Virus record (IMG/VR): IMGVR_UViG_3300025653_000035
Span: 1,094 to 65,093 of that record
DNA from: a virus
Taxonomy: Duplodnaviria > Caudoviricetes
Reading direction: 5' to 3' (one strand)
Length of the DNA: 64,000 nucleotides
Each line of letters begins with the position of its first letter. Positions within the stretch are counted from its first letter, which is position 1. Below, piece by piece: positions 1-64,000 of this stretch. A program made the position numbers and the translations under genes. The notes under the pieces were generated by a model. The model was given only the letters and a program-made list of their open reading frames with translations, was not told the DNA's origin and made no database searches.

Positions 1-41
1 ATTAGAATCTGATCATATTGTGAACTATCTACCGCTGGCAT
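1..41 (-). CDS. 5' fragment of next gene (MPAVDSSQYDQIL...), truncated by window edge
   Basis: ATG at 41-39 directly follows the stop of 42..2027; frame open to the edge; only 13 codons visible. Confidence 0.35.
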   Translation of the reverse strand, partial: MPAVDSSQYDQIL

Positions 42-2027
42 TTAAGTATACTCCAATTCTCTAAGGAGTGTTTGTGTGACAAAACTATTTAACGTATTAT
101 CACTGGTTGATATTGAGATTGGTGACTCTGCCTGTGGTGCTGGGGTAGGTGGAGGGGGTGCTTCTCCCCCCATGGGAATTGGAACAGTGATCAATTGTCC
201 CCTTCTTTCTGGTGTTACTTGCCTCGCAACATCAGTCTGAGAAGGCACTGGTTCAAGAGATGGACCACCAATACCAAGATTTCTTTTAATTGTGTCTAGA
301 ATTCCACCACCAGTTCCAGTAACAGGTGGATTTTTTGAGAAAATCATTACATCGGTATATGGATCTGGACTAAAATCGCCACCATATGATGTTCCACTAA
401 GATTTGCAGTTGCCTCCATATGAATATGAGGTCCAGTGCTACGTCCAGTACTACCACTTCGTGCAAATGGAGTTCCTGCTGGAACATTACCACTAGTAAT
501 TAATTGCGCACTAAGGTGAGCAAATCTCAATCTAATACTTAAAGATGGAATAATAATGTCAGTATAATATCCATATCCTTTTTGCCACCTTGCTTCAACA
601 ACTTTACAAGGAAGTTTACAAGCAATATAAGTTCCAATGTCACAAGCATAATCAGCACCACCGTGTGGTCTTGTTCTACCAGCAGCCATAGAACCGAAGA
701 AATCTGACTTGATTGTGTCTCCAACACGACTACCTGTCGAAATTCTCTTATTTGGATCTATATTGATATTTCCAGATGGTGTTTTGTAAGTACCACCCCT
801 AGATTCTCCCGATGTAGTTGCTGGACTACTTTTAATTTGCTGTAATACTGGTTTTAATTTATCAAATCCAATACTACCAGTATTTCCTGGTAAAACATAT
901 CCAGAAGCACTCTTAAAAGCACCAAACTCTCTTGCAAGTTCTTCACTAAACTGAGCATCGGTGATTTTACCTTGTAACCATTCATCAAGTCTTCTATTCT
1001 GCTTCAAATATGCAATGACCATTTTATCCTGATTATCAGGAGTAAACTTGGCAGTTAATGGGAGACCAGCAGCAGCGGCAAACTTTTCTGGAAAAAGCAT
1101 TTGATATCTACCAATCGCCGCTGATCTTCTTCCATCTTTCAGCTTTTCTTTTTGAAATGCAACAACCTCATTAATAGTCATATCTAAAATCTGAGGATGT
1201 GATTCACTTGGGTACATTGCACTATATCCACCTCCTGGTGATTCACCAGAACTAATCAAATCTAAGAGTGGTTTAAGTCGTCCCCCACCAGCAGTTCCGC
1301 CTGATGTACCTCCGCCCGCTGTACCTCCGCCCGCTGTACCTCCGCCTGGCATTTCTCCAGCATTAGCATCAGAAGATAATCCAAGTGATTTTAATAAATC
1401 AAAACCTCTAATAAATTCGTACATACTATACAATTCATTCCGAATTTTTTGCAATCCAACATCAACTTCATTTGAAGATTTTCTTGCTTCTAATTGATCA
1501 TCTTCAAAGTCATTACCAGTAATAGATGTTTTTATTGGTTGTAAAAATGATGTAAAATCAGAGAAGTATACAAACAATCCATCTTTCCAAGAAACAAGAG
1601 TATCAAAGACCTCTCGCATTCTTTCTCCAAGTTTTTGAGAACCTTTGATAATATTTGGAAGATTGTTAACCAACCATCCAACCATGATGGTTCCAATAAA
1701 ATCCATAACTCTTCCAAGGAATCCCTTGGTGCTACTAGCAATAAGTTTGGATCCTCTTGAATAAGATGAAGAAAGACTAATTACCTTTCCAGATTCAATA
1801 AGATCTTCTTGCTCCCTTCTTCTTACTGCTTCTCTTCTTTTCTGAAAAAGTTCTGTTTTTTTCAGAATTGCTACTTTCTTATCCTTATTTCCATCAGATA
1901 ACTGTTTAATTATAACAGAAGATGTTGAGTTTGCTACTCTTAAACTTTTGCCAAAAGAGTTTAATGATTTCTGAATAGAATCTATACTAGAACTATTTTT
2001 TGATAGAGATCTTTGTGCTTCTGCCAT
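42..2027 (-). CDS. Baseplate-hub-region virion protein with lysozyme-like domain and M23 metallopeptidase domain
   Basis: Coiled-coil/hydrophobic N-terminus; LLDLISSGES...AAIGRYQM (lysozyme-like); HGGADY...RFAHLS...STGPHIHME (M23 HxxxD/HxH motifs); downstream of gp26/gp51. Confidence 0.75.
   Translation of the reverse strand: MAEAQRSLSKNSSSIDSIQKSLNSFGKSLRVANSTSSVIIKQLSDGNKDKKVAILKKTELFQKRREAVRRREQEDLIESGKVISLSSSYSRGSKLIASSTKGFLGRVMDFIGTIMVGWLVNNLPNIIKGSQKLGERMREVFDTLVSWKDGLFVYFSDFTSFLQPIKTSITGNDFEDDQLEARKSSNEVDVGLQKIRNELYSMYEFIRGFDLLKSLGLSSDANAGEMPGGGTAGGGTAGGGTSGGTAGGGRLKPLLDLISSGESPGGGYSAMYPSESHPQILDMTINEVVAFQKEKLKDGRRSAAIGRYQMLFPEKFAAAAGLPLTAKFTPDNQDKMVIAYLKQNRRLDEWLQGKITDAQFSEELAREFGAFKSASGYVLPGNTGSIGFDKLKPVLQQIKSSPATTSGESRGGTYKTPSGNINIDPNKRISTGSRVGDTIKSDFFGSMAAGRTRPHGGADYACDIGTYIACKLPCKVVEARWQKGYGYYTDIIIPSLSIRLRFAHLSAQLITSGNVPAGTPFARSGSTGRSTGPHIHMEATANLSGTSYGGDFSPDPYTDVMIFSKNPPVTGTGGGILDTIKRNLGIGGPSLEPVPSQTDVARQVTPERRGQLITVPIPMGGEAPPPPTPAPQAESPISISTSDNTLNSFVTQTLLRELEYT
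1305..1346. repeat. 15-bp tandem repeat (TGTACCTCCGCCCGC x2.8) encoding a GGGTA linker
   Basis: Read directly from the sequence; encodes GGGTAGGGTAGGGTS before the lysozyme domain. Confidence 0.9.
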
Positions 2028-3616
2028 TAGACTGGGAGTACATTAAAGTTTGAATATGCACCAAGAGTATAGATGTTATCTCTATTATTTGTAGCAAAAG
2101 ATGGTGCATTATTAATAGGACTAGTTGCAACTGGTTGCTGCTGTGGTGCCGACTGTTGATTCTGAACCGGCATTGGAACGATATTCACAGGAGGTTCTGG
2201 TGCTGGTCCCACTCTTTGAGAAACGTCTACATCCTTCTTAATGGGAGTAAACATCTCAGTAACAGGTAATGTTGGAAATTTAGCAACATATTTCTCAGCA
2301 CCAGAAATAGAATCACTAAGATTTAAATCAAGATTGAATGCAGTATCAGCAGTTTTCATTTGATCTGCTTGGAACATCTTATTAGAATCACCTTCAATTG
2401 CTGGAGGTTCTTCCGAACCTTCAACAACAGGTGTTGGTGTTTCTATAGGTTCAATTGTTTTCTCACCATATTGTGCAGGCACATTAGGATCAATAGATTC
2501 TTCTGCTGGTTTACCCAACATAGTTTCTTGTGGTTTTGCTGTTGTCTCTACTTGATCTGGTTGCGTATCTTCTTTTTGATTTTTGAAGAACATAGAAGAA
2601 TCAATGTTTACAAGATTTAAATCTTTTGTAAACGATTCATTGACCATCTTTGTTGCCGCTTCATTGATCTTTTCACCAAAGATATTTTCAGTTGGCATTG
2701 CCAAAGAAGGACCACCCTTTGCATCAGGGTTTTCAATATTTAATGGTTCTGTTGGATTTCCTTGATAATTAAGACCCTGTTCAGAAGCAGTTTTGCCAGG
2801 ATCTATTTGAGGAGGTTGCTCTTCTCCTTGTTCTTGTGTATTATTTTCTCCTCTTACAGCATCAGCAGCAGCATCAAAGTCAATTTGGTTAAGTCCTGGT
2901 ATATATTGATTACCAGGAATTTTGTCTTTTATTTCACCAGCTTTATCAATAAGAAATCCTAAGAATTGTCTTATTGGTTGCATGAATATGCCAGTTAAAG
3001 CAATTGCACCAAGTAAAAGTCCAAATCTAGAAAATCTACCTCGCATTGCAGCAAGGGCAGACTTATAAATTGCAAGTGTTCCAGCAGTTATTGATAAATT
3101 CTTTATTACATTATCTCTAATTTCTTCTAACTTTTCCTTATTATTTTCACTGAGTGCTTTGATTGTCTCAACACCCTTGGTTAATAACCATCCACCAAGA
3201 AGTGATGCGAAGAATCCACCAAGACGCCCTAAAGTAAATTGTGCAGTATCAGCAAGTTTTTGAAGGGGAGCAAATGTTTTTGCCTGTATTTTTCTCTCAA
3301 TCTGACTTTCTTTTCCTTCTCGCAGTTTTGCTTCTGCTAGTCTTCTTTCTAATTCTTGTTCCTGTGCTTCTTTCTGCCTTTCTAAAGATTGTGAATTTGC
3401 TAAGTTTTGACTAACAACTTGTAATGAAGCAGTCAAAGAATTCATCTGGTTAGCAAGACCTTGTATCTGATTTGATACTGCTCCTAACTGTAATGAATTC
3501 CTATTAATCAAACCAGTAGTAACAGGATCTGGTTGGGCAGGAGGTAACGCCCTGCCAGTAAAGGCAGCAGGGGATATTCTTCTGGATCTACCTATGAGTG
3601 GAGATACTTCAACCAT
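2027..3616 (-). CDS. Coiled-coil virion protein in baseplate hub cluster (gp29/tape-measure-like position)
   Basis: Long Q/E/L coiled-coil N-terminus, two hydrophobic segments, low-complexity C-terminus; coupled to gp51 and 42..2027. Confidence 0.5.
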   Translation of the reverse strand: MVEVSPLIGRSRRISPAAFTGRALPPAQPDPVTTGLINRNSLQLGAVSNQIQGLANQMNSLTASLQVVSQNLANSQSLERQKEAQEQELERRLAEAKLREGKESQIERKIQAKTFAPLQKLADTAQFTLGRLGGFFASLLGGWLLTKGVETIKALSENNKEKLEEIRDNVIKNLSITAGTLAIYKSALAAMRGRFSRFGLLLGAIALTGIFMQPIRQFLGFLIDKAGEIKDKIPGNQYIPGLNQIDFDAAADAVRGENNTQEQGEEQPPQIDPGKTASEQGLNYQGNPTEPLNIENPDAKGGPSLAMPTENIFGEKINEAATKMVNESFTKDLNLVNIDSSMFFKNQKEDTQPDQVETTAKPQETMLGKPAEESIDPNVPAQYGEKTIEPIETPTPVVEGSEEPPAIEGDSNKMFQADQMKTADTAFNLDLNLSDSISGAEKYVAKFPTLPVTEMFTPIKKDVDVSQRVGPAPEPPVNIVPMPVQNQQSAPQQQPVATSPINNAPSFATNNRDNIYTLGAYSNFNVLPV

Positions 3617-3782
3617 TCTGTTGTGCTTTTAGGTTTTCTTCTTCAATATACTGTTGGAGGAAAGCAAGGTAAATTTCTTTCTCCCAAGGTATCATATTTT
3701 CTAGCTCTGTCAAGCTATATTTATGATGTTGCATCAAGGCAAAATTGACACGAAAGTATGACTCAAGATCAGTATGAGCCAT
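3609..3782 (-). CDS. gp51: Baseplate hub assembly catalyst gp51 (57 aa, absent from ORF track)
   Basis: Hand translation MAHTDLESYFRVNFALMQHHKYSLTELENMIPWEKEIYLAFLQQYIEEENLKAQQNG; MQHHKYSLTELENMIPWE is typical of gp51; follows gp26. Confidence 0.9.
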   Translation of the reverse strand: MAHTDLESYFRVNFALMQHHKYSLTELENMIPWEKEIYLAFLQQYIEEENLKAQQNG

Positions 3783-3784
3783 AC

Positions 3785-4501
3785 TCACGCGAAAAAACTT
3801 GCTAGACCCTCCAAAACAATTTCATTCTCAACCTCAGTGTTTGGATTCTTGACAGTAATTGTATGAGACAACTTAGGCATTGTAGAAAAGAAATTCTCAA
3901 TCTCTTTAAATTGTTTCGAACTCAATTGTTCAACAAAGTCTTTCAATTCTTTTTTAGTGCAGTCCGACGCTGACCAAGACTCCTCTTCATTATAAACTTG
4001 CTCTATACACGAAGTAATAATTTCAAATGTACCATCAACGCCAACATTTTCAACAGAAAAATTATTCTTGATGAATTCTTGCATTGAAGGATATCTCATT
4101 CTGAGTGTGAGATTATCATCAAGACGAATATCCTTTGAATGACTTTCATCAATCTGAACTTGAATATCATCCAGACTAATTGTCATCGGAACTTTGGTTA
4201 CACCATCGTCTGGACATGTAATCAGAACTTCCACTTCCTCGCCAACTGATTTACCACGAATGTTAAGGAAAAGATACTCAATATCAAAGGTAGAAAGTTC
4301 TTCTACTTTAATACCCCTAGTTATGATGCAACTTTTAATCACATCTTTAACCGCATTAGTAATCTGAGATGTGTCCTCAGACTCCATTGCAATGATTAAA
4401 ATCTTCTCTTCTTTAACTAGAAATGGTCTATACTTAATCTTCTTTCCAGTTGAAGGAATTACCAACTCATAAGTTGGTGTAGAAATTTTTGGTAAAGGCA
4501 T
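3785..4501 (-). CDS. gp26: Baseplate hub subunit gp26
   Basis: MPLPKISTPTYEL...YRPFLVKEEKILIIAMES; LNIRGKSVGE; LITCPDD. Confidence 0.92.
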   Translation of the reverse strand: MPLPKISTPTYELVIPSTGKKIKYRPFLVKEEKILIIAMESEDTSQITNAVKDVIKSCIITRGIKVEELSTFDIEYLFLNIRGKSVGEEVEVLITCPDDGVTKVPMTISLDDIQVQIDESHSKDIRLDDNLTLRMRYPSMQEFIKNNFSVENVGVDGTFEIITSCIEQVYNEEESWSASDCTKKELKDFVEQLSSKQFKEIENFFSTMPKLSHTITVKNPNTEVENEIVLEGLASFFA

Positions 4502-4540
4502 TACAATCCTTACAATTCAGTAAAATTATTTAGTGGAGTA

Positions 4541-5461
4541 TCAGAATATTCTTTCCCCAACAAATGAACTAGAATATGCAGATCCGTTCAATACACCAAA
4601 TGATCTACTTACATCAAAACCTGTTGAAGATCCAGGAGAGAATGCTGCTGTTGAATTAAAATTAGAAAGTTGATAATATCTTTCTGCCGCAGAATTTCCA
4701 GGAGCAGAAATTCCAGAATCTAGTTTGAAATTGCCATTAAATGTATCTGCGATTGGAATTCCATTAATAGTTCCACCAGCAGAATCCGATTGATTTCTAG
4801 GTCGCTCTTTATTGTTATCTCGTCCTGTGTAAACATCATAAGAATATGATCTACCAGAAATATATCTCTCATAACTAAACGATGCAGTTGCTTTCAGAAT
4901 GTTAGATCCCTCATATGAAACTGGTGTTGAGTTTAATGATATTGGAAACAAACCATAGAATCTATATTCAATATACCTATTATAATCCCTTTCAAATTTG
5001 ATAATTCTAGTTTCATTGCACTTGTACTCAATTGGATATCTCATTCTAAAATAGTATCCATCACGAAGTGGACTGACTCTATCACCAGCAGCATCAGTTG
5101 TACTTCCACTAGATATGAAATCCATCCAGTGCTCTAAAAATTTCAGAGATTTGTAAGAATTATCAACATAAAAATCTAAATCCATTTGCACAAATGTTCT
5201 AGTATGTGCAAACTTTTCTGCAACTCCCATATAGTTGCCAACAATATCAGTAGTAGCAAATCCACTTCCAGGTAAAGATGCTCTACTACACAATAAACCA
5301 ATAGACTCAGCAATGTAACGAGAGTCCATACCCCTAATTCTTAAATGCTCTCTAAGACTAGCACCTAATCCACCAAACTCAATCAAATAATGAGAGGTTT
5401 GTGCCAGATTTGTAAGAGTTGGTTTGATTTGAGATATTTTTTTCGGGAATGGTCTAGGCAC
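4541..5461 (-). CDS. Tail tube / tube-initiator family protein (gp19/gp54-like), GTG start
   Basis: LLCSRASLPG, FYVDNSYKSLKFLEHWMDFI, GLFPISLNSTPVSYEGSNILKATASFSYERY resemble T4 tube-family proteins. Confidence 0.7.
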   Translation of the reverse strand: MPRPFPKKISQIKPTLTNLAQTSHYLIEFGGLGASLREHLRIRGMDSRYIAESIGLLCSRASLPGSGFATTDIVGNYMGVAEKFAHTRTFVQMDLDFYVDNSYKSLKFLEHWMDFISSGSTTDAAGDRVSPLRDGYYFRMRYPIEYKCNETRIIKFERDYNRYIEYRFYGLFPISLNSTPVSYEGSNILKATASFSYERYISGRSYSYDVYTGRDNNKERPRNQSDSAGGTINGIPIADTFNGNFKLDSGISAPGNSAAERYYQLSNFNSTAAFSPGSSTGFDVSRSFGVLNGSAYSSSFVGERIF

Positions 5462-5462
5462 T

Positions 5463-5498
5463 CTAAATATCTTATATGTAATTGTTATAGTTATTTAG
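5463..5498. promoter_or_regulatory. Pair of overlapping, oppositely oriented T4-type late promoters (CTAAATA + at 5463-5469, - at 5492-5498)
   Basis: Both motifs lie in the 37-bp gap between divergent late genes. Confidence 0.75.
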
Positions 5499-5936
5499 AT
5501 GTCGTATAAGGGAAAATACAAACCATCAAATCCTCAAAAATACAAGGGAGACCCGACCAATATCATCTATCGTTCTTTATGGGAGAGAAAATTTGCCCGC
5601 TACTGTGATCTGAATGAAAATATATTAGAGTGGCAGTCGGAAGAGTTTTGTATTCCATATCGTTCCCCAATTGACAATAAAGTCCATAGATACTTTCCAG
5701 ACTTCTTTATTAAGTATAGAGATTCTAATGGTAAAATCAAAAGTTCTCTGATTGAAGTTAAACCATTAAAACAATGCTCACCTCCACCTAAACCCAAGAG
5801 GCAGACTAAAAAATATCTTGGTGAGGCATATGAGTATGCCAAAAATCAGGCAAAGTGGCAAGCAGCAAAAGAATATTGTAAAGATCGTATGTGGGAATTC
5901 AAAGTCTTAACAGAAAAAGAACTCGGTATTAAGTAA
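5499..5936 (+). CDS. gp4: Head completion protein gp4 (TnsA-like nuclease fold)
   Basis: MSYKGKYKPSNPQKYKGDPTNIIYRSLWERKF; HRYFPDF; IEVKP; KNQAKWQAA. Confidence 0.95.
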   Translation: MSYKGKYKPSNPQKYKGDPTNIIYRSLWERKFARYCDLNENILEWQSEEFCIPYRSPIDNKVHRYFPDFFIKYRDSNGKIKSSLIEVKPLKQCSPPPKPKRQTKKYLGEAYEYAKNQAKWQAAKEYCKDRMWEFKVLTEKELGIK

Positions 5937-6481
5937 TGGCAGAAGCAAGAACCATTAAGAGTGGTGGTAAAGTTGGTAAAAAATATTATTATGTTTATGA
6001 AACTGGTGAAGTTACATCCAGCAGTGATCCGACTATTGCCGTAGGTTCTAATGTTTATGAGCAAGAAATACGTAAGGATCCAAGACCAGCAAAAGATAGA
6101 CCAACAGACACTGACGAAAATCGAAATAGAATCCGTAGTGTAACAAATAGTCTGATTGGAATTAGAGATCCAGATGTTGTAATGGCACAACTATTACAGG
6201 TTTTGGAAAAGGCAGACGCACCAATACCAGGCAAATATTATGTTTATCGTTATCGTGCTATTACACCCAACATAAGATACGATAGAAACCCTGTGGTTCA
6301 AATGCGAATGCCCTTTGGAAACGGTTGGGTTGCACAAAACTACCATTGGTTGGGCAGAGGACAATCTGTAAGAAAATATCTTTCTAGTGAAGTTGTGTCT
6401 GATGGCATTTATGAAATCTATCCATCAGAACTTAGAGACGTTTTAACACTTCCCCTAGCAGATTTTGCTATGAGTAGCTAA
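5936..6481 (+). CDS. DNA end protector gp2-like protein
   Basis: C-half PGKYYVYRY...YDRNPVV...NYHW resembles short cyanophage gp2-like proteins; follows gp4. Confidence 0.55.
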   Translation: MAEARTIKSGGKVGKKYYYVYETGEVTSSSDPTIAVGSNVYEQEIRKDPRPAKDRPTDTDENRNRIRSVTNSLIGIRDPDVVMAQLLQVLEKADAPIPGKYYVYRYRAITPNIRYDRNPVVQMRMPFGNGWVAQNYHWLGRGQSVRKYLSSEVVSDGIYEIYPSELRDVLTLPLADFAMSS

Positions 6482-6484
6482 ATA
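6478..6484 (+). promoter_or_regulatory. Late promoter CTAAATA upstream of gp48
   Basis: CTAAATA-CCTAAAAACC overlaps the upstream stop, 18 nt before ATG. Confidence 0.7.
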
Positions 6485-6502
6485 CCTAAAAACCTGTCTG
6501 TA

Positions 6503-7558
6503 ATGGCAATAAGTCAAGAACAACTGGATGAAATTAGTTCTAATGCCTTTAAAATGGCATCGGAAGGGAAGACTTTAATTGACTTGGGAAAGTCTGCCCA
6601 GAATCCAACAAATGATCCTCAACAAACAAATGGTAAAGGTAAGGTTATAGACGATAAGATTTATAGGTATCCGTTGAGGATGATTGATTCTAAGACTGAT
6701 CATTTGTTGATAAAAATATTCCAACAGCAGAGATCTTCTGAGCTTTTTGGTCTTCCAACAGGATCAAATATAGCAAAACTCCCTGCGTTAACACAATCGT
6801 CAGACTATTTTAATTCTGAACAAGGTCGAGATGCTCTATTGAAGCAAGGAATTGCTTATGTAACTTTGCCTATCCCACAGCAAATTAGTGATTCATTGAC
6901 GGTTTCTTATGCTGAAGATACATTAAATCCACTTCAAGTTGCTGGATTAAATCTTGTAACAAATCTTACTAAGGGAAAAGTTGAAGAAACTGTCAAAACT
7001 TTGATTAATACAAAGAATCTTCCAGGAATAGATTCTGGCACAATAACTGCTGTTACTAATGCTTTGGCTGGAAACGCAATTAATCAGTTGGGTGCTAATG
7101 TAAATCCACAAGCATTGATTACAAGATCAACTGGTCAAATCTTACAGTCAAATCTTGAATTGCTATTCAGTGGTGTAACATTAAGAGCATTTCCATTCTC
7201 ATTTGATTTCACTCCAAGAGATCCACAAGAAGGTGAAATGGTTAAACAGATTATTAGAATTCTGAAAGAATCAATGGCACCAAAGGGAGGAAAATCGGGA
7301 GCAAGAAACTCTCTCTTTATTGGATCTCCAAACCTTTTCCAACTTGAATATAAAACAGGAAATGCAGAACATCCATTCTTGAATAGATTTAAAGTTTGTG
7401 CTTTAACTGATTTGCAAGTGAACTATACTGCTTCTGGAACTTATGCAACATATGGTGACGGAACACCAGTTCATATTAATGTAGCAATGCAGTTTAAGGA
7501 AATCAACCCAATCTATGCAGAGGATTATCAAGACGAAACAGGAGGTGTAGGATTCTAA
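6503..7558 (+). CDS. gp48: Baseplate tail tube cap gp48
   Basis: IYRYPL; LPIPQQISDS; NLELLFSGVTLRAFPFSFDFTPR; CALTDLQVNYT; FKEINPIY. Confidence 0.9.
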   Translation: MAISQEQLDEISSNAFKMASEGKTLIDLGKSAQNPTNDPQQTNGKGKVIDDKIYRYPLRMIDSKTDHLLIKIFQQQRSSELFGLPTGSNIAKLPALTQSSDYFNSEQGRDALLKQGIAYVTLPIPQQISDSLTVSYAEDTLNPLQVAGLNLVTNLTKGKVEETVKTLINTKNLPGIDSGTITAVTNALAGNAINQLGANVNPQALITRSTGQILQSNLELLFSGVTLRAFPFSFDFTPRDPQEGEMVKQIIRILKESMAPKGGKSGARNSLFIGSPNLFQLEYKTGNAEHPFLNRFKVCALTDLQVNYTASGTYATYGDGTPVHINVAMQFKEINPIYAEDYQDETGGVGF

Positions 7559-8265
7559 TGTCTTATTTCAGAGAGCTACCAGATCTTGAATATCAATCAA
7601 ATCTTTTACATAAGATCTCATCACAAGAATATGTAAGAGTTAAAAATCTTTTCCGTAGAGTTAAACTTCAAGACTACGTTCAAGATAACGTAACCTTATT
7701 TGATAAGTACACGATCTTAGAAGGTCAAAGACCAGATAATGTTGCAGAAGCATTCTATGGAGCATCAGACTTAGATTGGGTTGTAATCTTAACAGCAGAA
7801 ATTACGAATATTAGAGATCAATGGCCACTGTCAAATTATGAGTTATACAAATATGTTGATGACAAATATGGAAATACTCTAAATGATATTCACCATTATG
7901 AAACTGTTACTGTCATTGATTCAAAGGGAAGACTGATTCTTCCTGGCGGTCAAATTGTAAATAAAGAGTTTACAATTTCTGCACCATATGATTCAACATT
8001 AACATCAAATTCTTATACTGCTGTCGGTGCTTATGAGAACACAAAATATGCAGGGACAGGTGACATTAATCCTGTAATTGGTGTCTCAAACTATGAATAT
8101 GAAACTAAGAAAAACGAAGAGAAGAGACAGATATTCTTAATGAAACCAACATATCTACAACAATACTTAAATGAAATGAGAGAAATTATGAACTACAAAA
8201 AAAGTTCTCAATATGTGGATAGAAAACTAATCCGTACTGAGAACACTCGTTTAGTTGGACCATAA
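7558..8265 (+). CDS. gp53: Baseplate wedge subunit gp53
   Basis: MSYFRELPDLEY; GQRPDNVAEAFYG..DLDWVVIL; DQWPLS; IHHYET. Confidence 0.9.
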   Translation: MSYFRELPDLEYQSNLLHKISSQEYVRVKNLFRRVKLQDYVQDNVTLFDKYTILEGQRPDNVAEAFYGASDLDWVVILTAEITNIRDQWPLSNYELYKYVDDKYGNTLNDIHHYETVTVIDSKGRLILPGGQIVNKEFTISAPYDSTLTSNSYTAVGAYENTKYAGTGDINPVIGVSNYEYETKKNEEKRQIFLMKPTYLQQYLNEMREIMNYKKSSQYVDRKLIRTENTRLVGP

Positions 8266-8844
8266 AAGTTCCAACTTCTTATCAAACATCATAACATATC
8301 GGTGTTTGCGGGAGCGGTCTTTCCATTCTCCCTCAGCACCTTTTACTTTACCTCGTGAATGCTTGGTGCCATCGGCATAGTAGAAATCTTTCTTTGCATC
8401 TGACAAACCGCAATACTTAAAGTTGCAAGCCCTATAAATTGTACCACTATGGCGATCACTATCAGCGTATGAGATAATTGCTTTGACTTCTGTTTCGCTT
8501 CTAAATCTTTTAATCGCCTTTGCAACGAACCAAGAAGTAATGTTGTACTCTTGTGACTGCGTATCTGGGTGGATGCAGAGTCTTGAAAGTTCGAAGAGTC
8601 CTTGTTGTTCATTTCTGCCAAGACCAAATGCTCCTTGCGCTACTTCTGGAACTGGAAGTCCAGTGAAGATAATCACTCCCTGAATTCCACCAATATTTAG
8701 AGGTGAGAATTCGTTTTTCTTATAGAGACCGTAATTATATCCTGACTTGAAACTTTTTGAAAAGTCTTTCAAATAATGAAACCGCAGAAGTAACTCTGCG
8801 GCTTCGGATTTACTTACACGGTCAATGTAGTAATCAGACTTCAC
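8251..8844 (-). CDS. Mom-like GNAT-fold DNA adenine modification protein
   Basis: FHYL, ELSRLC, IISYAD, GTIYRACNFKYCG match Mu Mom family motifs as recalled; GTG start overlaps the gp32 stop (GTGA). Confidence 0.65.
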   Translation of the reverse strand: MKSDYYIDRVSKSEAAELLLRFHYLKDFSKSFKSGYNYGLYKKNEFSPLNIGGIQGVIIFTGLPVPEVAQGAFGLGRNEQQGLFELSRLCIHPDTQSQEYNITSWFVAKAIKRFRSETEVKAIISYADSDRHSGTIYRACNFKYCGLSDAKKDFYYADGTKHSRGKVKGAEGEWKDRSRKHRYVMMFDKKLELLWSN

Positions 8845-9785
8845 TCTTCGGCAAGACGTGCGAAGTATGCGAGAGCATCATCTTCATCATCGTCAGAAGA
8901 TGCAGCAGCAGAACTGCGAGTAGGTTGAAGAGAATTCAGTTCATCACGGAGATCATTAGTGAGATCATTAGATGAACCACGATTCTGCTCACGAAACTCT
9001 TGCTCTTCCATCACAGACTCTTCATCTTGGAAGCGAGGAGTACCCTTGTTACCCAGCACATAGTCCAGACGCTTTTTCAGTGCGTCATAGTCTTTGAACT
9101 GATCGGGAGCAGTGAACTCAGAGAGAGAAGATTGCTTCTTCCAGATTGCTTCCATAGCGTCATCATCTTCCAGGAGAGCGTCGGGGCGGGCAAACTCACT
9201 GGAGTCGTAGTTACGATAACCAGCAACGTTCTTCGCCTTCAACTTGAAGTTAGCACCTTGCCAGAAGTCAAACGGATCGATTGCTTCCTCATCTTCAAAC
9301 TCAGGTTGCATAGCAGCAGTGAGTTTATCAAAGATCTTCTTACCATACTTGTACAGCATCACCTTACCCTCATTCTGGGGATTTGCAGGATCTTTCACAA
9401 CATAGATATTGCTGATGTAAGTCAGTTTACGCTTCTGCTTACGGGCAGCATCTTTACCTGCGTCAGTGCCGTTGTTCCACAGCATAGAGTTGTATTCAGA
9501 CACAGGATCTTTCTGACCCAGAGTGGTGAGAGAGTTCTCGATATACCAACCGCCAGGACCTTGGAAGGCGTGGGAGTACAGTTTCACGAATGGCAGATCT
9601 TCTCCATTCGGTGCAGGGAGGAAACGGATAACGGCATAACCATTGCCGCTCTTATCACATTCCAGTTTCCAGAAACGGTCATCGGAAGAACCGCTGCCGT
9701 TGTTATTCATTTTTTCGACTTCCTTGACCAGTTTTTGAGTCAGGGAGCCCAGTTTGGATTGCTTCTTAAGGTCTGCGAAAGACAT
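8841..9785 (-). CDS. gp32: Single-stranded DNA-binding protein gp32
   Basis: MSFADLKK; DDRFWK; GNGYAVIRFLPAP; YGKKIFDK; DPFDFWQGANFKLK; acidic C-terminal tail. Confidence 0.97.
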   Translation of the reverse strand: MSFADLKKQSKLGSLTQKLVKEVEKMNNNGSGSSDDRFWKLECDKSGNGYAVIRFLPAPNGEDLPFVKLYSHAFQGPGGWYIENSLTTLGQKDPVSEYNSMLWNNGTDAGKDAARKQKRKLTYISNIYVVKDPANPQNEGKVMLYKYGKKIFDKLTAAMQPEFEDEEAIDPFDFWQGANFKLKAKNVAGYRNYDSSEFARPDALLEDDDAMEAIWKKQSSLSEFTAPDQFKDYDALKKRLDYVLGNKGTPRFQDEESVMEEQEFREQNRGSSNDLTNDLRDELNSLQPTRSSAAASSDDDEDDALAYFARLAEE

Positions 9786-9829
9786 TTAGATTACCTCGGA
9801 TTTGTTGGATTGTTTGGATTTGCTTGGAT
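9786..9829 (-). repeat. AATCC-repeat, G-poor leader of gene 32
   Basis: Minus strand ATCCAAGCAAATCCAAACAATCCAACAAATCCGAGGTAATCTAA-ATG. Confidence 0.7.
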
Positions 9830-9858
9830 AGTATAACAGGAAAACCGTCAGGCGTCAA
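9830..9858 (-). promoter_or_regulatory. Sigma70-type promoter for gene 32 (TTGACG-N17-TATACT)
   Basis: Hexamers at 9858-9853 and 9835-9830, exact 17-nt spacer. Confidence 0.8.
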
Positions 9859-10180
9859 CGTATTTTTTAAGTGCCTCGATGGTTGCGTTCATACTACTGA
9901 ATAGCATAGTCATATCGGTCTCGGGGGGAAATCCCATTAAAGAAACCGACTTACGAAGGTTCTCTTTCATTTCAACCGCTTGTGGATCGTCTGAAAGAGA
10001 TAACCTAGTATACATCACTTTTTGTTTTTCTAGCAAGTCAGAAAGTATTTCAATGTGTTCCAGTTTGTCTTCTTTTGACATCATACCAAAATTAAAGAGA
10101 GATCCATAAATCTTCTCTTGTAGTTTATTGATTTCTTTTAATTCTTCCTGAATAATTTCAGAATCGAAAAAATCACTCAT
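9848..10180 (-). CDS. DUF1825-family protein
   Basis: MSDFFDSEIIQEEL; YTRLSLSDDPQAVEMK; MGF match this cyanobacterial/cyanophage family. Confidence 0.7.
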   Translation of the reverse strand: MSDFFDSEIIQEELKEINKLQEKIYGSLFNFGMMSKEDKLEHIEILSDLLEKQKVMYTRLSLSDDPQAVEMKENLRKSVSLMGFPPETDMTMLFSSMNATIEALKKYVDA

Positions 10181-10355
10181 TTTCTGGAACTACTACTTCA
10201 GTTTCTTTTACTTCATTTGCCTCTTCAATTTGAGTCAAGACATCAATCGCACCATCAAGTTTGAGAAGAGTTGTGCGAGCAGAATCAATCTGCTTCATAA
10301 TATCTTCACGCTGTTTAGTGAGATTTTCAAGTACAGTTTTGTTGTCAAGAGTCAT
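10173..10355 (-). CDS. Small coiled-coil hypothetical protein
   Basis: Overlap-coupled between gp59 and DUF1825. Confidence 0.6.
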   Translation of the reverse strand: MTLDNKTVLENLTKQREDIMKQIDSARTTLLKLDGAIDVLTQIEEANEVKETEVVVPENE

Positions 10356-10954
10356 TGTTCAATAATCTCCTTCAAAATTTTTTTAAATTGAAATACATCA
10401 ATATTTAGAAAGGGTCCGTACTTCTTTAATTTAAGACTTACGGTTTCCCACACTGGATCGTCCAACTTTTTATCAAAGTTTTTTGAGAAATGGAATATTT
10501 TGTCGTATATTACGAAGTTTTCTAGAGACAATCTCCCGCTTAGATACTCTTTCAAAAGAACTGGGTGTCCTTTGGAACAGTCGAATAGATTCTTGAATTC
10601 GTTCTGACAGAACAATTCGTTGCTTTGTTCTTTGAACAAGTAAGTCGAACTCTGTCTCCTCTTTTTCCATTCGGCGTAAGTCCTTTCGCCAGAATTGATA
10701 ATTTCTCCAATCCATAAGTTCTGTGGGTTGTCTGCGGCAGAAAAATTAGATACTAAAAAATCAATGACTTCTTCATCAGAATACTTGCGACTTGTTTTTT
10801 CGAACCAGTACTTATCCTTCCTCTTATTGAAAGAGGTTACACTAGCACGGGTCTTCGCACCGTATTTAAAGAAGTCGTATTTTGGATTTGTAAAGTGGTT
10901 TTTGAGCGAGAGGTAATGTTGGTAAGTTTCAAAGGGTGACATAATAAATTTCAA
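10352..10954 (-). CDS. gp59: Helicase loader gp59
   Basis: YLSLKNHFTNPKYDFFKY; FNKRKDKYWFEK; YGPFL. Confidence 0.9.
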   Translation of the reverse strand: MKFIMSPFETYQHYLSLKNHFTNPKYDFFKYGAKTRASVTSFNKRKDKYWFEKTSRKYSDEEVIDFLVSNFSAADNPQNLWIGEIINSGERTYAEWKKRRQSSTYLFKEQSNELFCQNEFKNLFDCSKGHPVLLKEYLSGRLSLENFVIYDKIFHFSKNFDKKLDDPVWETVSLKLKKYGPFLNIDVFQFKKILKEIIEQ

Positions 10955-10957
10955 GAA

Positions 10958-11662
10958 TTACTTTCCTCCGTATTTTTTGTATCTGCTACCTTCGGTAGAA
11001 GACCATCCCCTCTTTGTAAATTTGCCTGTAGATTTATTGAGTTCACCAGTTTTGCCTTTTAGTTTGGCAAGAACTCTTGTTGGTGATGGTGAATTGAGAG
11101 CACCTTTTTGAGTTGGTTTCATTGTTGCTGTTGATGTTGATGTTGATCTCATAGATGGAATTCTTCCCCCGCCGCCACCATAAGTTCTTGCAATACTAGC
11201 AACTGTTGAAGCATAGTTGGGGTCAGTTGCATAAGCACCATGACTTATTTCATTAGATCCAGGAATTCTAGCACCACCAGGAATTTGAAGTCTTCTGGCA
11301 GCATCCTCAACACTCTCTGCATCTCTAGTTTTATAACTCCATGTTTTCATTCTATCACGAATAGAAGCATCTAAACTATCATAATTTTTGAAAGGTTCAT
11401 TCATCATTACACTACGACCATTAATGACTTCTCTTGTTCTCATTCTAGTGGTGTTATCACGACTAGTTCCTTTTTGTCCAAAATAGTTATTAGCACCACT
11501 TGGATATTTTCCATATCCAGTTTCCAGAGATGCTTGAGCAGCAATAGTATCAGCTTCTATAGGGGAAGCACCAGCAGATAATGCCCCCTGTTTAATTCTA
11601 TTATAAAATTGCTGATTTCTATCTTCTTGCAAGTTGTGATAGAACTCTGAAAAAGTTTTCAT
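10958..11662 (-). CDS. GH73 (FlgJ-like) muramidase/glucosaminidase with capsid-targeting-like N-terminus
   Basis: IAAQASLETGYG; NNYFGQKG; YATDPNY GH73 motifs; starts MKTFSEF. Confidence 0.8.
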   Translation of the reverse strand: MKTFSEFYHNLQEDRNQQFYNRIKQGALSAGASPIEADTIAAQASLETGYGKYPSGANNYFGQKGTSRDNTTRMRTREVINGRSVMMNEPFKNYDSLDASIRDRMKTWSYKTRDAESVEDAARRLQIPGGARIPGSNEISHGAYATDPNYASTVASIARTYGGGGGRIPSMRSTSTSTATMKPTQKGALNSPSPTRVLAKLKGKTGELNKSTGKFTKRGWSSTEGSRYKKYGGK

Positions 11663-11684
11663 TTATCCTGAACCAATATAATAA

Positions 11685-11691
11685 TATTTAT
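11685..11691 (-). promoter_or_regulatory. Late promoter ATAAATA upstream of the GH73 gene
   Basis: Motif overlaps the gp33 stop, ~22 nt before ATG. Confidence 0.65.
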
Positions 11692-11951
11692 TATAGAGGT
11701 AGTTTAGCTCTTGAAGTTCTTTTCATAAAATTGAGTCTTGTAGCGTCCCACTTCAGTTTTTCTTTCAATGGTTTAGATACAAGTTTCGTGACAGATTCTA
11801 CTTCAAGTTCGTTGATTTCACAATAGTGGCAGATAGCATCAATATAATTGAATTTTTCTTCTGCGACAATCTTTTCAATTTCTAGTGCAAATTTTGATGG
11901 CGTAAGAAATTTACTTTCTATTGCTTTTTCTAATTCTTTATTGGGTTCCAT
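11691..11951 (-). CDS. gp33: Late transcription coactivator gp33 (86 aa; start reassigned to MEPNKEL)
   Basis: FALEIEKIV..EKFNYIDAICHYCEINELEVESV.KLVSKPLKEKLK.DAT.LNF; the longer track start would overlap the exonuclease by >100 nt. Confidence 0.88.
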   Translation of the reverse strand: MEPNKELEKAIESKFLTPSKFALEIEKIVAEEKFNYIDAICHYCEINELEVESVTKLVSKPLKEKLKWDATRLNFMKRTSRAKLPL

Positions 11952-12618
11952 AGAGTTCCAGTTTATCTCTAACAAACTTTCTAATGTATTTGCCGAGTAG
12001 TTTGATGTACTTTGATTTGTCTCGTTCTTCATAGACGACGCATTCTCCATTTTCACAAGCCATGATGATTACAAGTTTTTTGACTGAGATGCCAGTCAGT
12101 TCATACAGCATACAACCATATGCCATGCACTGTACAAAGTAGTGGTCAATCCACTCTCTAGGTTTTGGTTTTTTTGATGTCTTGAAATCGATTATAGCTA
12201 ACTCGCCGTCATATTCAGCGATACAATCAACAGTCCCTGCTACACCTAGTTGTTTACTATACAGAGACCCTTCAAGGGCGTAAATATTATTTATACGATT
12301 TAAATCTGTCTTTGAAATTTTGAAAAGAAAGTCAGAGATTGGTTGAACTTTGGGAAGATCTTCATTTTTGAGATGATGTTCTACGAGAGTGTGCATATCG
12401 GTTCCACGACTTGTTGCCGCTTTTGTAATCCGATCTGCTTCTTCATTACCAACTTTTTTTCGCCACTTTACAAAAATCTCCTTATTAAAATGACTGGTCA
12501 CCGATGTAATGGAGACCAGTCGTAGGAGTTCTTCTTCATCTGGAACTTTGTAATATCGTACACCATCAATGGTTTCACGGTCCAGACTAGGAAGATCAAC
12601 ATTTACATGATTAAACAT
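11938..12618 (-). CDS. PD-(D/E)XK exonuclease (Cas4/lambda-exo-like, conserved in cyanophages)
   Basis: SITSV; RGTDMH; AGTVDCIAEYDGELAIIDFKTS; YFVQCMAY. Confidence 0.85.
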   Translation of the reverse strand: MFNHVNVDLPSLDRETIDGVRYYKVPDEEELLRLVSITSVTSHFNKEIFVKWRKKVGNEEADRITKAATSRGTDMHTLVEHHLKNEDLPKVQPISDFLFKISKTDLNRINNIYALEGSLYSKQLGVAGTVDCIAEYDGELAIIDFKTSKKPKPREWIDHYFVQCMAYGCMLYELTGISVKKLVIIMACENGECVVYEERDKSKYIKLLGKYIRKFVRDKLELYGTQ

Positions 12619-13376
12619 TAAAAACCTGCTTCCATTTTTGCGATGATGTATTCTTTGACAAGTCCAGAGCGAACAATATCATCAACACCAAACTCAATTA
12701 TATCAAATGATTCCATTTTACGCAAGACATTCATAAAATCATGAATACCATTTTTTTCATTTGCTTTCTGTAAGTCAGACTGTGAAGAGTCCCCACAGAA
12801 ACAAATTTTGGTGTTTTCCCCGACACGAGTAATAATAGAATCTAGTTCATGGAAGTTTAGATTCTGATACTCATCCACAATAACAATAGCATTGTCAAGA
12901 GTAGTTCCACGCAAGAATGAAGTGGACCAGAACTTAATAGATTCTTGAGATTTAAGGTTACCATACAGCATTTCAAAGTCAGCGTCAGAAGGCATTTGGA
13001 ACATATACTTCACCATATTCTTATAAGGAATCTGGTAAATATCTGCCTTATCTTCATGTGAACCAGGCAAGAATCCAATCTCTCTGGTTGCTACAAGGGA
13101 GCGTACAAGGTAGATACGCTCATAAGGTGTATTCTCACTCAAAACATCACGAAGTGCATTATAAAGAGTAATAAAGGTCTTACCAGTACCTGCACAACCA
13201 TAAGCAACGATGTGTTTACCTTCATCATATGAATTAAAAAGGCGTTTTTGATTTTCTGTCAGCGGTTCAATATCAATCAGGTATTCCTGACTGAGTGGTT
13301 TTTTTCGCTTCATCTGCTTTGCCGTGAGTCCAACCCCGATAGGTTGCTCTGCAGATGCTCTCTTTCTTCTTGCCAT
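12618..13376 (-). CDS. phoH: PhoH-family ATPase
   Basis: GCAGTGKT Walker A; IGFLPG; FLRGTT; IVDEYQN; GDSSQSDL; DIVRSGLV. Confidence 0.95.
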   Translation of the reverse strand: MARRKRASAEQPIGVGLTAKQMKRKKPLSQEYLIDIEPLTENQKRLFNSYDEGKHIVAYGCAGTGKTFITLYNALRDVLSENTPYERIYLVRSLVATREIGFLPGSHEDKADIYQIPYKNMVKYMFQMPSDADFEMLYGNLKSQESIKFWSTSFLRGTTLDNAIVIVDEYQNLNFHELDSIITRVGENTKICFCGDSSQSDLQKANEKNGIHDFMNVLRKMESFDIIEFGVDDIVRSGLVKEYIIAKMEAGF

Positions 13377-13383
13377 AGGTTAC

Positions 13384-13632
13384 TCAGATTTTTTTAACTC
13401 TTGATCCTGGTGCTTTTGATGCTTTTTGAAGAACGTCATTCCATCCAGGATTTTTAGCGACGAGTTTATCTCGCCACTCTCCTACTTCCCCAGGTTGAGG
13501 ACAAGTTGATGGATCTGACCAATCCCGTTGCCAATCAGGATTGTCTTCTTTCCATTGATCCCACTCGTGAACACTTAATGTCACCTCTTTTTGTTCACCA
13601 GTTTCTTTATGAATAACAGGGTATGTTGCCAA
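13384..13632 (-). CDS. Conserved cyanophage protein (MATYPV..., TTG start)
   Basis: Strong SD AGGAGG before TTG; ends GWNDVLQKASKAPGSRV. Confidence 0.7.
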   Translation of the reverse strand: MATYPVIHKETGEQKEVTLSVHEWDQWKEDNPDWQRDWSDPSTCPQPGEVGEWRDKLVAKNPGWNDVLQKASKAPGSRVKKI

Positions 13633-13662
13633 AATCTCACCTCCTAAATGATATGAACTTAT

Positions 13663-14298
13663 TTAGACCCACTCCAGTGCTTCTGCCACTGTTGGGAACT
13701 GCTCTGCAAAGATAGTCTTACACTGCTCTGCAATCTCCATATGCTCCTTCTGGGTGCCGTTAGCAGAACGCAGTTGAATGTAGTGAATCCAGGAACGGCA
13801 AGATCCCGACATGTACAAGCGAGTCGGAGTTGCCAGAGGAAGCACAAAGCGAGCACACTCTTTCGCCACGCCCATATCAAGCATTGATTGGTAAAGCACC
13901 ATTGCTTCATCAAAGTGCTTCCTCATTTTGATCTCGAACTCCTGCTTAACGAAAGGATCAATGTCGTCAATAGAATTTTGACGATTCTTGGTGTCCTGAC
14001 GGCGAAGTTCTGGGAGCGGGATCGTCTCCGAGAGTAGGGAAGAATCAGCATAGCGTTGCGAAAACTCTTGATATGTGAAACTACGGTGACGCAAAATCTG
14101 AGCTGCCAGACCACGAGTAGTCTCAATCTCCAGAGTCATAAAACTCTGTTCAAACACAGACCAGTGGTTGTGCTTGATACAATAACCCAATAACTTGGCA
14201 TAGTTGGGGTTTTCCTGATTATTTGGGTTCGACACTCTGGCAACATATGCCATTGTCTGCTCCGCATCAGGAGTTACACTAACCAGTTTTACGCTCAT
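13663..14298 (-). CDS. thyX: Flavin-dependent thymidylate synthase ThyX
   Basis: HWSVFEQ; QILRHRSFTYQEFSQRY; ECARFVLP; GTQKEH. Confidence 0.96.
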   Translation of the reverse strand: MSVKLVSVTPDAEQTMAYVARVSNPNNQENPNYAKLLGYCIKHNHWSVFEQSFMTLEIETTRGLAAQILRHRSFTYQEFSQRYADSSLLSETIPLPELRRQDTKNRQNSIDDIDPFVKQEFEIKMRKHFDEAMVLYQSMLDMGVAKECARFVLPLATPTRLYMSGSCRSWIHYIQLRSANGTQKEHMEIAEQCKTIFAEQFPTVAEALEWV

Positions 14299-14489
14299 TG
14301 ACCAAATCCTTTCGATACTTTTTTCTCTAGTTCTGCGAGTTCTTCTTCTAACACTCGCAGTTGTTGTTTCATTTCAATAATCTTTTCAGTACTATAAAGA
14401 TGCTCCTGTTTAATCAGTCTACGAAGCAACTTCATATACTTTCTTGCTCTATCAGTCGGGATACCCATCGTCGTCCTCAAAGATTTCAT
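14295..14489 (-). CDS. Small conserved hypothetical (start possibly MGIPTD)
   Basis: QEHLYS...SKGFG; ATGA-coupled to thyX. Confidence 0.6.
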   Translation of the reverse strand: MKSLRTTMGIPTDRARKYMKLLRRLIKQEHLYSTEKIIEMKQQLRVLEEELAELEKKVSKGFGQ

Positions 14490-14622
14490 CGTAATCGTGC
14501 AAACTCTGCCTCACCTCATCATAGTTCATATAACTTTGAGTATCAGAGTATACTTCTGCTTTGAGAGAATCTACTAGAAGTTCAAGATTACGAACGATTA
14601 GTTTTAGTTTGTCTCGTTCCAT
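14452..14622 (-). CDS. Small acidic conserved hypothetical (56 aa, absent from track)
   Basis: Hand translation MERDKLKLIVRNLELLVDSLKAEVYSDTQSYMNYDEVRQSLHDYDEIFEDDDGYPD. Confidence 0.7.
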   Translation of the reverse strand: MERDKLKLIVRNLELLVDSLKAEVYSDTQSYMNYDEVRQSLHDYDEIFEDDDGYPD

Positions 14623-14645
14623 AAGAGATAGTTCTCACTGGACGT

Positions 14646-14683
14646 ATTTTAGCATAAAAAAAGAGGGGTGTGAACCCCGCTCT
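14646..14683 (-). terminator. Intrinsic terminator whose loop is the -35 of an overlapping sigma70 promoter
   Basis: GAGCGGGG-TTCACA-CCCCTC-T7 hairpin; TTCACA-N17-TAAAAT with TGn extension. Confidence 0.7.
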
Positions 14684-14700
14684 ATTCGTTTACAAGTAAC

Positions 14701-14865
14701 TCACTTATTATAAGTATGACCACGATAGCAGAAGGTGCCGTGGGTTTCCCCTTCACCTTGCTTGCACTCATACTGAACACCACGATAGGATGTCATATGA
14801 ATTTGTGCGTCGTGAAGTGCAGATGCTTTTTCAATCTGCTTTTTGATCATGTTAAGTGTGTTCAT
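14701..14865 (-). CDS. YRG-motif (DUF4278-like) peptide, 54 aa, absent from track
   Basis: MNTLNMIKKQIEKASALHDAQIHMTSYRGVQYECKQGEGETHGTFCYRGHTYNK; two YRG motifs; SD AGGAGA. Confidence 0.8.
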   Translation of the reverse strand: MNTLNMIKKQIEKASALHDAQIHMTSYRGVQYECKQGEGETHGTFCYRGHTYNK

Positions 14866-14899
14866 GGTTGTCTCCTGAAATACTAAGGTTAATTAAAAC

Positions 14900-15124
14900 C
14901 CGTTCCTTCAGTCGTTTGCGTCCCAATAGCAGTGAGGAACAGATTCCTTTACGGTCTCTACCAATTCTACTACCACTGCTGGCGGTAGATCTCGGTTTTT
15001 ACTGATCTTTATCATTAAAGATTCAGCATCCTGACATGAAATTGTAGAATACAATAGTAGTTCTAACATGGGATGAACGCTCCGTTCCGCGACTTACTTG
15101 CGTCAGAGTTTCCTCTGATGAACG
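14900..15124 (-). ncRNA. Glutamine riboswitch-like (glnA / Downstream-peptide family) element with ORF-containing loop
   Basis: CGTTC-A-TCAGAG-GAAA-CTCTGA-CGCAAGTA-AGTCG ... CGACT-GAAG-GAACG-G; P1, P2, P3 pairings read by hand; begins ~7 nt after a -10 box. Confidence 0.8.
14908..15069 (-). CDS. 53-aa ORF nested inside the riboswitch (ends YWDAND)
   Basis: MLELLLYSTISCQDAESLMIKISKNRDLPPAVVVELVETVKESVPHCYWDAND; GGAG 10 nt upstream of ATG. Confidence 0.65.
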   Translation of the reverse strand: MLELLLYSTISCQDAESLMIKISKNRDLPPAVVVELVETVKESVPHCYWDAND

Positions 15125-15131
15125 TACAGGT

Positions 15132-15160
15132 ATTATATACCTTATGTGGATATTTAGCAA
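15132..15160 (-). promoter_or_regulatory. Sigma70 promoter TTGCTA-N17-TATAAT driving the riboswitch transcript (contains CTAAATA late motif)
   Basis: Hexamers 15160-15155 and 15137-15132. Confidence 0.8.
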
Positions 15161-15198
15161 CTATAAACTGTATAATTTGATACAAAACCTTACAGGTC

Positions 15199-15229
15199 AA
15201 AAAAATGCTGAGAAAATTTCCCAGCATTT
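15199..15229 (-). terminator. Intrinsic terminator after 15236..15595
   Basis: AAATGCTG(G)GAA-ATT-TTC(T)CAGCATTT hairpin followed by a T-run. Confidence 0.7.
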
Positions 15230-15235
15230 ATCAAA

Positions 15236-15595
15236 TCACTTTTTCTTTTTGGTTTGAGGTGGTTTTGCTCCCCAGAGTTTGGGATTATGCCTGCCCATAC
15301 CATACTCAATGCTTTTGAGTCCGTCACGAAATTTATCCCAGTACATATCAAAGATATTAACTGCTTTCTGACTACGAGTTAGATCATAACGAAGTTCACC
15401 ATCAACTTCATACTTAACAATCCTAGCATCATTGGGGCATTCTTTTGTGGTCACTTGATCCCAAGTACCATTTTCAATCATAATCTCCACACCATATTTT
15501 TGTTTGGAGTTTTCTTTTTCGGATGCTGACCAGGAATACATAGGATTATTCTCTACTGATGTCTGTGTAGACATCTCTGCGACGTTTTTTGTCAT
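15236..15595 (-). CDS. Conserved cyanophage hypothetical protein
   Basis: YDLTRS...IFDMYWDKF...YG.G..NPKLWG; intact ORF in operon. Confidence 0.7.
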   Translation of the reverse strand: MTKNVAEMSTQTSVENNPMYSWSASEKENSKQKYGVEIMIENGTWDQVTTKECPNDARIVKYEVDGELRYDLTRSQKAVNIFDMYWDKFRDGLKSIEYGMGRHNPKLWGAKPPQTKKKK

Positions 15596-15612
15596 AATGT
15601 AAAAGTTTTAAA

Positions 15613-16233
15613 TTAAGAACGACCACCCCAAATGATATCTGGGAATGCCTGAGATACATTCTCCTTGGAAATTTTATACTTAGTTTCAAGTTTCTTATCC
15701 TTTACAAGGCAGAGAATTTCTGCTTCAAGTGGATGAAGACCTTGAAGTATATTGATAAACATAGTCTCTCTACGAAGAGAACTCAACCTATCGTTACCAC
15801 CTCTTACAAAGTTATAAAATTTTTGATATTCTTTGCGAAGACTAGAACGTCCTTGATCTTGTGATCCAAGGGACTTGGTTCCAAGTTCTCCCATTTTTTC
15901 AACTGCATCAGCAATTTTCTCACTCAGTGTTCCCTTAAAAGAATCTTGCTCATCAACAGCAGCATAAGGAACATCACCAGGAGGTAAAGCAGAAATTACA
16001 CTCTCATCAAAGTTCCAAATAAACAATGATTTGAGACAAGGATGAGAAAACTTTTGAAGTGCTTCTGCTTTTTTAGCATTGCTTCTCTGCTTAGAGGCAA
16101 TTTCAAAAACTTCAAACACAAAAGGATTTGTGGGGAGATCTGGAATTGCCTGAGTGGTTGTTTTTGCTCTTGGTTTTGACGCCGTTGTCTTTCTAGTCGT
16201 CGTTTTCTTCGTTGTCGTCATAATAGTTTTCAA
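15613..16233 (-). CDS. Conserved cyanophage hypothetical protein
   Basis: WNFDESVISALPPGDVPY; RRETMFINILQGLHPLEAEIL. Confidence 0.75.
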   Translation of the reverse strand: MKTIMTTTKKTTTRKTTASKPRAKTTTQAIPDLPTNPFVFEVFEIASKQRSNAKKAEALQKFSHPCLKSLFIWNFDESVISALPPGDVPYAAVDEQDSFKGTLSEKIADAVEKMGELGTKSLGSQDQGRSSLRKEYQKFYNFVRGGNDRLSSLRRETMFINILQGLHPLEAEILCLVKDKKLETKYKISKENVSQAFPDIIWGGRS

Positions 16234-16414
16234 AATTAAATGCGATCACCTCATCTGGGATCAAGTTTCCTTGTCCATCAAACATTTCGGGGTGAGGTCT
16301 TGGAATTTCCCGATAGTTCATCATATATTCTCTAGCAACCCATCCACCAATAAGTCCCACGATCAGAAATAATACTGTTAGGAATGAACCGAATACTAAA
16401 CCTGCTGCTAACAT
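16193..16414 (-). CDS. Small membrane-anchored hypothetical
   Basis: N-terminal TM helix; HPEMFD..GNLIPDE. Confidence 0.65.
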   Translation of the reverse strand: MLAAGLVFGSFLTVLFLIVGLIGGWVAREYMMNYREIPRPHPEMFDGQGNLIPDEVIAFNFENYYDDNEENDD

Positions 16415-16432
16415 TTTTCTTACCTAGGGAAA

Positions 16433-16651
16433 CTACTTTTTCTTTCTCATTTTTAGAGAAAATTCAAAATAGATAGTTACTTCCCTTTTTAAGAAGCAAA
16501 CCATCTTTTCAAAAATAATGTGAAATGGTTTTGATTGCTTCTTTCCTCCATTAAGAATAAGTTCAACACCACGATTTACATCGCGGATCTTAGATTTATT
16601 TATGTGTTGATTAGATAACTTTTTCTTCTCTGAGAAACTGAATGGTGTCAA
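16433..16651 (-). CDS. Small basic hypothetical (start uncertain)
   Basis: ORF in operon behind glutaredoxin. Confidence 0.5.
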   Translation of the reverse strand: MTPFSFSEKKKLSNQHINKSKIRDVNRGVELILNGGKKQSKPFHIIFEKMVCFLKREVTIYFEFSLKMRKKK

Positions 16652-16847
16652 CGCATCCTCCTATCTTTTTATCATCACATAAAACTTGTGGGAATGTAGA
16701 ACCCTCCCCAAATGTATCATAAAACTCTTGCCGTGTAAAGTCTCTGTCAAGTTTATACTCAACAAATTTCTTACCAGTCATTTCCAAGACTGTCATTACC
16801 TTAGTGCAATAAGGACATCCTGTTTTTGAATATACTAAAAATTTCAT
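16611..16847 (-). CDS. nrdC: Glutaredoxin
   Basis: CPYC; TFPQV; IGGCVD. Confidence 0.9.
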   Translation of the reverse strand: MKFLVYSKTGCPYCTKVMTVLEMTGKKFVEYKLDRDFTRQEFYDTFGEGSTFPQVLCDDKKIGGCVDTIQFLREEKVI

Positions 16848-16869
16848 AGAAAATAGTTAGATAGAAATT

Positions 16870-16898
16870 ATCATAAAACAAATCTACTTATAAGTCAA
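16870..16898 (-). promoter_or_regulatory. Sigma70 promoter TTGACT-N17-TATGAT for the glutaredoxin operon
   Basis: Hexamers 16898-16893 and 16875-16870. Confidence 0.7.
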
Positions 16899-16901
16899 GG
16901 C

Positions 16902-16930
16902 TTGACATACCTCTGAATTACAAGTAGACT
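16902..16930 (+). promoter_or_regulatory. Sigma70 promoter TTGACA-N17-TAGACT facing antisense into the structural operon
   Basis: Back-to-back with the minus-strand promoter; no credible + gene downstream. Confidence 0.6.
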
Positions 16931-16962
16931 AGGTTTGTTGCTTTTAAAGATGGGATTTAGCT

Positions 16963-17454
16963 TTAACCAGAGACTTCCATAAGAGTCATAGTAGAAGTTC
17001 CTTCACTTACCTGAGCAGTATAGTTTGCATTGTTATTATCATTAATTCGTGCTTCAATGTGATATGTGACTGCACTAGTTGTATTTGGAGAATCTAATGT
17101 TTGTAATATTACAGAAGCAACGTCGGAAGCATCTCCAGAAATAGCACCTCTTCCACCTATTGCTTGTTTACATTCAAAAATTTCAGTGGATCCACGAACA
17201 ATTCTTATATTAGCCCAACGGTTAGATGCTGTAGTTCTATAAACGTGCCCTTGTTGTGATACTATTATAAGAATTTTACTATCACTTCTTGTTGGAGTGA
17301 TTGTTCCAGTTAATCCAGTATCGGTATAATCAGTGTTTGCACTAATTGCAGTTGATACTGAATAGTTTGATTGTACAATCTGAATAATACCACCACTCGC
17401 ACCAGCAGGCAGTCCGTCTCTTGGAATAATTCTATTTGTTCTTAATTCTGACAT
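16963..17454 (-). CDS. Tail fibre tip / beta-sandwich virion protein
   Basis: MSELRTNRIIP; GGIIQIVQ; ITPTRSDSKILI; TMTLMEVSG. Confidence 0.6.
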   Translation of the reverse strand: MSELRTNRIIPRDGLPAGASGGIIQIVQSNYSVSTAISANTDYTDTGLTGTITPTRSDSKILIIVSQQGHVYRTTASNRWANIRIVRGSTEIFECKQAIGGRGAISGDASDVASVILQTLDSPNTTSAVTYHIEARINDNNNANYTAQVSEGTSTMTLMEVSG

Positions 17455-18095
17455 TATCCTGATATCTCCATAACTGTTATAGATGTTGCATTACCGCCTG
17501 CGTATACTCTACTATTATCAGGGCTGGAAGCAGTTGTATAACTATTACTACTCCTATTAACATAAAGCGTGTTATGGTTATTATCATCATAATGAAAATA
17601 CTCAATTGCAAATCTCATTATTGTACCTGATGCAACGGAAGATGAATAAAGAAAATTTCCACTCAAAGGCATTTTATGAAAAGCATCATTTCCAGCAGCG
17701 CCAGCATCAAATCTACTAAAAAAGAATTTAACATTGTTTGGATATGTATTATTTCCACCAGATCCTATCCTAGACCAAGATGTTCCTCCAGCTGGATCCA
17801 CAACAATTCCAAATCCAGAGATACAGTCACCATAAACAGCATCATTGCTTGCAGAAATATTACCGGAAAATATTACTAAAAATTTAGAGTTTGTTCCTAT
17901 TGATGTTATATTTACATAAGACTCTGATGGAATAACACTAAATCCACTAGTCAAGGATTGTCCAGTTCCATCAGCACTTCCATATACTAGTTCAGTATTA
18001 AAGTTTGTGGATTTTACCTGTATAATACCACCCCCACCACCAGTAGGGACACCATTAACAGGAATAATTCTATCTACTCTTAATTCAGAAGCCAT
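17454..18095 (-). CDS. Tail fibre tip protein, paralog of 16963..17454
   Basis: MASELRVDRIIP; GGGIIQVK; ITVMEISG. Confidence 0.6.
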   Translation of the reverse strand: MASELRVDRIIPVNGVPTGGGGGIIQVKSTNFNTELVYGSADGTGQSLTSGFSVIPSESYVNITSIGTNSKFLVIFSGNISASNDAVYGDCISGFGIVVDPAGGTSWSRIGSGGNNTYPNNVKFFFSRFDAGAAGNDAFHKMPLSGNFLYSSSVASGTIMRFAIEYFHYDDNNHNTLYVNRSSNSYTTASSPDNSRVYAGGNATSITVMEISG

Positions 18096-18098
18096 TTA

Positions 18099-18476
18099 TC
18101 AAGCAGGTTCGGTGGGCCAAGTAACAGAAGAAAGGTCAAGGTCTCCCATCTCATTCAGCGTAGGAGTCGCCGTAGAAGGAAGGTCACGAAGTGCCTGACG
18201 GTATGCCTTGAAGTCGGCAGAAAGGTTTGTACCAGTCTCCTTTGCCTTTACAACTTTCCAGTCAGTTGCTGCGAGTCTCTTGTCTCTCTCAATACGTAGA
18301 AGTCTTACTGGTTCTTCTGCTTCCAGTTCGGCAATCTTTGCGGTAATTTCTTCTTCGGTTGGTTTCTCGTATCCGTTTCCTCTAATCCACTCCAAACCAG
18401 AATACTCACCACCACGCAGAACCCATTCTGCTCCTGGTGTGAGTTTTTGTAGTGCTGATGGAATATCGTATTTCAT
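18099..18476 (-). CDS. Tail fibre assembly chaperone-like protein
   Basis: AL..LTPGAEW; LRIERDKRLAATDW; YRQALRDLP; WPTEP. Confidence 0.7.
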   Translation of the reverse strand: MKYDIPSALQKLTPGAEWVLRGGEYSGLEWIRGNGYEKPTEEEITAKIAELEAEEPVRLLRIERDKRLAATDWKVVKAKETGTNLSADFKAYRQALRDLPSTATPTLNEMGDLDLSSVTWPTEPA

Positions 18477-18499
18477 AGTAATATGTTATATGTGTTTAT

Positions 18500-19015
18500 T
18501 TATCCTAAAAAGTAACCGACAAATGATGTTTCTTTGATGACGCCACCATATATGCTTTGAGTTGCAGTATCTCCACTTCTAGATTGATATCCATAAATTT
18601 CTACATATTCACTCACATCAAGATGTACAATATCCATAAAATCTATACCATTTGGATTATCATTCCCTCCACTTCCTAATGGTCCAGAAAACCTTTTGTA
18701 TTCGGATCCATTTTTATAGATAAATGCTTCCGCCTGATACACACTGTAAATGTATAAGTGCCCCATAAAAAGATATTTTCCAGCAACTGGTGCTGTAAAT
18801 CTAAAATTTGTTGTACTATCAAAGTTTCCACCAACATCAAAAACTTCTACATTCCATTGAACTTTTGTTCTGGAATTATGTGCTATATCTTGATTACCAG
18901 AACGATAAACAGAAAATGCTGGGTGTGAAGATTTTATTAAATTTCCACTTGTGAAAATATTATTGTTTCCTATGCCAGAAAAAGAAGCACCACCTGCGAA
19001 GTTAAGAGTTCCCAT
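18500..19015 (-). CDS. C1q-like domain virion protein
   Basis: PAFSV; FDVGGNFD; RFTAPVAGKYLF; SFVGYFLG. Confidence 0.7.
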   Translation of the reverse strand: MGTLNFAGGASFSGIGNNNIFTSGNLIKSSHPAFSVYRSGNQDIAHNSRTKVQWNVEVFDVGGNFDSTTNFRFTAPVAGKYLFMGHLYIYSVYQAEAFIYKNGSEYKRFSGPLGSGGNDNPNGIDFMDIVHLDVSEYVEIYGYQSRSGDTATQSIYGGVIKETSFVGYFLG

Positions 19016-19024
19016 ATTACCTCC

Positions 19025-19381
19025 TTATACGATAACCCAAGTACCGTCAAGCGTCATAGTAGAACCAAGAGTGACTGGTCCAGCATTTAACGCATTGATA
19101 CTTGCTGAAATATAATAACCATTTGGGTTATCCAATGTTGGATTAAATGCTAAGAACCCATCACCGATATACATTCCAACAAAAGAATTACCAACTCCTG
19201 TGAGAGTACTACTGCTAGTACTATTGGTATGAACGCCAACATTTCCAGTGAAGTTGGCACTACCCCCTTTGATATTAACCGAGTCGGCAGTTAGATCTTT
19301 AACCGTAGTCTGCTGAGCAGTTACAGTTATAGTCTGACCACCACCTACTGGTTGTATTTGGTTGACGTTCAGAATACTCAT
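19025..19381 (-). CDS. Small virion/fibre adaptor protein
   Basis: MSILNVNQIQP N-terminus; NALNAGPVT...WVIV C-terminus shared with five other ORFs. Confidence 0.55.
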   Translation of the reverse strand: MSILNVNQIQPVGGGQTITVTAQQTTVKDLTADSVNIKGGSANFTGNVGVHTNSTSSSTLTGVGNSFVGMYIGDGFLAFNPTLDNPNGYYISASINALNAGPVTLGSTMTLDGTWVIV

Positions 19382-19384
19382 AGG

Positions 19385-19403
19385 AGTTTTTTTAGGTATT
19401 TAT
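19385..19403 (-). promoter_or_regulatory. Representative late-promoter gene junction ATAAATA-CCTAAAAAAA (over 20 TAAATA junctions in the window)
   Basis: Also at about 18497,19729,20517,24614,25908,26202,27380,30572,32568,34949,37087,39670,41744,45904,46695,48997,49504,51527,51954,52016,53005,62914,63313; T4-type late -10 motif. Confidence 0.8.
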
Positions 19404-19690
19404 GGTGTTGCTTCAGCGTCAGCAACTAACTTCTGTCTCCACGCTTCTTTGACTGCATCTGTCCAGGCAGCAGTGCAGATTGCTTGCACGTCCGCATCTT
19501 CACCAGAAAGGTCAGTATCTACCAGAACATTACCTTCTCCAAGAGTACCAGGATGAAGAACGTGACGGTGGAATGAACGGGTGACTTCTACACCATCTCT
19601 TTCAATCACAGTCGCACAGCGAACTTGGACTGCTTTGTATTGTCCGACAACTTCAATCTTGTCGTTTTCGCATCTTTCAGTAAGTGCCAT
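19400..19690 (-). CDS. Small tail-fibre-associated protein
   Basis: DKIEVVGQYKAVQVR...SFHRHVL...VQAICTAAWT; follows a DDYEEGTWTP fibre gene. Confidence 0.6.
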   Translation of the reverse strand: MALTERCENDKIEVVGQYKAVQVRCATVIERDGVEVTRSFHRHVLHPGTLGEGNVLVDTDLSGEDADVQAICTAAWTDAVKEAWRQKLVADAEATP

Positions 19691-19692
19691 TA

Positions 19693-19740
19693 GGATAATC
19701 CTCCGAACTAAACAGGTTTAGGCGTAGGTATTTATTATGC
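19693..19740. repeat. 48-bp direct repeat, copy 1
   Basis: GGATAATCCTCCGAACTAAACAGGTTTAGGCGTAGGTATTTATTATGC; 2 mismatches to 51980..52027. Confidence 0.9.
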
Positions 19741-20502
19741 TGCTCTGTAAGTCATTTGAATACGAAAACTTGAAGTATCCCCATTAATATCTTTATGTTT
19801 CAAGGCAGCATAATTACTGTCTCCAACAGAATTTTGAAAATAAAATCTTAAACTATTACCATTCGCCATAAAGAGAGCCAAATCTCCTCCAATACCGTCA
19901 GTATCATTAATATATCTGTACATCACACTGCCAACATTAGCATCTGTATTTTCGCCAGCATAAGGTAATGATTGAATTTGAACCACAGCATCGGACGTAA
20001 TATTAGACCAACCATCAATGTAAACATTTAAATGAACAATATTTCCAATTTTAGTATACTTAGCACTAGTATAGTCAATAGTTCCAGTTTCTGAAGTAGG
20101 GGTCCAAGTCCCTTCCTCGTAATCATCCAGGAGTTCAGAAGTTTTTCCAGTGGCGTCAGCAGTCGCAGAGAAGTCAATACCAGTTCCTGATGTTGAGAAT
20201 ACTAGGTTTCCGTTGGTAAGATAAAGAGAATGACCAGATCCAACAACAGTATTGCCAAGATTATTAACCATTAATGATGATGCAGGTGCTCCACCATCAA
20301 CGTGGAATCCATTATTGACACCAGCAGAAATATTTGTAAATGAAGCAGTTCCTCCTTGAACATTTCCCGTAATGTGAGCAGAACCATTTACTACCACATC
20401 GGTACTGGCACCACCAACAACTATATTTCCACCAGCAGTGCCAATACCAATATTCACACCAATAGTTGGTAGTATTTGATCTACACGAAGTTGACTAGCC
20501 AT
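19735..20502 (-). CDS. Tail fibre protein (GIDFSA...LDDYEEGTWTP family)
   Basis: GIDFSATADA; SELLDDYEEGTWTPT; YTKIGNIVHL. Confidence 0.7.
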   Translation of the reverse strand: MASQLRVDQILPTIGVNIGIGTAGGNIVVGGASTDVVVNGSAHITGNVQGGTASFTNISAGVNNGFHVDGGAPASSLMVNNLGNTVVGSGHSLYLTNGNLVFSTSGTGIDFSATADATGKTSELLDDYEEGTWTPTSETGTIDYTSAKYTKIGNIVHLNVYIDGWSNITSDAVVQIQSLPYAGENTDANVGSVMYRYINDTDGIGGDLALFMANGNSLRFYFQNSVGDSNYAALKHKDINGDTSSFRIQMTYRAA

Positions 20503-20528
20503 TATGGTTTTTTAGGTATTTATGATAC

Positions 20529-20557
20529 TTGACAAGAGTCTCTATTATGAGTAGAAT
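20529..20557 (+). promoter_or_regulatory. Sigma70 promoter TTGACA-N17-TAGAAT facing antisense into the 1185-aa adhesin gene
   Basis: Near-consensus hexamers, 17-nt spacer; downstream TTTGTT..AAGA shared with the 16902 element. Confidence 0.6.
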
Positions 20558-20593
20558 ACCTTTGTTAGGGTTGAAGAGAGGGGCTAATCTTTA

Positions 20594-23500
20594 TTACTTG
20601 GCATTTGCAGTCTGGAATGGAGACTCTGCGAAAGCAGCGAAGATGTAAGTAGCCCCATTATTATTTCCACCATACCCCGATGCTTGCCTTACTTTAAATC
20701 CATTAGAAAGAAAATCAATATCATGAGCATTAAAAGTTTCTACATCTGATGTATTAGAGAATAAAACACCAGTAATTGGATTTGTGGGTTTTCTTGAATT
20801 ATCAAAAATATACCAATTAGTAGCAACAGTTGATGATTTAATCATTACTAGTGCCGGTTTAAATCCACAATACACAAAAGGACCATCAGTACTTGCATTA
20901 CCCACATAACTTCCGAACTTACTGAAGCCTTCTATTTCTGCCCAACAGTATGCGATATAAGTTCCATTAAGGACATTTCTATCAGTTCCTAATGTAATAA
21001 CAGAAGAGTTTGGGTCTGTATCATTCCAAAATGTAGTACTGCTCTGAATACTATTTGTGAGATTCAGATACAATGCTTGATTATTTGTTAGTGATGATGT
21101 CCAAACATTCCATTGTGAAGCACTGTCTCTTCTCTTTACAATAATAAATCCTGGAGTTTTTCCGAGTCCGTGACCGAAAGTGGCACCTGCGTTTCCATCA
21201 CCAGTATAAGACACAATACTAAACCCAGCAGTCTGATTCGCACTCACCACAGATTGAATTGAACCATCTGTGTTTGTTGATGTGGTGCCTGCTCCTGCTC
21301 TCCAACACCAAGCTACATAAGTTCTTCCACTTCCATTAGTTCCAACACTAGTGTATCCAGAACCCAGTGAGAACCCATCATCATCAAAACTAGTAAGATT
21401 AACTGTATCAGTATATTCAGCATCAGGACTGTTTGTTTTTATCTGTAAAGCAGGTCCTCTTACACTATCAAATAATACATGGCTTCCACCTTCACTTCTA
21501 ACTTTTATCCAAACTAAATCTGGTTTAAATCCGAGACCTTGAATGCTTCTTGGAGTCTGACTTCCAGTATAAAGCACACCCTTAAAATACTCACCAGGAT
21601 TCTTAATCGCAGGAGTTGGTAAGTTGTCCTCACACAATGCTAGAAAACCACTTGGAGGTTGATACTTAAAGAGTCCTTTGCCGTTGGAGTCTGTGTAGGT
21701 TCCTGCTGTGGTGTTTCCAGAGAATGTTGGATTTTGACCGAAGTTAAAACTGCCTGCTGGACCACCACTTCCATACCCCTCAACAAGAGGAACTAAAACA
21801 CTATTAGTAAGACCACTAAAAATATTAGATGCCATTGGATTTGTCCCAGCAACAGGGTCACCAGAATTTTGCCATACTCCATTTTTACTTGCAAATATTC
21901 TTCCATTATCCACATCTAATGCGATACCAACAGTATCACCGATGGTCCAACTGTCTCCATATGCAGTATTTGGTGGATAATAAGTTCCACTATTCCTGTA
22001 ACTAAAATACCCACTGACTGTAATATCATACGAAGTTGCTGCCCAACCAACAGCACCTGCTCTTGAACCACCTACGTTGCTTGGATTGAATTCAAAATAC
22101 CATTTACCTCCCACTGATGAAGATATTCCTATAGTTCCTTGCGAAAACTTACCTGCTCCGCCAGCAACGGTAAGATTTCCGTTTGTTAAAGTATCTGGAG
22201 ATGGTATTAAAGGATTTAAAGTCGCAAAGTTATTCGCAGTACAATCAGGCACTGCTCTCCAACTCTCAAAACCCACTGGTGTATAAGGTTTAGGAACATC
22301 AAAACCACCTTTGTATTTTGCTACACCTTTGTAGAAACGGAAGTCTTGTATATCACCATTAAAACCATATCCAACACCACCATAAGCATTAGAACCAATT
22401 TGTGCAATCCTAAACGGATTACTATCACCAATAGAAGAAGTGTATGTTTGAGTATAAACTGCAACCCCATTCATATAAGTTGTCAGTTGTCCATTATATC
22501 TTTCTAAACAAAAATGATTCCATTGTTCACCAACTAAATTTCCATATGAACTACCACTACCTCCAGTAAGACTCACGCCACCACCCATCATATAAATTTG
22601 ATTTGATGCTGATGTGCCGTTGATATAAACATCCCAATTTCCAGCACTATTTGCATCCTGCCCAAAAATTCTGGCATTTGTTGTTTGAGTTGAATCTGGA
22701 TTTAACCACATCTCTATAGTAAAATCTCCAGTCCCAACATTAAAATCACCAGAAGTTCCTGGAAATTCTAGATAATCATTGTTAGAACTGCTAGTATATG
22801 CACTTCCATAGTATCCACCAAGTTCATAACCTACACCAGAACTACCAGATAATGTGGGTGTTTTATTACTTCCACTACCTTTGATGTCGGCAGAGTAGTC
22901 TCTTACTGGAATTGCTTCTTTAAGAGAGATATTATCAAAATATACTTCTCCAGAATTATTTCTTGAATGGAAAGTAATATCAAGAGTTGTTGCCGTTGCC
23001 TCAAATTCAAAATCAAATTTATATTCAGTTCCTGGTTCTATACCAAAAACATCTTGAGAATATTTTCCAGTAGTTCCTAGTCTGCAAAGATAACCTAAAC
23101 GACTAGTTTCAAATGAGAAATAATATCTAGTTCCAATAGTCAGTCCAGTAACTTGTTGATGTAAATCTGCATAGTTTGCTGAAGTTCCATCCTGACCACC
23201 AAGTACAAGTGTACCGTCTCTCCAGGTTATTGTGCCAGTGCCATACTGAACGCTATTCCAACTGCTAATATCAGTATCAAATGTTCCGTTCGTAACGAGT
23301 TCTGTATTAGTGTTTTCTAGTGCAATACCAGGAACCGCAAGAACTAGGTTAGCAGCATAAGGGTCTGTTCTCAACTGACTTACATAAGCATCGGTAGTTT
23401 CAGGAGCACCGTTGCGTGGTTGTGGATTATTTTCACCTTTTAATGTAATGATGCTGTTAGGTTCGCAATGGAAATCTGCTCCCATATTTGATGCATCATT

Positions 23501-24151
23501 GATGGGAAGATAGAAACCATTGACACCAAATCCACCTTCGGCATTAATTGCTGCTTTAATTGATGATGGTTTCTTTGGAACCCACTGTCCTCTTTTAAAA
23601 CTAGTTGCTTCTGCAGAACCAGCAGAGATGTATCCAGCACCATCTTTATGATATCCAAACACATCTGGTGTGAGTGCTTGACCGTCTACGAAAAAGACAT
23701 CAAACATTTCGCTTTCAGTAGCAAAAGTAGTTGCTCCATCAAATAGTCTTCCAACTCCATGCATTGTTAAACTATTAACCCAAGTATTATAATTTTGAGT
23801 AACAGTGTATGATTGAAAACTAGTAAGGTTTATGCCATTAACATACATTTTTACTCTATTTTCACTAGTTTCTTTAGTAGTATCTACAGAAACTACAATA
23901 TTCAACCAAGAAGATGCATCTCTCCTTGCTTCCGAAGTTTGCACTTGAAGTTGAGTTGATGAAACAATATCTAATAAACCAACACCACGAGTTGAATTTA
24001 AGTGTATACCTCCCCAATTACTTGCTAAACTTCCTGCAGAAAAAATAAAACTGTCACTGGAAATTTGATTTCTTTTTACCCAACCTGCCCAAGTAAAAAC
24101 CTTTCTATTGCCACTACTTGTAGGAGTTCTCTTTAAATATTCGTTTGCCAT
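20594..24151 (-). CDS. Large virion adhesin/fibre with ConA-like (LamG) and SPRY-like domains, copy A
   Basis: FTWAGWVKR; GDFTIEMW...WNHFCLER...YMNG; GKWYFEF..GIALDVDNG; GFKPDLVWIK. Confidence 0.7.
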   Translation of the reverse strand: MANEYLKRTPTSSGNRKVFTWAGWVKRNQISSDSFIFSAGSLASNWGGIHLNSTRGVGLLDIVSSTQLQVQTSEARRDASSWLNIVVSVDTTKETSENRVKMYVNGINLTSFQSYTVTQNYNTWVNSLTMHGVGRLFDGATTFATESEMFDVFFVDGQALTPDVFGYHKDGAGYISAGSAEATSFKRGQWVPKKPSSIKAAINAEGGFGVNGFYLPINDASNMGADFHCEPNSIITLKGENNPQPRNGAPETTDAYVSQLRTDPYAANLVLAVPGIALENTNTELVTNGTFDTDISSWNSVQYGTGTITWRDGTLVLGGQDGTSANYADLHQQVTGLTIGTRYYFSFETSRLGYLCRLGTTGKYSQDVFGIEPGTEYKFDFEFEATATTLDITFHSRNNSGEVYFDNISLKEAIPVRDYSADIKGSGSNKTPTLSGSSGVGYELGGYYGSAYTSSSNNDYLEFPGTSGDFNVGTGDFTIEMWLNPDSTQTTNARIFGQDANSAGNWDVYINGTSASNQIYMMGGGVSLTGGSGSSYGNLVGEQWNHFCLERYNGQLTTYMNGVAVYTQTYTSSIGDSNPFRIAQIGSNAYGGVGYGFNGDIQDFRFYKGVAKYKGGFDVPKPYTPVGFESWRAVPDCTANNFATLNPLIPSPDTLTNGNLTVAGGAGKFSQGTIGISSSVGGKWYFEFNPSNVGGSRAGAVGWAATSYDITVSGYFSYRNSGTYYPPNTAYGDSWTIGDTVGIALDVDNGRIFASKNGVWQNSGDPVAGTNPMASNIFSGLTNSVLVPLVEGYGSGGPAGSFNFGQNPTFSGNTTAGTYTDSNGKGLFKYQPPSGFLALCEDNLPTPAIKNPGEYFKGVLYTGSQTPRSIQGLGFKPDLVWIKVRSEGGSHVLFDSVRGPALQIKTNSPDAEYTDTVNLTSFDDDGFSLGSGYTSVGTNGSGRTYVAWCWRAGAGTTSTNTDGSIQSVVSANQTAGFSIVSYTGDGNAGATFGHGLGKTPGFIIVKRRDSASQWNVWTSSLTNNQALYLNLTNSIQSSTTFWNDTDPNSSVITLGTDRNVLNGTYIAYCWAEIEGFSKFGSYVGNASTDGPFVYCGFKPALVMIKSSTVATNWYIFDNSRKPTNPITGVLFSNTSDVETFNAHDIDFLSNGFKVRQASGYGGNNNGATYIFAAFAESPFQTANAK

Positions 24152-24162
24152 TTTTTATTACC

Positions 24163-24591
24163 TTAACCAAAAATACCTGAACCTTCTGGAAAGTATTCTG
24201 AAACTATTTCAATCCAGTTACTTCCATTATATACTTCAAGAGAACCAGAAGTATCATTCCACCTCATATAACCACTATCTGGTGATGCTGGTCTTTGTAC
24301 CGTAGTGCCTTTTGGTAGTGCAAAAGCATCAGTTGCCTGTGAGGCATCTAGACAGACCTTAGGGGAGTCTGTTCTAATTCCTAATGAACTACCAGCACCA
24401 GTTAAATTGATTCCTGTTCTGGCAGTAATAACCCCAATAGAATCTACATTGGTTACATCATCATAAGTGACCGTACCAGCAACACCAATGCTACCAGAAA
24501 ACTGTACGTTATTTGCATAGATTGCAAGAGTGGAACCCTGCGAGGATACACTGGCAATTCCTGCAATACTATTGGGATTAATGACTGTCAT
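24163..24591 (-). CDS. Small fibre/adaptor protein, paralog of 45336..45881
   Basis: TYDDVTNVDSIG; LDASQATDAFALP.GTT.QRP; EVYNGSNW. Confidence 0.6.
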   Translation of the reverse strand: MTVINPNSIAGIASVSSQGSTLAIYANNVQFSGSIGVAGTVTYDDVTNVDSIGVITARTGINLTGAGSSLGIRTDSPKVCLDASQATDAFALPKGTTVQRPASPDSGYMRWNDTSGSLEVYNGSNWIEIVSEYFPEGSGIFG

Positions 24592-24619
24592 TTATGAGTT
24601 TCCTCCGTTCAAGTATTTA

Positions 24620-25891
24620 TTAAACAACTACATAATGTCCATCAACAGTCAGAACACCAGCGATATTAACAGGTCCTGCCATCAGACCATTGAATGCTGT
24701 TCCAATATAATGATTTCCATTTAGAGTATTATCCATTAACATCATTCCGTTAGAAACATATACTCCTTGGAAAGAATTTCCAATACCAGTGATTGCATCA
24801 CCAATATCAGTCGTATTAATACCAGCAGACTTCGTTGTGTGAACTCCAACAGAGTTGGAACCCCAAGTTCCTCCTGCACCAACAGCAGAAATTTGAATAT
24901 CAACTGTATTACCATTAAGTAATATGCTGTTACCTAAACCAACAAAGTTTAAAGTTCTTACAGTTCCAATAGCAACACCACCGGACTGAATAGCAACAAC
25001 TGGATCAGTATCTGTGATGACAACATTACCAGTTCTTCCGTAGAATCCAGTGACCTCACTAGTAGTTGCACCCGCAAATCCAATATGTCTGACTTGAATA
25101 TTAGAATTATTTGGAGGAGCAGCAGTAAATCCTAATACGTTAGAACTTAGATCATACGCTCTTATATTTTGATTATCTGATGGATATTGAACAACACCAT
25201 CAATAGTTACAAGAATATTTTGACTGTTGACAGGAATTTTGGATAGTGTGAAGTCTGTTGTAGTTCCGTCACCAGTAAAACTGTCAACATCATTATCGGC
25301 AATATCAAATGTTGGGAAGTTATTTGCTACAAGATTTCCCCAGAATATATCAGTTGATGTTGGTGCAACAGAAAATACAATGACAGAACCTAAATCAATA
25401 CCAAATCCATTTGCAGGAGTTGTTGTGTCCTGTGGTTGCTGAATCACACCATTGATAGACAATTGCAGTTGTGCTGCTCTTGTCATCTGTGCCTTGGTGC
25501 CACCATTATATGATGCAGTAAATCTAGTGTTTACCCCATCAAATGCAACATTCAGTGTATGTGAGGTACCGACACCAAGACCACTGATTGGTACTGCAAT
25601 GTTATTAACTGCATCAGACGCTGATGCTGCAAGTTTAATGGTATTCTTATCATTTTTTATGACATAATAAACACCATTGGAAAGTCCACCAATCGCTGTC
25701 CCACCACCGTCATTGTAGGTCACTCGCTGACCTTGAATGAAACGATTGTCGTTATATGTAATCGTATCATCAGCAACAGATACAACAGATGTTGATGAAC
25801 CATCAAACGTCAGAGTGTATGACGTGATGTCATCTAATATCCTAAAAGAATTATTTTCACCTGTTGCTGGTTGATTGCCGAGATATGACAT
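24620..25891 (-). CDS. Virion structural / fibre-base protein
   Basis: MSYLGNQP; LDDI; FDG; SINGVIQQP; FTGDGTTTDFTL repeats; AGPV C-terminal motif. Confidence 0.6.
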   Translation of the reverse strand: MSYLGNQPATGENNSFRILDDITSYTLTFDGSSTSVVSVADDTITYNDNRFIQGQRVTYNDGGGTAIGGLSNGVYYVIKNDKNTIKLAASASDAVNNIAVPISGLGVGTSHTLNVAFDGVNTRFTASYNGGTKAQMTRAAQLQLSINGVIQQPQDTTTPANGFGIDLGSVIVFSVAPTSTDIFWGNLVANNFPTFDIADNDVDSFTGDGTTTDFTLSKIPVNSQNILVTIDGVVQYPSDNQNIRAYDLSSNVLGFTAAPPNNSNIQVRHIGFAGATTSEVTGFYGRTGNVVITDTDPVVAIQSGGVAIGTVRTLNFVGLGNSILLNGNTVDIQISAVGAGGTWGSNSVGVHTTKSAGINTTDIGDAITGIGNSFQGVYVSNGMMLMDNTLNGNHYIGTAFNGLMAGPVNIAGVLTVDGHYVVV

Positions 25892-25913
25892 TATAGGGGT
25901 TTTTAGTTATTTA

Positions 25914-26186
25914 TCAGGAACCAGCTGCTGTTGAAATACCAGCGTTTCTTTGAGCAACAGTTTGAATTACACCCTCAGCATATGCAGCATCTACCATTGC
26001 TGCTTTACCAACAGCAGTAATGGGTTCATTACGATCTAACTTATATGTTGTATAGATGGAGCAAATTTTATCAATCGCAGTATTTGCTCTAACTTCGGCA
26101 GCATTAGTAATCCAAGTATCAACATCAACAGCAACGTACTCCATTGCCTTGCGTTGTGCTTCTGTTAAAGTGATAGTATAATCCAT
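25914..26186 (-). CDS. Small tail-fibre-associated protein
   Basis: MDYTITLT..Q.KAMEYVAVDVDTWITNAA; late-promoter junction. Confidence 0.55.
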   Translation of the reverse strand: MDYTITLTEAQRKAMEYVAVDVDTWITNAAEVRANTAIDKICSIYTTYKLDRNEPITAVGKAAMVDAAYAEGVIQTVAQRNAGISTAAGS

Positions 26187-26207
26187 AGTAATTTTTTTAG
26201 GTATTTA

Positions 26208-27359
26208 TTAACGATTAGTATTAATAGGTGCGAATATGAAATTATAAGAACTCCATCCAGAATCATCCCAACTCACAATACTGGTGTTTGTCGAGAGTTC
26301 CAATTCAATATAATCATTGGCAGCAACTTCAATTGTTGCAGTTCCAATAATCGAGTCCCAAAAACCACTTGTAGATGTTATCAAAGCATTTCTATTTGCA
26401 TTACTACCATTTAATTTAACTTTGATATGTTCATAATGTGCTGACGTAGTTGCATTACCAGTTTTAATGTCTTGATGATAATTTAAATGAACTACACCAG
26501 CGACTGAAAAAGTAATCCTACTTGGATTTGTTACTGTAGAGTGGACGATAACAGAATCATTAGTATTTTGAATTGGTGTGAAATCTAAATCACCACCATT
26601 TAGGGCTACAAGACCAGTATCTGCGGTATTTCCATTAGTTGTTCTAAATGATGCCATCTCAATATATTGGGAATCGGTGCCACGCATTGTCACGTCACCA
26701 TTGTTCCTGACCATTACGGCACCAGCAACACTAGTTACATCACTACCAATTGCAGTCTGTTGTGCTGGTGCGGTTACAATTTGTGCCCCATTTCCCCACA
26801 TTTCAAGTGCAACTCTTCCACTACTGAAGTTGCCAAAACTTGATACGTATCCACTAGAACCAGTTTTGGGACGCATTCCATAACTAAGGATTGTTGCACC
26901 ATTGGAATAATGAGATCCGAGAATATTCAGTACATCCCCTGCCTCACTATAATGTCCTTCAATAATAGTAGTACCATTAGTTGCCTGGTCCGTTCCTGCT
27001 CGGATTTTACCACTGTAAACTTCAAGTTTTGTCGCTGGATTGGTGGTCCCGATGCCGACATTGCCACTTGAATCTATTCTAACTCTCTCACTACCATTCG
27101 TTAATGCGGTAATGGTATTCGTAGATCCACTTATCGTCGCACCAGTCGCTAATGTTACATCACCTGTTACATTGCCAGTTATATTACCACTAAAAGTCGT
27201 AGCAGTTACAATGCCAAGATTATCTACGTTTCCGCTATCATCAGACGCAACGACTTTTGTTCCACTAGTAGGCAGTTCAAGCGTATTATTTCCTGCATTC
27301 TGTCCAGCAGAAATTTCTACATATCCACTATTCTCGCCTGTCAGTTTAATCTTGGACAT
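26208..27359 (-). CDS. Tail fibre protein
   Basis: VTATTFSGN; ERVRIDSSGNVGIGTTNPATKLEV repeat; C1q-like end. Confidence 0.7.
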   Translation of the reverse strand: MSKIKLTGENSGYVEISAGQNAGNNTLELPTSGTKVVASDDSGNVDNLGIVTATTFSGNITGNVTGDVTLATGATISGSTNTITALTNGSERVRIDSSGNVGIGTTNPATKLEVYSGKIRAGTDQATNGTTIIEGHYSEAGDVLNILGSHYSNGATILSYGMRPKTGSSGYVSSFGNFSSGRVALEMWGNGAQIVTAPAQQTAIGSDVTSVAGAVMVRNNGDVTMRGTDSQYIEMASFRTTNGNTADTGLVALNGGDLDFTPIQNTNDSVIVHSTVTNPSRITFSVAGVVHLNYHQDIKTGNATTSAHYEHIKVKLNGSNANRNALITSTSGFWDSIIGTATIEVAANDYIELELSTNTSIVSWDDSGWSSYNFIFAPINTNR

Positions 27360-27388
27360 CTTATATAATACTTTTTAGATATTTAGGT

Positions 27389-27760
27389 TTACGATTCCCT
27401 ACTTGCTTCTAAATCTGCCAATGCCAGCCTCTTTCTTTCTTCAAGAACTTCGGGTTCCATCACTTGCTTTGGATACTTATCTTTGACTGCTTGGACGGTT
27501 GCCTTCCAGGCATCTACACCTTCGTGATAGATTTGGTCAAACTGGTCAGCATAAGAAGGGTATTCAGCAGCACGTTGTCTCTGATACTCGTTGACTTCTT
27601 CTTGATATTCTAGTTCGGCAACCTTCTGGACGATTTCTTCTTCGGTTGGTAAAATTATATCATCAGAAACTTCGGTCAACCACTTATGATTTTGTCCTTT
27701 GACTACCCACCCAACTCCATCGGGTGCTAATTGTTTTAATGCTTTACTGTAATAATTCAT
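27389..27760 (-). CDS. Tail fibre assembly chaperone-like (XkdW-like)
   Basis: ALKQLAP; PTEEEI; YQRQRAAEYPSYADQFD; VKDKYPK. Confidence 0.65.
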   Translation of the reverse strand: MNYYSKALKQLAPDGVGWVVKGQNHKWLTEVSDDIILPTEEEIVQKVAELEYQEEVNEYQRQRAAEYPSYADQFDQIYHEGVDAWKATVQAVKDKYPKQVMEPEVLEERKRLALADLEASRES

Positions 27761-28383
27761 TGTAGGAACTCCATAACATATGCTTTTGGTGAATAATAAC
27801 GGTCATCTCTTATAAGAAGAGTGTTACCACTGTCAGTACCAATAGTCATACATATACTTACAAAATTACTTGAATGGTGAATAAAACCACTGCGATTTCT
27901 AGCTATGTAGTGATTATCACCAGAGGTCACTCCACTTGAAGCATTTGCACCCACAACATATCCAGAAATAACGCCAACCGCTTTTTGTGATTCCACTAAA
28001 CTATTATCAGAAGAATTTGCTTGAGCATCAGCACCACCATTAGTAATAATGGTATCAACGGTATACGCATTTTCTTGTGTGTGGTCAAAAAGTATGTTTT
28101 CTCTCCAATATCCTTCTGGATCTCCAATACTAAATTGAAATTCAACATACAAAATACTATTTGGATCTCTCTTATAATATGTAAATGTAGGATCTATTAC
28201 ATATCCATTATTAGAGTTTCCAACATCGATAGTATAATTATCAACACCAGTATTTGAACTATGATAGAAAGCAGAACCAATGCAAGAACCTAATGGCATC
28301 TTATCATAAGGAACGTGAGAGTAATCAAGTTCCTTTAACTTTTCTCTTATATTAAATGCTGGTTTATTTGCTCTGACTGTCAT
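27757..28383 (-). CDS. Virion structural protein
   Basis: MTVRANKPAFNIREKLKELD; coupled to the 720-aa LamG protein. Confidence 0.55.
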   Translation of the reverse strand: MTVRANKPAFNIREKLKELDYSHVPYDKMPLGSCIGSAFYHSSNTGVDNYTIDVGNSNNGYVIDPTFTYYKRDPNSILYVEFQFSIGDPEGYWRENILFDHTQENAYTVDTIITNGGADAQANSSDNSLVESQKAVGVISGYVVGANASSGVTSGDNHYIARNRSGFIHHSSNFVSICMTIGTDSGNTLLIRDDRYYSPKAYVMEFLQ

Positions 28384-28386
28384 TGA

Positions 28387-30549
28387 TTATTGCTCCACTA
28401 CAAAACTATCATACGCAGAAATCGCAGTGGTGACTGCTGTGGTTGTATTATTTATTCTACGTAGTCCTTGGAATTCTGAACGACCACTTGAAGTTCCAAC
28501 ATGAAGTCTTTCGGTTACTTCATCATAAGCAAGTGCTGTTACAGCATCAGAGGAACCGTAAAGGGTACAAGCAGCGTTCTCTTGGAATAAGAACTTCTCG
28601 TCCTCATAGATTTTTTTGATTTGTTCGGCGGAAGGTGCTGATGCTGATAGTCTCAATAAACTCATGGATGTATTACTAGAAGGAGATGCATAATTATAAT
28701 CTATACCAACATTTAATATATTACTACTATGTGAAAGGTCTCTTGATGTTGCTGAAATGAAAGTTTCCTCACCATTTACAAAAAAACTAATTCCAGTACT
28801 TTTTCTAATCATTGTCAAATGAGTCCAGACATTTTGTGGAATTACTGGTCCGTTATTTGTATTTGTGGTTGAGGCACCATTTTGTTGATAAAAAGAAAAA
28901 TTTCCTGTAGTAGCAAGAATATACATCGCAAATCTATTTCCAGTATCATCTGTTCCATTCCATTGAGAAAGTAAAACTTGAATATTACTATATGATGTCA
29001 CTTTAACCCAACACATAATACAGAAGTCACTGGTTCCAAAGTTTAAATCGGAATTGTATGGTTGTTCCAAATAATTACTTGTACTCCAATTACTATATGC
29101 AACCAGTTCGGCACCAGTGGCAACGGCACTCTTGGTGATTGTCCCATAAACAGTAAGTGAGTTATTATTTACTGAACGGTCTGGGTCTGTCTGTCCGTTT
29201 GTCTTATCAGTAGTATCAGTATCAGACAGGAAAGCACCTTTGATTGCTCCGTGCATCCATCCTGTGTTGTAAGAGGTGGTGGCATAAGCAACTCTACTAC
29301 TCAAAATATCATCAAGTTCATTATCTAAGAATGTTATTCCCTCACCGCTGGCAATTGCTTGCGGTAAAACTTCATTAATTCCAGTAGAACTAGTGTTACC
29401 ACCCAATATTCTAGGTCTTCCATTATCATATCCACCAGTTGTAGTCTGATATGAATCATTTTGAATTACCGTGAATGTTGTATCACCTGCAGGAATATCT
29501 TCTACGATAACTCTCCTTCTAAAAGTATTATCGTCATTTACATCAGACTCGAATAATACTTTGGTGTTATCCTCAGAAAATGCAACATTTCTACAAGTTT
29601 CGTGAGTTCCACCATCATGCTCAAGGTCAACAACAACATCATCATCCTTAATAATACTCACACCACGATCAGTCGCAACGGCAATAGTGGGGATTGGAAG
29701 TCCAGTAGCATCGTCAATGGGTGCGTTTGGTAGCACGGTCATTGCTACGTCGTTTACTGCGGAATTTACTAGTCCTATTGTACTTGAATACGGTTCAAAT
29801 GTAATAGATGCGAGAGTATTTCTATCTGCAATTGTTTCTAATATATCATATGTTCCAGATGCACCTGTCACCCTATATCTTACAGATTTTTCATTTATAA
29901 AGTTAATAGTAGTGGCACCATTAGAGTTATGACCACTAGTTATTATCCCATTTAACGCAGTAACAGATGTTCCTCCAGTTGTGAAATATTCTAAAAGATA
30001 TGATGTATCGCCATTATTATTTGCCTCAAAAACCATCCACATAGGCAAGTCTGGATCGTCACCATCATATATTTTTAAAAATCCTGCTTCTCTAACAATC
30101 ACAGCAACAGCAGGAAACTCTCTTCTACTACCTCTGGTTGCAGTATTTAAGGTCTCATTATACCAAGAGGTGTGTTGAGTTCTCTTTCTCCAAGCACCAC
30201 CATCAGAGTCCTTTGAAGTATCGTAAACAAAGATATCAACAGCAGTATCAGAGATTTCAGAACTGATACCAGCGATCGTTGTTGTTCCTGCAAGATTGCC
30301 AACGATATCTCCCGTTACATTACCAGTTAGGTCACCAATGATACCACTTCTAGCAGTAATAATACCAATTGAATCAATATTAGTTACGTCCTCATAAGTA
30401 ATTGTACCACCTATGGTTACATTACCATTTACATTTAAACTATTAGTGGTTACAAGTCCAACAAATACAGCACCGCCATCTTGAGTTAATTGTAAATTAA
30501 CATCTCCCGAATCCGGATTTTGTAAATTATTAGTGCGTAAAGTTGACAT
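28387..30549 (-). CDS. Tail fibre/adhesin with C-terminal LamG-like domain
   Basis: ITYEDVTNIDSIG; DTSKDSDGGAWRKR; DFCIMCWVK...WTHLTMIR...FFVNG. Confidence 0.7.
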   Translation of the reverse strand: MSTLRTNNLQNPDSGDVNLQLTQDGGAVFVGLVTTNSLNVNGNVTIGGTITYEDVTNIDSIGIITARSGIIGDLTGNVTGDIVGNLAGTTTIAGISSEISDTAVDIFVYDTSKDSDGGAWRKRTQHTSWYNETLNTATRGSRREFPAVAVIVREAGFLKIYDGDDPDLPMWMVFEANNNGDTSYLLEYFTTGGTSVTALNGIITSGHNSNGATTINFINEKSVRYRVTGASGTYDILETIADRNTLASITFEPYSSTIGLVNSAVNDVAMTVLPNAPIDDATGLPIPTIAVATDRGVSIIKDDDVVVDLEHDGGTHETCRNVAFSEDNTKVLFESDVNDDNTFRRRVIVEDIPAGDTTFTVIQNDSYQTTTGGYDNGRPRILGGNTSSTGINEVLPQAIASGEGITFLDNELDDILSSRVAYATTSYNTGWMHGAIKGAFLSDTDTTDKTNGQTDPDRSVNNNSLTVYGTITKSAVATGAELVAYSNWSTSNYLEQPYNSDLNFGTSDFCIMCWVKVTSYSNIQVLLSQWNGTDDTGNRFAMYILATTGNFSFYQQNGASTTNTNNGPVIPQNVWTHLTMIRKSTGISFFVNGEETFISATSRDLSHSSNILNVGIDYNYASPSSNTSMSLLRLSASAPSAEQIKKIYEDEKFLFQENAACTLYGSSDAVTALAYDEVTERLHVGTSSGRSEFQGLRRINNTTTAVTTAISAYDSFVVEQ

Positions 30550-30579
30550 TCTATACTACTTCTTTTTTGAATATTTATC

Positions 30580-30870
30580 CTAGGAAGGTTTAGTTGGCCA
30601 AACAACATCTAACATATTAGTATAGTTTTGAGGAACATCTCTCAGTTCTTGTCTATATGTTTGCCATGCAATTTTAGTTGCTTCTGGAACATCGGGCAAT
30701 TGAGTCCAATCAGTCTCAGAAATTCTTCTATCTCGTTCACTTCTCAACCAATTCATATCATCTTCGGAAGTAGGAACTGGTCCTGATTCTTCTGAAGATC
30801 TTGCTGCATTGACATTCATTCTTGCAATATCTTCTACAAGTATTTGCTGATATCTCTCGGATGAAATCAT
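30580..30870 (-). CDS. Phage tail assembly chaperone
   Basis: LRSERDRRISETDWTQLPDVP; WQTYRQELRDVP; WPTKP. Confidence 0.75.
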   Translation of the reverse strand: MISSERYQQILVEDIARMNVNAARSSEESGPVPTSEDDMNWLRSERDRRISETDWTQLPDVPEATKIAWQTYRQELRDVPQNYTNMLDVVWPTKPS

Positions 30871-30883
30871 TTTTTACTCCCTA

Positions 30884-32125
30884 TTACCATTGTGCAGATG
30901 TACTGCTTGTTCTTTTAGTATCTATAATTTCTAAGTCATGTTGCATATATGAAGCATACTCACCACCAGATCCACAGTGTTCTATACGATACCCAACATA
31001 AGTGCCAGCATTCAATACAATCACAAGATATCCAGGATCTGCATTTGTATTGTACACACTATGAACGGTAGCTCTTCCTTGATTATTAATGTTCAATCCA
31101 TATGGAGTGTATCTATAACTAGAGCTGCCATAACGATACATACCAACATACGATTCTGTATAATGACTATATGCATAATATCCAGTAACACGGAACATTG
31201 TCATAGAAGAATCATTCCAAATAGTTCTGAGTCTGACATGTAAATAACCAGCACCGCTAGGATAGTTTCCATCACTATCGTTTGGTCCCACTGTTCCAAG
31301 ATCTCTCCAGAATGATCCGTCTGGGTATGTAATATTAAATGCAGGATGATCTGGATTTGCTCTTAAATCAAGTTTTGCTCTGCTCGTATCTGTACCATTA
31401 ATAACAACATCACCATCACCTCTAATATCTAGTCTCCGTTCATTATTTGTATAAAATGAAGTGGATGTATTATGTGCGTTGTAAAATACCCAAGAGTTGC
31501 CACCAGCGTATCCTGTGGAAAGAGGACTTGACTTCCAAATCCAACTACTAGGTTCATCACCAATTTTCCATTCTATCTGAGCATAATTGGAATTAGATCC
31601 ATCATTACCTGCACGAACACTTATTATACTATTACTATCATCATAAGTTTGAAACTTTCTAGTTGGTGCAGAAGTTCCAATTCCAACAGCATTGGACTTT
31701 GTTATTAGTACAGGATTTGTATGATCTTCTCCACCAACAAATAATCCATAATGATCACTTGAACTATTATCTTCCCATATGTGAACTGTTGATGGAGCAC
31801 CTCCACCACCATTATAAAAAAACGCGGTTGACGCATCATTACTTGATTGTCTTACATCAAGTTTTGCTCTTGGTTGTGTAGATCCAATACCAATGTTACC
31901 ACTTGAAACTATACGAAGTCTCTCATCATTATGAGTCGATAATATAACAGTATTTTCTTCTCCATGAACAGTAGCACCAGTTCCTACTGTTATGCTACCT
32001 GTTACATTGCCTGTTACATTACCATTGATAGTACTATCAATGGAAGATGCAGTGAGAACACCAACAACATTAAGTCCTTGGTCAACTCCGTTAATTTTAC
32101 CAGATCCGTCAATAGATAGTGGCAT
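30884..32125 (-). CDS. Tail fibre protein
   Basis: ERLRIVSSGNIGIGSTQPRAKLDV-type repeats. Confidence 0.65.
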   Translation of the reverse strand: MPLSIDGSGKINGVDQGLNVVGVLTASSIDSTINGNVTGNVTGSITVGTGATVHGEENTVILSTHNDERLRIVSSGNIGIGSTQPRAKLDVRQSSNDASTAFFYNGGGGAPSTVHIWEDNSSSDHYGLFVGGEDHTNPVLITKSNAVGIGTSAPTRKFQTYDDSNSIISVRAGNDGSNSNYAQIEWKIGDEPSSWIWKSSPLSTGYAGGNSWVFYNAHNTSTSFYTNNERRLDIRGDGDVVINGTDTSRAKLDLRANPDHPAFNITYPDGSFWRDLGTVGPNDSDGNYPSGAGYLHVRLRTIWNDSSMTMFRVTGYYAYSHYTESYVGMYRYGSSSYRYTPYGLNINNQGRATVHSVYNTNADPGYLVIVLNAGTYVGYRIEHCGSGGEYASYMQHDLEIIDTKRTSSTSAQW

Positions 32126-32136
32126 TTATTTTCTCC

Positions 32137-32547
32137 TTATACTACGGTCCAGACAGAACCTGCTGGAATAGTGACTACAACACTTGCGTCCAAAGTGATA
32201 GGTCCCGCTGACATTGCATTCTTCCCTGTCGTAATCGTATACGAGGAACTCACACTCGTATCGTTTTCATAAAACACTGCATTACCAGAATTACCAGAGG
32301 CACCACCAAAACCACCCCAGGCAGTTGCATAACCCTCAAACTGCTGATTCTCGCTGTTATAGCGAATCATACCTGCAGTAGGCGTTCCAGGTCTCTCTGC
32401 TGAAGTTCCTGAAGGTATTTGTATTGATGTTGTAGTTGTAAAACCTGCTTCCCCAGTTACTGATAATGTATTGATACCAGCAGAACCAGAGACTGATATT
32501 GAAGATACCGTTCCAATACCAGCAGATACAATCTTAGTAAATGCCAT
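32137..32547 (-). CDS. Small fibre/adaptor protein
   Basis: PSGTSAERP; GMIRYNSE..QFEGY; NAMSAGPIT...WTVV. Confidence 0.6.
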   Translation of the reverse strand: MAFTKIVSAGIGTVSSISVSGSAGINTLSVTGEAGFTTTTSIQIPSGTSAERPGTPTAGMIRYNSENQQFEGYATAWGGFGGASGNSGNAVFYENDTSVSSSYTITTGKNAMSAGPITLDASVVVTIPAGSVWTVV

Positions 32548-32570
32548 TTATAATGACTATTTTCTTTTAT

Positions 32571-33104
32571 TTATCGCACTTCCATATCCCAAGAGGTTAT
32601 CATACGCAACTTATTTGTCTGCATTGCATCGGCATAATGCACTAATACACTTGGCCAAATATACATCACTCCTTCTTTCGGTTCTGGTATCGATGCAATG
32701 TTAGTTGTGTCTGATACTGGGTCATTCCACGGTCCAATGAACTTGGTCGGTGTATGAACCTTTTCATCATATTCAAGATACATCAGTCCAGTGTAACCAA
32801 TAGACCGATGATTGTGGGGACAGTGGTTTTCCGTCTTCTTGGTATATTTTAGAGTCCAAATATCCATTACTCGGAGATACTCTAAGTTTGCTTCCTTCTT
32901 AAACTCTTCCAACTCCTCAGAAAAGATACCCTCAAAGTCAAGAGAGTATCTGTTCTTCTTGGTGTGTCTATCGGTCTGAAAGGTATTCAGACCGTGATAT
33001 CCAAAGTCACTTCTATTGATTCTAGAAAGAAGTGCTTTTTTCTTTCTATCCCACTCTTTCACCTCATAAGAATAGAGAGGCACATAGAACAATAGATTCA
33101 ACAT
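32571..33104 (-). CDS. Putative 2OG-Fe(II) oxygenase (TIGR02466-like, HxH)
   Basis: PHNH; YTGLMYL; PKEGVMYIWPSVLVH; RMITSWD. Confidence 0.7.
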   Translation of the reverse strand: MLNLLFYVPLYSYEVKEWDRKKKALLSRINRSDFGYHGLNTFQTDRHTKKNRYSLDFEGIFSEELEEFKKEANLEYLRVMDIWTLKYTKKTENHCPHNHRSIGYTGLMYLEYDEKVHTPTKFIGPWNDPVSDTTNIASIPEPKEGVMYIWPSVLVHYADAMQTNKLRMITSWDMEVR

Positions 33105-33814
33105 TATCTGTCGTTAGCGTGATGAACAAAAGGACCTTGTGAGTTTACATAGTGAAGGAAGATTTGATGGTGATAAGTATCGTCTTCTTTCTTACTCCAA
33201 CTACGCCACTTTCTTTCCAGTCCACTGTATTTGGATTGTAGAGGATCACGCCAGTGCTCACGCTCACAACCCTTATAGACAGCAGCATCCCCATTCTTCA
33301 TTAGAACGTAAGACTCACTACCATCAGGACGCTCGAACCAAATAGGCCAAGGATTCTCAGAGTTGGTGCTAATTTGAAGAGTAACACTAACTTCACAAGC
33401 AGGTCGGTCACTATGACGCTTCAGTTGTTGTCCGACATAATAGAATCTGTCATAGAAGTAAGTAGGAAGCAAGTCCATACCAAGACGCTTCTCCACTTCC
33501 TTACGAACAAGATAATGAAGTTGCTTATACATCGGCACATTATATCGTGCCAATGAACCGTTCACCTGCTTCTCATCAGGAATATAAGTGTACTTATCCT
33601 TACGGATATAGTTCATCTGACCTGTCAGACGATTACCATTCTCATCTAGTGGAGGGTCGCAGTAAAGATTTTGAGGATCTGCAATAAGTCCTGGAAGAGC
33701 AAGATAACCATTCTTCTCAAAAGACTCATTCTTACTCATATTGGTGGTAGTTGGAGTAGCACATTTCTGATATCCCTCTTCATAAACACCACCAGTTGAT
33801 ACAAACTCTTTCAT
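33104..33814 (-). CDS. Putative 2OG-Fe(II) oxygenase (start reassigned to MKEF, TGATG overlap)
   Basis: RHSDRPACEVSVTL; GDAAVYKG..REHWR; HQIFLHYV. Confidence 0.75.
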   Translation of the reverse strand: MKEFVSTGGVYEEGYQKCATPTTTNMSKNESFEKNGYLALPGLIADPQNLYCDPPLDENGNRLTGQMNYIRKDKYTYIPDEKQVNGSLARYNVPMYKQLHYLVRKEVEKRLGMDLLPTYFYDRFYYVGQQLKRHSDRPACEVSVTLQISTNSENPWPIWFERPDGSESYVLMKNGDAAVYKGCEREHWRDPLQSKYSGLERKWRSWSKKEDDTYHHQIFLHYVNSQGPFVHHANDR

Positions 33815-34431
33815 CACTTCCACCTCGGACCAACAACCCAACCAACAAGACTCTTACGCATACCAGAGCGAACACGACGAACACGGTGCTTAGTGCGTGA
33901 GTCAAATACCATCAGAGTTCCACGCTGTTTAGGTGCAAAGTATGTCTTGCCACTATTATCAAGGAACTGAACTTCTCCGCCAGTGTAGTCACTAGGATCA
34001 GAGAGTTGAACTGCAAAAGACAGTTTTCTTACAGTCTCACCTTGCAGTGTAACTTGGTCTTGACTCAAATTGGTGCCAGAACTAGGAACCAATTGTGGTT
34101 TGTAGAAAGTATCGATATCAGCATCTTGGTGCCAGTTATAAAACTGTCCTTCACCATATTGAGTATATTGAATACTACCACCATCAATATCATATAAGTC
34201 ATAACAGAAGTTCTCTCTGTTAATCTTATCGATGTAATACCACAACCAACCGCCGATCCAGTGCGAGGTAGGAATCCAAGCGTTCTTACTATTACGGATT
34301 ACTTTATCTACTTGCTCTCCCATAATCTGGGAGTCTTGTGCAACTGCATCAAATGTTTGAACGTCTTTTTCTATGATTTCTACAATTTCAGTCGGCAAAT
34401 TAGTCATATGCCAACAAGTCAGATACGCCAT
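33814..34431 (-). CDS. 2OG-Fe(II) oxygenase (PKHD/prolyl-hydroxylase-like)
   Basis: YNWHQD; RKLSFAVQLS..SDYTGGE; FDSRTKHRV; RKSLVGW. Confidence 0.85.
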   Translation of the reverse strand: MAYLTCWHMTNLPTEIVEIIEKDVQTFDAVAQDSQIMGEQVDKVIRNSKNAWIPTSHWIGGWLWYYIDKINRENFCYDLYDIDGGSIQYTQYGEGQFYNWHQDADIDTFYKPQLVPSSGTNLSQDQVTLQGETVRKLSFAVQLSDPSDYTGGEVQFLDNSGKTYFAPKQRGTLMVFDSRTKHRVRRVRSGMRKSLVGWVVGPRWK

Positions 34432-34453
34432 AATTGAGTACTAGTTTCAGTTT

Positions 34454-34482
34454 ATTATAGTTGAATGTGCCCCAACAGTCAA
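34454..34482 (-). promoter_or_regulatory. Sigma70 promoter TTGACT-N17-TATAAT for the oxygenase cluster
   Basis: Hexamers 34482-34477 and 34459-34454. Confidence 0.85.
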
Positions 34483-34553
34483 TCGACCCTGGAGACTAAA
34501 ATTTTTACCGGGAATTTTTCCCCCGATCTTTGAAAACAAAAGTCGATTTTGAT

Positions 34554-34922
34554 TCAGAGTTCGGGTTCTGGACCTTCGGGTTTGGGGTGTGCTTCCTTTA
34601 CTTTATCGATAGCAGCAACCCAACTACCATCTGCTAGATTACCAGACTTAATATCTTGATACAACATATCAAGTTGGTCTCTCCAATCGGGATATGCTTC
34701 TTGTCTGTTTCTTTCGTAAAGGAAGTAGTTGTAGATATCTACTTCTCTTTCAACTTCTGCTTGAATTTCTTCCCACGTTGGTGCTTCCCTACCTTGATCG
34801 TCTTCAAATCTTGTGAAAGTAGTGTTTGATAGGTCCCAACGAGAACCTGGACGAAGTGTATTGATTGCGGTGTCTACACCAGGAATAGGGTACTGCTTAC
34901 CCTTGAACTTTCTGTATGCCAT
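34554..34922 (-). CDS. Tail fibre assembly chaperone-like (XkdW-like)
   Basis: AINTLRPGSRW; PTWEEI; RNRQEAYPDWRDQLDMLY; VKEAHPK. Confidence 0.65.
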   Translation of the reverse strand: MAYRKFKGKQYPIPGVDTAINTLRPGSRWDLSNTTFTRFEDDQGREAPTWEEIQAEVEREVDIYNYFLYERNRQEAYPDWRDQLDMLYQDIKSGNLADGSWVAAIDKVKEAHPKPEGPEPEL

Positions 34923-34954
34923 ATAGTCAAGTAATTGATATACAGCAGTATTTA

Positions 34955-37066
34955 TCAGGTTGGATAGGAGATAATGACAATGCCAGAACCACCAGAACCA
35001 CCACTTTTTGCTGGTTGTCCAGAATAAGAACCTCCTCCACCACCTCCACTTCCAGAGTTTGCTAAAGCATCATCCCCAGCAGTATTCTGTAAAGCACCAT
35101 TTCCTGCTCCTGCATATGGTCCACCACCTGATGGACCTGAACCACCAGTTCCATTTCCTGTGGCAGGATCATATCTTCCTCCTCCTCCTCCACCAGCAAC
35201 CCAATAAGTTCCAGATGGACCAGGGAATCCAACAGTTGATTTTGGATCTCTAAACGTTGCAGGAATTTGAACTCCAAGACCTCCATCGCCAGCAGGTGCG
35301 TTTCCAGTATTTGATTCTCCTACTCCACCAGCACCTCCGCCGCCGCCTGCACCTGCACCTACTCCTCCATATGAAGCAGCACCACCACCATTATAACCTT
35401 GTCTTGGAGGACCACCAATTCCCGTCCCCGCAGAAGTTGCGTTATATCCTCCTCCTCCACCACCAGAACCGCCAGGATTACCGTTTGCAGCAGCTCCGCC
35501 ACCTTTTCCACCATAACCACCACCAGCAACAGGAACGGTTAATGCTCCACTTAGACCTCCCGCCGATCCATCAGATCCAGAAAGACCGTCGGGTGATTGA
35601 GGTCCACCATTACCTCCAGCACCAACAGTTACAGTTACGGGACTTGTTGGGCAAGTAGTAGATCCAGTTTGATATCCACCGGCACCTCCACCGCCACCAA
35701 TATTTCCGCCGCCGCCACCACCACCAGCAACAACAACATATTCGATAGAAAGTGGAGATCCTGAAGTATTTACAAAAGTTCCAGTATTTGTAAAGGTATG
35801 AATGGTTTTGCTATCATAAAAACTTATATTTCCGCCAGTTGCTTTTGCAGTTCCTGTTTGATTTAATCCGATTTTATATCTGATAATAACTGTACCTGAA
35901 CCACCGTGACCTCCTTGAGTATCATTACTAGGTCCGCCACCGCCACCGCCACCTAATCCAGCAGTGCCAGAATATCCAAAAAATCCACCATCATTACGAC
36001 CATCACCACCACCACCAGTTCCACCTGTTCCAGCACCAGTACCTTCTCCTGGTACGGCACCACCACCTCCGCCGCCAGCATAAGTTATTGATGTTCCAGT
36101 AATAGCATTCGCTAAACCATTACCACCATTTTTTGATATCGTTGTAATTGGTCCCCCAGTACCAGCACCACCTCCACCACCAGCAGTTCCTGGTGAAGCT
36201 TCTGCCTTAAATCCTGGATTGCCTTCTAGTGCTGTTCCTGCACCACCATCAGCATTTGTTGTTCCTTGACCAGAACCACCGCCACCTGAACCACCAGAAC
36301 CACCAGTCGAACTAGTTCCAGCTGGATCACATGATCCACCACCGCCACCACCACTAGATGTTGTTCCATTAAATGATGAATTGCTACCATTTGGTGCAGC
36401 ATTAGCACCCTCTGGAGATTGATTTCCCCTACCCCCACCACCAACAACAACTGAATATGACTGTATATCTACGGGAGATCCAGTTACATATTTAAATCCG
36501 CCAGCACCACCACCACCACCTCTTTTTCCACCACCACCGCCGCCGCCTGCGACCACAAGATAGTCAACATTATTAGCAAAATCCTCAGAAAGTTGTGTTA
36601 CATTAAAGGTTCCTGATGAAGTAAATACGTGTGCTCTATACGCTATACCAGAATCTTCATATTCACTGATGATTCCACCAGTAGCAGAAAGTCCAGACTT
36701 GACCAATGACTTAACATCAACCCAACCCTCTGGTCCATATCCCTGAACCATATTGGTAGACGCATTGAATATAAGAGTTCCAACAGCAGTTCCAACACCA
36801 GCATTCCGTCCTGTGGTATCAGTCGCACCTATTCCAATACTTGTTGGTCTTATAAAACTATCACCAACAGTAATCTGATTTGCAGTTACATTACCACTCA
36901 GGTTGCCAGTCAGGTTACCACTAAAAGTCGTAGCAGTTACAGTTCCCGCAACATCAAGGTTTGAAGTTGGCACAGAAGTTCCAATGCCAATATTCCCAGA
37001 ACCGTCCTGATAAACTCCGCCAGTTCCAGATTGGTGATACCAATTATTAAACCTGATGTCAGACAT
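34955..37066 (-). CDS. Glycine-rich virion fibre protein (two Gly-rich domains)
   Basis: YRAHVFTSSGTF; DYLVVAGGGGGG; GGSGIVIISYP. Confidence 0.75.
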   Translation of the reverse strand: MSDIRFNNWYHQSGTGGVYQDGSGNIGIGTSVPTSNLDVAGTVTATTFSGNLTGNLSGNVTANQITVGDSFIRPTSIGIGATDTTGRNAGVGTAVGTLIFNASTNMVQGYGPEGWVDVKSLVKSGLSATGGIISEYEDSGIAYRAHVFTSSGTFNVTQLSEDFANNVDYLVVAGGGGGGGKRGGGGGAGGFKYVTGSPVDIQSYSVVVGGGGRGNQSPEGANAAPNGSNSSFNGTTSSGGGGGGSCDPAGTSSTGGSGGSGGGGSGQGTTNADGGAGTALEGNPGFKAEASPGTAGGGGGAGTGGPITTISKNGGNGLANAITGTSITYAGGGGGGAVPGEGTGAGTGGTGGGGDGRNDGGFFGYSGTAGLGGGGGGGPSNDTQGGHGGSGTVIIRYKIGLNQTGTAKATGGNISFYDSKTIHTFTNTGTFVNTSGSPLSIEYVVVAGGGGGGGNIGGGGGAGGYQTGSTTCPTSPVTVTVGAGGNGGPQSPDGLSGSDGSAGGLSGALTVPVAGGGYGGKGGGAAANGNPGGSGGGGGGYNATSAGTGIGGPPRQGYNGGGAASYGGVGAGAGGGGGAGGVGESNTGNAPAGDGGLGVQIPATFRDPKSTVGFPGPSGTYWVAGGGGGGRYDPATGNGTGGSGPSGGGPYAGAGNGALQNTAGDDALANSGSGGGGGGSYSGQPAKSGGSGGSGIVIISYPT

Positions 37067-37092
37067 TTATATAATACTTTTTTAGATATTTA

Positions 37093-39192
37093 TCAGACTG
37101 GATAAGAGATGATGACGATACCAGAACCACCATTGCCACCAGAACCAGCAATATTTGGATCAGGACCATTGCCAGGAACTCGACAACCTCCTCCACCACC
37201 AGATCCACGATTAACTTGACCAGCAGTACCAGATCCTGGCGTATCATAAGATCCTGGACCACGACCACCACCACCTATATCAGGACCTCTTTCTGAAAGT
37301 GAGGCACTTCCACCACCAGCATATCCAACATCATAACCAGTAATGTTGTAAATGAGTCCAGTTCCACCTCTACCAAGTTGACCTCTTGGAACCATTGTTG
37401 TTGGGAATGAGTTGGCGTTTCCACCATCATAACCATTTGCACCAGCACCGCCGCCGCCACCTGCACAATATGGTTCATTTCCATTATTTTGTCCACCATT
37501 ATTACCCCATCCAAGTGGTGGAGATACTGAGTTTGGAGTTCCTCCACTTGCACCAGTTGCACTACCACCTAAAGCAGGATTTCCTCCGCCGCCACCTCCT
37601 CCGCCAGAACCACCTGCTCTACCGGAACCATCTTGACCACTTCCACCTCCACCACCAGGAGATGTTATTGCGGAAGGAAGATTGAGTGTTGATGCACCAC
37701 CATCAAATCCGGGTCCCGAATTAAGTCCAGTACCTTGCTGTCCACCTGCACCAGAAGCACCAACAACAACAGGATATGTTCCTGTGGATATTGGTTGATT
37801 TTCAGCATAACGTAGAAGACCTGCTCCGCCGCCAGCACCATTATTGTTATTATCTCCACCACCACCTCCGCCGCCACCGACGACAAGATAGTTAATAGAT
37901 GTCAATGTTGGATTGGTAACAGTAAATTCTCCTGATGAAAGGAATTGGTGAATTACTTTTCCACCTTTAAAAGATATCATACCACCAGTTGCTTTGGCAG
38001 TACCACTTAGTCCACCAATTTGATATCTGATAACGCAAACACCAGAACCACCATTTGCACCCATCTGAAGTCCAACTGGGGCTGGTTCAAATCTTGCAGC
38101 ACCTCCGCCACCTCCACCAGAACCACCAACACCGTGCTGAGCACCACCAGCTTCACCAGTTCTCGTTGGATATGTACTATGTGCATCCCCACCGCCACCA
38201 AGACCACCAACACCTGCCAATGGTTCTACATATGGTCCACTAAGACCAATTTCACTATCAGCACCACCACCGCCGCCAGCATAGTAAGTTGTAATTCCAG
38301 TAATATTATATGATAATCCATCACCACCATCCCTTGCTCTGCCCGTTCCCCCAGATTGACCTGCTCCGCCGCCACCGCCAGCATTTATTGCACTCTCACC
38401 ATTATTACCCCATCCTTGATCTGGCGAAACAGATCCATTGGAACCACCAGAGTCTCCATCACCACTACCACCAACACCTTGCTGACTACCGCCACCAGAA
38501 CCACCATCTGCACCTCTTTGGTCAATACCACTAGATCCCCCACCACCACCACCACCACCTGGTGAAGTAACTGTGGTAGATCCCAACTCTAATGTAGAAG
38601 CATTTCCAGGATTACCAATAACGTTACTGATACTACCAACCCCACCTGCACCGATAGTAATGTTATAAGAACCTTCCGAAATAGATTGATTGGTCTGATA
38701 ACGGAGAAGACCCGCACCTCCACCTGCACCAGATCTACCATTAGTACCACCAGTTCCACCAGAACCACCACCACCAACTAAAAGATAGTCGATCTTTGCA
38801 TTTTCTGGTGCATTATGTACGTTAAACTGTCCAGAATTAGTAAACTTATGTGCTCTATAAAAAACACTACCATCTTGGTATTCTGAAACAGTACCACCAG
38901 ATGCTTCAATATATCCACCACCAAGATTAGACCACCCAATAGATCCGTTATATACCTGTAACTGCTTTACGTCAGAATTATAAACTAATGCACCATCATC
39001 AGTTCCAACACCAGCATTTCTTTGTAGTGTGGTTTTATTTGTAATATTTACCTCGCCAGTAACATTTCCTATTAAGTTACCAACAGTTATAGAACCAGGA
39101 ACATTAAGATTACTAGCAACTGTTACGCTGCTAACTCCAACATCTCCTTCTATTGTATTGACAATAATCTTGCTAGTCATATGATCCTCCAC
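37093..39192 (-). CDS. Glycine-rich virion fibre protein, paralog
   Basis: YRAHKFTNSGQF; DYLLVGGGG; GGSGIVIISYP. Confidence 0.75.
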   Translation of the reverse strand: MEDHMTSKIIVNTIEGDVGVSSVTVASNLNVPGSITVGNLIGNVTGEVNITNKTTLQRNAGVGTDDGALVYNSDVKQLQVYNGSIGWSNLGGGYIEASGGTVSEYQDGSVFYRAHKFTNSGQFNVHNAPENAKIDYLLVGGGGSGGTGGTNGRSGAGGGAGLLRYQTNQSISEGSYNITIGAGGVGSISNVIGNPGNASTLELGSTTVTSPGGGGGGGGSSGIDQRGADGGSGGGSQQGVGGSGDGDSGGSNGSVSPDQGWGNNGESAINAGGGGGAGQSGGTGRARDGGDGLSYNITGITTYYAGGGGGADSEIGLSGPYVEPLAGVGGLGGGGDAHSTYPTRTGEAGGAQHGVGGSGGGGGGAARFEPAPVGLQMGANGGSGVCVIRYQIGGLSGTAKATGGMISFKGGKVIHQFLSSGEFTVTNPTLTSINYLVVGGGGGGGGDNNNNGAGGGAGLLRYAENQPISTGTYPVVVGASGAGGQQGTGLNSGPGFDGGASTLNLPSAITSPGGGGGSGQDGSGRAGGSGGGGGGGGNPALGGSATGASGGTPNSVSPPLGWGNNGGQNNGNEPYCAGGGGGAGANGYDGGNANSFPTTMVPRGQLGRGGTGLIYNITGYDVGYAGGGSASLSERGPDIGGGGRGPGSYDTPGSGTAGQVNRGSGGGGGCRVPGNGPDPNIAGSGGNGGSGIVIISYPV

Positions 39193-39428
39193 TCTCCTTG
39201 AATAGTGACAGTCTTACCAGAACTTACTGTGACTGCTCCTGCTGTGACTCCGTTAGTTCCTGCTGGAATAGTTACATCCTCATCAATGGTATTCTTACAA
39301 GCCTTGATGACACCGTAAGTGTCTAACCATTGCTTTGCACCATTCGCAGAAATAATATCTTTAAAGTCAACAGTGCCCTGATGTGAGCGTATTGTATTTA
39401 CAATTAATTTAGTCATACAATCACCCAC
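39177..39428 (-). CDS. Small adaptor-like virion protein
   Basis: KQWLDTYGVIK; NGVTAGAVT...EWRII; paralog of 39413..39652. Confidence 0.6.
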   Translation of the reverse strand: MGDCMTKLIVNTIRSHQGTVDFKDIISANGAKQWLDTYGVIKACKNTIDEDVTIPAGTNGVTAGAVTVSSGKTVTIQGEWRII

Positions 39429-39652
39429 TCCCCATTAACAGTTACCTCATAAGTATCAGCAATCGTAATTGGTCCTGCGGAAAGACCATTTGATCCTGCT
39501 GGAATCGTCACATCTTCTGAGATAGTTGTGCGATTGGTTTTAATCACACCATAAGAATCCACCCACTGCTTATCACCATTAGCAGTAATCTGATCTTTGA
39601 ACTCCGTTGTTGCGGAAGATGAATCAATAATGTTTGCCTTGATTGTGGACAT
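39413..39652 (-). CDS. Small adaptor-like virion protein
   Basis: KQWVDSYGVIK; NGLSAGPIT...EWVIV. Confidence 0.6.
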   Translation of the reverse strand: MSTIKANIIDSSSATTEFKDQITANGDKQWVDSYGVIKTNRTTISEDVTIPAGSNGLSAGPITIADTYEVTVNGEWVIV

Positions 39653-39672
39653 CTTGGTGCTTTTTTAGATAT

Positions 39673-41724
39673 TTATGAAGGATAAGCGATGATGACGATA
39701 CCGGATCCACCGTCGCCGCCAGATATTTGATCGGAAGCAGCGAACGTTCCAGCCCCAGACGCACCACCTCCACCTCCTCCAAGACTTTGAATTCCAGAAT
39801 TGCCGTTATTTCCATTAGGATCTGATAATCCAGCTGCTCCTCCTCCACCTATTCCACCAGATCCAGCAGTTCCTAGACCAAAAAAAGTTCCTCCTCCTCC
39901 ACCACCAGCATAAGTTACTGATGTTCCAGAAATAGCAGATGCTGCTCCGAGTCCTCCATTACCACCAGCAGTTGGTGTTCCTGATTGACCAGCGCCACCA
40001 GCACCGCCACCGGCGCCAGCACCATATACTGGCCCACCCGGACTACCAGCACCTCCATTATTTCCTTGTGGAGGAGAAGTTGGTGGAGTATTTCCAGTTC
40101 CACCAGGAAGAATACCGCTAGGACCCTGGGATCCGCCGCCGCCAGAACCACCAGGTTGACCTGGATTTCCATAATAAGCTCCACCGGCGCCACCTCCTGT
40201 TGAAGTTATAGTGGAAAATACTGACGGAGATCCATTATTTCCATTATTAGATTTTTTATTTCCTGCGCCGCCACCACCAACAGTAACTGATATACTTCCA
40301 GAAATCGGCAATCCAATACCAGTTCTAAAACCACCTGCACCTCCTCCTCCGCCAGAAGCCCAAGAGGAAGGACTGGAAGCTGATCCACCAGAACCACCAC
40401 CAGCGACCACAAGGTAGTCAACGGACGTTAGTGCTGGATTAGTAACCGTAAAGGTTCCTGATGAATAGAATGTATGAATTGTTTTCCCATTAGCATAAGA
40501 AATCGCACCACCAGTTGCTTTGGCGATTCCTCCAACTTGCCCTATCTCATAACGGATGACTACGATACCAGAACCACCGGAACCACCTGACAATTGAGTT
40601 CCTGGAATATTATTCCATCCTCCTCCTCCACCACCACCAGTAGCAACAGTTCCAGAAACTCCTGGTATATTTGGTCCAGTACCACCAGCACCTCCTCCAC
40701 CTATTCCACCTGTTGATCTAGTTGCACCTGGTTCATAATGTCCTCCTCCTCCACCACCGGCATAATGAGTAGAAAATCCAGTAATAGCAGACAGAGAACC
40801 AGATCCACCAGGTCCAGCAATAGTGGGACTTCCATCAGATCCATTACTACTTGCTCCTCCTCCACCACCAGCTCCATAATTTGGAGCACCAGAAATAGAA
40901 GGATCTGCAGATCCACCATCATTTCCTTGTGGTGGTACTGGTGTTGATGTTCCCGTAACTCTATTTCCAGTTCCAGGAGTTCCAGTAGTAGCTCGCTGGC
41001 AAGCTCCTCCACCCGAACCACCGGGTACTCCACCTGCGATGGGTGGAGCGGCATCTGCTCCACCTGCACCACCGCCTTGTGATGTTGTGGTGGAAAATAT
41101 TGAAGGAGATCCACTTGCTGATTGATTGGTAGGTACTAGTTCTGCTGCAGCTCCACCACCGCCTACTGTAACTGTATACGAACTTACAGTTATTGGAGAA
41201 CCACTACCAATTCTAAAACCACCGGCACCACCACCGCCACCACGTTTTGGAGATCCACCACCCCCACCACCGACCACAAGGTAGTCAACAGTCGCAGAAG
41301 GAGGTGCCGATAATACATTAAAAGACGCAGATGAAGTAAAGATATGAGCCCTATAAACCCTACCACCTTCTACATACTCATTCACCAAACCACCAGTGGC
41401 ATTCATTGCCTCTTTGCCGACATCAGACCAGGAATTACCATTATAAACTTGAACAGAACCAGTATCGCTATTGTAGATTAAAGTTCCTTGTGCTGTATTA
41501 ATACCAGCACTTCTTCCAGTCGTGTTTGTGGTTCCGATACCAATACTTGTGGGTGTTAAAAATGTATCACCAACAGTAATCTGATTGCCAGTGATACCAT
41601 CAGCAACATTTAGACTTCCCTGAACTGTGGTGACGCCAGAAATTACAGGACCACTATCAGTAAAACTTACTGTGCTTACCCCTGTTCTACTGGTTATCTG
41701 ATTTACACGAATCTCTGACGCCAT
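39673..41724 (-). CDS. Glycine-rich virion fibre protein, paralog
   Basis: YRAHIFTSSASF; DYLVVGGGGGG; GGSGIVIIAYP. Confidence 0.75.
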   Translation of the reverse strand: MASEIRVNQITSRTGVSTVSFTDSGPVISGVTTVQGSLNVADGITGNQITVGDTFLTPTSIGIGTTNTTGRSAGINTAQGTLIYNSDTGSVQVYNGNSWSDVGKEAMNATGGLVNEYVEGGRVYRAHIFTSSASFNVLSAPPSATVDYLVVGGGGGGSPKRGGGGGAGGFRIGSGSPITVSSYTVTVGGGGAAAELVPTNQSASGSPSIFSTTTSQGGGAGGADAAPPIAGGVPGGSGGGACQRATTGTPGTGNRVTGTSTPVPPQGNDGGSADPSISGAPNYGAGGGGGASSNGSDGSPTIAGPGGSGSLSAITGFSTHYAGGGGGGHYEPGATRSTGGIGGGGAGGTGPNIPGVSGTVATGGGGGGGWNNIPGTQLSGGSGGSGIVVIRYEIGQVGGIAKATGGAISYANGKTIHTFYSSGTFTVTNPALTSVDYLVVAGGGSGGSASSPSSWASGGGGGAGGFRTGIGLPISGSISVTVGGGGAGNKKSNNGNNGSPSVFSTITSTGGGAGGAYYGNPGQPGGSGGGGSQGPSGILPGGTGNTPPTSPPQGNNGGAGSPGGPVYGAGAGGGAGGAGQSGTPTAGGNGGLGAASAISGTSVTYAGGGGGGTFFGLGTAGSGGIGGGGAAGLSDPNGNNGNSGIQSLGGGGGGASGAGTFAASDQISGGDGGSGIVIIAYPS

Positions 41725-41742
41725 CTTATATCAGGTTTTCTA

Positions 41743-44700
41743 TTATTTAGCGTTCGCCGTCTGGAATGGTGACTCTGCGAAGGCAGCGAAGATGTAAGTT
41801 GCTCCATTACCATTCCTTTCATTTCCAACACCCGCTCTAATTTTAAATCCATTGGAAAGAAAATCCATTGCTCTGTATGTTAAGTCGGTGTATTCAGTAT
41901 TGGAATTATCTGCAAAAATAGTTTCTCCATTGGGATTATCAGAACTTCTAGCATTATCCATTATTACCCAACCATTTGTTACTCCAATTGCTGCCTTAAT
42001 CATTACCCAAGCAGGTTTAAATCCACAATACACAAAGGGTCCGTCAGTGCTATCATTACCTATATAACTTCCAAACTTACTGAAACCTTCTACACTGTGC
42101 CACGCATAATAGATTATTTTATCACCATCATAATATCCTCCATGTGATACAATAGAAGAAGTTGGAGTTGTACTATTCCAAGAACCACTGGCAGAAGCAG
42201 CAGCAGTGGTAAATCTCAAAACATTGGCATTCCCAATGTCTTTATGATAAATGGACCATCCAGCATCTCTATCTCTTGACTTCCAGATTATAAATTCTGG
42301 TGCTTGATTCAAACCATGTCCAGTAGTATATGCAGAAGTTCCTGAAACAGTATAAGAAACAATACTAAACCCAGCAGTCTGATTAGCACTCACCTGTGAT
42401 GTGATACTTCCATCAGTATTTGTTACTGCTGGACCACCTGCTTTCCAACACCAGGCGATCATATTTTGACCGCTTACATTCCATCCATAGTAACCAGAAC
42501 CATCATCAACATTAAGTGAAAATCCATCACTATCAAAAGAATTCAAAACTCTTTCAGTGGAAAATGATTCAGCATCTGTGGTATTGGTAGATAAAGTATT
42601 GTCAACCCCCGTAACACTATTAGTAAGTAAATGGTATAGTTGAGCATTTCTTGACTTTATCCAAACCAAGTCTGGTTGGAATCCAATACCAGTAATACTT
42701 CTAGTGTTCCCATCACCAGTCCAAAGCACAGTCTTAAAGTGCTCACCAGGATTCTTAATCGCAGGAGTTGGTAAGTTGTCCTCACATAATGCTAGGAAAC
42801 CACTTGGAGGTTGATACTTGAAGAGTCCTTTACCATTAGAATCGGTATAGGTTCCTGCTGTGGTGTTTCCAGAGAATGTTGGGTTTTGCCCGAAGTTTAC
42901 TGTAGCAGCAACATTACTATAAGGAGATACTCCAAATGCATAGTCTGCTCCCGATTCTAATATATTAGTTAAATTATATTGAAGAACATTATTTTTATAA
43001 AATTTTATATTATTACTATCCAAGTCCAGAGCAATTGATATTATATCCCCAGTTGCTGCCGTAGCATCTCCACCAGTGTATACACTATTTGTACCATTGT
43101 ATGTTATATCTCCTCTACTTCCAGTATTATATACAAGTCCAACTCCTTTAGATCCAGTCTGACCACCTACGTGTCTTGTGTGTGTTTCTAACCAAGTTTG
43201 GTCTATACCAAAGAAAATCCAGTCCAATCTATCTATTCTCATTTCTGCATACCACTTTCCACTTCTTACATAATGTGTTCCCAGAAGAGTATGCCATCCC
43301 CCACTAGATTGATCTATAGATAAGTTACCATTAAATGGTACAAGGTTAGCTGTATCAAGAGGATTTAAAGTAGCAAAGTTATTCGCAGTGCAATCAGGAA
43401 CTGCTCTCCAACTCTCAATACCTACTGGGGCATAAGGTTTCGGAACATCAAAACCACCTTTGTATTTTGCTACGCCTTTGTATACACGGACATCTTGTAT
43501 ATATCCATTAGTTTCTTCTGTGGATCCAGCATCCCAAGTACCAATTTTAATAGTATCGTCGGTATTTTCGTACAATGATGAAGGTGCTACGGTAGATATA
43601 CCAACAACCACACCATTAACATACAGACGTATGGTAGTTCCTTCTTTTTCTCCAACAATATGATTCCATTGATTTGTTGTTAAAAAGTTATTCCCACTTG
43701 ATATAACCAATTGTCCTGCAGATGTTCCGTCAGATGACACGATAAAATTTGCATCATTACTAGATCCAGTATATAAGAGCCAACTTCTTCTATTCAGACC
43801 TCCAGCATAATTCCAAAGACCAACAATGCCATTACCACCTGTAAAGTCCTTGGCATATAACCAAGCTTCAACTGTAAAATCATCAGATCCCATCCTCAAA
43901 TCTGCTGTATTGGGAACTGTAAAATAATCATCAGTACCATCAAAACTTAAAGCACTTCCATAATATGATGGAATATCAGCGATACCAGCACCACCGTTTA
44001 CTGTAAGAGTCTTATTACTTCCACTACCTTTAATATCGGCAGAGTAATCTGTTGGGATATTTACTTCCCTTACTGAAATATTATCAAAATATGCATCTGA
44101 TGTATAGTTTGCTCCTAAGGTAAGATATGTGGTAGTTGATGTGGCAACAAAAGAAGCAGTTTGTATTTTATTAGATGTATCATTATTATCAATTCTTGCT
44201 GTCAAATCATTAGTATTTGCCGCTGTTCCGACACTAAATTTTGCAGGTTGATTTGAAGTTGCTGTTCTGGATGTAACGGATACCTTATATGATTTACCAA
44301 TTTCTGTTGTGATTGTTTGAATACAATTTGCACCATTAGTACTTACATATTCTACGAATAATTCTCCATTAACAACACTTAATGTTCCAGTTGCTGAATT
44401 TAATGTCCAACCACTTGTACCATTACTAAAATCTCCATTTGTTACCAATTCTGGACCAGTAGCAGTAGAAATACCAGGAACAGCAAGAACCAAATTAGCA
44501 GCATAAGGGTCTGTTCTTAACTGACTGACATAAGCATCAGTTGTCTCTGGAGCACCGTTGCGTGGTTGTGGTAGGTTCTCTCCTTTCAGAGTGATAATAC
44601 TATTTGGTGTGGTATGGAAGTCAGCACCAAAGTTGGAACTATCATTCATTGGTAGATAGAAACCATTGACTCCAAATCCACCTCTGCGGTTGATTTCAGT

Positions 44701-45324
44701 CTTGATAATTCTTGGTGTCTTTGGAACCCATTGTCCTGGTCTGAAATCAGTTGCTTGTGAAGTTCCAGAAGACTGATATCCTTTTCCGTCCTTATAGAAA
44801 CCAAACACATCTGGTGTGAGTGCTTGACCGTCTACGAAAAAAATATCAGATAATTCTAATTTGGCATACCCAGCAAAATTTCCAGAACTATTACGTCCAA
44901 CTCCAAGCAATGTTTCCTGCCCTGCTGTCATATTATCACAAAGATAATTTTGGGGAATAGCAGAATATCCAGAAACAACACTCAAAGATCTCTGAACACC
45001 GTTTATGTAAAGGTTAAGTCTATCATCCTCAGTTGCCTGTGTTGTATCAACAACGATTTGATAGTGTAACCAAGAACCAAAATCTCTATATTCTTCATCT
45101 ACTTCATAAACTCTAGAAGTAGATGACTGATAAAAATTAAGGTAGATACCTGTACCCCCACTAGCATTAAATCCAAACATTACTAGTCCATCATTGACTG
45201 TATTGGGACTAGAAAAACTTATTATTTCATAAGCATCTTGTTGTCTCTTTACCCAACCTGCCCAAGTAAAAACCTTTCTATTGCCACTACTTGTAGGAGT
45301 TCTTTTTAAATACTCATTTGCCAT
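41743..45324 (-). CDS. Large virion adhesin/fibre with LamG and SPRY-like domains, copy B
   Basis: Same N-terminus MANEYLKRTPTSSGNRKVFTWAGWVKR and C-terminus FAAFAESPFQTANAK as 20594..24151. Confidence 0.7.
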   Translation of the reverse strand: MANEYLKRTPTSSGNRKVFTWAGWVKRQQDAYEIISFSSPNTVNDGLVMFGFNASGGTGIYLNFYQSSTSRVYEVDEEYRDFGSWLHYQIVVDTTQATEDDRLNLYINGVQRSLSVVSGYSAIPQNYLCDNMTAGQETLLGVGRNSSGNFAGYAKLELSDIFFVDGQALTPDVFGFYKDGKGYQSSGTSQATDFRPGQWVPKTPRIIKTEINRRGGFGVNGFYLPMNDSSNFGADFHTTPNSIITLKGENLPQPRNGAPETTDAYVSQLRTDPYAANLVLAVPGISTATGPELVTNGDFSNGTSGWTLNSATGTLSVVNGELFVEYVSTNGANCIQTITTEIGKSYKVSVTSRTATSNQPAKFSVGTAANTNDLTARIDNNDTSNKIQTASFVATSTTTYLTLGANYTSDAYFDNISVREVNIPTDYSADIKGSGSNKTLTVNGGAGIADIPSYYGSALSFDGTDDYFTVPNTADLRMGSDDFTVEAWLYAKDFTGGNGIVGLWNYAGGLNRRSWLLYTGSSNDANFIVSSDGTSAGQLVISSGNNFLTTNQWNHIVGEKEGTTIRLYVNGVVVGISTVAPSSLYENTDDTIKIGTWDAGSTEETNGYIQDVRVYKGVAKYKGGFDVPKPYAPVGIESWRAVPDCTANNFATLNPLDTANLVPFNGNLSIDQSSGGWHTLLGTHYVRSGKWYAEMRIDRLDWIFFGIDQTWLETHTRHVGGQTGSKGVGLVYNTGSRGDITYNGTNSVYTGGDATAATGDIISIALDLDSNNIKFYKNNVLQYNLTNILESGADYAFGVSPYSNVAATVNFGQNPTFSGNTTAGTYTDSNGKGLFKYQPPSGFLALCEDNLPTPAIKNPGEHFKTVLWTGDGNTRSITGIGFQPDLVWIKSRNAQLYHLLTNSVTGVDNTLSTNTTDAESFSTERVLNSFDSDGFSLNVDDGSGYYGWNVSGQNMIAWCWKAGGPAVTNTDGSITSQVSANQTAGFSIVSYTVSGTSAYTTGHGLNQAPEFIIWKSRDRDAGWSIYHKDIGNANVLRFTTAAASASGSWNSTTPTSSIVSHGGYYDGDKIIYYAWHSVEGFSKFGSYIGNDSTDGPFVYCGFKPAWVMIKAAIGVTNGWVIMDNARSSDNPNGETIFADNSNTEYTDLTYRAMDFLSNGFKIRAGVGNERNGNGATYIFAAFAESPFQTANAK

Positions 45325-45335
45325 TATGTCTTACC

Positions 45336-45881
45336 TCAACCTAAAATTACTGAACCAGTTGGAAAATAATCACTGATAATCTCTACCCAATCAGTGCCGT
45401 TATAGAACTCCAAAGCACTGTTGGTTGTGTTGTATCTTATGTAGGGATTATTTCCAGTGGGTCTTTGTGCTGTGGTTCCTTGTGGAAGTGCAAAGGCATC
45501 AGTTGCTTGTGAGGCATCTAGACAGACTTCTGGTTGGTCTGTTCTAATACCGACTGATGACGCTGCACCTACCAGATGTAAGTCGTTCCGTGCGGTTACA
45601 ATGCCGATAGAGTCAACGTTAGTTACATCATCATATGTAATCGTTCCTGCAACAGAAATATTTGGTGCATATAAGTCACCAACAAATGTTACATTCTGAT
45701 TTGAATCAACATTAAAAGTTTGTTCTGTTGTATTAATACCAACAGTTGTAATTCCAGAAGTCTCCCCATTAATAGTGACTAATACATCACCATTAGAGTT
45801 AGTAACTTTTACTTTTTCATTTACTGAGGGACTAGACGCATCCGCCTTCGCCTCAATATTACTAACGCGGAGAGTACTCAT
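45336..45881 (-). CDS. Small fibre/adaptor protein, paralog of 24163..24591
   Basis: TYDDVTNVDSIG; VCLDASQATDAFALPQGTTAQRP. Confidence 0.6.
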   Translation of the reverse strand: MSTLRVSNIEAKADASSPSVNEKVKVTNSNGDVLVTINGETSGITTVGINTTEQTFNVDSNQNVTFVGDLYAPNISVAGTITYDDVTNVDSIGIVTARNDLHLVGAASSVGIRTDQPEVCLDASQATDAFALPQGTTAQRPTGNNPYIRYNTTNSALEFYNGTDWVEIISDYFPTGSVILG

Positions 45882-45906
45882 TCTCTTATAATATCCTTTC
45901 TAATAT

Positions 45907-46680
45907 TTAGACTATAACCAGAACAGAACCTGGTGCAACATCAATTGTTGCGGCAACACCAACAGTTACTGGTCCAATAAGAAGTGCGTTTTTATCATTG
46001 GGTACAAATATTTCTCCTTCAATATTCTTATCAGTTAATAGTGCTCCTTCTACAATAGCGACGTTGCCACGAGACTGTAATACACCTTCAGATTTAGCAG
46101 CACCAGCAACTACTGTTGTACCAATGCCAACTATAACTATTTCAGAATTAGTATTATCAACTGCAGTTACAATACCCGCAACTCCTCCACCACCTTCAAT
46201 ACTAATATCTACTGTATTAGTAGAAGAATTATATATGAAAGTATTGCCAGTACCAACAAAGTTGAGTTGAGTTACACCAGCACCAGCAATCGAAACACCA
46301 CCAGACTGAATACCAACACCTCTAGCATCAGAGTCTAATAATTCAAAACTAATAGATCCACTCTGAATATGTGTTGAGTTAACTGTTCCTTGTCCAGGAA
46401 CACCGATAGCAAGTGGAACACCTAAGGCAATACAAAAATAATCATCAGTTGCTGCTGGTGCAGAAGCAAATGTAATAGTATTATTTGTAATAGTATAAGC
46501 AGACTCTGGTTCTTGAATAATACCAGCAAGTGAAACTAAAATGGAATAGGAAGAACCAGGATAAAATACTTGACCACCAGATGTCAAATTAAAGGTCACT
46601 TTGGAACCATCAAACTGTGACTGTATGTCGTCCAGTTTTAAATAGTTCCCTCTGTCTAAACCCCTGCCAAGATATCCCAT
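45907..46680 (-). CDS. Virion structural protein, partial paralog of 24620..25891
   Basis: MGYLGR; LDDI..QFDG; GIIQEP; QLNFVGTGN; NALLIGPVT. Confidence 0.6.
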   Translation of the reverse strand: MGYLGRGLDRGNYLKLDDIQSQFDGSKVTFNLTSGGQVFYPGSSYSILVSLAGIIQEPESAYTITNNTITFASAPAATDDYFCIALGVPLAIGVPGQGTVNSTHIQSGSISFELLDSDARGVGIQSGGVSIAGAGVTQLNFVGTGNTFIYNSSTNTVDISIEGGGGVAGIVTAVDNTNSEIVIVGIGTTVVAGAAKSEGVLQSRGNVAIVEGALLTDKNIEGEIFVPNDKNALLIGPVTVGVAATIDVAPGSVLVIV

Positions 46681-46697
46681 TATGGTTTTTTAGTTAT

Positions 46698-48566
46698 TTA
46701 TCGGACCAACCATTTTTCAAGTTGCTCATTAATATCTTCCATTTTGATCCAACGATCACCCTTAATTTGATCTTTATATACTGTCAGTTTACCCAGTAAA
46801 CCAATTGGACTCCACTCTGGACGATCTTCTCTTGGAGTATAATCCATACTAGGATCATAATCATCACTTAAAGATAATGACTCTGCAGTTGTTAAAGTCC
46901 AATTGTCTGGAATTTCAAATCCTTCTTCAAGTTTGTCTTTTCTGACCCTTTCCAATTCACCATCAACACCTTCATAAGTATAGATCTCAACAGTTTCTGT
47001 AATCCTTCGATTAAATTCATCAGTTCTATATCTTCCATGCCATGCAAAGTGAGCACTGTCACCAACAATTGCTGGTCTTCCAGAAACAGCACCAATAATC
47101 AATGAGGCATCATCAGTTGTTGAAGCAATTCCAATTTTACCATTTGTATTTGGAACAATAACTACAGTCTTTCCAACTCTATCTTCATTATTTGGATTTC
47201 CATCTGCCCACTCAAAGTATTCTGCATAGTCAGCAGGACCATTGTCAGCACTACCATCCCAATATCCATTACCAGCTGCTGTAAACTCAATATTATCTTC
47301 ACCATTAACTTGAGAAAGAAAAACTGCTGAGGTGTCGGCAACATTTCTTCCATACATATATGTTCTATCATTTGATGCAGATGCATGGCATTGAATACCA
47401 TATTCTGCTGAATTATAATCAGAAACAGGAGTAGAACTAGTACCATTATCAAATACTCTTCCAATATACATTGTACTGTAATGGGAAGCAACTCCATTCC
47501 CGTAAAATCCATGTCTATTAACGTCAACATACTTGGAATGGAAAATAGCAGACCAATCACTAGCTTCCCTTGCTGCAATATAAGTATAAGTATCGGAACC
47601 GTTTACATAAGAATAATGCCCATTCTCAGAGCCACTATATGTACGAGTTCCATCTGGATGGTAAAGTAAACCAGTAGTTACACTGCTATAAAAGCGACCT
47701 ACACCATCAATACAAGCAAATCTTCCGCTAGCACCATCTTCAGTTACTGACCAAATATCACCATTAACTTGAAACTTAGTTTTAGTCTCTGATCCTTGTA
47801 CAAGAAACCTTTCATTATAAGTATTACCACTATAATAATCACCCGAATCAGTATCAGAGTGAGTATAACTTATAGTTCCATATTGAAACGAACCATCAGC
47901 AAATGGATTACTGTAATCAATTGCAGAAGCAATATGGGATGATAATCTTATCTTTGCTTCTGTTGCACTTGTTGCCGACTGAATGTATAGTCCCTCATCT
48001 CCCCAAATCTCTAAGTTAGCATTTGGGGTATCTGTCCCAATACCAACTCTGCCCTCATTTGTAATACGAAGTTTTTCAACGCCCTCCTCAAGCATTATAA
48101 AGTCAGAATTAGCAGTACCATAATATTTTGTTCCAACGTGCCAATCAGCATTATTGCCCGATCTAAAATGCATCAAAGACATACTACCAGCAGTAGTATT
48201 ATCATTTTCAAGTCTTAGACCTTGAGCACCCCAGTTACCAGAAGCACCACCACTTAACTCTGTAGTATCATCGTTAAAACGAACATCAAGAAGATAATAT
48301 GGATCGGCAATACCAATACCGACAGAACCAATACCAATATTTAAGTCTCCACTAACTTTAACATCACCTACAACATCAAGTTTTGCCTGAGGATTTGTTG
48401 TTCCAATGCCAGCATTACCAGTAAAGACAGCACCACTATCCACTTGGAGTCTATGCTCAGCAGTATCTGCAATTCTTTCATCTGTTCCAATAACTAAATT
48501 TCTTGAAGTTCTAATCCCAATTTCTGTGGTAAGACCTCTTAAATATCTAGAAAGTTTTCTTGGCAT
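46698..48566 (-). CDS. Tail fibre/spike with C-terminal Peptidase G2-type intramolecular chaperone
   Basis: GIGTTNPQAKLDV repeats; ADYAEYFEWADGN..EDRVG; REDRPEWSPIGLLGK. Confidence 0.75.
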   Translation of the reverse strand: MPRKLSRYLRGLTTEIGIRTSRNLVIGTDERIADTAEHRLQVDSGAVFTGNAGIGTTNPQAKLDVVGDVKVSGDLNIGIGSVGIGIADPYYLLDVRFNDDTTELSGGASGNWGAQGLRLENDNTTAGSMSLMHFRSGNNADWHVGTKYYGTANSDFIMLEEGVEKLRITNEGRVGIGTDTPNANLEIWGDEGLYIQSATSATEAKIRLSSHIASAIDYSNPFADGSFQYGTISYTHSDTDSGDYYSGNTYNERFLVQGSETKTKFQVNGDIWSVTEDGASGRFACIDGVGRFYSSVTTGLLYHPDGTRTYSGSENGHYSYVNGSDTYTYIAAREASDWSAIFHSKYVDVNRHGFYGNGVASHYSTMYIGRVFDNGTSSTPVSDYNSAEYGIQCHASASNDRTYMYGRNVADTSAVFLSQVNGEDNIEFTAAGNGYWDGSADNGPADYAEYFEWADGNPNNEDRVGKTVVIVPNTNGKIGIASTTDDASLIIGAVSGRPAIVGDSAHFAWHGRYRTDEFNRRITETVEIYTYEGVDGELERVRKDKLEEGFEIPDNWTLTTAESLSLSDDYDPSMDYTPREDRPEWSPIGLLGKLTVYKDQIKGDRWIKMEDINEQLEKWLVR

Positions 48567-48569
48567 AAC

Positions 48570-48980
48570 TTAACTACCTACTATCCAACCATCTATATTA
48601 TTAGCATAAAGAATCTTGAAATTAGCATCAAGAATATCTAACTCTAAGTCATCAGCAACTCCCATAATGTTGCTGCCATTTCTTGCAAGAATCGCTGTTG
48701 TGACTCCGCTCCTATTTATCACCTCAATCTTATCTCCATGTTCTGGTGATGCTGGAAGTGTGTAAGTTCCAGCATCATAATAAACATATGTTCTACCTAC
48801 TTCTAACGTCAAATCGGTTGACGTTGTTGTAATGGCAACTTTTCTTATTTGAGATTGACCCTCAACAGAAAAAGTCGTGGTTAAACCTACACCACCAACA
48901 ACATCAATAGAAGATACTGATATTGATGATCCAGTGGAAATACCAGTTGTTGTAATCTGTGTTAAGCGATCAAGTGCCAT
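48570..48980 (-). CDS. Virion protein with T4 proximal-fibre-type repeat
   Basis: YTLPASPEHGDKIEVIN; ARNGSNIMGVADDL; YANNIDGW. Confidence 0.6.
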   Translation of the reverse strand: MALDRLTQITTTGISTGSSISVSSIDVVGGVGLTTTFSVEGQSQIRKVAITTTSTDLTLEVGRTYVYYDAGTYTLPASPEHGDKIEVINRSGVTTAILARNGSNIMGVADDLELDILDANFKILYANNIDGWIVGS

Positions 48981-49039
48981 TATAGTGCTTTTTAGTTATT
49001 TATCAGACCAACGACTGTTTAAGTTGATCATTAAATAAC

Positions 49040-49456
49040 TCACTCAGCAGAAGGAGTTTCTAATACCCATCCAGTTGTGTTGTCTGCCTGATGTGCATCT
49101 TCATCCCAGATATAGAATGAACCTGCTTCCAACTCTGCATCAGTCAATGCAGGTGCTGCACCAAGAGGTGACTCCCAGTTAGCAGTGTCGTTATCAAGAA
49201 CCCAAGATGCGTGAGGTTGTGGTGGAACAAATGCATCGAGACCAGCGTTATAGGAATATCCGATGCCAGCATAACGGACTCTCATATTGTTATTGTAAGA
49301 AGTCTGCTTCCAGTTTCCACCAAGAAGTTTCTTACAGAAGGCAATACCAAGGATCTCATCTTCCTGTCCAGTATGAGGATCAGTAATGTCCTTGTTGTCA
49401 ACTACAATTACTTGAGTGACGACATTATTTTCGTCAAGTTTAGCGAAGTGAGCCAT
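49040..49456 (-). CDS. Tail-fibre-associated small protein
   Basis: MAHFAKLDENNVVTQVIVV; WKQTSYN; YAGIGY; FVPPQPHASW. Confidence 0.65.
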   Translation of the reverse strand: MAHFAKLDENNVVTQVIVVDNKDITDPHTGQEDEILGIAFCKKLLGGNWKQTSYNNNMRVRYAGIGYSYNAGLDAFVPPQPHASWVLDNDTANWESPLGAAPALTDAELEAGSFYIWDEDAHQADNTTGWVLETPSAE

Positions 49457-49506
49457 AATTGTTCTGAAAATATTATGAACGAATGGTTTGTTTTTTATTT
49501 AGTTAT

Positions 49507-49677
49507 TTATTCAGAGTCAGCGGGCAGTGGTTCGTTGCCTTCGGCTAGCCAGGCTTGATATTCCAAAGCCATACAGTTTTGTCCGTTAGCTTTGAAGGTC
49601 CAAACGGTGCCGTCATCTTCAGTTTTTTTGATGCGCTCAATAGTTGAGCCTTCGACAAAATAAATCTGATAAGTCAT
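49507..49677 (-). CDS. Small fibre chaperone-like protein (56 aa, absent from track)
   Basis: Hand translation MTYQIYFVEGSTIERIKKTEDDGTVWTFKANGQNCMALEYQAWLAEGNEPLPADSE; ATG abuts the upstream stop. Confidence 0.65.
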   Translation of the reverse strand: MTYQIYFVEGSTIERIKKTEDDGTVWTFKANGQNCMALEYQAWLAEGNEPLPADSE

Positions 49678-51158
49678 TAGAGTTCAGCGTTAAAGGAAAT
49701 GTGGGCGGATGTTGAGTCGTTTAGACGACAAAGCCCAGCTCCATAAAGTGAATAACTTGAAGCAGAGCTATTTAAAGTCAAACCACATCCATACCTGGAT
49801 TCATCCAAACTTAAAACTGAAGTAATTGTTATATCATTTGATGAACTATGTAACAAAAGTAACTCCTCAGCATTTGCCGCAGGATCAGACCGCATTGTTG
49901 TTGGGAACAAAACCATAGTTCTAAAACTTTCACTACCATTTGTAGCGTCGTAGCAGTAGGCAATTCCTACTGAAGTTTGATCGTCTGCGTTACCGGCAAT
50001 TTTATAAAAATACCTCTGACACTTAGCCAAGGTCTGACCATAGCTCTCGTGTTCAAACGGTGTGGATCTTTCACCTACTTCTAGCTGGAGTCCAGTAATT
50101 TGCCAATAATCATTAACTGTTCTGCCAACAAAAGCTGTTTGACCAGGTGACGCAATTGCACCGCTAGTATAATCATCCCACTGATTAGCAGTCCCTCCAG
50201 TTCTATTAGATCCTGCATCAGTAACAAAAAATATATCAAATTCATTTTCATTTGAGTTGGCAATTGCAGTGTTTGTATCACCAGCAATGGTTATAGTTCT
50301 ATATTGCCATAGACCTGTTTCATCATTTTCAATAATGTATTGACCAGCAAACCTCCGAGCTTGAGTATCATCATTGTTTACAAATCTGACAACATAAGTA
50401 CCTTGTACGCTAGTTTTTACCCAAAAAGATAAAGTAATTGTTTGTGCATCGGCTGTTCCGTATTTAAGGTGTTGAAGATCTTGGCCTTCAATTTTATAAC
50501 GCGCTGCCCTTATTTCTGAGTCTGCTGTGTCGGTGAGCGCAGTTGCGGTAGTATTTTTAAAACTGTACGAAAAGCCAGTTGGAGCATCTGTAGATTGCTC
50601 TTGATCAAACGTGTAATCAGTTGCATTCAACTCAGAATGTCCAATTCGGTCAACAGTATAATACGTGCTACCGCTTTCATCAGTTACTGAAGTTGCTCTC
50701 TGCGCCACTGTCATCGCCCCATTAATGATGAGGTTCCTGTTACTTAACGGACCAGCAGTTGGGAAACCCAAGTCATTTATACTATCAACACCATAGACAG
50801 AACCAATACCTGCGGTAGTAACACCAGTAATACTTGAACCATCAATCGTAACTGAACCCTGACCAACCGTCAGAACACCAGTAATCCTAGCATCACCAGT
50901 AACAACTAGTTCCGTTGTTCCTCCACCTACAACAGTATTTCCTAAAGTTGATACACCAACTACTGATAATCCAGCACCAACATGAACATCACTTTCATAG
51001 GTTACTGTACCACCTATGGTTACATTTCCACTTATATCTAAACTACTTGCAGTAAGGATACCAGAAAGATTTACATTACCATCAGGAGTAATAGTTACAC
51101 CTACTCCAATATTTAATGGATCTTTTAATATGTCACCACCTACTCTTGTTAATCCCAT
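49677..51158 (-). CDS. Tail fibre protein with carbohydrate-binding-like domain
   Basis: NRNLIINGAMTVAQR; ITLSFWVK; WQITGLQLEVG..STPFEH; CQRYF. Confidence 0.7.
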   Translation of the reverse strand: MGLTRVGGDILKDPLNIGVGVTITPDGNVNLSGILTASSLDISGNVTIGGTVTYESDVHVGAGLSVVGVSTLGNTVVGGGTTELVVTGDARITGVLTVGQGSVTIDGSSITGVTTAGIGSVYGVDSINDLGFPTAGPLSNRNLIINGAMTVAQRATSVTDESGSTYYTVDRIGHSELNATDYTFDQEQSTDAPTGFSYSFKNTTATALTDTADSEIRAARYKIEGQDLQHLKYGTADAQTITLSFWVKTSVQGTYVVRFVNNDDTQARRFAGQYIIENDETGLWQYRTITIAGDTNTAIANSNENEFDIFFVTDAGSNRTGGTANQWDDYTSGAIASPGQTAFVGRTVNDYWQITGLQLEVGERSTPFEHESYGQTLAKCQRYFYKIAGNADDQTSVGIAYCYDATNGSESFRTMVLFPTTMRSDPAANAEELLLLHSSSNDITITSVLSLDESRYGCGLTLNSSASSYSLYGAGLCRLNDSTSAHISFNAEL

Positions 51159-51159
51159 A

Positions 51160-51486
51160 TTAGGTAATCTCCAGAATAGTTACCGACACGTCTAAACTAT
51201 TATTTGTATCACTCTTTGCAGTTAAAGTATCTGATTCTTCTAGTACAATTTTATTTCCTTGCATTATCTCTAATGAAGAACCTTGAGGAATCGGAACATT
51301 TTTCAGAACACTTACATCATCTGCTGCTGATCTTGTAATTCCAACACCGACATTAATACTATTGCCACTTATATTGGCAAGGGTAATTCCAATAATGGTT
51401 GTTGTAGTTAGAGCAGGGACCACATAGACGTTCTCTGTTGTGACTCCCACACTTGCTTTGGTTTTTAATTTGAAGGTATTTGCCAT
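51160..51486 (-). CDS. Small virion structural protein, paralog of 60652..60981
   Basis: MANTFK; IVLEESDTL; VSVTILEIT. Confidence 0.6.
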   Translation of the reverse strand: MANTFKLKTKASVGVTTENVYVVPALTTTTIIGITLANISGNSINVGVGITRSAADDVSVLKNVPIPQGSSLEIMQGNKIVLEESDTLTAKSDTNNSLDVSVTILEIT

Positions 51487-51537
51487 TGTTTATTTTCCGA
51501 GTGCAGTCATCTTCAAGGTCTCTTGATATTTATATCA

Positions 51538-51939
51538 TCATCCAAATGCGATAGCGTAAATAATTGCATCATCTCCACTTGTCGCAGCAGCAGAAATTTC
51601 AGTCATATCAACAACAATAGTTGATCCATATCCAGTGACTGATAACCCAGTACCAATAAAATTAATATCTGTAAATCCAACACCAACTCTTCCAGTAATG
51701 ATACCAGACTGAGGGTTTATAGTACCAATACCAGCACCAACACCAGAAGTGAATAACTGACCGTTTCTGTAGAGATCATTGGTGAAATTAATATCACCAT
51801 AAACGTCCAGTTTGTACTGGGGATTGGTGGTGCCTATGCCAACATAGGGAGTCGCAGTCGTAGCGATACCAATATTTCTACTGGTATCGTCTATGTTTAT
51901 AAATGAACCTAGTTGTGATAACTCCCTATTATTAGCCAT
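51538..51939 (-). CDS. Small virion structural protein
   Basis: MANNRELSQL; GIGTTNPQYKLDV; DINFIGTG. Confidence 0.55.
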   Translation of the reverse strand: MANNRELSQLGSFINIDDTSRNIGIATTATPYVGIGTTNPQYKLDVYGDINFTNDLYRNGQLFTSGVGAGIGTINPQSGIITGRVGVGFTDINFIGTGLSVTGYGSTIVVDMTEISAAATSGDDAIIYAIAFG

Positions 51940-51979
51940 TCTGGGTTTTTAGTTATTTATCAGACTACTACTTCCTTTC

Positions 51980-52027
51980 GGATAATCCTCCAAATTAAAC
52001 AGGTTTAGGCGTAGGTATTTATTATGC
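51980..52027. repeat. 48-bp direct repeat, copy 2
   Basis: GGATAATCCTCCAAATTAAACAGGTTTAGGCGTAGGTATTTATTATGC. Confidence 0.9.
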
Positions 52028-52990
52028 GGTATAATAAGAACCAGACATCCTTAAGTCATCTCCAGTAGTCCATGTAAATGGAGAAGTATTATACAAACCA
52101 TCATTGACACTTCCACTTTTTACAAATTGAATATAATTTAAAGTTGTTGTATTTGATGAGTAATTATTTGAAAACCCTATCCAGTTATTACTTGCATTTG
52201 AAGCAGATACCAAAAATGTATTTGTATTAGATGCAATTGCAAACGGCAACCCATTTATATTATACACATATCCAGTGCCAAGAGAAGTTGTTGACCCCAT
52301 TTCAAATCTCATAGTAATATATACCAATCTGCCAATTTTTGTATATGTGCCTTCTAAAGTTGCATTTCCAAGAGTAAAATCACCTGTTTGTAACCAAGTA
52401 GGTGTCCAAGTCCCCTCCTCATAATCGTCCAGAACAGCAGAACTGCTTCCAGCAGCGGATGGAGATGCGGCAGAAAAGTCAATACCAAGACCAGAAGGTA
52501 AGGCAATTCCATTAGCATTAAAAGTTGCTACTGTAGAACCATTTCTCATTATATCAAGATTTCTGGCACCATTTGCTCTGATATAAGATTGAGAGCTATT
52601 GGTGTAGATAACTAAATCATTTGTATTTGCTGCTCCACCATCATACATGAAGCGTATAGCAGATCCATCTCCAGTTCCTGCTGCTGGATTTAGTTGAAGA
52701 GTTCTGTATGCTGTTCCAAACACTGTTGGATTATCAGTCCCGATGCCAACATTACCACTTGAAGTTATTCTAACTCTCTCTACACTGTTCGTACCAAGAG
52801 ATAATATATTAGAACCAGGAGAACTGATAGAAGTACCAGCACCAAGACTTACCTTACCTGCAACAGTAATATCAGTACTGATCGCAACATTGACTGCGTT
52901 GATATTCAAGTTATTGGGACTTTCGATCGTTGGTGTTCCTGATGCACCAATCAGATTAACATCCTTTACGCCAAACGCTTTATCTGCCAT
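52022..52990 (-). CDS. Tail fibre protein (GIDFSA...LDDYEEGTWTP family)
   Basis: GIDFSAAS; VLDDYEEGTWTPT; YTKIGRLVYI. Confidence 0.7.
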   Translation of the reverse strand: MADKAFGVKDVNLIGASGTPTIESPNNLNINAVNVAISTDITVAGKVSLGAGTSISSPGSNILSLGTNSVERVRITSSGNVGIGTDNPTVFGTAYRTLQLNPAAGTGDGSAIRFMYDGGAANTNDLVIYTNSSQSYIRANGARNLDIMRNGSTVATFNANGIALPSGLGIDFSAASPSAAGSSSAVLDDYEEGTWTPTWLQTGDFTLGNATLEGTYTKIGRLVYITMRFEMGSTTSLGTGYVYNINGLPFAIASNTNTFLVSASNASNNWIGFSNNYSSNTTTLNYIQFVKSGSVNDGLYNTSPFTWTTGDDLRMSGSYYTA

Positions 52991-53007
52991 TTCAGTTTTT
53001 TATGTAT

Positions 53008-54897
53008 TTAGGATTGCTTGAATGAGATACCAGAAATATTAACACCAGTAAACTTTGGAACGGTATTATTAGCAAATGGATTATAAAGAACTCTTGGAGT
53101 GGCACCCTTTAATCCAAAAGAAGCCGACCAATAATTAACAGAAGTTCCTGCTCCAACGGGATCTGTTGCACCAAATTGATCATAAAATGGGTTACCAACT
53201 CCACTCTCAACAATTCTAGATCCATGACGATATAACCAATTTCTTACATCAGTTCTATTTGCTGAAGGATTAGATTCGAGATAGCAAGCAAGAACACCAC
53301 AAACATTTGGTGTTGCCATACTTGTTCCTTGTAAGTACCTATTATAATAACTTCCATCTCTTGGATCAGCGTAATAAGTACTTACACCATCAGCATACCA
53401 TGGACTCAATACATTTACTCCAGCAGCAAAAACATCAATTGCCGGTCCGGTATTTGAAAAACTTGCTTTTCTTTCTGAACTAATTCCAGAAGTATATACA
53501 AATGAATCCAAAGCACCTACATTGATAGGAGCATCTGATTGCCCTATATGTGAAATTGTAGGAGTTCCAGGTCTGTTGAAGTATTCATCAACTGAACCTT
53601 GACTTTCAGAAACAACATCACCATAATAAAAAGTTCCAGTTAAGAATCGATTGTCATAATCTACACCACCAGGAATATCTTGCTTATCTTTTGAATTTCC
53701 AGCAGCAAAAACAACAATTATATCATCACAATCAACATCATCGAAAAGTTCATCCGTAGTTGTTTGAGAGGTTGCATGTTTTGAAACAAATTCATAATAA
53801 GTGCCATTTGTTTCCAGATAATAAATCGCTGGTTGATAACTACTAGATCCCTCAATATCTACAGAAGATAAATTTTGTCCTCTAAAATTAGCAGTATATG
53901 CTAGATCGTATCTAACAAATTGTCTAAATCCCCAACTACCATTTACAATAGTGGGATTTCTTCTACCAGTTTCTGGATTGATTGGTTTGTTCTTATGCCA
54001 AACACGAATATAATCAAATCCATCAGCAGGATCGGCAAACCCAACATCACTTCTATCAATACAGGCGATTGACCAGATGTTTGATTCAAAGGCAGCACCA
54101 AACTGATTACCAGCAGCAGTTCCTCCAACATGAGATCCGTGCCAAGATCCATTAAAGGTGCTTGATTCCAATGCGTTTGCAACAGTATAATTTGCTAATG
54201 TTCCGCTGCCTGGTGCGGTGAGACCTTCATTTGCCCAGTTAATTCCATACTCTGATGCACCATGAATCAAAATATCTCTAACTCTTGTACTATTCTTATC
54301 AACAAAACTTGTAACACCTGGTTTCAAAAACTCTGGATGATCCCAACGAACACCAGTATCCATAATCACAACATCAACATTTTTTCCAGTTAAAGAATAT
54401 TGGCAGTCTGAAACTGGAAGGGTGCTTGTACCAATACCAACATTAGAAGTTAGTTGATGCCGATATAACCCCCATTGCGTATAGTTTAAAGGATCTCCAC
54501 TTAGAGATTCATTTGTTCTTAAATTGATAATATTTTGCTTAAATCTATCCGTAGTGGTATGTCTATCAAATTCTTCATCAAATTTCCTTTGTTCCAAAAC
54601 AACTGGATTGTGCATTGAAGACTTCACAACCCATTCTACTTTCGGGTGTTGTCTTAATACTTCTGCCTCATCAATAGACATTTCATAAACAGATCTTTTA
54701 GAAGAACATTTCATATCACTAACACAAGTAATCCTTCTATTAGGAATACCATCTATCTCATTTTCATTAATAATATAATTATGAATCTCTTCCCAGTCGG
54801 AAGGATTTTTTACACAAACAGTAAATGATTGTGGTGTATCCGAAGAGATCTCATCAATGACAATAACTCTTCCAGCTTCATTAATTTCAGTTCTCAT
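53008..54897 (-). CDS. Subtilisin-like (S8) serine protease
   Basis: Catalytic triad VVIMDTG, WHGSHVGGTAAG, GTSMATPNV; oxyanion FAAGNS; prodomain-like N-terminus. Confidence 0.88.
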   Translation of the reverse strand: MRTEINEAGRVIVIDEISSDTPQSFTVCVKNPSDWEEIHNYIINENEIDGIPNRRITCVSDMKCSSKRSVYEMSIDEAEVLRQHPKVEWVVKSSMHNPVVLEQRKFDEEFDRHTTTDRFKQNIINLRTNESLSGDPLNYTQWGLYRHQLTSNVGIGTSTLPVSDCQYSLTGKNVDVVIMDTGVRWDHPEFLKPGVTSFVDKNSTRVRDILIHGASEYGINWANEGLTAPGSGTLANYTVANALESSTFNGSWHGSHVGGTAAGNQFGAAFESNIWSIACIDRSDVGFADPADGFDYIRVWHKNKPINPETGRRNPTIVNGSWGFRQFVRYDLAYTANFRGQNLSSVDIEGSSSYQPAIYYLETNGTYYEFVSKHATSQTTTDELFDDVDCDDIIVVFAAGNSKDKQDIPGGVDYDNRFLTGTFYYGDVVSESQGSVDEYFNRPGTPTISHIGQSDAPINVGALDSFVYTSGISSERKASFSNTGPAIDVFAAGVNVLSPWYADGVSTYYADPRDGSYYNRYLQGTSMATPNVCGVLACYLESNPSANRTDVRNWLYRHGSRIVESGVGNPFYDQFGATDPVGAGTSVNYWSASFGLKGATPRVLYNPFANNTVPKFTGVNISGISFKQS

Positions 54898-54898
54898 A

Positions 54899-57800
54899 TC
54901 ACCTCATTGTCTGTCTAGTGATCTTGTAAGTAGTTGTTCCGCTTACACCAGTCTCTGGTGTTGCCTGTAAGAGGAGATTTCCACCGCTGATAGTGGCACT
55001 CATCGAAACGAGTAATCCACTCTTATGCATAATCGCATACTCTTGTGAATATGCTGTTGTTCCATCCTGCATCACAAGAACTTTCTGTGCTTGCATATTG
55101 CTACCGTTCTCAATATGAACGGTATATTCGGCAGTCTTGATATCATTGTTAGCAACTCCAGTGATTGTATCAATTGTTTGAGGAGTTCCTGCAGAAGCAG
55201 TCCAAGAACCATTTGTAACTACATCACCCAGGATAACAATCCTGCCTGACATATTCGTATGGGAAGTACACTGATAGTGAAGTAAATCTGGTGCGTCGTT
55301 TCTTACCTCCCAATACAGGTCAGCATTATTTCCTGCACCAGAAGATGCTGAACTTCCGTCACTAATTACAATGCCGTCAGTGTAGGCAGTTCCACCAGTA
55401 TTCTGGAACTCATACTGAATACGGAATGGGTGACTACCAGTTCTATTTTTGAACTTATAAGTCTGCCCTCTTGTTAGATAGATGGTTGGGTCTAATGCTC
55501 CAGCAGCAACACCAGGTCCAGTGAATGTATAATCACTAGTGCCATTAGCACCCAAAGTCCATTCAGCAGTTGTGGTTGTGATACCAGTCAGTCCAGAACC
55601 ATTACCAGAGAATGATGAAGCAGTTACATTTCCACCAACATTTAAGTTTCCAGTATCAGAATATAAAGTAGCAATTGCAGTTTTATTACCGAAACTAGTT
55701 TTCTTATAGAAAATAAAGTTTCCTCTTGATGCGTCAGAACTACCTGACGCAGCAAATTGCAAATCACCATTTGTTTGATTATCTAAGTTAATCTGTGCAT
55801 TTCCAGAATCACTTAAAGAACCACCAAACTGAAGTTTTTTATTTCCATAGTCTATTTCAAAACGATTAGAGGTAGTAACAATACCACTAACACTTAACTG
55901 ATTTGTAAATGTAGTTCCAGTGACTGTTACGCCAGCACCAATGGTTTCAAATCTTTTAGCAGTATTATATGGAGAAGAACCATCTTGATAATAAAGTTCT
56001 ACACCACCATCTGTTCCAACTCCGTCAGTCCCTTTCTCTTTGAATATTGCAAGTCTATGTCCAGATGTAAGTCTTGGTCCAACAATAAAATTACCCCAAC
56101 GATATAAATCGGTAGTAGTACTAGTTCCTCTAAAATGAACACCTGTGACACTATTATAAGTACCACTATAAATCATCCCATCAATAGCACTTGTTCCAAA
56201 TACAAGTGTATGATCATCTTTGAACGTTAATGATGCACCATCTTGATCAAAGAAGATTCCACTATCTGCAACAGTAGTATTGAAATGTACATCACCATTG
56301 AATGTAGAAACACCAGAAACATTTAGAGTATCAGCATTTATGATTGCAGTATTGATTCCAACAGTTACAATACCAACAGAGACTGGCGATACGGAAAGTC
56401 CAGTTCCAAAGTCAATAGTTCCAGCAGCACCAACTAGTGATTGACTATCTTGAATGATAACCGATGATCCTCCACCCCCACCACCAGAAATAAGAACGTT
56501 AGTAATACCAGTGATTCTACCGTTGGCATCAACAGTGATTTGTGGAACAGCAGTTCCATTACCATAAGTAGCAGCAGAAGCACCAGTCAAACCAGTGAGA
56601 GATGAACCATCACCACTCAATGCACCGATGACATTCAGAGAAGTGGCACTGATGATTCCAGTGTTGCCATAGAGAGTAATACCAGTTCCAACTGTAACCT
56701 CATTGTTGATACCGTCAATGGTTACAGAAGCAGGTCCAACAGTCAGGATACCAGTGACTCTTGCGTCACCTTCAACATATAACTTATATCCATCCTTTGC
56801 GGTAGTTCCAATACCAACATTCTTGGTGGTATTAATACCAACAGTGTCAGTTGCCCAAGTGCCGCCAGCACCTACTGATCCAACAGAATCGGTATCATTA
56901 ATCCACTTCGTTCCGTCATACTTAAGAACTTGTCCAGCAGAAAGAGTTGATAAAGTTACATCAGTTAAATCATTTAGAATAGTGGCACCTCCACCACTAC
57001 CTCCACCACCACCAAAACTAGTAGTATTGTAAGAGTGGAACTCAACAATGTCTCCACCAAATGCAGGAGATTCTAATACAACTGTTGATCCATTATTAGC
57101 AACATATTCACTTGAAGTTAACTTAATACCATTAATGAATACATCAATAAAGTTTATGTTATAAGCAAAGTTAAATGAAGTCTGTCCGTCAGTAGCAATA
57201 TTAGCTTGTGTTGTTCTCAGCGTTGGGAATGATGTCCAAGTAACACCAACACCAGTTGACTGAAGATATTGTCCATCAGTTCCTGTAGTTCCGCCAGCAC
57301 TTATCGTTCCACCAAATGTAGCACCAACAGATACGTTAATGCTTGGTACAGACAGAAGATTGTGATTAGCATCAAATGTCAAATCTCCGTCAGTAGCAGC
57401 ATCAACCATCGTGCCACTAGTGAGACTTGTAAGAACTAGTCTTTGAGTTCCAGTAGCAGCAGAAAGTGTTGCCCCAGTATTCAGAAGATTGCTGCCATCG
57501 CCATAGAATGCAGTAGCACTTATGATACCAGTAGAACCATACATTGTAATGGCAGCACCAACTGATGCGATACCAGCAACACTTAACTGATTTGTAAAGA
57601 GTGTTGATTCAACAGTGGTGATACCAACAAAGGTAGAAACACCAGAAACTCTTAATTGATCAAGTTCTGTGTGCCCATCAACATCAAGATCACCAGTTAC
57701 AGTTAAACTATCAAATGTCGGTGTATCCGACATCGTAATAGTTGCAATACCGTTAGGTTGTGGATCAGCAGTGGCAACAATATTATTTCCACGGAAGTCA

Positions 57801-60643
57801 AGAGTATGAATACTTCCAGCAGTACCAACAGTTGCTCCCTCTTCTAGAACATTGAAACCATTCAGAATGTTATTGACGGAGAAGATACCAGGAACAGTTA
57901 CCCATTCCCACTTTCCACCAGAAACCGATCTTAAAAGTTGACCATTTATACCATAATTGGATCCATCGGTACTAATACCACCAGAGATCTTGATATTCTC
58001 TGTATTTAAAGTATTATTTCCAGCATTAAAGGTCAGATCTGCATCAGTAGCAGCATTGACCATCGTGCCGCTAGTGAGTTGAGTTGTAACCAGTCTTTCA
58101 ACACCACTGGTTGCATTTAGGGTAGCACCTGTATTGGTCAGATTAGATCCATCACCGTAGAAGGAGATTGCACTAACAATACCAGCGTTACCGTAGATAC
58201 TAACTGCAGCACCAACACGAAGATCATTATAGATCGTGACACCATAACCAGTTGTTTCAAGTCTGGTAATGCCATTATGATTTAAATATACCTTACCATT
58301 TCTCTCAAATCCAGCATAAGTTTGAGAACTATCATCATCACCAAGATAAATGTTATTACCTTCAATAAAGAAAGCACCTACTCCAACCTTATTCAGGTTT
58401 AAGGAACTATCACCATTCTGTATAATCTCAAGATACTGACCAGAAGCAATAGAGTTAGTTACCTTGAATGATGAATTCTTAACTTCGGTTGTTCCATTAA
58501 ATGTAGATACACCAGAAACATTCAGAGTGTTTAATTCAGTGTGCTCACCAACATCAATGTTTGGTGTATTGACAGTATCATCAGTGAACTGAATCTCACT
58601 GACTGCTAAACGAACACCATTAGGAACTAATGTTGAACCAATACCAACAGCATAGTTGAACAACCAAGCATCAGTTGTTCCAAATCCATATGAGTCACTC
58701 TTGACCCACATAATCTGCTTATAGGTGTCAGGAATATCCTCATTAACACCAGCAAGGAAGAAAGGAACTAATGGATTTCCTTCAGTAGAAGCAATTGCAA
58801 TACCACCGTGATTTGCAGTGATATCGGTTGATATATCATTACCATTAGAGTCTGTAGTAACTCCAAGAATAATGTCCTTATCAAAGATCTGTAAGTCTTG
58901 TGCTTGGAGAACAGTTGTTGTTCCACCAATACTTAAGTTACCTGCAACATAAAGATCGTTGTGGAATGTTGCAGTAGTATCATAGACATCAAAGTCTGTC
59001 TGAACATCCAGTGAATTGATTGTAGCGATCCCACTGACATTCAGATTATCAAGTTCAGTATATCCAACTACATTTAACGTATTACCATCAAAGGTAAGAT
59101 TTGGACTATCCTCAAGTTCTCCACCTACACCAGCAAGAACAATTCTATCGTTCGTTAAATCTTCAACCTTTGCACTGGCAGCATCAATGCCACCATTGGC
59201 ATCAAGAAGACCTGCTGTTGTTGTAACACCAGAAACAATTAACTGACCAGTTGTTGTGGTTTCAGAAACATTTGCATCACCAACAACGGCAAGTTTTGCA
59301 GTTGGATTTGTTGAACCGATACCAACATTAAAGTTCTCATCACCAACTAACCAATACTTACTTGGGTTAGCATCAGTTCTAATACCAACAGCAAATTGAT
59401 AAGACTTATTTGGATTCGGTAAGTCAAAATATCTATTACCAGAAGCATTACCACTACCAATCAGAACCTGATAAGAACCTCCTATTGTTGCTCCATTAAC
59501 AGAACCTAAGTGGACATTATAATTTTGGTTTGTGGTAGATCCAGAGAATCCATTTGCTGCCCATGATCCTAAAGCAAGGTTGTAATCTCCCCCTTCATTA
59601 TAATATCCAGTATATTGACCACCATAAAAATTATTATTTCCAGTTGTATTGCGATATCCTACAGCATTACCAATAAAATCATTATAATAACCAGTTGTAT
59701 TATAAGAACCAGCATCATATCCAATAAAATTATTAAAATATCCACCAAGATTGCTTCCACCTGCTTGATATCCAATGAAGTTATTTCCATTTCCTTCATT
59801 TACGTTACCAGCGAGCCTACCAATAATAACATTTTCTACACATCCTTGTCCTAATGTTTCTCCAGCAAGATTACCAATTACAACATTATATGCTGGCATA
59901 TTGCCAGAAGAATGTAATGAATATACGTCATTACCTATAAAAATATTATTTTTATATCCTGGATTGTTAAAAAGGAAACCACCATCAGTATAACCATAAG
60001 ATGTCCAAGTATTACCAATTGAAACATCGCCATAATAAATTGCTGCTCCTGGAGTTATTTTTCCAAAACTAATAGTTCCTGTAATATCTAATGATGTTAA
60101 TGGATTTGTGGTTCCTATTCCAACCCTACCATTAGCAGCAACTACAAAAGGAGTTGTATCAGGATTAGAAGAATCTTCAACTAGTAAAGCATTACCAGAA
60201 CCAGTTTGAGTGATTCTTAGTGCGTCATTGGAACTATTAACTGATATTGTAGAAACACCAGCAACACTTAACTGATTAGTAAAGAGTGTTGACTCAACGG
60301 TAGTGATACCAACAAAAGTAGATACTCCTGTTGCTTTTAAATTTCTTGTTACAATATCTTCACCAATTGTCGCACCACCAGTGACTGTAACGCTACCTGC
60401 ATAAAGATCCTGATCAATATAAACATCATTCTGGAATGATCCGATACCAACCGCTGTGAGTCCACCACCAACGATTGTATCACCTGTAATATTTGTAGAA
60501 CCAACAACAAATAAAGAATGTTGTTGGGCGTCCGTAGTTCCAATACCAACTTTTCCAGTTGTTTGAAGAACTGTTTTATTTTCGGTATATCCAGTAATAC
60601 CGACAAGTAGTTGTCTTAATCTGCCGCTGAGGAACTTGGACAT
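54899..60643 (-). CDS. Very long tail fibre protein (1914 aa) with N.FIG..AG repeats and C-terminal cupredoxin-like domain
   Basis: GIGTT repeats, VSGVST repeats, NNFIGYQAG repeats, HPF...YQCTSHTNMSG. Confidence 0.7.
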   Translation of the reverse strand: MSKFLSGRLRQLLVGITGYTENKTVLQTTGKVGIGTTDAQQHSLFVVGSTNITGDTIVGGGLTAVGIGSFQNDVYIDQDLYAGSVTVTGGATIGEDIVTRNLKATGVSTFVGITTVESTLFTNQLSVAGVSTISVNSSNDALRITQTGSGNALLVEDSSNPDTTPFVVAANGRVGIGTTNPLTSLDITGTISFGKITPGAAIYYGDVSIGNTWTSYGYTDGGFLFNNPGYKNNIFIGNDVYSLHSSGNMPAYNVVIGNLAGETLGQGCVENVIIGRLAGNVNEGNGNNFIGYQAGGSNLGGYFNNFIGYDAGSYNTTGYYNDFIGNAVGYRNTTGNNNFYGGQYTGYYNEGGDYNLALGSWAANGFSGSTTNQNYNVHLGSVNGATIGGSYQVLIGSGNASGNRYFDLPNPNKSYQFAVGIRTDANPSKYWLVGDENFNVGIGSTNPTAKLAVVGDANVSETTTTGQLIVSGVTTTAGLLDANGGIDAASAKVEDLTNDRIVLAGVGGELEDSPNLTFDGNTLNVVGYTELDNLNVSGIATINSLDVQTDFDVYDTTATFHNDLYVAGNLSIGGTTTVLQAQDLQIFDKDIILGVTTDSNGNDISTDITANHGGIAIASTEGNPLVPFFLAGVNEDIPDTYKQIMWVKSDSYGFGTTDAWLFNYAVGIGSTLVPNGVRLAVSEIQFTDDTVNTPNIDVGEHTELNTLNVSGVSTFNGTTEVKNSSFKVTNSIASGQYLEIIQNGDSSLNLNKVGVGAFFIEGNNIYLGDDDSSQTYAGFERNGKVYLNHNGITRLETTGYGVTIYNDLRVGAAVSIYGNAGIVSAISFYGDGSNLTNTGATLNATSGVERLVTTQLTSGTMVNAATDADLTFNAGNNTLNTENIKISGGISTDGSNYGINGQLLRSVSGGKWEWVTVPGIFSVNNILNGFNVLEEGATVGTAGSIHTLDFRGNNIVATADPQPNGIATITMSDTPTFDSLTVTGDLDVDGHTELDQLRVSGVSTFVGITTVESTLFTNQLSVAGIASVGAAITMYGSTGIISATAFYGDGSNLLNTGATLSAATGTQRLVLTSLTSGTMVDAATDGDLTFDANHNLLSVPSINVSVGATFGGTISAGGTTGTDGQYLQSTGVGVTWTSFPTLRTTQANIATDGQTSFNFAYNINFIDVFINGIKLTSSEYVANNGSTVVLESPAFGGDIVEFHSYNTTSFGGGGGSGGGATILNDLTDVTLSTLSAGQVLKYDGTKWINDTDSVGSVGAGGTWATDTVGINTTKNVGIGTTAKDGYKLYVEGDARVTGILTVGPASVTIDGINNEVTVGTGITLYGNTGIISATSLNVIGALSGDGSSLTGLTGASAATYGNGTAVPQITVDANGRITGITNVLISGGGGGGSSVIIQDSQSLVGAAGTIDFGTGLSVSPVSVGIVTVGINTAIINADTLNVSGVSTFNGDVHFNTTVADSGIFFDQDGASLTFKDDHTLVFGTSAIDGMIYSGTYNSVTGVHFRGTSTTTDLYRWGNFIVGPRLTSGHRLAIFKEKGTDGVGTDGGVELYYQDGSSPYNTAKRFETIGAGVTVTGTTFTNQLSVSGIVTTSNRFEIDYGNKKLQFGGSLSDSGNAQINLDNQTNGDLQFAASGSSDASRGNFIFYKKTSFGNKTAIATLYSDTGNLNVGGNVTASSFSGNGSGLTGITTTTAEWTLGANGTSDYTFTGPGVAAGALDPTIYLTRGQTYKFKNRTGSHPFRIQYEFQNTGGTAYTDGIVISDGSSASSGAGNNADLYWEVRNDAPDLLHYQCTSHTNMSGRIVILGDVVTNGSWTASAGTPQTIDTITGVANNDIKTAEYTVHIENGSNMQAQKVLVMQDGTTAYSQEYAIMHKSGLLVSMSATISGGNLLLQATPETGVSGTTTYKITRQTMR

Positions 60644-60651
60644 TTCTTATA

Positions 60652-60981
60652 TTAGTTTAATGTTTCTAAAATACTTACGGTCACTTTAACATTAGAAGCA
60701 TTGCTTGCTGACAATTCGATAGAATCACCAGATTCAAGAACCAATCTTCCAGTCACTAAACTCAAAGCATCATTACCAGGAATAGGAGACTCTTTAGCGA
60801 GTTCAGTTGTTGTGCTACCTCTTTTGTGAGAGAAGGTAACATCGTGTGCTGCTGAATCAATATTTGTTGCCTGTGCCATCAGAACAACACCAGTGTATCC
60901 AGTAGGAGCGGTGTAAATTCCAACTGGACTTAATGGAGCAATATGATTAACTGTTTTAAATACGTTTAATGGTAAAGCCAC
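60652..60981 (-). CDS. Small virion structural protein, paralog of 51160..51486
   Basis: NVFKTV; LVLESGDSI; VTVSILETLN. Confidence 0.6.
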   Translation of the reverse strand: MALPLNVFKTVNHIAPLSPVGIYTAPTGYTGVVLMAQATNIDSAAHDVTFSHKRGSTTTELAKESPIPGNDALSLVTGRLVLESGDSIELSASNASNVKVTVSILETLN

Positions 60982-60984
60982 TTT

Positions 60985-62865
60985 TTATTCTCCTCCTAAT
61001 GCTAGAATTAATGGTGTGACATTTGCAAATAAACTCTTGGAATAGAAATTACCAGAGATAGTTCCAGTAATCTGATCAATCACAACACCCTCACCGATTC
61101 TAAAGTTACCTCCTTGATCTGTGCTGGTGTAGATAACTAGTCCCCCATTTCGATTGTCAACTTCATTCTCTTGAATTGCAACTCCACCACGAGAAGGTAA
61201 TGAAGCAACAGGATCAGTTCCTGAACCAATGTATTCAAATGAATGTGAAGAAGCAAGAACTCTACTTTGTTTGTAGAATGGAACTGTAGTTCCTACACCA
61301 ACAGAATATGGAAGATTTTCATTGACAGTAACAGTACAAATTCCAGATGAGATTGGAGTTGAACTCTTAATTGTATAATATGACGGAGTTAATTCTATCG
61401 TAGCTGTTGCTATATTTATTCCAACGTCAGGAGCAGAAAATGTAATTGTTGGAGTTGTTGTATACCCTCTTCCACTCGAAAGAATTTCAATCTCAGTTAC
61501 GCTTCCATTTACAATAGTTGGAATAGCAGTTGCCGTAATACCCCAAGTTCCAGAAGTACTTGGATCACTAATGGTGATAGTTGGTGTTGAATTATATCCA
61601 CTACCAGGATTAGTTATTGTTATTTTTCCTACAGTATAATATAAGTCTTCAAAATATATTACTTGCCCGTCATATGGTCTTACAACATTGATTGCTACTG
61701 TACCACCAGTATCATAAGTATGTTCAATAGTAGAGATTCCAACATAAGCATCAAACTCAGTTGCTGAGTTAACGCTGTTTACTGTAAATACATATCCATT
61801 AGTTCCATCAGGGAAGATAGTTGTGGTAACACCAGCGTGAGGTGCTGCACAAGTAAATTCAATTCCAGCAAGAGTTACTCCCATACCAACCGCAAGATTG
61901 TGATTGGAACTTGTTGTAATTGTGACGATTCCTGTTGATGCAGTATATTCTGCATTAGAAATATTGACTGTTGGTGTACTTACATCAACTGTAAATGTAT
62001 CTGCATTTTCTACCGATTCTATATTGATTGATCCATTAAACTGAAGTGGACCAACACCATCAGCAACTAATCCATAGTTACCAAATGATGAGTTGGAGTT
62101 TGTAATATCACATTGCCCACCAGAACCACAGAAAACACCTTCTGCACTATTGATCGTAAACATTGAAACGATCTGGGCATATCCTTCGTTCGTAATAGAA
62201 CACCCACAACCACTTTGATTATATTGTGTATAAGAGTCAGTAACAAAACTCTTAAAGGGACCGAGAGCGTGATTGCCATCAATCTTCATACCGATACTGT
62301 TCGTAACAAAGTTAGTGCAGTTACGAAGGTATGGTGATTGTCCAGAATATCTAATCGTATCAGGATCAAAAGCAAAAATTGCTTTACCTACATCCATCGT
62401 TCCAGTGAACGACATCTCAGTAAAATAATCTCCTGGTGCTACGTGAAAGAGATCACTTGAAGAATTTTGAGGAACAATAGTGACTTCTCTTAAACTATCA
62501 CCAATAACACTAATCTGTGGACCACACTTGATTGGGTTATTTTCTAGATAAGTTCCAGCACTAACTTTAACAACAGATCCTGGGATTGTTGAGGCGATTG
62601 CGACTGCTGCTTCAATGGTTGCTTTGGCGTCGCCAAGTTTCTTACCCGTGTTGGTGTCTTTTCCGTCTTTTGTGACATATAAAATATTTGTAACGCTTGC
62701 ACCCGAACCGACTCTAACAACATCCGTTGAAAACCCTGCCCTTGCTCTTAAGGTATAGAGTTCAGCATCATGTGTATTAAGAGCTAATTCTCCTAATTGT
62801 AGATCTGATACCTGTGGTGTTTTATTAGGTACAGCAGATCGTTTAATCCTAAACGGTGTCGCCAT
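60985..62865 (-). CDS. Virion structural protein with beta-helix-like and ITNPGSGY repeats
   Basis: RIKRSAVP..LQLGELALN; LYVTKDGKDTNTG; ITNPGSGYNSTPTITI. Confidence 0.6.
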   Translation of the reverse strand: MATPFRIKRSAVPNKTPQVSDLQLGELALNTHDAELYTLRARAGFSTDVVRVGSGASVTNILYVTKDGKDTNTGKKLGDAKATIEAAVAIASTIPGSVVKVSAGTYLENNPIKCGPQISVIGDSLREVTIVPQNSSSDLFHVAPGDYFTEMSFTGTMDVGKAIFAFDPDTIRYSGQSPYLRNCTNFVTNSIGMKIDGNHALGPFKSFVTDSYTQYNQSGCGCSITNEGYAQIVSMFTINSAEGVFCGSGGQCDITNSNSSFGNYGLVADGVGPLQFNGSINIESVENADTFTVDVSTPTVNISNAEYTASTGIVTITTSSNHNLAVGMGVTLAGIEFTCAAPHAGVTTTIFPDGTNGYVFTVNSVNSATEFDAYVGISTIEHTYDTGGTVAINVVRPYDGQVIYFEDLYYTVGKITITNPGSGYNSTPTITISDPSTSGTWGITATAIPTIVNGSVTEIEILSSGRGYTTTPTITFSAPDVGINIATATIELTPSYYTIKSSTPISSGICTVTVNENLPYSVGVGTTVPFYKQSRVLASSHSFEYIGSGTDPVASLPSRGGVAIQENEVDNRNGGLVIYTSTDQGGNFRIGEGVVIDQITGTISGNFYSKSLFANVTPLILALGGE

Positions 62866-62920
62866 CTATTCGCATTCGGTATTTACCAAAGTCAGCAGTA
62901 TATACTGCTGATTTATTTAT

Positions 62921-63292
62921 TCAACTCGCATTATTCCTTCTAGGACGATAAGCAAACAAGTTGGCAGGTTTTTCAGGTTTCATCCAGTCCTTGATTTTCT
63001 CATAACGCTGGATACTAAAAAACTCCTGAGAAAGATACCAATCTTCCCAAGGAGTATGACCTTTATCTTGATTGCAGGAGTGGCAAGCACACAGACAATT
63101 CTTAGTGAAATCTGTGCCTCCCTTTGCTCTTGGTACAATGTGGTCTATTGTGAGTTCTTTATCAGACCCACAATAGGCACACTTTAAATCCCATTCTTCC
63201 TTTATCTTTTGCCTCCATAACCTTTTTGCTTCGGCGGAACTAGTTGTTTGGAGGTTGAAGACATAGGCTTGTGGGGAATTGTAGAGAGGCAT
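62921..63292 (-). CDS. HNH endonuclease
   Basis: CAYCG; TIDHIVPRAKGG; CACHSCNQDKG. Confidence 0.88.
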   Translation of the reverse strand: MPLYNSPQAYVFNLQTTSSAEAKRLWRQKIKEEWDLKCAYCGSDKELTIDHIVPRAKGGTDFTKNCLCACHSCNQDKGHTPWEDWYLSQEFFSIQRYEKIKDWMKPEKPANLFAYRPRRNNAS

Positions 63293-63315
63293 AAAAATTT
63301 GCGTCCTAGAAATAT

Positions 63316-63456
63316 TTATTCCTCGTGCTTTCTCTTACACGCTGCTCTACAATATGCTCTGGATAAACTATCAATATATGAGCAAGGTCTACCTTTTTCA
63401 CCACAGTGAGGACACTTGGCATCAGGTGGATCATTCGGATACTGATACTTTTTCAT
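63316..63456 (-). CDS. Cys-rich 46-aa peptide (absent from track)
   Basis: MKKYQYPNDPPDAKCPHCGEKGRPCSYIDSLSRAYCRAACKRKHEE; fills the gap between the 105-aa ORF and HNH. Confidence 0.55.
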   Translation of the reverse strand: MKKYQYPNDPPDAKCPHCGEKGRPCSYIDSLSRAYCRAACKRKHEE

Positions 63457-63748
63457 ATGGGTGTGCCTGTTTCAGATCAGGATTTGGTTGAGATTTAGTC
63501 AGATCTCTACGACTTTGATTCTTGATTACAATGAATGCATCTTTATTGATCTTACGAGTGCCAATAGGTGATTGCCATTTTGCATTGTAGTTTTCACCAA
63601 CATCAATACCAGAGACTTGAGTTCCTGCCATTTCAACAGAAATCTCATCACCTTCTTCCCATCCATATTTTTCTATCAAAGCAGCAACTTGTTCCATTAC
63701 AGTTGGTTGAGACATAATACGTTCTTCTGGTTCAAGATTCCCAAGCAT
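63431..63748 (-). CDS. Conserved cyanophage hypothetical protein
   Basis: YGWEEGDEISVEMAG; WQSPIGTRK; AFIVIKN. Confidence 0.65.
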   Translation of the reverse strand: MLGNLEPEERIMSQPTVMEQVAALIEKYGWEEGDEISVEMAGTQVSGIDVGENYNAKWQSPIGTRKINKDAFIVIKNQSRRDLTKSQPNPDLKQAHPYEKVSVSE

Positions 63749-63801
63749 AAAAAAGAGGGTGTTAACCCTCTTATTATATCAAAATTTTATTCGTCAGTCA
63801 A
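63749..63801 (-). promoter_or_regulatory. Sigma70 promoter TTGACT-N17-TATAAT followed immediately by a terminator-like hairpin
   Basis: Hexamers 63801-63796 and 63778-63773; AAGAGGG-TTAACA-CCCTCTT-TTT just before ATG, probably the psbD terminator. Confidence 0.7.
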
Positions 63802-63865
63802 TTAGAAGGTGGTCTTATTAAAGGTTTAACCGTTTTCTTTTAATAAGAGAAATCCTTATTAAAGG

Positions 63866-64000
63866 TTAGAGTGCGTTGCCCCTCGGAAGAACTTCCTCTG
63901 GAAATACAAACTGCTCATGGGGCTGGTCTACTGGAGCCATCCAGGCACGGAGTCCTTCATTGAGGAGGATGTTTTTCGTATAGAAAGTTTCAAACTCTGG
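63866..64000 (-). CDS. psbD: Photosystem II D2 protein, 3' end (truncated by window edge)
   Basis: [44 protein letters not shown]. Confidence 0.97.

Follow-up and report, generated by a model that had tools for sequence, protein, structure and literature searches.

A candidate composite glutamine riboswitch of cyanophages, with two nested cores on one helix and a conserved gene inside its fold

A 225-nt RNA element on the minus strand of a T4-like cyanomyovirus (positions 15124-14900 of the 64,000-nucleotide stretch analyzed here, hereafter the window) is probably a composite glutamine riboswitch at the 5' end of its transcript, in which two nested aptamer cores share the helix P3 and which would bind and switch in the manner proposed below. 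This reading draws in part on the downstream gene, which is DUF4278-like and hence of the kind that usually partners glutamine riboswitches. Covariation in relatives shows a nested long-range fold, within which lies the coding sequence of a small conserved phage protein. Riboswitch aptamers are usually treated as compact non-coding domains ahead of the genes they control, and the glutamine riboswitches known so far, which lie in 5' UTRs, measure about 60 nt.

All the pieces that an earlier note had assembled from this DNA are located in the element, and a direct read of the minus strand, to which the features below belong unless stated otherwise, bore out their coordinates and strand. The 5' half comprises CGUUC (15124-15120), A, the hairpin UCAGAG-GAAA-CUCUGA (15118-15103), CGCAAGUA (15102-15095) and AGUCG (15094-15090), and the 3' half CGACU (14914-14910), GAAG (14909-14906), GAACG (14905-14901) and G14900. 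As a joined pattern these pieces match the window only once, at 14900-15124 (-), and match none of 100 dinucleotide shuffles. Between the halves lie two further pieces absent from that note, a second GGAACGG (15088-15082) and a second CGUUCA (15079-15074), the latter with its 3' end 4 nt upstream of the ATG of a 53-codon ORF (hereafter ORF-B). An 800-nt region matches 417 phage records, all of them Synechococcus or Prochlorococcus cyanophages, the best at 70-78% identity. The neighboring genes at 12618-14622 and 16611-16847 (-), assigned by eye from translations only, encode a PhoH-like ATPase, a ThyX-like thymidylate synthase, a glutaredoxin-like protein and several small phage ORFs, which are typical cyanomyovirus cargo. 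As relatives we used 80 viral contigs fetched via the enclosed protein and 80 fetched via the DUF4278-like protein; all complete loci share the order CGUUCA, a variable P2, GACGCAAGUAAGUCGCGGAACGG, AG, CGUUCA, UCCC, ATG, ORF, UGGGACGCAAACGACUGAAGGAACGG.

Two three-way junctions and the gene they enclose

The RNA is built of two three-way junctions, one at each end of a single 5-bp helix, P3. The outer core has the element order P1o-A-P2o-CGCAAGUA-P3-GAAG-P1o', which is the glutamine-I layout, and around the far end of P3 the same order recurs as CGUUC-A-P2i-CGCAAA-P3-CG-GAACG, with P1 capped by a GAG loop. P3 pairs AGUCG (15090-15094) with CGACU (14910-14914), the latter taking in the final sense codon together with the first base, U, of the UGA stop. 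In a 65-sequence alignment two positions of this helix have changed from G-C to A-U on both strands, and wherever a locus holds both strands no pair is broken from one side only; the wider locus set also contains eight intermediates with G.U, and in two of its loci the outermost pair is A.C. The earlier note had proposed P3 as a pairing across the ORF, with the ORF as its loop: the pairing itself stands on this covariation, but the ORF is not a plain P3 loop, since P3 opens into the second three-way junction and it is the inner P2, not P3, that closes directly around the ORF.

Both P2 helices occur with a variety of pair types. Outer P2, at 15103-15118 in the window, is found as 47 distinct strand pairs with positions 1-3 paired in every one, and its observed stem length was reached in 0 of 1000 partner shuffles. 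The inner P2 pairs UCCCA (15069-15073), which includes the A of the start codon of ORF-B, with UGGGA (14921-14925), which lies in the codons for W and D. Positions 1-4 of this helix are paired in all 50 distinct strand pairs (the types being U-A, C-G, G-C and U.G), partner shuffles again attained the observed stem in 0 of 1000 trials, and the 65-sequence alignment contains changes of U-A to C-G and U.G and of C-G to U.G. In some relatives the helix is divergent (e.g. GUCUAUG/CAUAGAC or UCCUAUG/CAUAGGA) and brings the start codon into pairing beside the stop codon. In the window the outer P2 is a plain hairpin with no enclosed ORF; in 64 of the 141 loci where P2 could be traced it instead closes over a long distance around a further ORF, 65-75 codons in length. 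The helix covaries freely, as UCUCAUG/CAUGAGA, UCUUAU/AUAAGA, UCACU/AGUGA and UCCAA/UUGGA. This additional ORF (e.g. in L006, L019, L024 and L049) spans from about 250 to 35 nt upstream of the ORF-B start, has both its start and stop codons inside the closing helix and encodes a conserved protein of 65-75 aa that is hydrophobic at its N-terminus and has two cysteines and the motif PYGWHMSCERF.

In contrast to the freely varying helices, the junction strands hardly change. The outer strand CGCAAGUA (15095-15102) is invariant in the relatives, and the GAAG opposite it (14906-14909), which overlaps the stop codon of ORF-B and matches the Rfam glutamine-I consensus GAAGGAACG, departs to AAAG in company with a UAA stop. 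The inner strand CGCAAA (14915-14920), which carries a second CGC, is frozen at synonymous sites, those of its GAC and GCA region having zero variation among 65 distinct ORFs, and it is retained where the ORF terminates earlier.

The ORF thus bracketed (ORF-B, 14908-15069) ends in WDAND followed by the stop codon and is a conserved cyanophage gene (phrog_504, 2.5e-23). Its 75 homologs are all small and unnamed, the sole named source being a Synechococcus phage. Over 65 distinct ORF sequences the diversity at the three codon positions is 0.23/0.10/0.40 in the body, the pattern expected of a protein under selection, and falls to 0.03/0.06/0.015 in the last five codons and the stop. The drop in the third position from 0.40 to 0.015 indicates that the synonymous sites of GAC, GCA, AAC and GAC are held by the RNA, and the rare AAU and GAU codons at the end of the ORF are exactly those that are compensated in the 5' strand of P3. 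Thus, the suggestion that the last codons of the ORF double as the 3' strand of the aptamer is sustained by both the frozen synonymous sites and the P3 covariation, and the nested ORF is a conserved gene with a selected codon pattern. The GGAG at 15083-15080 is likely to be its Shine-Dalgarno sequence.

Relationship to the known glutamine riboswitches

Neither the 64-kb window nor any of 20 diverse relatives matched an Rfam family at its gathering score. Both the glnA and the Downstream-peptide models, with which the native sequence was to be searched by Infernal, therefore stayed below threshold: under relaxed thresholds the best match to RF01739 scored 21.9 bits against a gathering score of 35 (15126-15079), and that to RF01704 scored 12.4 bits against 33 (14944-14893). 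The RF01739 alignment closes P1 locally with the nearby GGAACG, a closure rejected by the covariation considered below. The RF01704 match is an accident of codon choice, its GUUCC (Val-Pro) reading GUACC or GUGCC in most relatives. It arises from a local pairing of AAUCUGUUCC with GGAACGGGUU (14897-14947, -), which dominates the single-sequence fold and is not conserved, its Val codon being GUA or GUG in most relatives. Two further candidates were set aside: a second glnA-like site on the plus strand (CGTTCA at 30734, CGGAAGTA at 30765) is antisense inside a coding gene and is a chance occurrence, and an rli33 match of 22.4 bits at 15133-15260 (+) spans an upstream terminator and an AU-rich spacer and is regarded as spurious. 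Among the matches listed for the 15-mer GGAACGGAGCGTTCA in cellular genomes there were only chance ones in unrelated bacteria, with no bearing on the hosts.

In the structure of glutamine-II, the residues C1-C5 form a helix with G36-G40, triples involve G35 and G18, a further pair joins C19 to G41, and the ligand lies against C1:G40, G18 and C19 (PMC6698751). CGUUC, CGC and G-GAACG-G with a C19:G41-type pair are present twice in our element, once in the outer and once in the inner core, and by this correspondence both cores keep every glutamine-contacting nucleotide of the solved glutamine-II structure. By analogy the CGC of CGCAAGUA would correspond to the ligand-site strand C17-G18-C19, with the AGUA that follows forming one half of an E-loop, and G14906 would correspond to the G35 triple. 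The only P1 position that varies is the fifth pair, equivalent to C5:G36, for which no ligand contact is described (PMC6698751). From glutamine-I come the topology and the near-invariant E-loop strands AAGUA (15099-15095) and GAAG (14909-14906) that flank P3. The proposed glutamine-I layout holds, in that P1, P2 and P3 form a three-way junction in the proper order with covariation for all three outer helices. The G-C linchpin of glutamine-I, between the junction G and the C after P1, is absent, and C15100 and G14900 stand in its place; the swap of these two bases claimed in the earlier note is thus real, but it is the standard C19:G41 pair of glutamine-II (PMC6698751) rather than a new compensation. 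Equally absent is the glutamine-II pseudoknot, in which the 5' CGUUC pairs with a 3' hairpin loop, because covariation places both CGUUC/GAACG helices in a nested arrangement. Hence, judged from its residues and pairings, the RNA combines a glutamine-I topology with glutamine-II core residues.

Like the glutamine-I riboswitch (RF01739) of the Synechocystis gifB/IF17 leader (PMC6212724), the element has a P1/P2/P3 three-way junction with a CGUUC...GGAACG P1 and AAGUA/GAAG strands, stands at the 5' end of the mRNA for a DUF4278-like protein and has a 3' tail with the linchpin base that can pair near the ribosome site. It differs from glutamine-I in that its linchpin is C:G rather than G:C, its P3 opens into a second core, it spans 225 nt with a translated gene inside, and it scores 21.9 bits against the required 35. 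With glutamine-II (the Downstream-peptide RNA, RF01704, PMC6698751) it shares the CGC linker with a C19:G41-type pair, the G-GAACG-G strand, a host range of marine picocyanobacteria and their phages, and an association with short ORFs and DUF4278-like genes; unlike glutamine-II it has no pseudoknot, its GGAACG strands are fully nested, and its short ORF lies within the RNA fold rather than downstream, where Downstream-peptide RNAs have theirs (PMC2864571).

Although the nested fold could be real with only the outer core sensing glutamine, the inner one then being a duplication-derived scaffold that holds the ribosome site of the enclosed gene, we consider this unlikely. It is true that the inner junction has no E-loop, its linkers being CGCAAA and CG as against CGCAAGUA and GAAG, and that inner P1 is capped by a tight GAG triloop, of whose mere 3 nt one is needed as the linchpin G, so that the loop may be sterically tight. 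However, the inner CGC does not vary at synonymous sites and persists where it is non-coding, the first loop base is G in all the inner-loop variants seen (GAG, GAA, GAAC, GAUU and GAGU; G15082 in the window, at the position of the inner linchpin G, whose partner would be C14918), and glutamine-II riboswitches bind without an E-loop (PMC6698751). Sub-threshold Rfam scores and an architecture far from any validated aptamer would also fit a leader that is structured and conserved yet binds no glutamine, such as a stability, translational-coupling or protein-binding element with vestigial aptamer motifs. We regard such a leader as quite improbable: the ligand-contacting positions are invariant in two cores over hundreds of loci while the adjacent helices vary freely, and a DUF4278-like gene is linked to the element, as in the known glutamine switches.

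Nested versus tandem pairing of the P1 strands

Numbering the two CGUUC and two GAACG strands from the 5' end, a tandem arrangement would pair strand 1 with 2 and 3 with 4, and a nested one would pair 1 with 4 and 3 with 2. The consensus strands are compatible with either arrangement, so we sought variants of the two 3' strands in viral contigs and counted distinct elements. The consensus CGUUC/GAACG/CGUUC/GAACG (strands 1/2/3/4) was found in 90 distinct elements, CGUUC/CAACG/CGUUG/GAACG in 65, CGUUU/CAACG/CGUUG/AAACG in 8 and CGUUU/GAACG/CGUUC/AAACG in one. In all of the approximately 75 distinct variant elements the strands form 5/5 Watson-Crick pairs if nested and 4/5 if tandem. The fifth pair of outer P1 (CGUUC 15120-15124 with GAACG 14901-14905, the 3' strand being followed by the linchpin G14900) changes from C-G to U-A in 9 distinct elements, always together with the distal strand, and the closing pair of the inner P1 hairpin G-GAACG-GAG-CGUUC (15075-15088), G15087-C15075, is replaced by C-G in 73 complete, distinct elements and in 11 more that are cut by a contig end; the fifth pairs of the two helices vary independently of one another. 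As these variants are perfect only in the nested pairing, it is the long-range P1 that selection has kept, and GAACG-GAG-CGUUC forms a hairpin locally. The long-range pairing of 15124-15120 with 14905-14901, first put forward from a single sequence, is hence borne out, and compensatory changes in relatives, the check asked of it, were found in P1 as in P3. Single-sequence energy minimization yielded only local hairpins, inner P1 among them, and recovered none of outer P1, P3 and inner P2, whereas RNAalifold, run without a supplied structure, recovered P3, inner P1 and inner P2.

This comparison also bears on the view that the element consists of two ordinary tandem aptamers, the first closed by 15124-15120 with 15087-15083 and the second by 15079-15075 with 14905-14901, with the ORF in the P2 loop of the second. 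Such pairing is possible where the four P1 strands are identical, as in the window and most relatives; Infernal aligns the first unit in its locally closed form (21.9 bits), and that unit, being transcribed first, may form transiently; tandem glutamine riboswitches are common, with 157 doublets reported (PMC9481103); and four relatives (L012, L013, L130 and L135) possess the second unit only, as CGUUCA-UCCCAUG, the ORF and UGGGACGCAAACGAC..GGAACGG. It is nevertheless very improbable, given that the fifth pair of both units is mismatched in every variant element, where the nested pairing is perfect, and that the covarying AGUCG/CGACU would be left as a pseudoknot without a counterpart in the second unit. 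The four single-core loci look as though a deletion had run from one CGUUCA repeat to the other, or else as though they preserved the ancestral state.

Returning to the nested fold, its resemblance to tandem riboswitches (the glycine and glutamine doublets, PMC9481103) lies in having two homologous cores for one ligand in one leader, an arrangement that may sharpen the response; unlike them, it places one core inside the P3 of the other, and the two share this helix, each strand of which is 5' in one core and 3' in the other. In the literature covered, which does not include Ames and Breaker 2011, we found neither nested cores sharing a helix nor a gene inside an aptamer hairpin. The chances are about even that nested glutamine-binding cores with a shared helix, together with translated genes inside aptamer hairpins, constitute an architecture not described before.

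Transcription unit, proposed mechanism and implications

A -10 hexamer TATAAT (15132-15137) lies 7 nt ahead of the first CGUUC, at the distance at which the earlier note had placed it, and a promoter scan pairs it with a -35-like hexamer TTGCTA (15155-15160; 10/12 matches, spacer of 17 nt) where relatives have TTGACT; transcription is likely to start at about 15125, to judge from the promoter position. An inverted repeat, AGGTATATAATACCT (15128-15142, -), surrounds the -10 box and ends 3 nt ahead of the first CGUUC. Of the 147 distinct flanks compared upstream of the element in relatives, 143 have a repeat of at least 4 bp at this position. Its arms covary (GGTC/GACC, TATG/CATA, TGTC/GACA and GGAG/CTCT), and it could be read as a DNA operator or as a transcribed hairpin abutting P1. 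Further upstream, a strong terminator-like hairpin AUGCUGGGA...UCUCAGCAU with a U run (15199-15227, -) stands just 3' of the preceding gene (15595-15236); it is missing from the output of the simple terminator scan. At the other end that scan detected a terminator-like hairpin, GGGGUUCACACCCC, with a U run at 14656-14678, which is likely to mark the end of the transcription unit. As this hairpin follows the DUF4278-like gene, the unit reads as a transcript of about 470 nt and looks like a structured leader with the 53-aa gene and the DUF4278-like gene.

The latter gene (14701-14865) encodes a 54-aa IF17-like protein that matches phrog_545 (5e-33) and, beneath the Pfam cut-off of 25.3 bits, DUF4278 (E 8.5e-4, 20.1 bits); four homologs at 80-84% identity carry PF14105. 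In the minimum free energy (MFE) structure of the isolated 3' tail, CUGAAG (14911-14906) pairs with UUUCAG (14880-14875), covering only the first two bases of the Shine-Dalgarno sequence AGGAG (14876-14872). This alternative helix is in the MFE structure of 74 of 75 distinct tails as against 41% with the segment ahead of the Shine-Dalgarno sequence shuffled, a contrast to be read with the high shuffle baseline and the relatedness of the tails in mind. At the position of the UGA/UAA difference its pairs are G-C in 42 cases, G.U in 30 and A-U in 5, and wherever the stop is UAA (CUAAAG) the facing strand reads CUUUAG. The same tail structure contains a small hairpin GGGUU...AACCU (14886-14901), which takes up G14901 and G14900 when the aptamer is unfolded; a GGG...CCC hairpin covaries at the matching site in relatives. 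Many relatives (e.g. L004, L009, L125 and L128) have an insert of about 30 nt, composed of AAAACGGAUCC, a small covarying hairpin and GAGAAGGUUAA, between the GGAACGG of the aptamer and the ribosome site of the DUF4278-like gene.

On this basis we propose that L-glutamine would be bound by both cores, and that folding would hide the start region of the enclosed gene, its Shine-Dalgarno sequence in inner P1 and its AUG in inner P2. Conversely, each ribosome translating that gene would unfold the whole sensor: a 30S subunit at its start, or a ribosome at its UGA (14910-14908), would be incompatible with the inner core, P3 and outer P1, so that folding and translation of the enclosed gene should be mutually exclusive on any one molecule. 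We infer this competition between ribosome and ligand from the anatomy of the RNA. It recalls leader-peptide attenuation, as in the trp and his leaders, where the pairings open to the RNA depend on whether a short ORF is being translated; here, unlike in those leaders, the ORF is a conserved gene for a 53-aa protein instead of a codon-biased sensor peptide, and the competitor is a metabolite aptamer-like fold. Folding would further withdraw CUGAAGG from the alternative helix at the ribosome site of the IF17-like gene. In the gifB switch the linchpin base and its neighbors pair with the ribosome site until glutamine binds (PMC6212724), and this likeness suggests an ON switch, in which high glutamine would turn on the IF17-like gene. 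Termination of translation at the enclosed stop codon would likewise open the alternative helix, and the direction of control of the downstream gene is therefore uncertain.

If the composite riboswitch operates as proposed, a conserved protein gene lies within an aptamer fold with two sensor cores on one shared helix, and ligand sensing and translation would be physically coupled on a single RNA. Such a leader would integrate the level of a metabolite with ribosome traffic and, while a cyanophage infects its host, would set how much of the enclosed small protein is made relative to the downstream IF17-like regulator. Hundreds of sequenced marine cyanophages have this layout, which Rfam-based annotation misses, and hence the use of host nitrogen signals by phages has probably been under-counted. 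Since the element precedes a gene that is likely to be glutamine-synthetase-factor-like, whether phages read and reset the nitrogen status of their hosts becomes directly testable.

Follow-up and report, generated by a model that had tools for sequence, protein, structure and literature searches.

Organization of the locus

The window, that is the whole 64,000-nucleotide stretch of phage DNA analysed here, carries on its minus strand a ~470-nt unit framed by a promoter-like element and an intrinsic terminator, with a riboswitch element in the 5' leader of a small YRG/DUF4278-type gene (Table 1). Transcription is predicted to start ~6-8 nt downstream of the promoter-like element, right at the first CGUUCA of the RNA, and a TATAAT is found at the same distance in relatives. 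The protein encoded downstream is also weakly similar to PF14105 (DUF4278; E 8.5e-4, 20.1 bits, below the cut-off of 25.3). Genes of the YRG/DUF4278 type are the usual kind behind glutamine riboswitches (PMC6212724). In a blastn search the 601-nt locus of the window matched 415 GenBank cyanomyovirus records, a match that concerns the locus and not the RNA motifs themselves. In the records of Syn1 and S-BM3 the ORF that lies within the RNA is assigned to T4-like gene cluster 430 and listed as a hypothetical protein, and no RNA feature is annotated.

The initial annotation described positions 15089..14915 (minus strand) as a second, circularly permuted half-aptamer lying inside an outer one. All of the motifs that it listed are present there, in the order C-GGAACG-GAG-CGUUCA-UCCCA(AUG…53-codon ORF…)UGGGA-CGCAAA, including the A of the start codon within UCCCA. 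The segment 14915-15089 is exactly what is enclosed by AGUCG (15094-15090) and CGACU (14914-14910), the two strands of helix P3. The ORF had been placed inside the P3 loop; this holds, and its position can be refined to the loop of the second P2 hairpin (P2b), which itself sits inside the P3 'loop' of the outer aptamer.

Each half of the RNA has the same order of elements: CGUUCA, a P2 hairpin, CGCA, one strand of P3 and GGAACG-G. All nucleotides of the second core (CGUUC-A, hairpin, CGCA, G-GAACG-G) are found in the window, at 15088-15074 and 14920-14917. At the junction GGAACG-N3-CGUUCA the two halves follow each other head to tail through a 3-nt spacer, and they are bridged by P3, to which each half contributes one strand. 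A spacer of this length cannot accommodate separate expression platforms. With up to one mismatch allowed, this junction occurs once in the 64-kb window, where 0.05 occurrences are expected, and its presence is not due to chance. No further copies were found in the 64 kb with a covariance model of the compact unit seen in relatives; this model does not bridge the ORF insertion of the window and reports the two halves of the window's element separately.

Table 1. Elements of the double RNA and of its transcription unit, in 5' to 3' order along the minus strand (coordinates of the window).
Feature	Position	Strand	Basis or remark
Predicted sigma-70-type promoter TTGCTA-17-TATAAT	15132..15160	-	10/12 matches
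UA, directly 5' of the first CGUUC	element listing opens at 15126	-	
First CGUUC, outer P1 5' strand, followed by A15119	15120..15124	-	invariant in all loci
P2a hairpin UCAGAG-GAAA-CUCUGA	15103..15118	-	5/6 pairs covary
Junction CGCAAGUA: first-core CGCA and AGUA loop-E half	15095..15102	-	RF01739 alignment; invariant
P3 5' strand AGUCG	15090..15094	-	100% paired with 14910-14914; compensatory GC to AU at two pairs
Linker C, preceding inner GGAACG	15089	-	
Inner GGAACG	15083..15088	-	pairable with either CGUUC; invariant in all classes
GAG, 3-nt spacer/triloop; reads GGAG with G15083	15080..15082	-	class I form
Inner CGUUCA, 5' element of second core (CGUUC 15079-15075, A 15074)	15074..15079	-	invariant
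P2b 5' strand UCCCA; A15069 is first base of nested start codon	15069..15073	-	pairs with 14921-14925
Nested 53-aa ORF	14908..15069	-	phrog_504; T4-like gene cluster 430
UAU, directly before UGGGA	14928-14926	-	
P2b 3' strand UGGGA: codon Trp49 and start of Asp50	14921..14925	-	covariation; codon analysis
Second junction CGCAAA: second-core CGCA and AA, without loop-E half	14915..14920	-	CGCA invariant in 77-sequence class-I alignment
P3 3' strand CGACU; U14910 opens UGA stop of nested ORF	14910..14914	-	covariation; codon analysis
GAAG, loop-E half of J3/1 in Glutamine-I consensus	14906..14909	-	GAAG or AAAG in relatives
3' GAACG (14905-14901), outer P1 3' strand, then GG, first G invariant	14900..14905	-	
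Shine-Dalgarno AGGAGA, upstream of downstream gene	14876-14871	-	
Downstream 54-aa ORF with two YRG motifs (YRGVQY, YRGHTY)	14865..14701	-	strong phrog_545 match
Intrinsic terminator	14665..14678	-	closes the ~470-nt unit

Relatives and sequence classes

Relatives of the element were gathered in three sets. Eighty loci were collected through the nested protein and gave 77 distinct sequences of the window type (class I); retrieved by protein, these loci are therefore without bias toward the RNA motif. Two DNA patterns in which P3 and the spacer were left free yielded at least 120 loci each, and a single scan of cellular genomes was made for the junction pattern. Altogether, at least about 320 related phage loci fall into three classes that share one architecture (77 distinct class-I cores, at least 60 compact class-II units and at least 120 class-III loci), and among the matches listed more than 300 metagenomic contigs carry the double motif.

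In class I, P3 is AGUCG/CGACU and the P2b loop always holds an ORF, while P2a is either a short hairpin or, in most relatives, a second ORF of ~65 aa. Class II has a P3 of GGACGG/CCGCCC with an A.C mismatch and short hairpins at both P2 positions, so that the whole double unit measures only ~100 nt. The P3 of class III is 8 bp long and of the AGCCGACU type, and in this class P2b is short or ORF-bearing. Since the P2 hairpins of classes II and III can be short, the ORFs are insertions into a compact double RNA and not the reason for the motifs. Two loci (L012 and L013) keep the second half only, a homing-endonuclease gene (phrog_314) having replaced everything upstream of the second CGUUCA. In these two loci the second CGUUC is left with the 3' GAACG as its sole partner.

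Among 401 cyanobacterial genomes the junction pattern was found at chance level only. In 185,579 genomes it had 12 matches, 7 of which were real units, located on phage-like or mis-binned contigs; the host-genome pattern required CGCAAGUA, and host doublets with CGGAAGUA fell outside this first scan. The double unit is widespread in marine cyanophages, and routine annotation misses it.

Conservation and covariation of the double RNA

The P3 strands AGUCG and CGACU, which are ~180 nt apart, are 100% paired in the 77 class-I sequences, with double changes at two pairs. When P3 and P2b are taken together, 99.8% of the cells in these 77 sequences are paired and double changes occur at four pairs, a result reached by none of 500 shuffles. 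Class II has a different P3 sequence that is still complementary. In class III, one P3 pair is UA in 9 sequences, AU in 7 and GC in 5, and a second one is GC, GU or AU; the covariation score is 0.118 vs 0.056 (0 of 500 shuffles), and two symmetric positions are often A.C mismatches that are Watson-Crick pairs in other members. Compensatory changes were also seen at five of the six pairs of P2a and at four of the nine pairs of P2b. The class-I sequences have P2b in the compensated forms CCCCA/UGGGG and UCCUU/AAGGA as well.

The inner repeats are conserved in homologs: GGAACG, CGUUCA and CGCA are invariant in the 77 class-I loci, and the interior of the ORF varies freely. Across the three classes the inner CGUUC-A, CGCA and G-GAACG-G are likewise invariant, and among the matches listed this includes ~110 loci that have no ORF in P2b. 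As the inner core is equally invariant without the ORF, its conservation is that of an RNA element and no side effect of coding. A separate match from the genome scan (L208) has CGAAAA in place of CGCAAA. In the solved Glutamine-II structure, the corresponding nucleotides provide the pair that contacts the ligand, the conserved helix and a base triple formed by the G of CGCA (PMC6698751).

The covariation of P3 in all classes, together with the complete inner core in the ~110 ORF-less relatives, supports the earlier proposal of a pseudo-symmetric double aptamer with one P3 in common. The two homologous cores are thus coupled through a 3-nt spacer and a covarying P3, and no platform separates them.

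The nested gene and its initiation region

The nested ORF varies most at third codon positions and least at second ones (entropy 1.18, 0.79 and 0.40 for positions 3, 1 and 2), and by this sequence pattern it is a real gene under protein-level selection, inserted in the P2b loop. Its product is predicted to form a helical hairpin (AlphaFold, pLDDT 82.6) with the invariant Cys12 and Cys47 at its ends; searches returned no Pfam family, no significant PDB fold match and only PHROG families of unknown function. Homology to this ORF extends to those that occupy P2a in relatives (hhalign 94.6%, E 6.7e-8, in an alignment that runs from one Cys to the other), and each half-aptamer plus its resident gene therefore looks like a duplicated module.

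The last five codons and the stop of the nested ORF are, in frame, the 3' strand of P2b, the CGCAAA junction and the 3' strand of P3. Over these codons the third positions are frozen, with an entropy of 0-0.17 vs 1.3-1.4 just upstream. In class III the protein tails (DAKAD, DAQVD, DANAD and DAEVD) track the sequence of P3. The RNA dictates the C-terminal residues and the stop of the nested protein.

A GGAG Shine-Dalgarno carried by the loop of the inner hairpin was part of the earlier description of this segment. The motif is present in the window, and the GAG loop, which reads GGAG with G15083, is kept in 75 of the 77 class-I sequences; the functional weight put on it is not supported, and it is not general among ORF-bearing relatives. 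Among the matches listed, 53 of 63 class-III units with an ORF and 46 of 49 without one have a GAU loop, and one locus (L207) combines a class-I P3 and an ORF with a GAU loop. Conservation of GAG as a Shine-Dalgarno was rejected on these two observations. GAG travels with the 'ELLLY' subfamily of the ORF. The first base of the loop is G in 319 of 320 loci from the three classes among the matches listed, the exception being a class-III loop that reads CAU, and the other two positions vary outside class I. Such constancy of the first G is more in keeping with a function in the RNA core than with ribosome binding.

Among the matches listed, all ORF-bearing relatives have the AUG 3-6 nt downstream of CGUUCA. 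Any folded state would therefore bury the initiation region, and translation would have to melt P2b and P3. Judging from this arrangement, it is plausible that the folded RNA represses the nested ORF.

Relation to the known glutamine riboswitch models

At the Rfam gathering thresholds the window has no match. In a permissive scan it scores 21.9 bits against RF01739, as a truncated local alignment (gathering score 35), because the model cannot span the ~190-nt insertion in P3. Compact relatives align to RF01739 from end to end with 35.1-40.6 bits (vs 35), their second half being read as a 52-nt P3 insertion. RF01704 reaches 12.4 bits in the window, at 14944-14893 and off the first half, and 33.8 bits (threshold 33) on the first half of one relative (L138).

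The outer P1, CGUUC/GAACG (15124-15120 and 14905-14901), encloses the element, and a loop-E motif flanks P3, made of CGCAAGUA (15102-15095) and GAAG (14909-14906). Two identities differ from the RF01739 consensus: CGCAAGUA stands where the consensus has CGGAAGUA (G-to-C), and a G replaces the C after GGAACG. The Glutamine-II consensus has the same C and G as the phage element. From these identities we infer that the two swapped positions are the long-range capping pair of both structures (PMC6698751). Since the inner GGAACG falls between the two strands of P3, a pseudoknot topology of the RF01704 type is possible. The inner junction has no loop-E, being composed of CGCA+AA and C+G vs CGCA+AGUA and GAA+G in the outer one, and its geometry must therefore differ from that of the solved Glutamine-I junction.

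Alternative pairings of the P1 strands

As the initial annotation had proposed, each CGUUC can pair with either GAACG. In the nested registry the first CGUUC pairs with the 3' GAACG and the two inner strands pair with each other; in the swapped registry the partner of the first CGUUC is the inner GAACG, and that of the inner CGUUC is the 3' GAACG. Rfam models read both pairings above threshold, RF01739 in the nested registry for the compact relatives and RF01704 in the swapped one for the first half of L138. Each of the four P1 strands is invariant in at least about 320 loci, and no natural variant was found in any of them, the apparent ones being truncated contigs or chance matches. Covariation is thus silent on the choice between the two registries.

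The calculated energy is -23.5 kcal/mol for the nested vs -16.3 kcal/mol for the swapped fold when the motif helices are considered, and -70.1 vs -67.6 kcal/mol when the rest of the RNA is filled in. RNAalifold, applied to the relatives, predicts the outer P1 and the inner hairpin without guidance. The closure of the inner P1 by a 3-nt loop, which is the permutation itself, is predicted by both MFE folding and RNAalifold, and covariation is uninformative for its invariant strands. The nested registry involves no pseudoknot and is the only one that gives a canonical Glutamine-I junction from AGUA, P3, GAAG and GAACG. The energy calculations, RNAalifold and the Rfam Glutamine model favour the nested fold, to which we give roughly twice the weight of the swapped one, and exchange between the folds is possible. 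A 3-nt loop would be sterically tight if its first G also formed the long-range pair, a point that counts against nesting.

In the YRG gene downstream, the second codon is AAC in 65 of 66 distinct sequences, as compared with 65 AAC to 34 AAT at its other Asn codons, and the AUGAAC start is complementary to GUUCAU in either CGUUCAUC; this pairing appears in the unconstrained MFE structure. According to this predicted pairing, AUGAAC/GUUCAU may be part of the expression platform, in which the start would be masked by a free CGUUCAU as long as the cores remain unfolded. This idea would agree with the ON behaviour that has been reported for riboswitches of the glutamine type (PMC6212724).

Discussion

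The stretch flagged by the initial annotation is probably the second ligand-binding core of a dual-core glutamine riboswitch that adopts a nested fold. According to this model, the riboswitch would form the 5' end of a short early phage transcript ending with an IF17-like (YRG/DUF4278-type) gene. Pairing of the two P3 strands locks the two cores by one common helix. The first CGUUC and the last GAACG would complete a Glutamine-I three-way junction with its loop-E, presumably the thermodynamically preferred fold, and the inner GAACG and CGUUC would close through the triloop and give, at the distal end of P3, a second junction that is circularly permuted. Both cores would be expected, from their sequence, to bind glutamine. 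Any folded state would bury the initiation region of the nested ORF, and translating ribosomes would melt P2b and P3, hence both cores. As ribosomes on the nested ORF would have to melt both cores, glutamine would favour the IF17-like gene and disfavour the nested gene.

A different view of the same motifs turns on the P1 registry. It could be, and we consider it rather unlikely, that the functional, ligand-bound state is the swapped, tandem one; with the same reservation, this state would consist of two side-by-side Glutamine-II-like pseudoknot cores held by an inter-aptamer P3, and the inner GAACG-GAG-CGUUC hairpin would, just as doubtfully, never form or form only as an off state. The original alignment treats the sequences in this way (PMC2864571 supplement), as does the cmscan local alignment of the window, and L138 provides an RF01704 match above threshold; this match rests on primary sequence, however, and the P2 pairs of RF01704 are not real. 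The inner GAACG is the first-transcribed partner for the first CGUUC, total linker lengths are equal between the halves (4+1 and 2+3 nt), and L012 and L013 keep exactly the second half as the swapped registry defines it. On the other hand, swapping requires a double pseudoknot with P3 and is 7 kcal/mol worse without P3 (motif helices), and the AGUA/GAAG loop-E halves and the base of P3 fit a Glutamine-I three-way junction only when nested. The above-threshold RF01739 matches in the nested reading and the P1 picked by RNAalifold also speak against it.

The nested fold could also harbour a single working sensor. We think it improbable that only the outer Glutamine-I aptamer binds glutamine and that the inner copy is a degenerate duplicate, and no more probable that this copy acts as a structural brace or as a P1-exchange competitor serving as expression platform. 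A brace or decoy helix needs no unpaired core nucleotides, yet in each of the three classes the inner copy shows essentially no variation at the A after CGUUC, the CGCA after P2b and the G before and after GAACG. The inner junction does lack a loop-E and is 2 nt shorter per strand, and L208 deviates in its CGCA, but Glutamine-II binds its ligand without a loop-E motif (PMC6698751). It is harder still to maintain that the inner repeats are kept only to serve the nested gene, as ribosome-binding site and coding sequence and with no structural role in the RNA, a possibility that we regard as very remote. GGAG lies 10 nt upstream of the AUG and the 3' motifs fall within the ORF, as such a role would have it. 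However, the inner motifs persist in classes II and III where P2b is a short hairpin without an ORF, the freezing of synonymous third positions is confined to the RNA motifs, changes in the C-terminal amino acids follow the base-pairing of P3, and long-range compensatory changes are present. The combined data contradict a purely gene-serving role, and a second functional core is the best reading.

With such a dual-core riboswitch in mind, one may speculate further, on a distinctly tentative note, that the RNA is a strand-exchanging double riboswitch toggling between two folds, the nested one being Glutamine-I-like and the swapped one Glutamine-II-like, and that the cores themselves are the expression platform for the genes in the P2 loops, with opposite outputs. 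According to this speculation, high glutamine would turn the resident genes off and the IF17-like gene on, and the sensor would be reset whenever the resident genes are translated.

Riboswitches are considered rare in phages; in one survey, cyanophage genomes yielded only two glutamine aptamers (PMC5473149). Our results indicate that a double glutamine sensor whose halves are joined by a common helix is present in a large group of T4-like cyanophages, and standard Rfam annotation misses it whenever a gene occupies one of its loops. Should glutamine bind to both cores, the unit would represent a compact natural design whose response is sharpened or has two outputs, and it would link the Glutamine-I and Glutamine-II folds in one molecule. 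The RNA also presents a case of overlapping codes, in which aptamer nucleotides dictate the C-terminus and the stop of a conserved phage protein family, and a family of small Cys...Cys proteins gains a regulatory context. The arrangement points to phage control of host nitrogen assimilation through the IF17-like protein during infection.

The outer element resembles the Glutamine-I riboswitch (glnA RNA motif, RF01739) in its order of P1, A, P2 hairpin, CG-N-AAGUA, P3, GAAG and GGAACG, and in its place in the 5' leader of a YRG/DUF4278-type small gene. It differs in that the phage P3 is not a hairpin and is closed by a second aptamer core, and in that the phage P2 loops can hold ORFs of 50-75 codons. 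With the Glutamine-II riboswitch (Downstream-peptide motif, RF01704), which marine picocyanobacterial hosts use (PMC6212724), it shares CGUUCA, a hairpin, CGCA and a GGAACG-G in the loop of the downstream helix. The phage element has, in addition, the loop-E halves and another GGAACG beyond the helix and can therefore adopt the Glutamine-I junction, whereas the P2 helix of RF01704 has no true counterpart in it.

The tandem doublets already catalogued (Weinberg 2010, PMC2864571; PMC9481103) very probably belong to this kind of sequence. Rows with the GGAACG-N3-CGUUCA junction occur in the 2010 alignment, and one of them is ORF-bearing (PMC2864571). In this alignment the halves are aligned separately, 'AGU...CAC' occupies the P3 slot, and the ORF-bearing second half lies in the unaligned flank (PMC2864571). 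Sherlock et al. 2022 describe 157 glutamine doublets and 4 triplets as pseudo-cooperative, with multiple expression platforms (PMC9481103). This arrangement does not suit the phage unit because its 3-nt spacer leaves no room for such platforms; moreover, the catalogued doublets were treated as two separate aptamers, whereas the phage halves are locked by P3. In the accessible text on glutamine doublets we found no description of an inter-half P3, a nested alternative or resident ORFs, and an earlier description is possible.

Tandem glycine riboswitches provide another likeness, with two coupled homologous domains followed by a single downstream gene-control region. Their aptamers dock by tertiary contacts and each has complete helices, whereas the cores of the phage unit are joined by a common Watson-Crick helix and their P1 strands are exchangeable. 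The ghost aptamers of singlet glycine riboswitches offer an analogy for an inner core that would no longer bind its ligand.

The group I introns of phage T4 carry homing-endonuclease ORFs in peripheral loops of a structured RNA. As in these introns, the fold of the phage element tolerates a coding insertion in a peripheral loop, and the initiation region lies within RNA structure. In contrast to the introns, the host RNA is here a small riboswitch aptamer, the residents are small Cys...Cys helical proteins of unknown function and not nucleases, and the 3' end of the ORF overlaps conserved nucleotides of the aptamer.

Small ORFs and aptamer variants

The nested 53-aa ORF (phrog_504) of the window, which lies in the loop of P2b, the P2 hairpin of the second, inner glutamine-riboswitch core, has counterparts at the other P2 position in related phages. 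In most relatives of class I, the sequence class of the window, and in a few of classes II and III, P2a, the hairpin of the first core, houses another small ORF, with a leader of at most about 12 nt and a stop codon contained in the 3' strand of P2a. These P2a ORFs fall into several subfamilies (phrog_6471 type and others), all sharing a Cys...Cys core with homology to the protein nested in the window's P2b.

The downstream YRG gene (54 aa, phrog_545) begins with AUGAAC, which is complementary to the GUUCAU found in the aptamer cores. Of 66 relatives, 65 use AAC as the second codon of this gene, whereas only 66% of other Asn codons are AAC. This complementarity may contribute to the expression platform.

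Coordinates of the features discussed
Feature	Location	Strand
AUGAAC start of YRG gene	window 14863-14868	
Complementary GUUCAU sites in aptamer cores	window 15074-15079 / 15119-15124	
Genes flanking the riboswitch unit	window 13663-14298 and 15236-15595	(-)
P2a ORF	L022:365-562; L006:367-561; ~40 further loci; also L024, L081, L106, L121	
Homing-endonuclease-like ORF, 190 aa, phrog_314	L012:17-589, also in L013	

In two related loci, L012 and L013 (IMG/VR contigs 3300005611_000882 and 3300005512_001580), the homing-endonuclease-like ORF has displaced the promoter and the first half of the aptamer, together with the 5' strand of P3 and the inner GGAACG. The second CGUUCA directly follows the end of this ORF, and the second half and both small genes are still intact.

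Conserved, symmetric A.C / C.A mismatches are frequent in the P3 of classes II and III (e.g. L083:10534-10635, L211). The same positions are Watson-Crick pairs in other members, and the mismatches may represent A+.C wobbles with a protonated A, or else mark a site of tertiary contact. In an otherwise intact class-I unit, L208 (NHGE01000071.1), the inner junction is CGAAAA rather than CGCAAA, lacking the C that we infer to form the second core's long-range capping pair.

Genomic setting

A double unit of the cyanophage type, complete and with its P2b housing an ORF, is borne by a 188-kb contig of a flavobacterial assembly, Nonlabens xiamenensis (L207; NZ_RMVE01000006.1, 7820-7848). It may stem from contamination or from misassembly of a phage contig, or the host may be non-cyanobacterial. 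The phage contig L138 bears a PhotoRC-II RNA (RF01717, 78 bits; 4662-4754) as well as a class-II double glutamine unit. The upstream neighbour of the window's unit is a phrog_485 gene; on the other side lie small ORFs and then a gene that, from its translation, we take to encode a ThyX-like thymidylate synthase. In Syn1, the corresponding riboswitch unit is flanked by speD and td.
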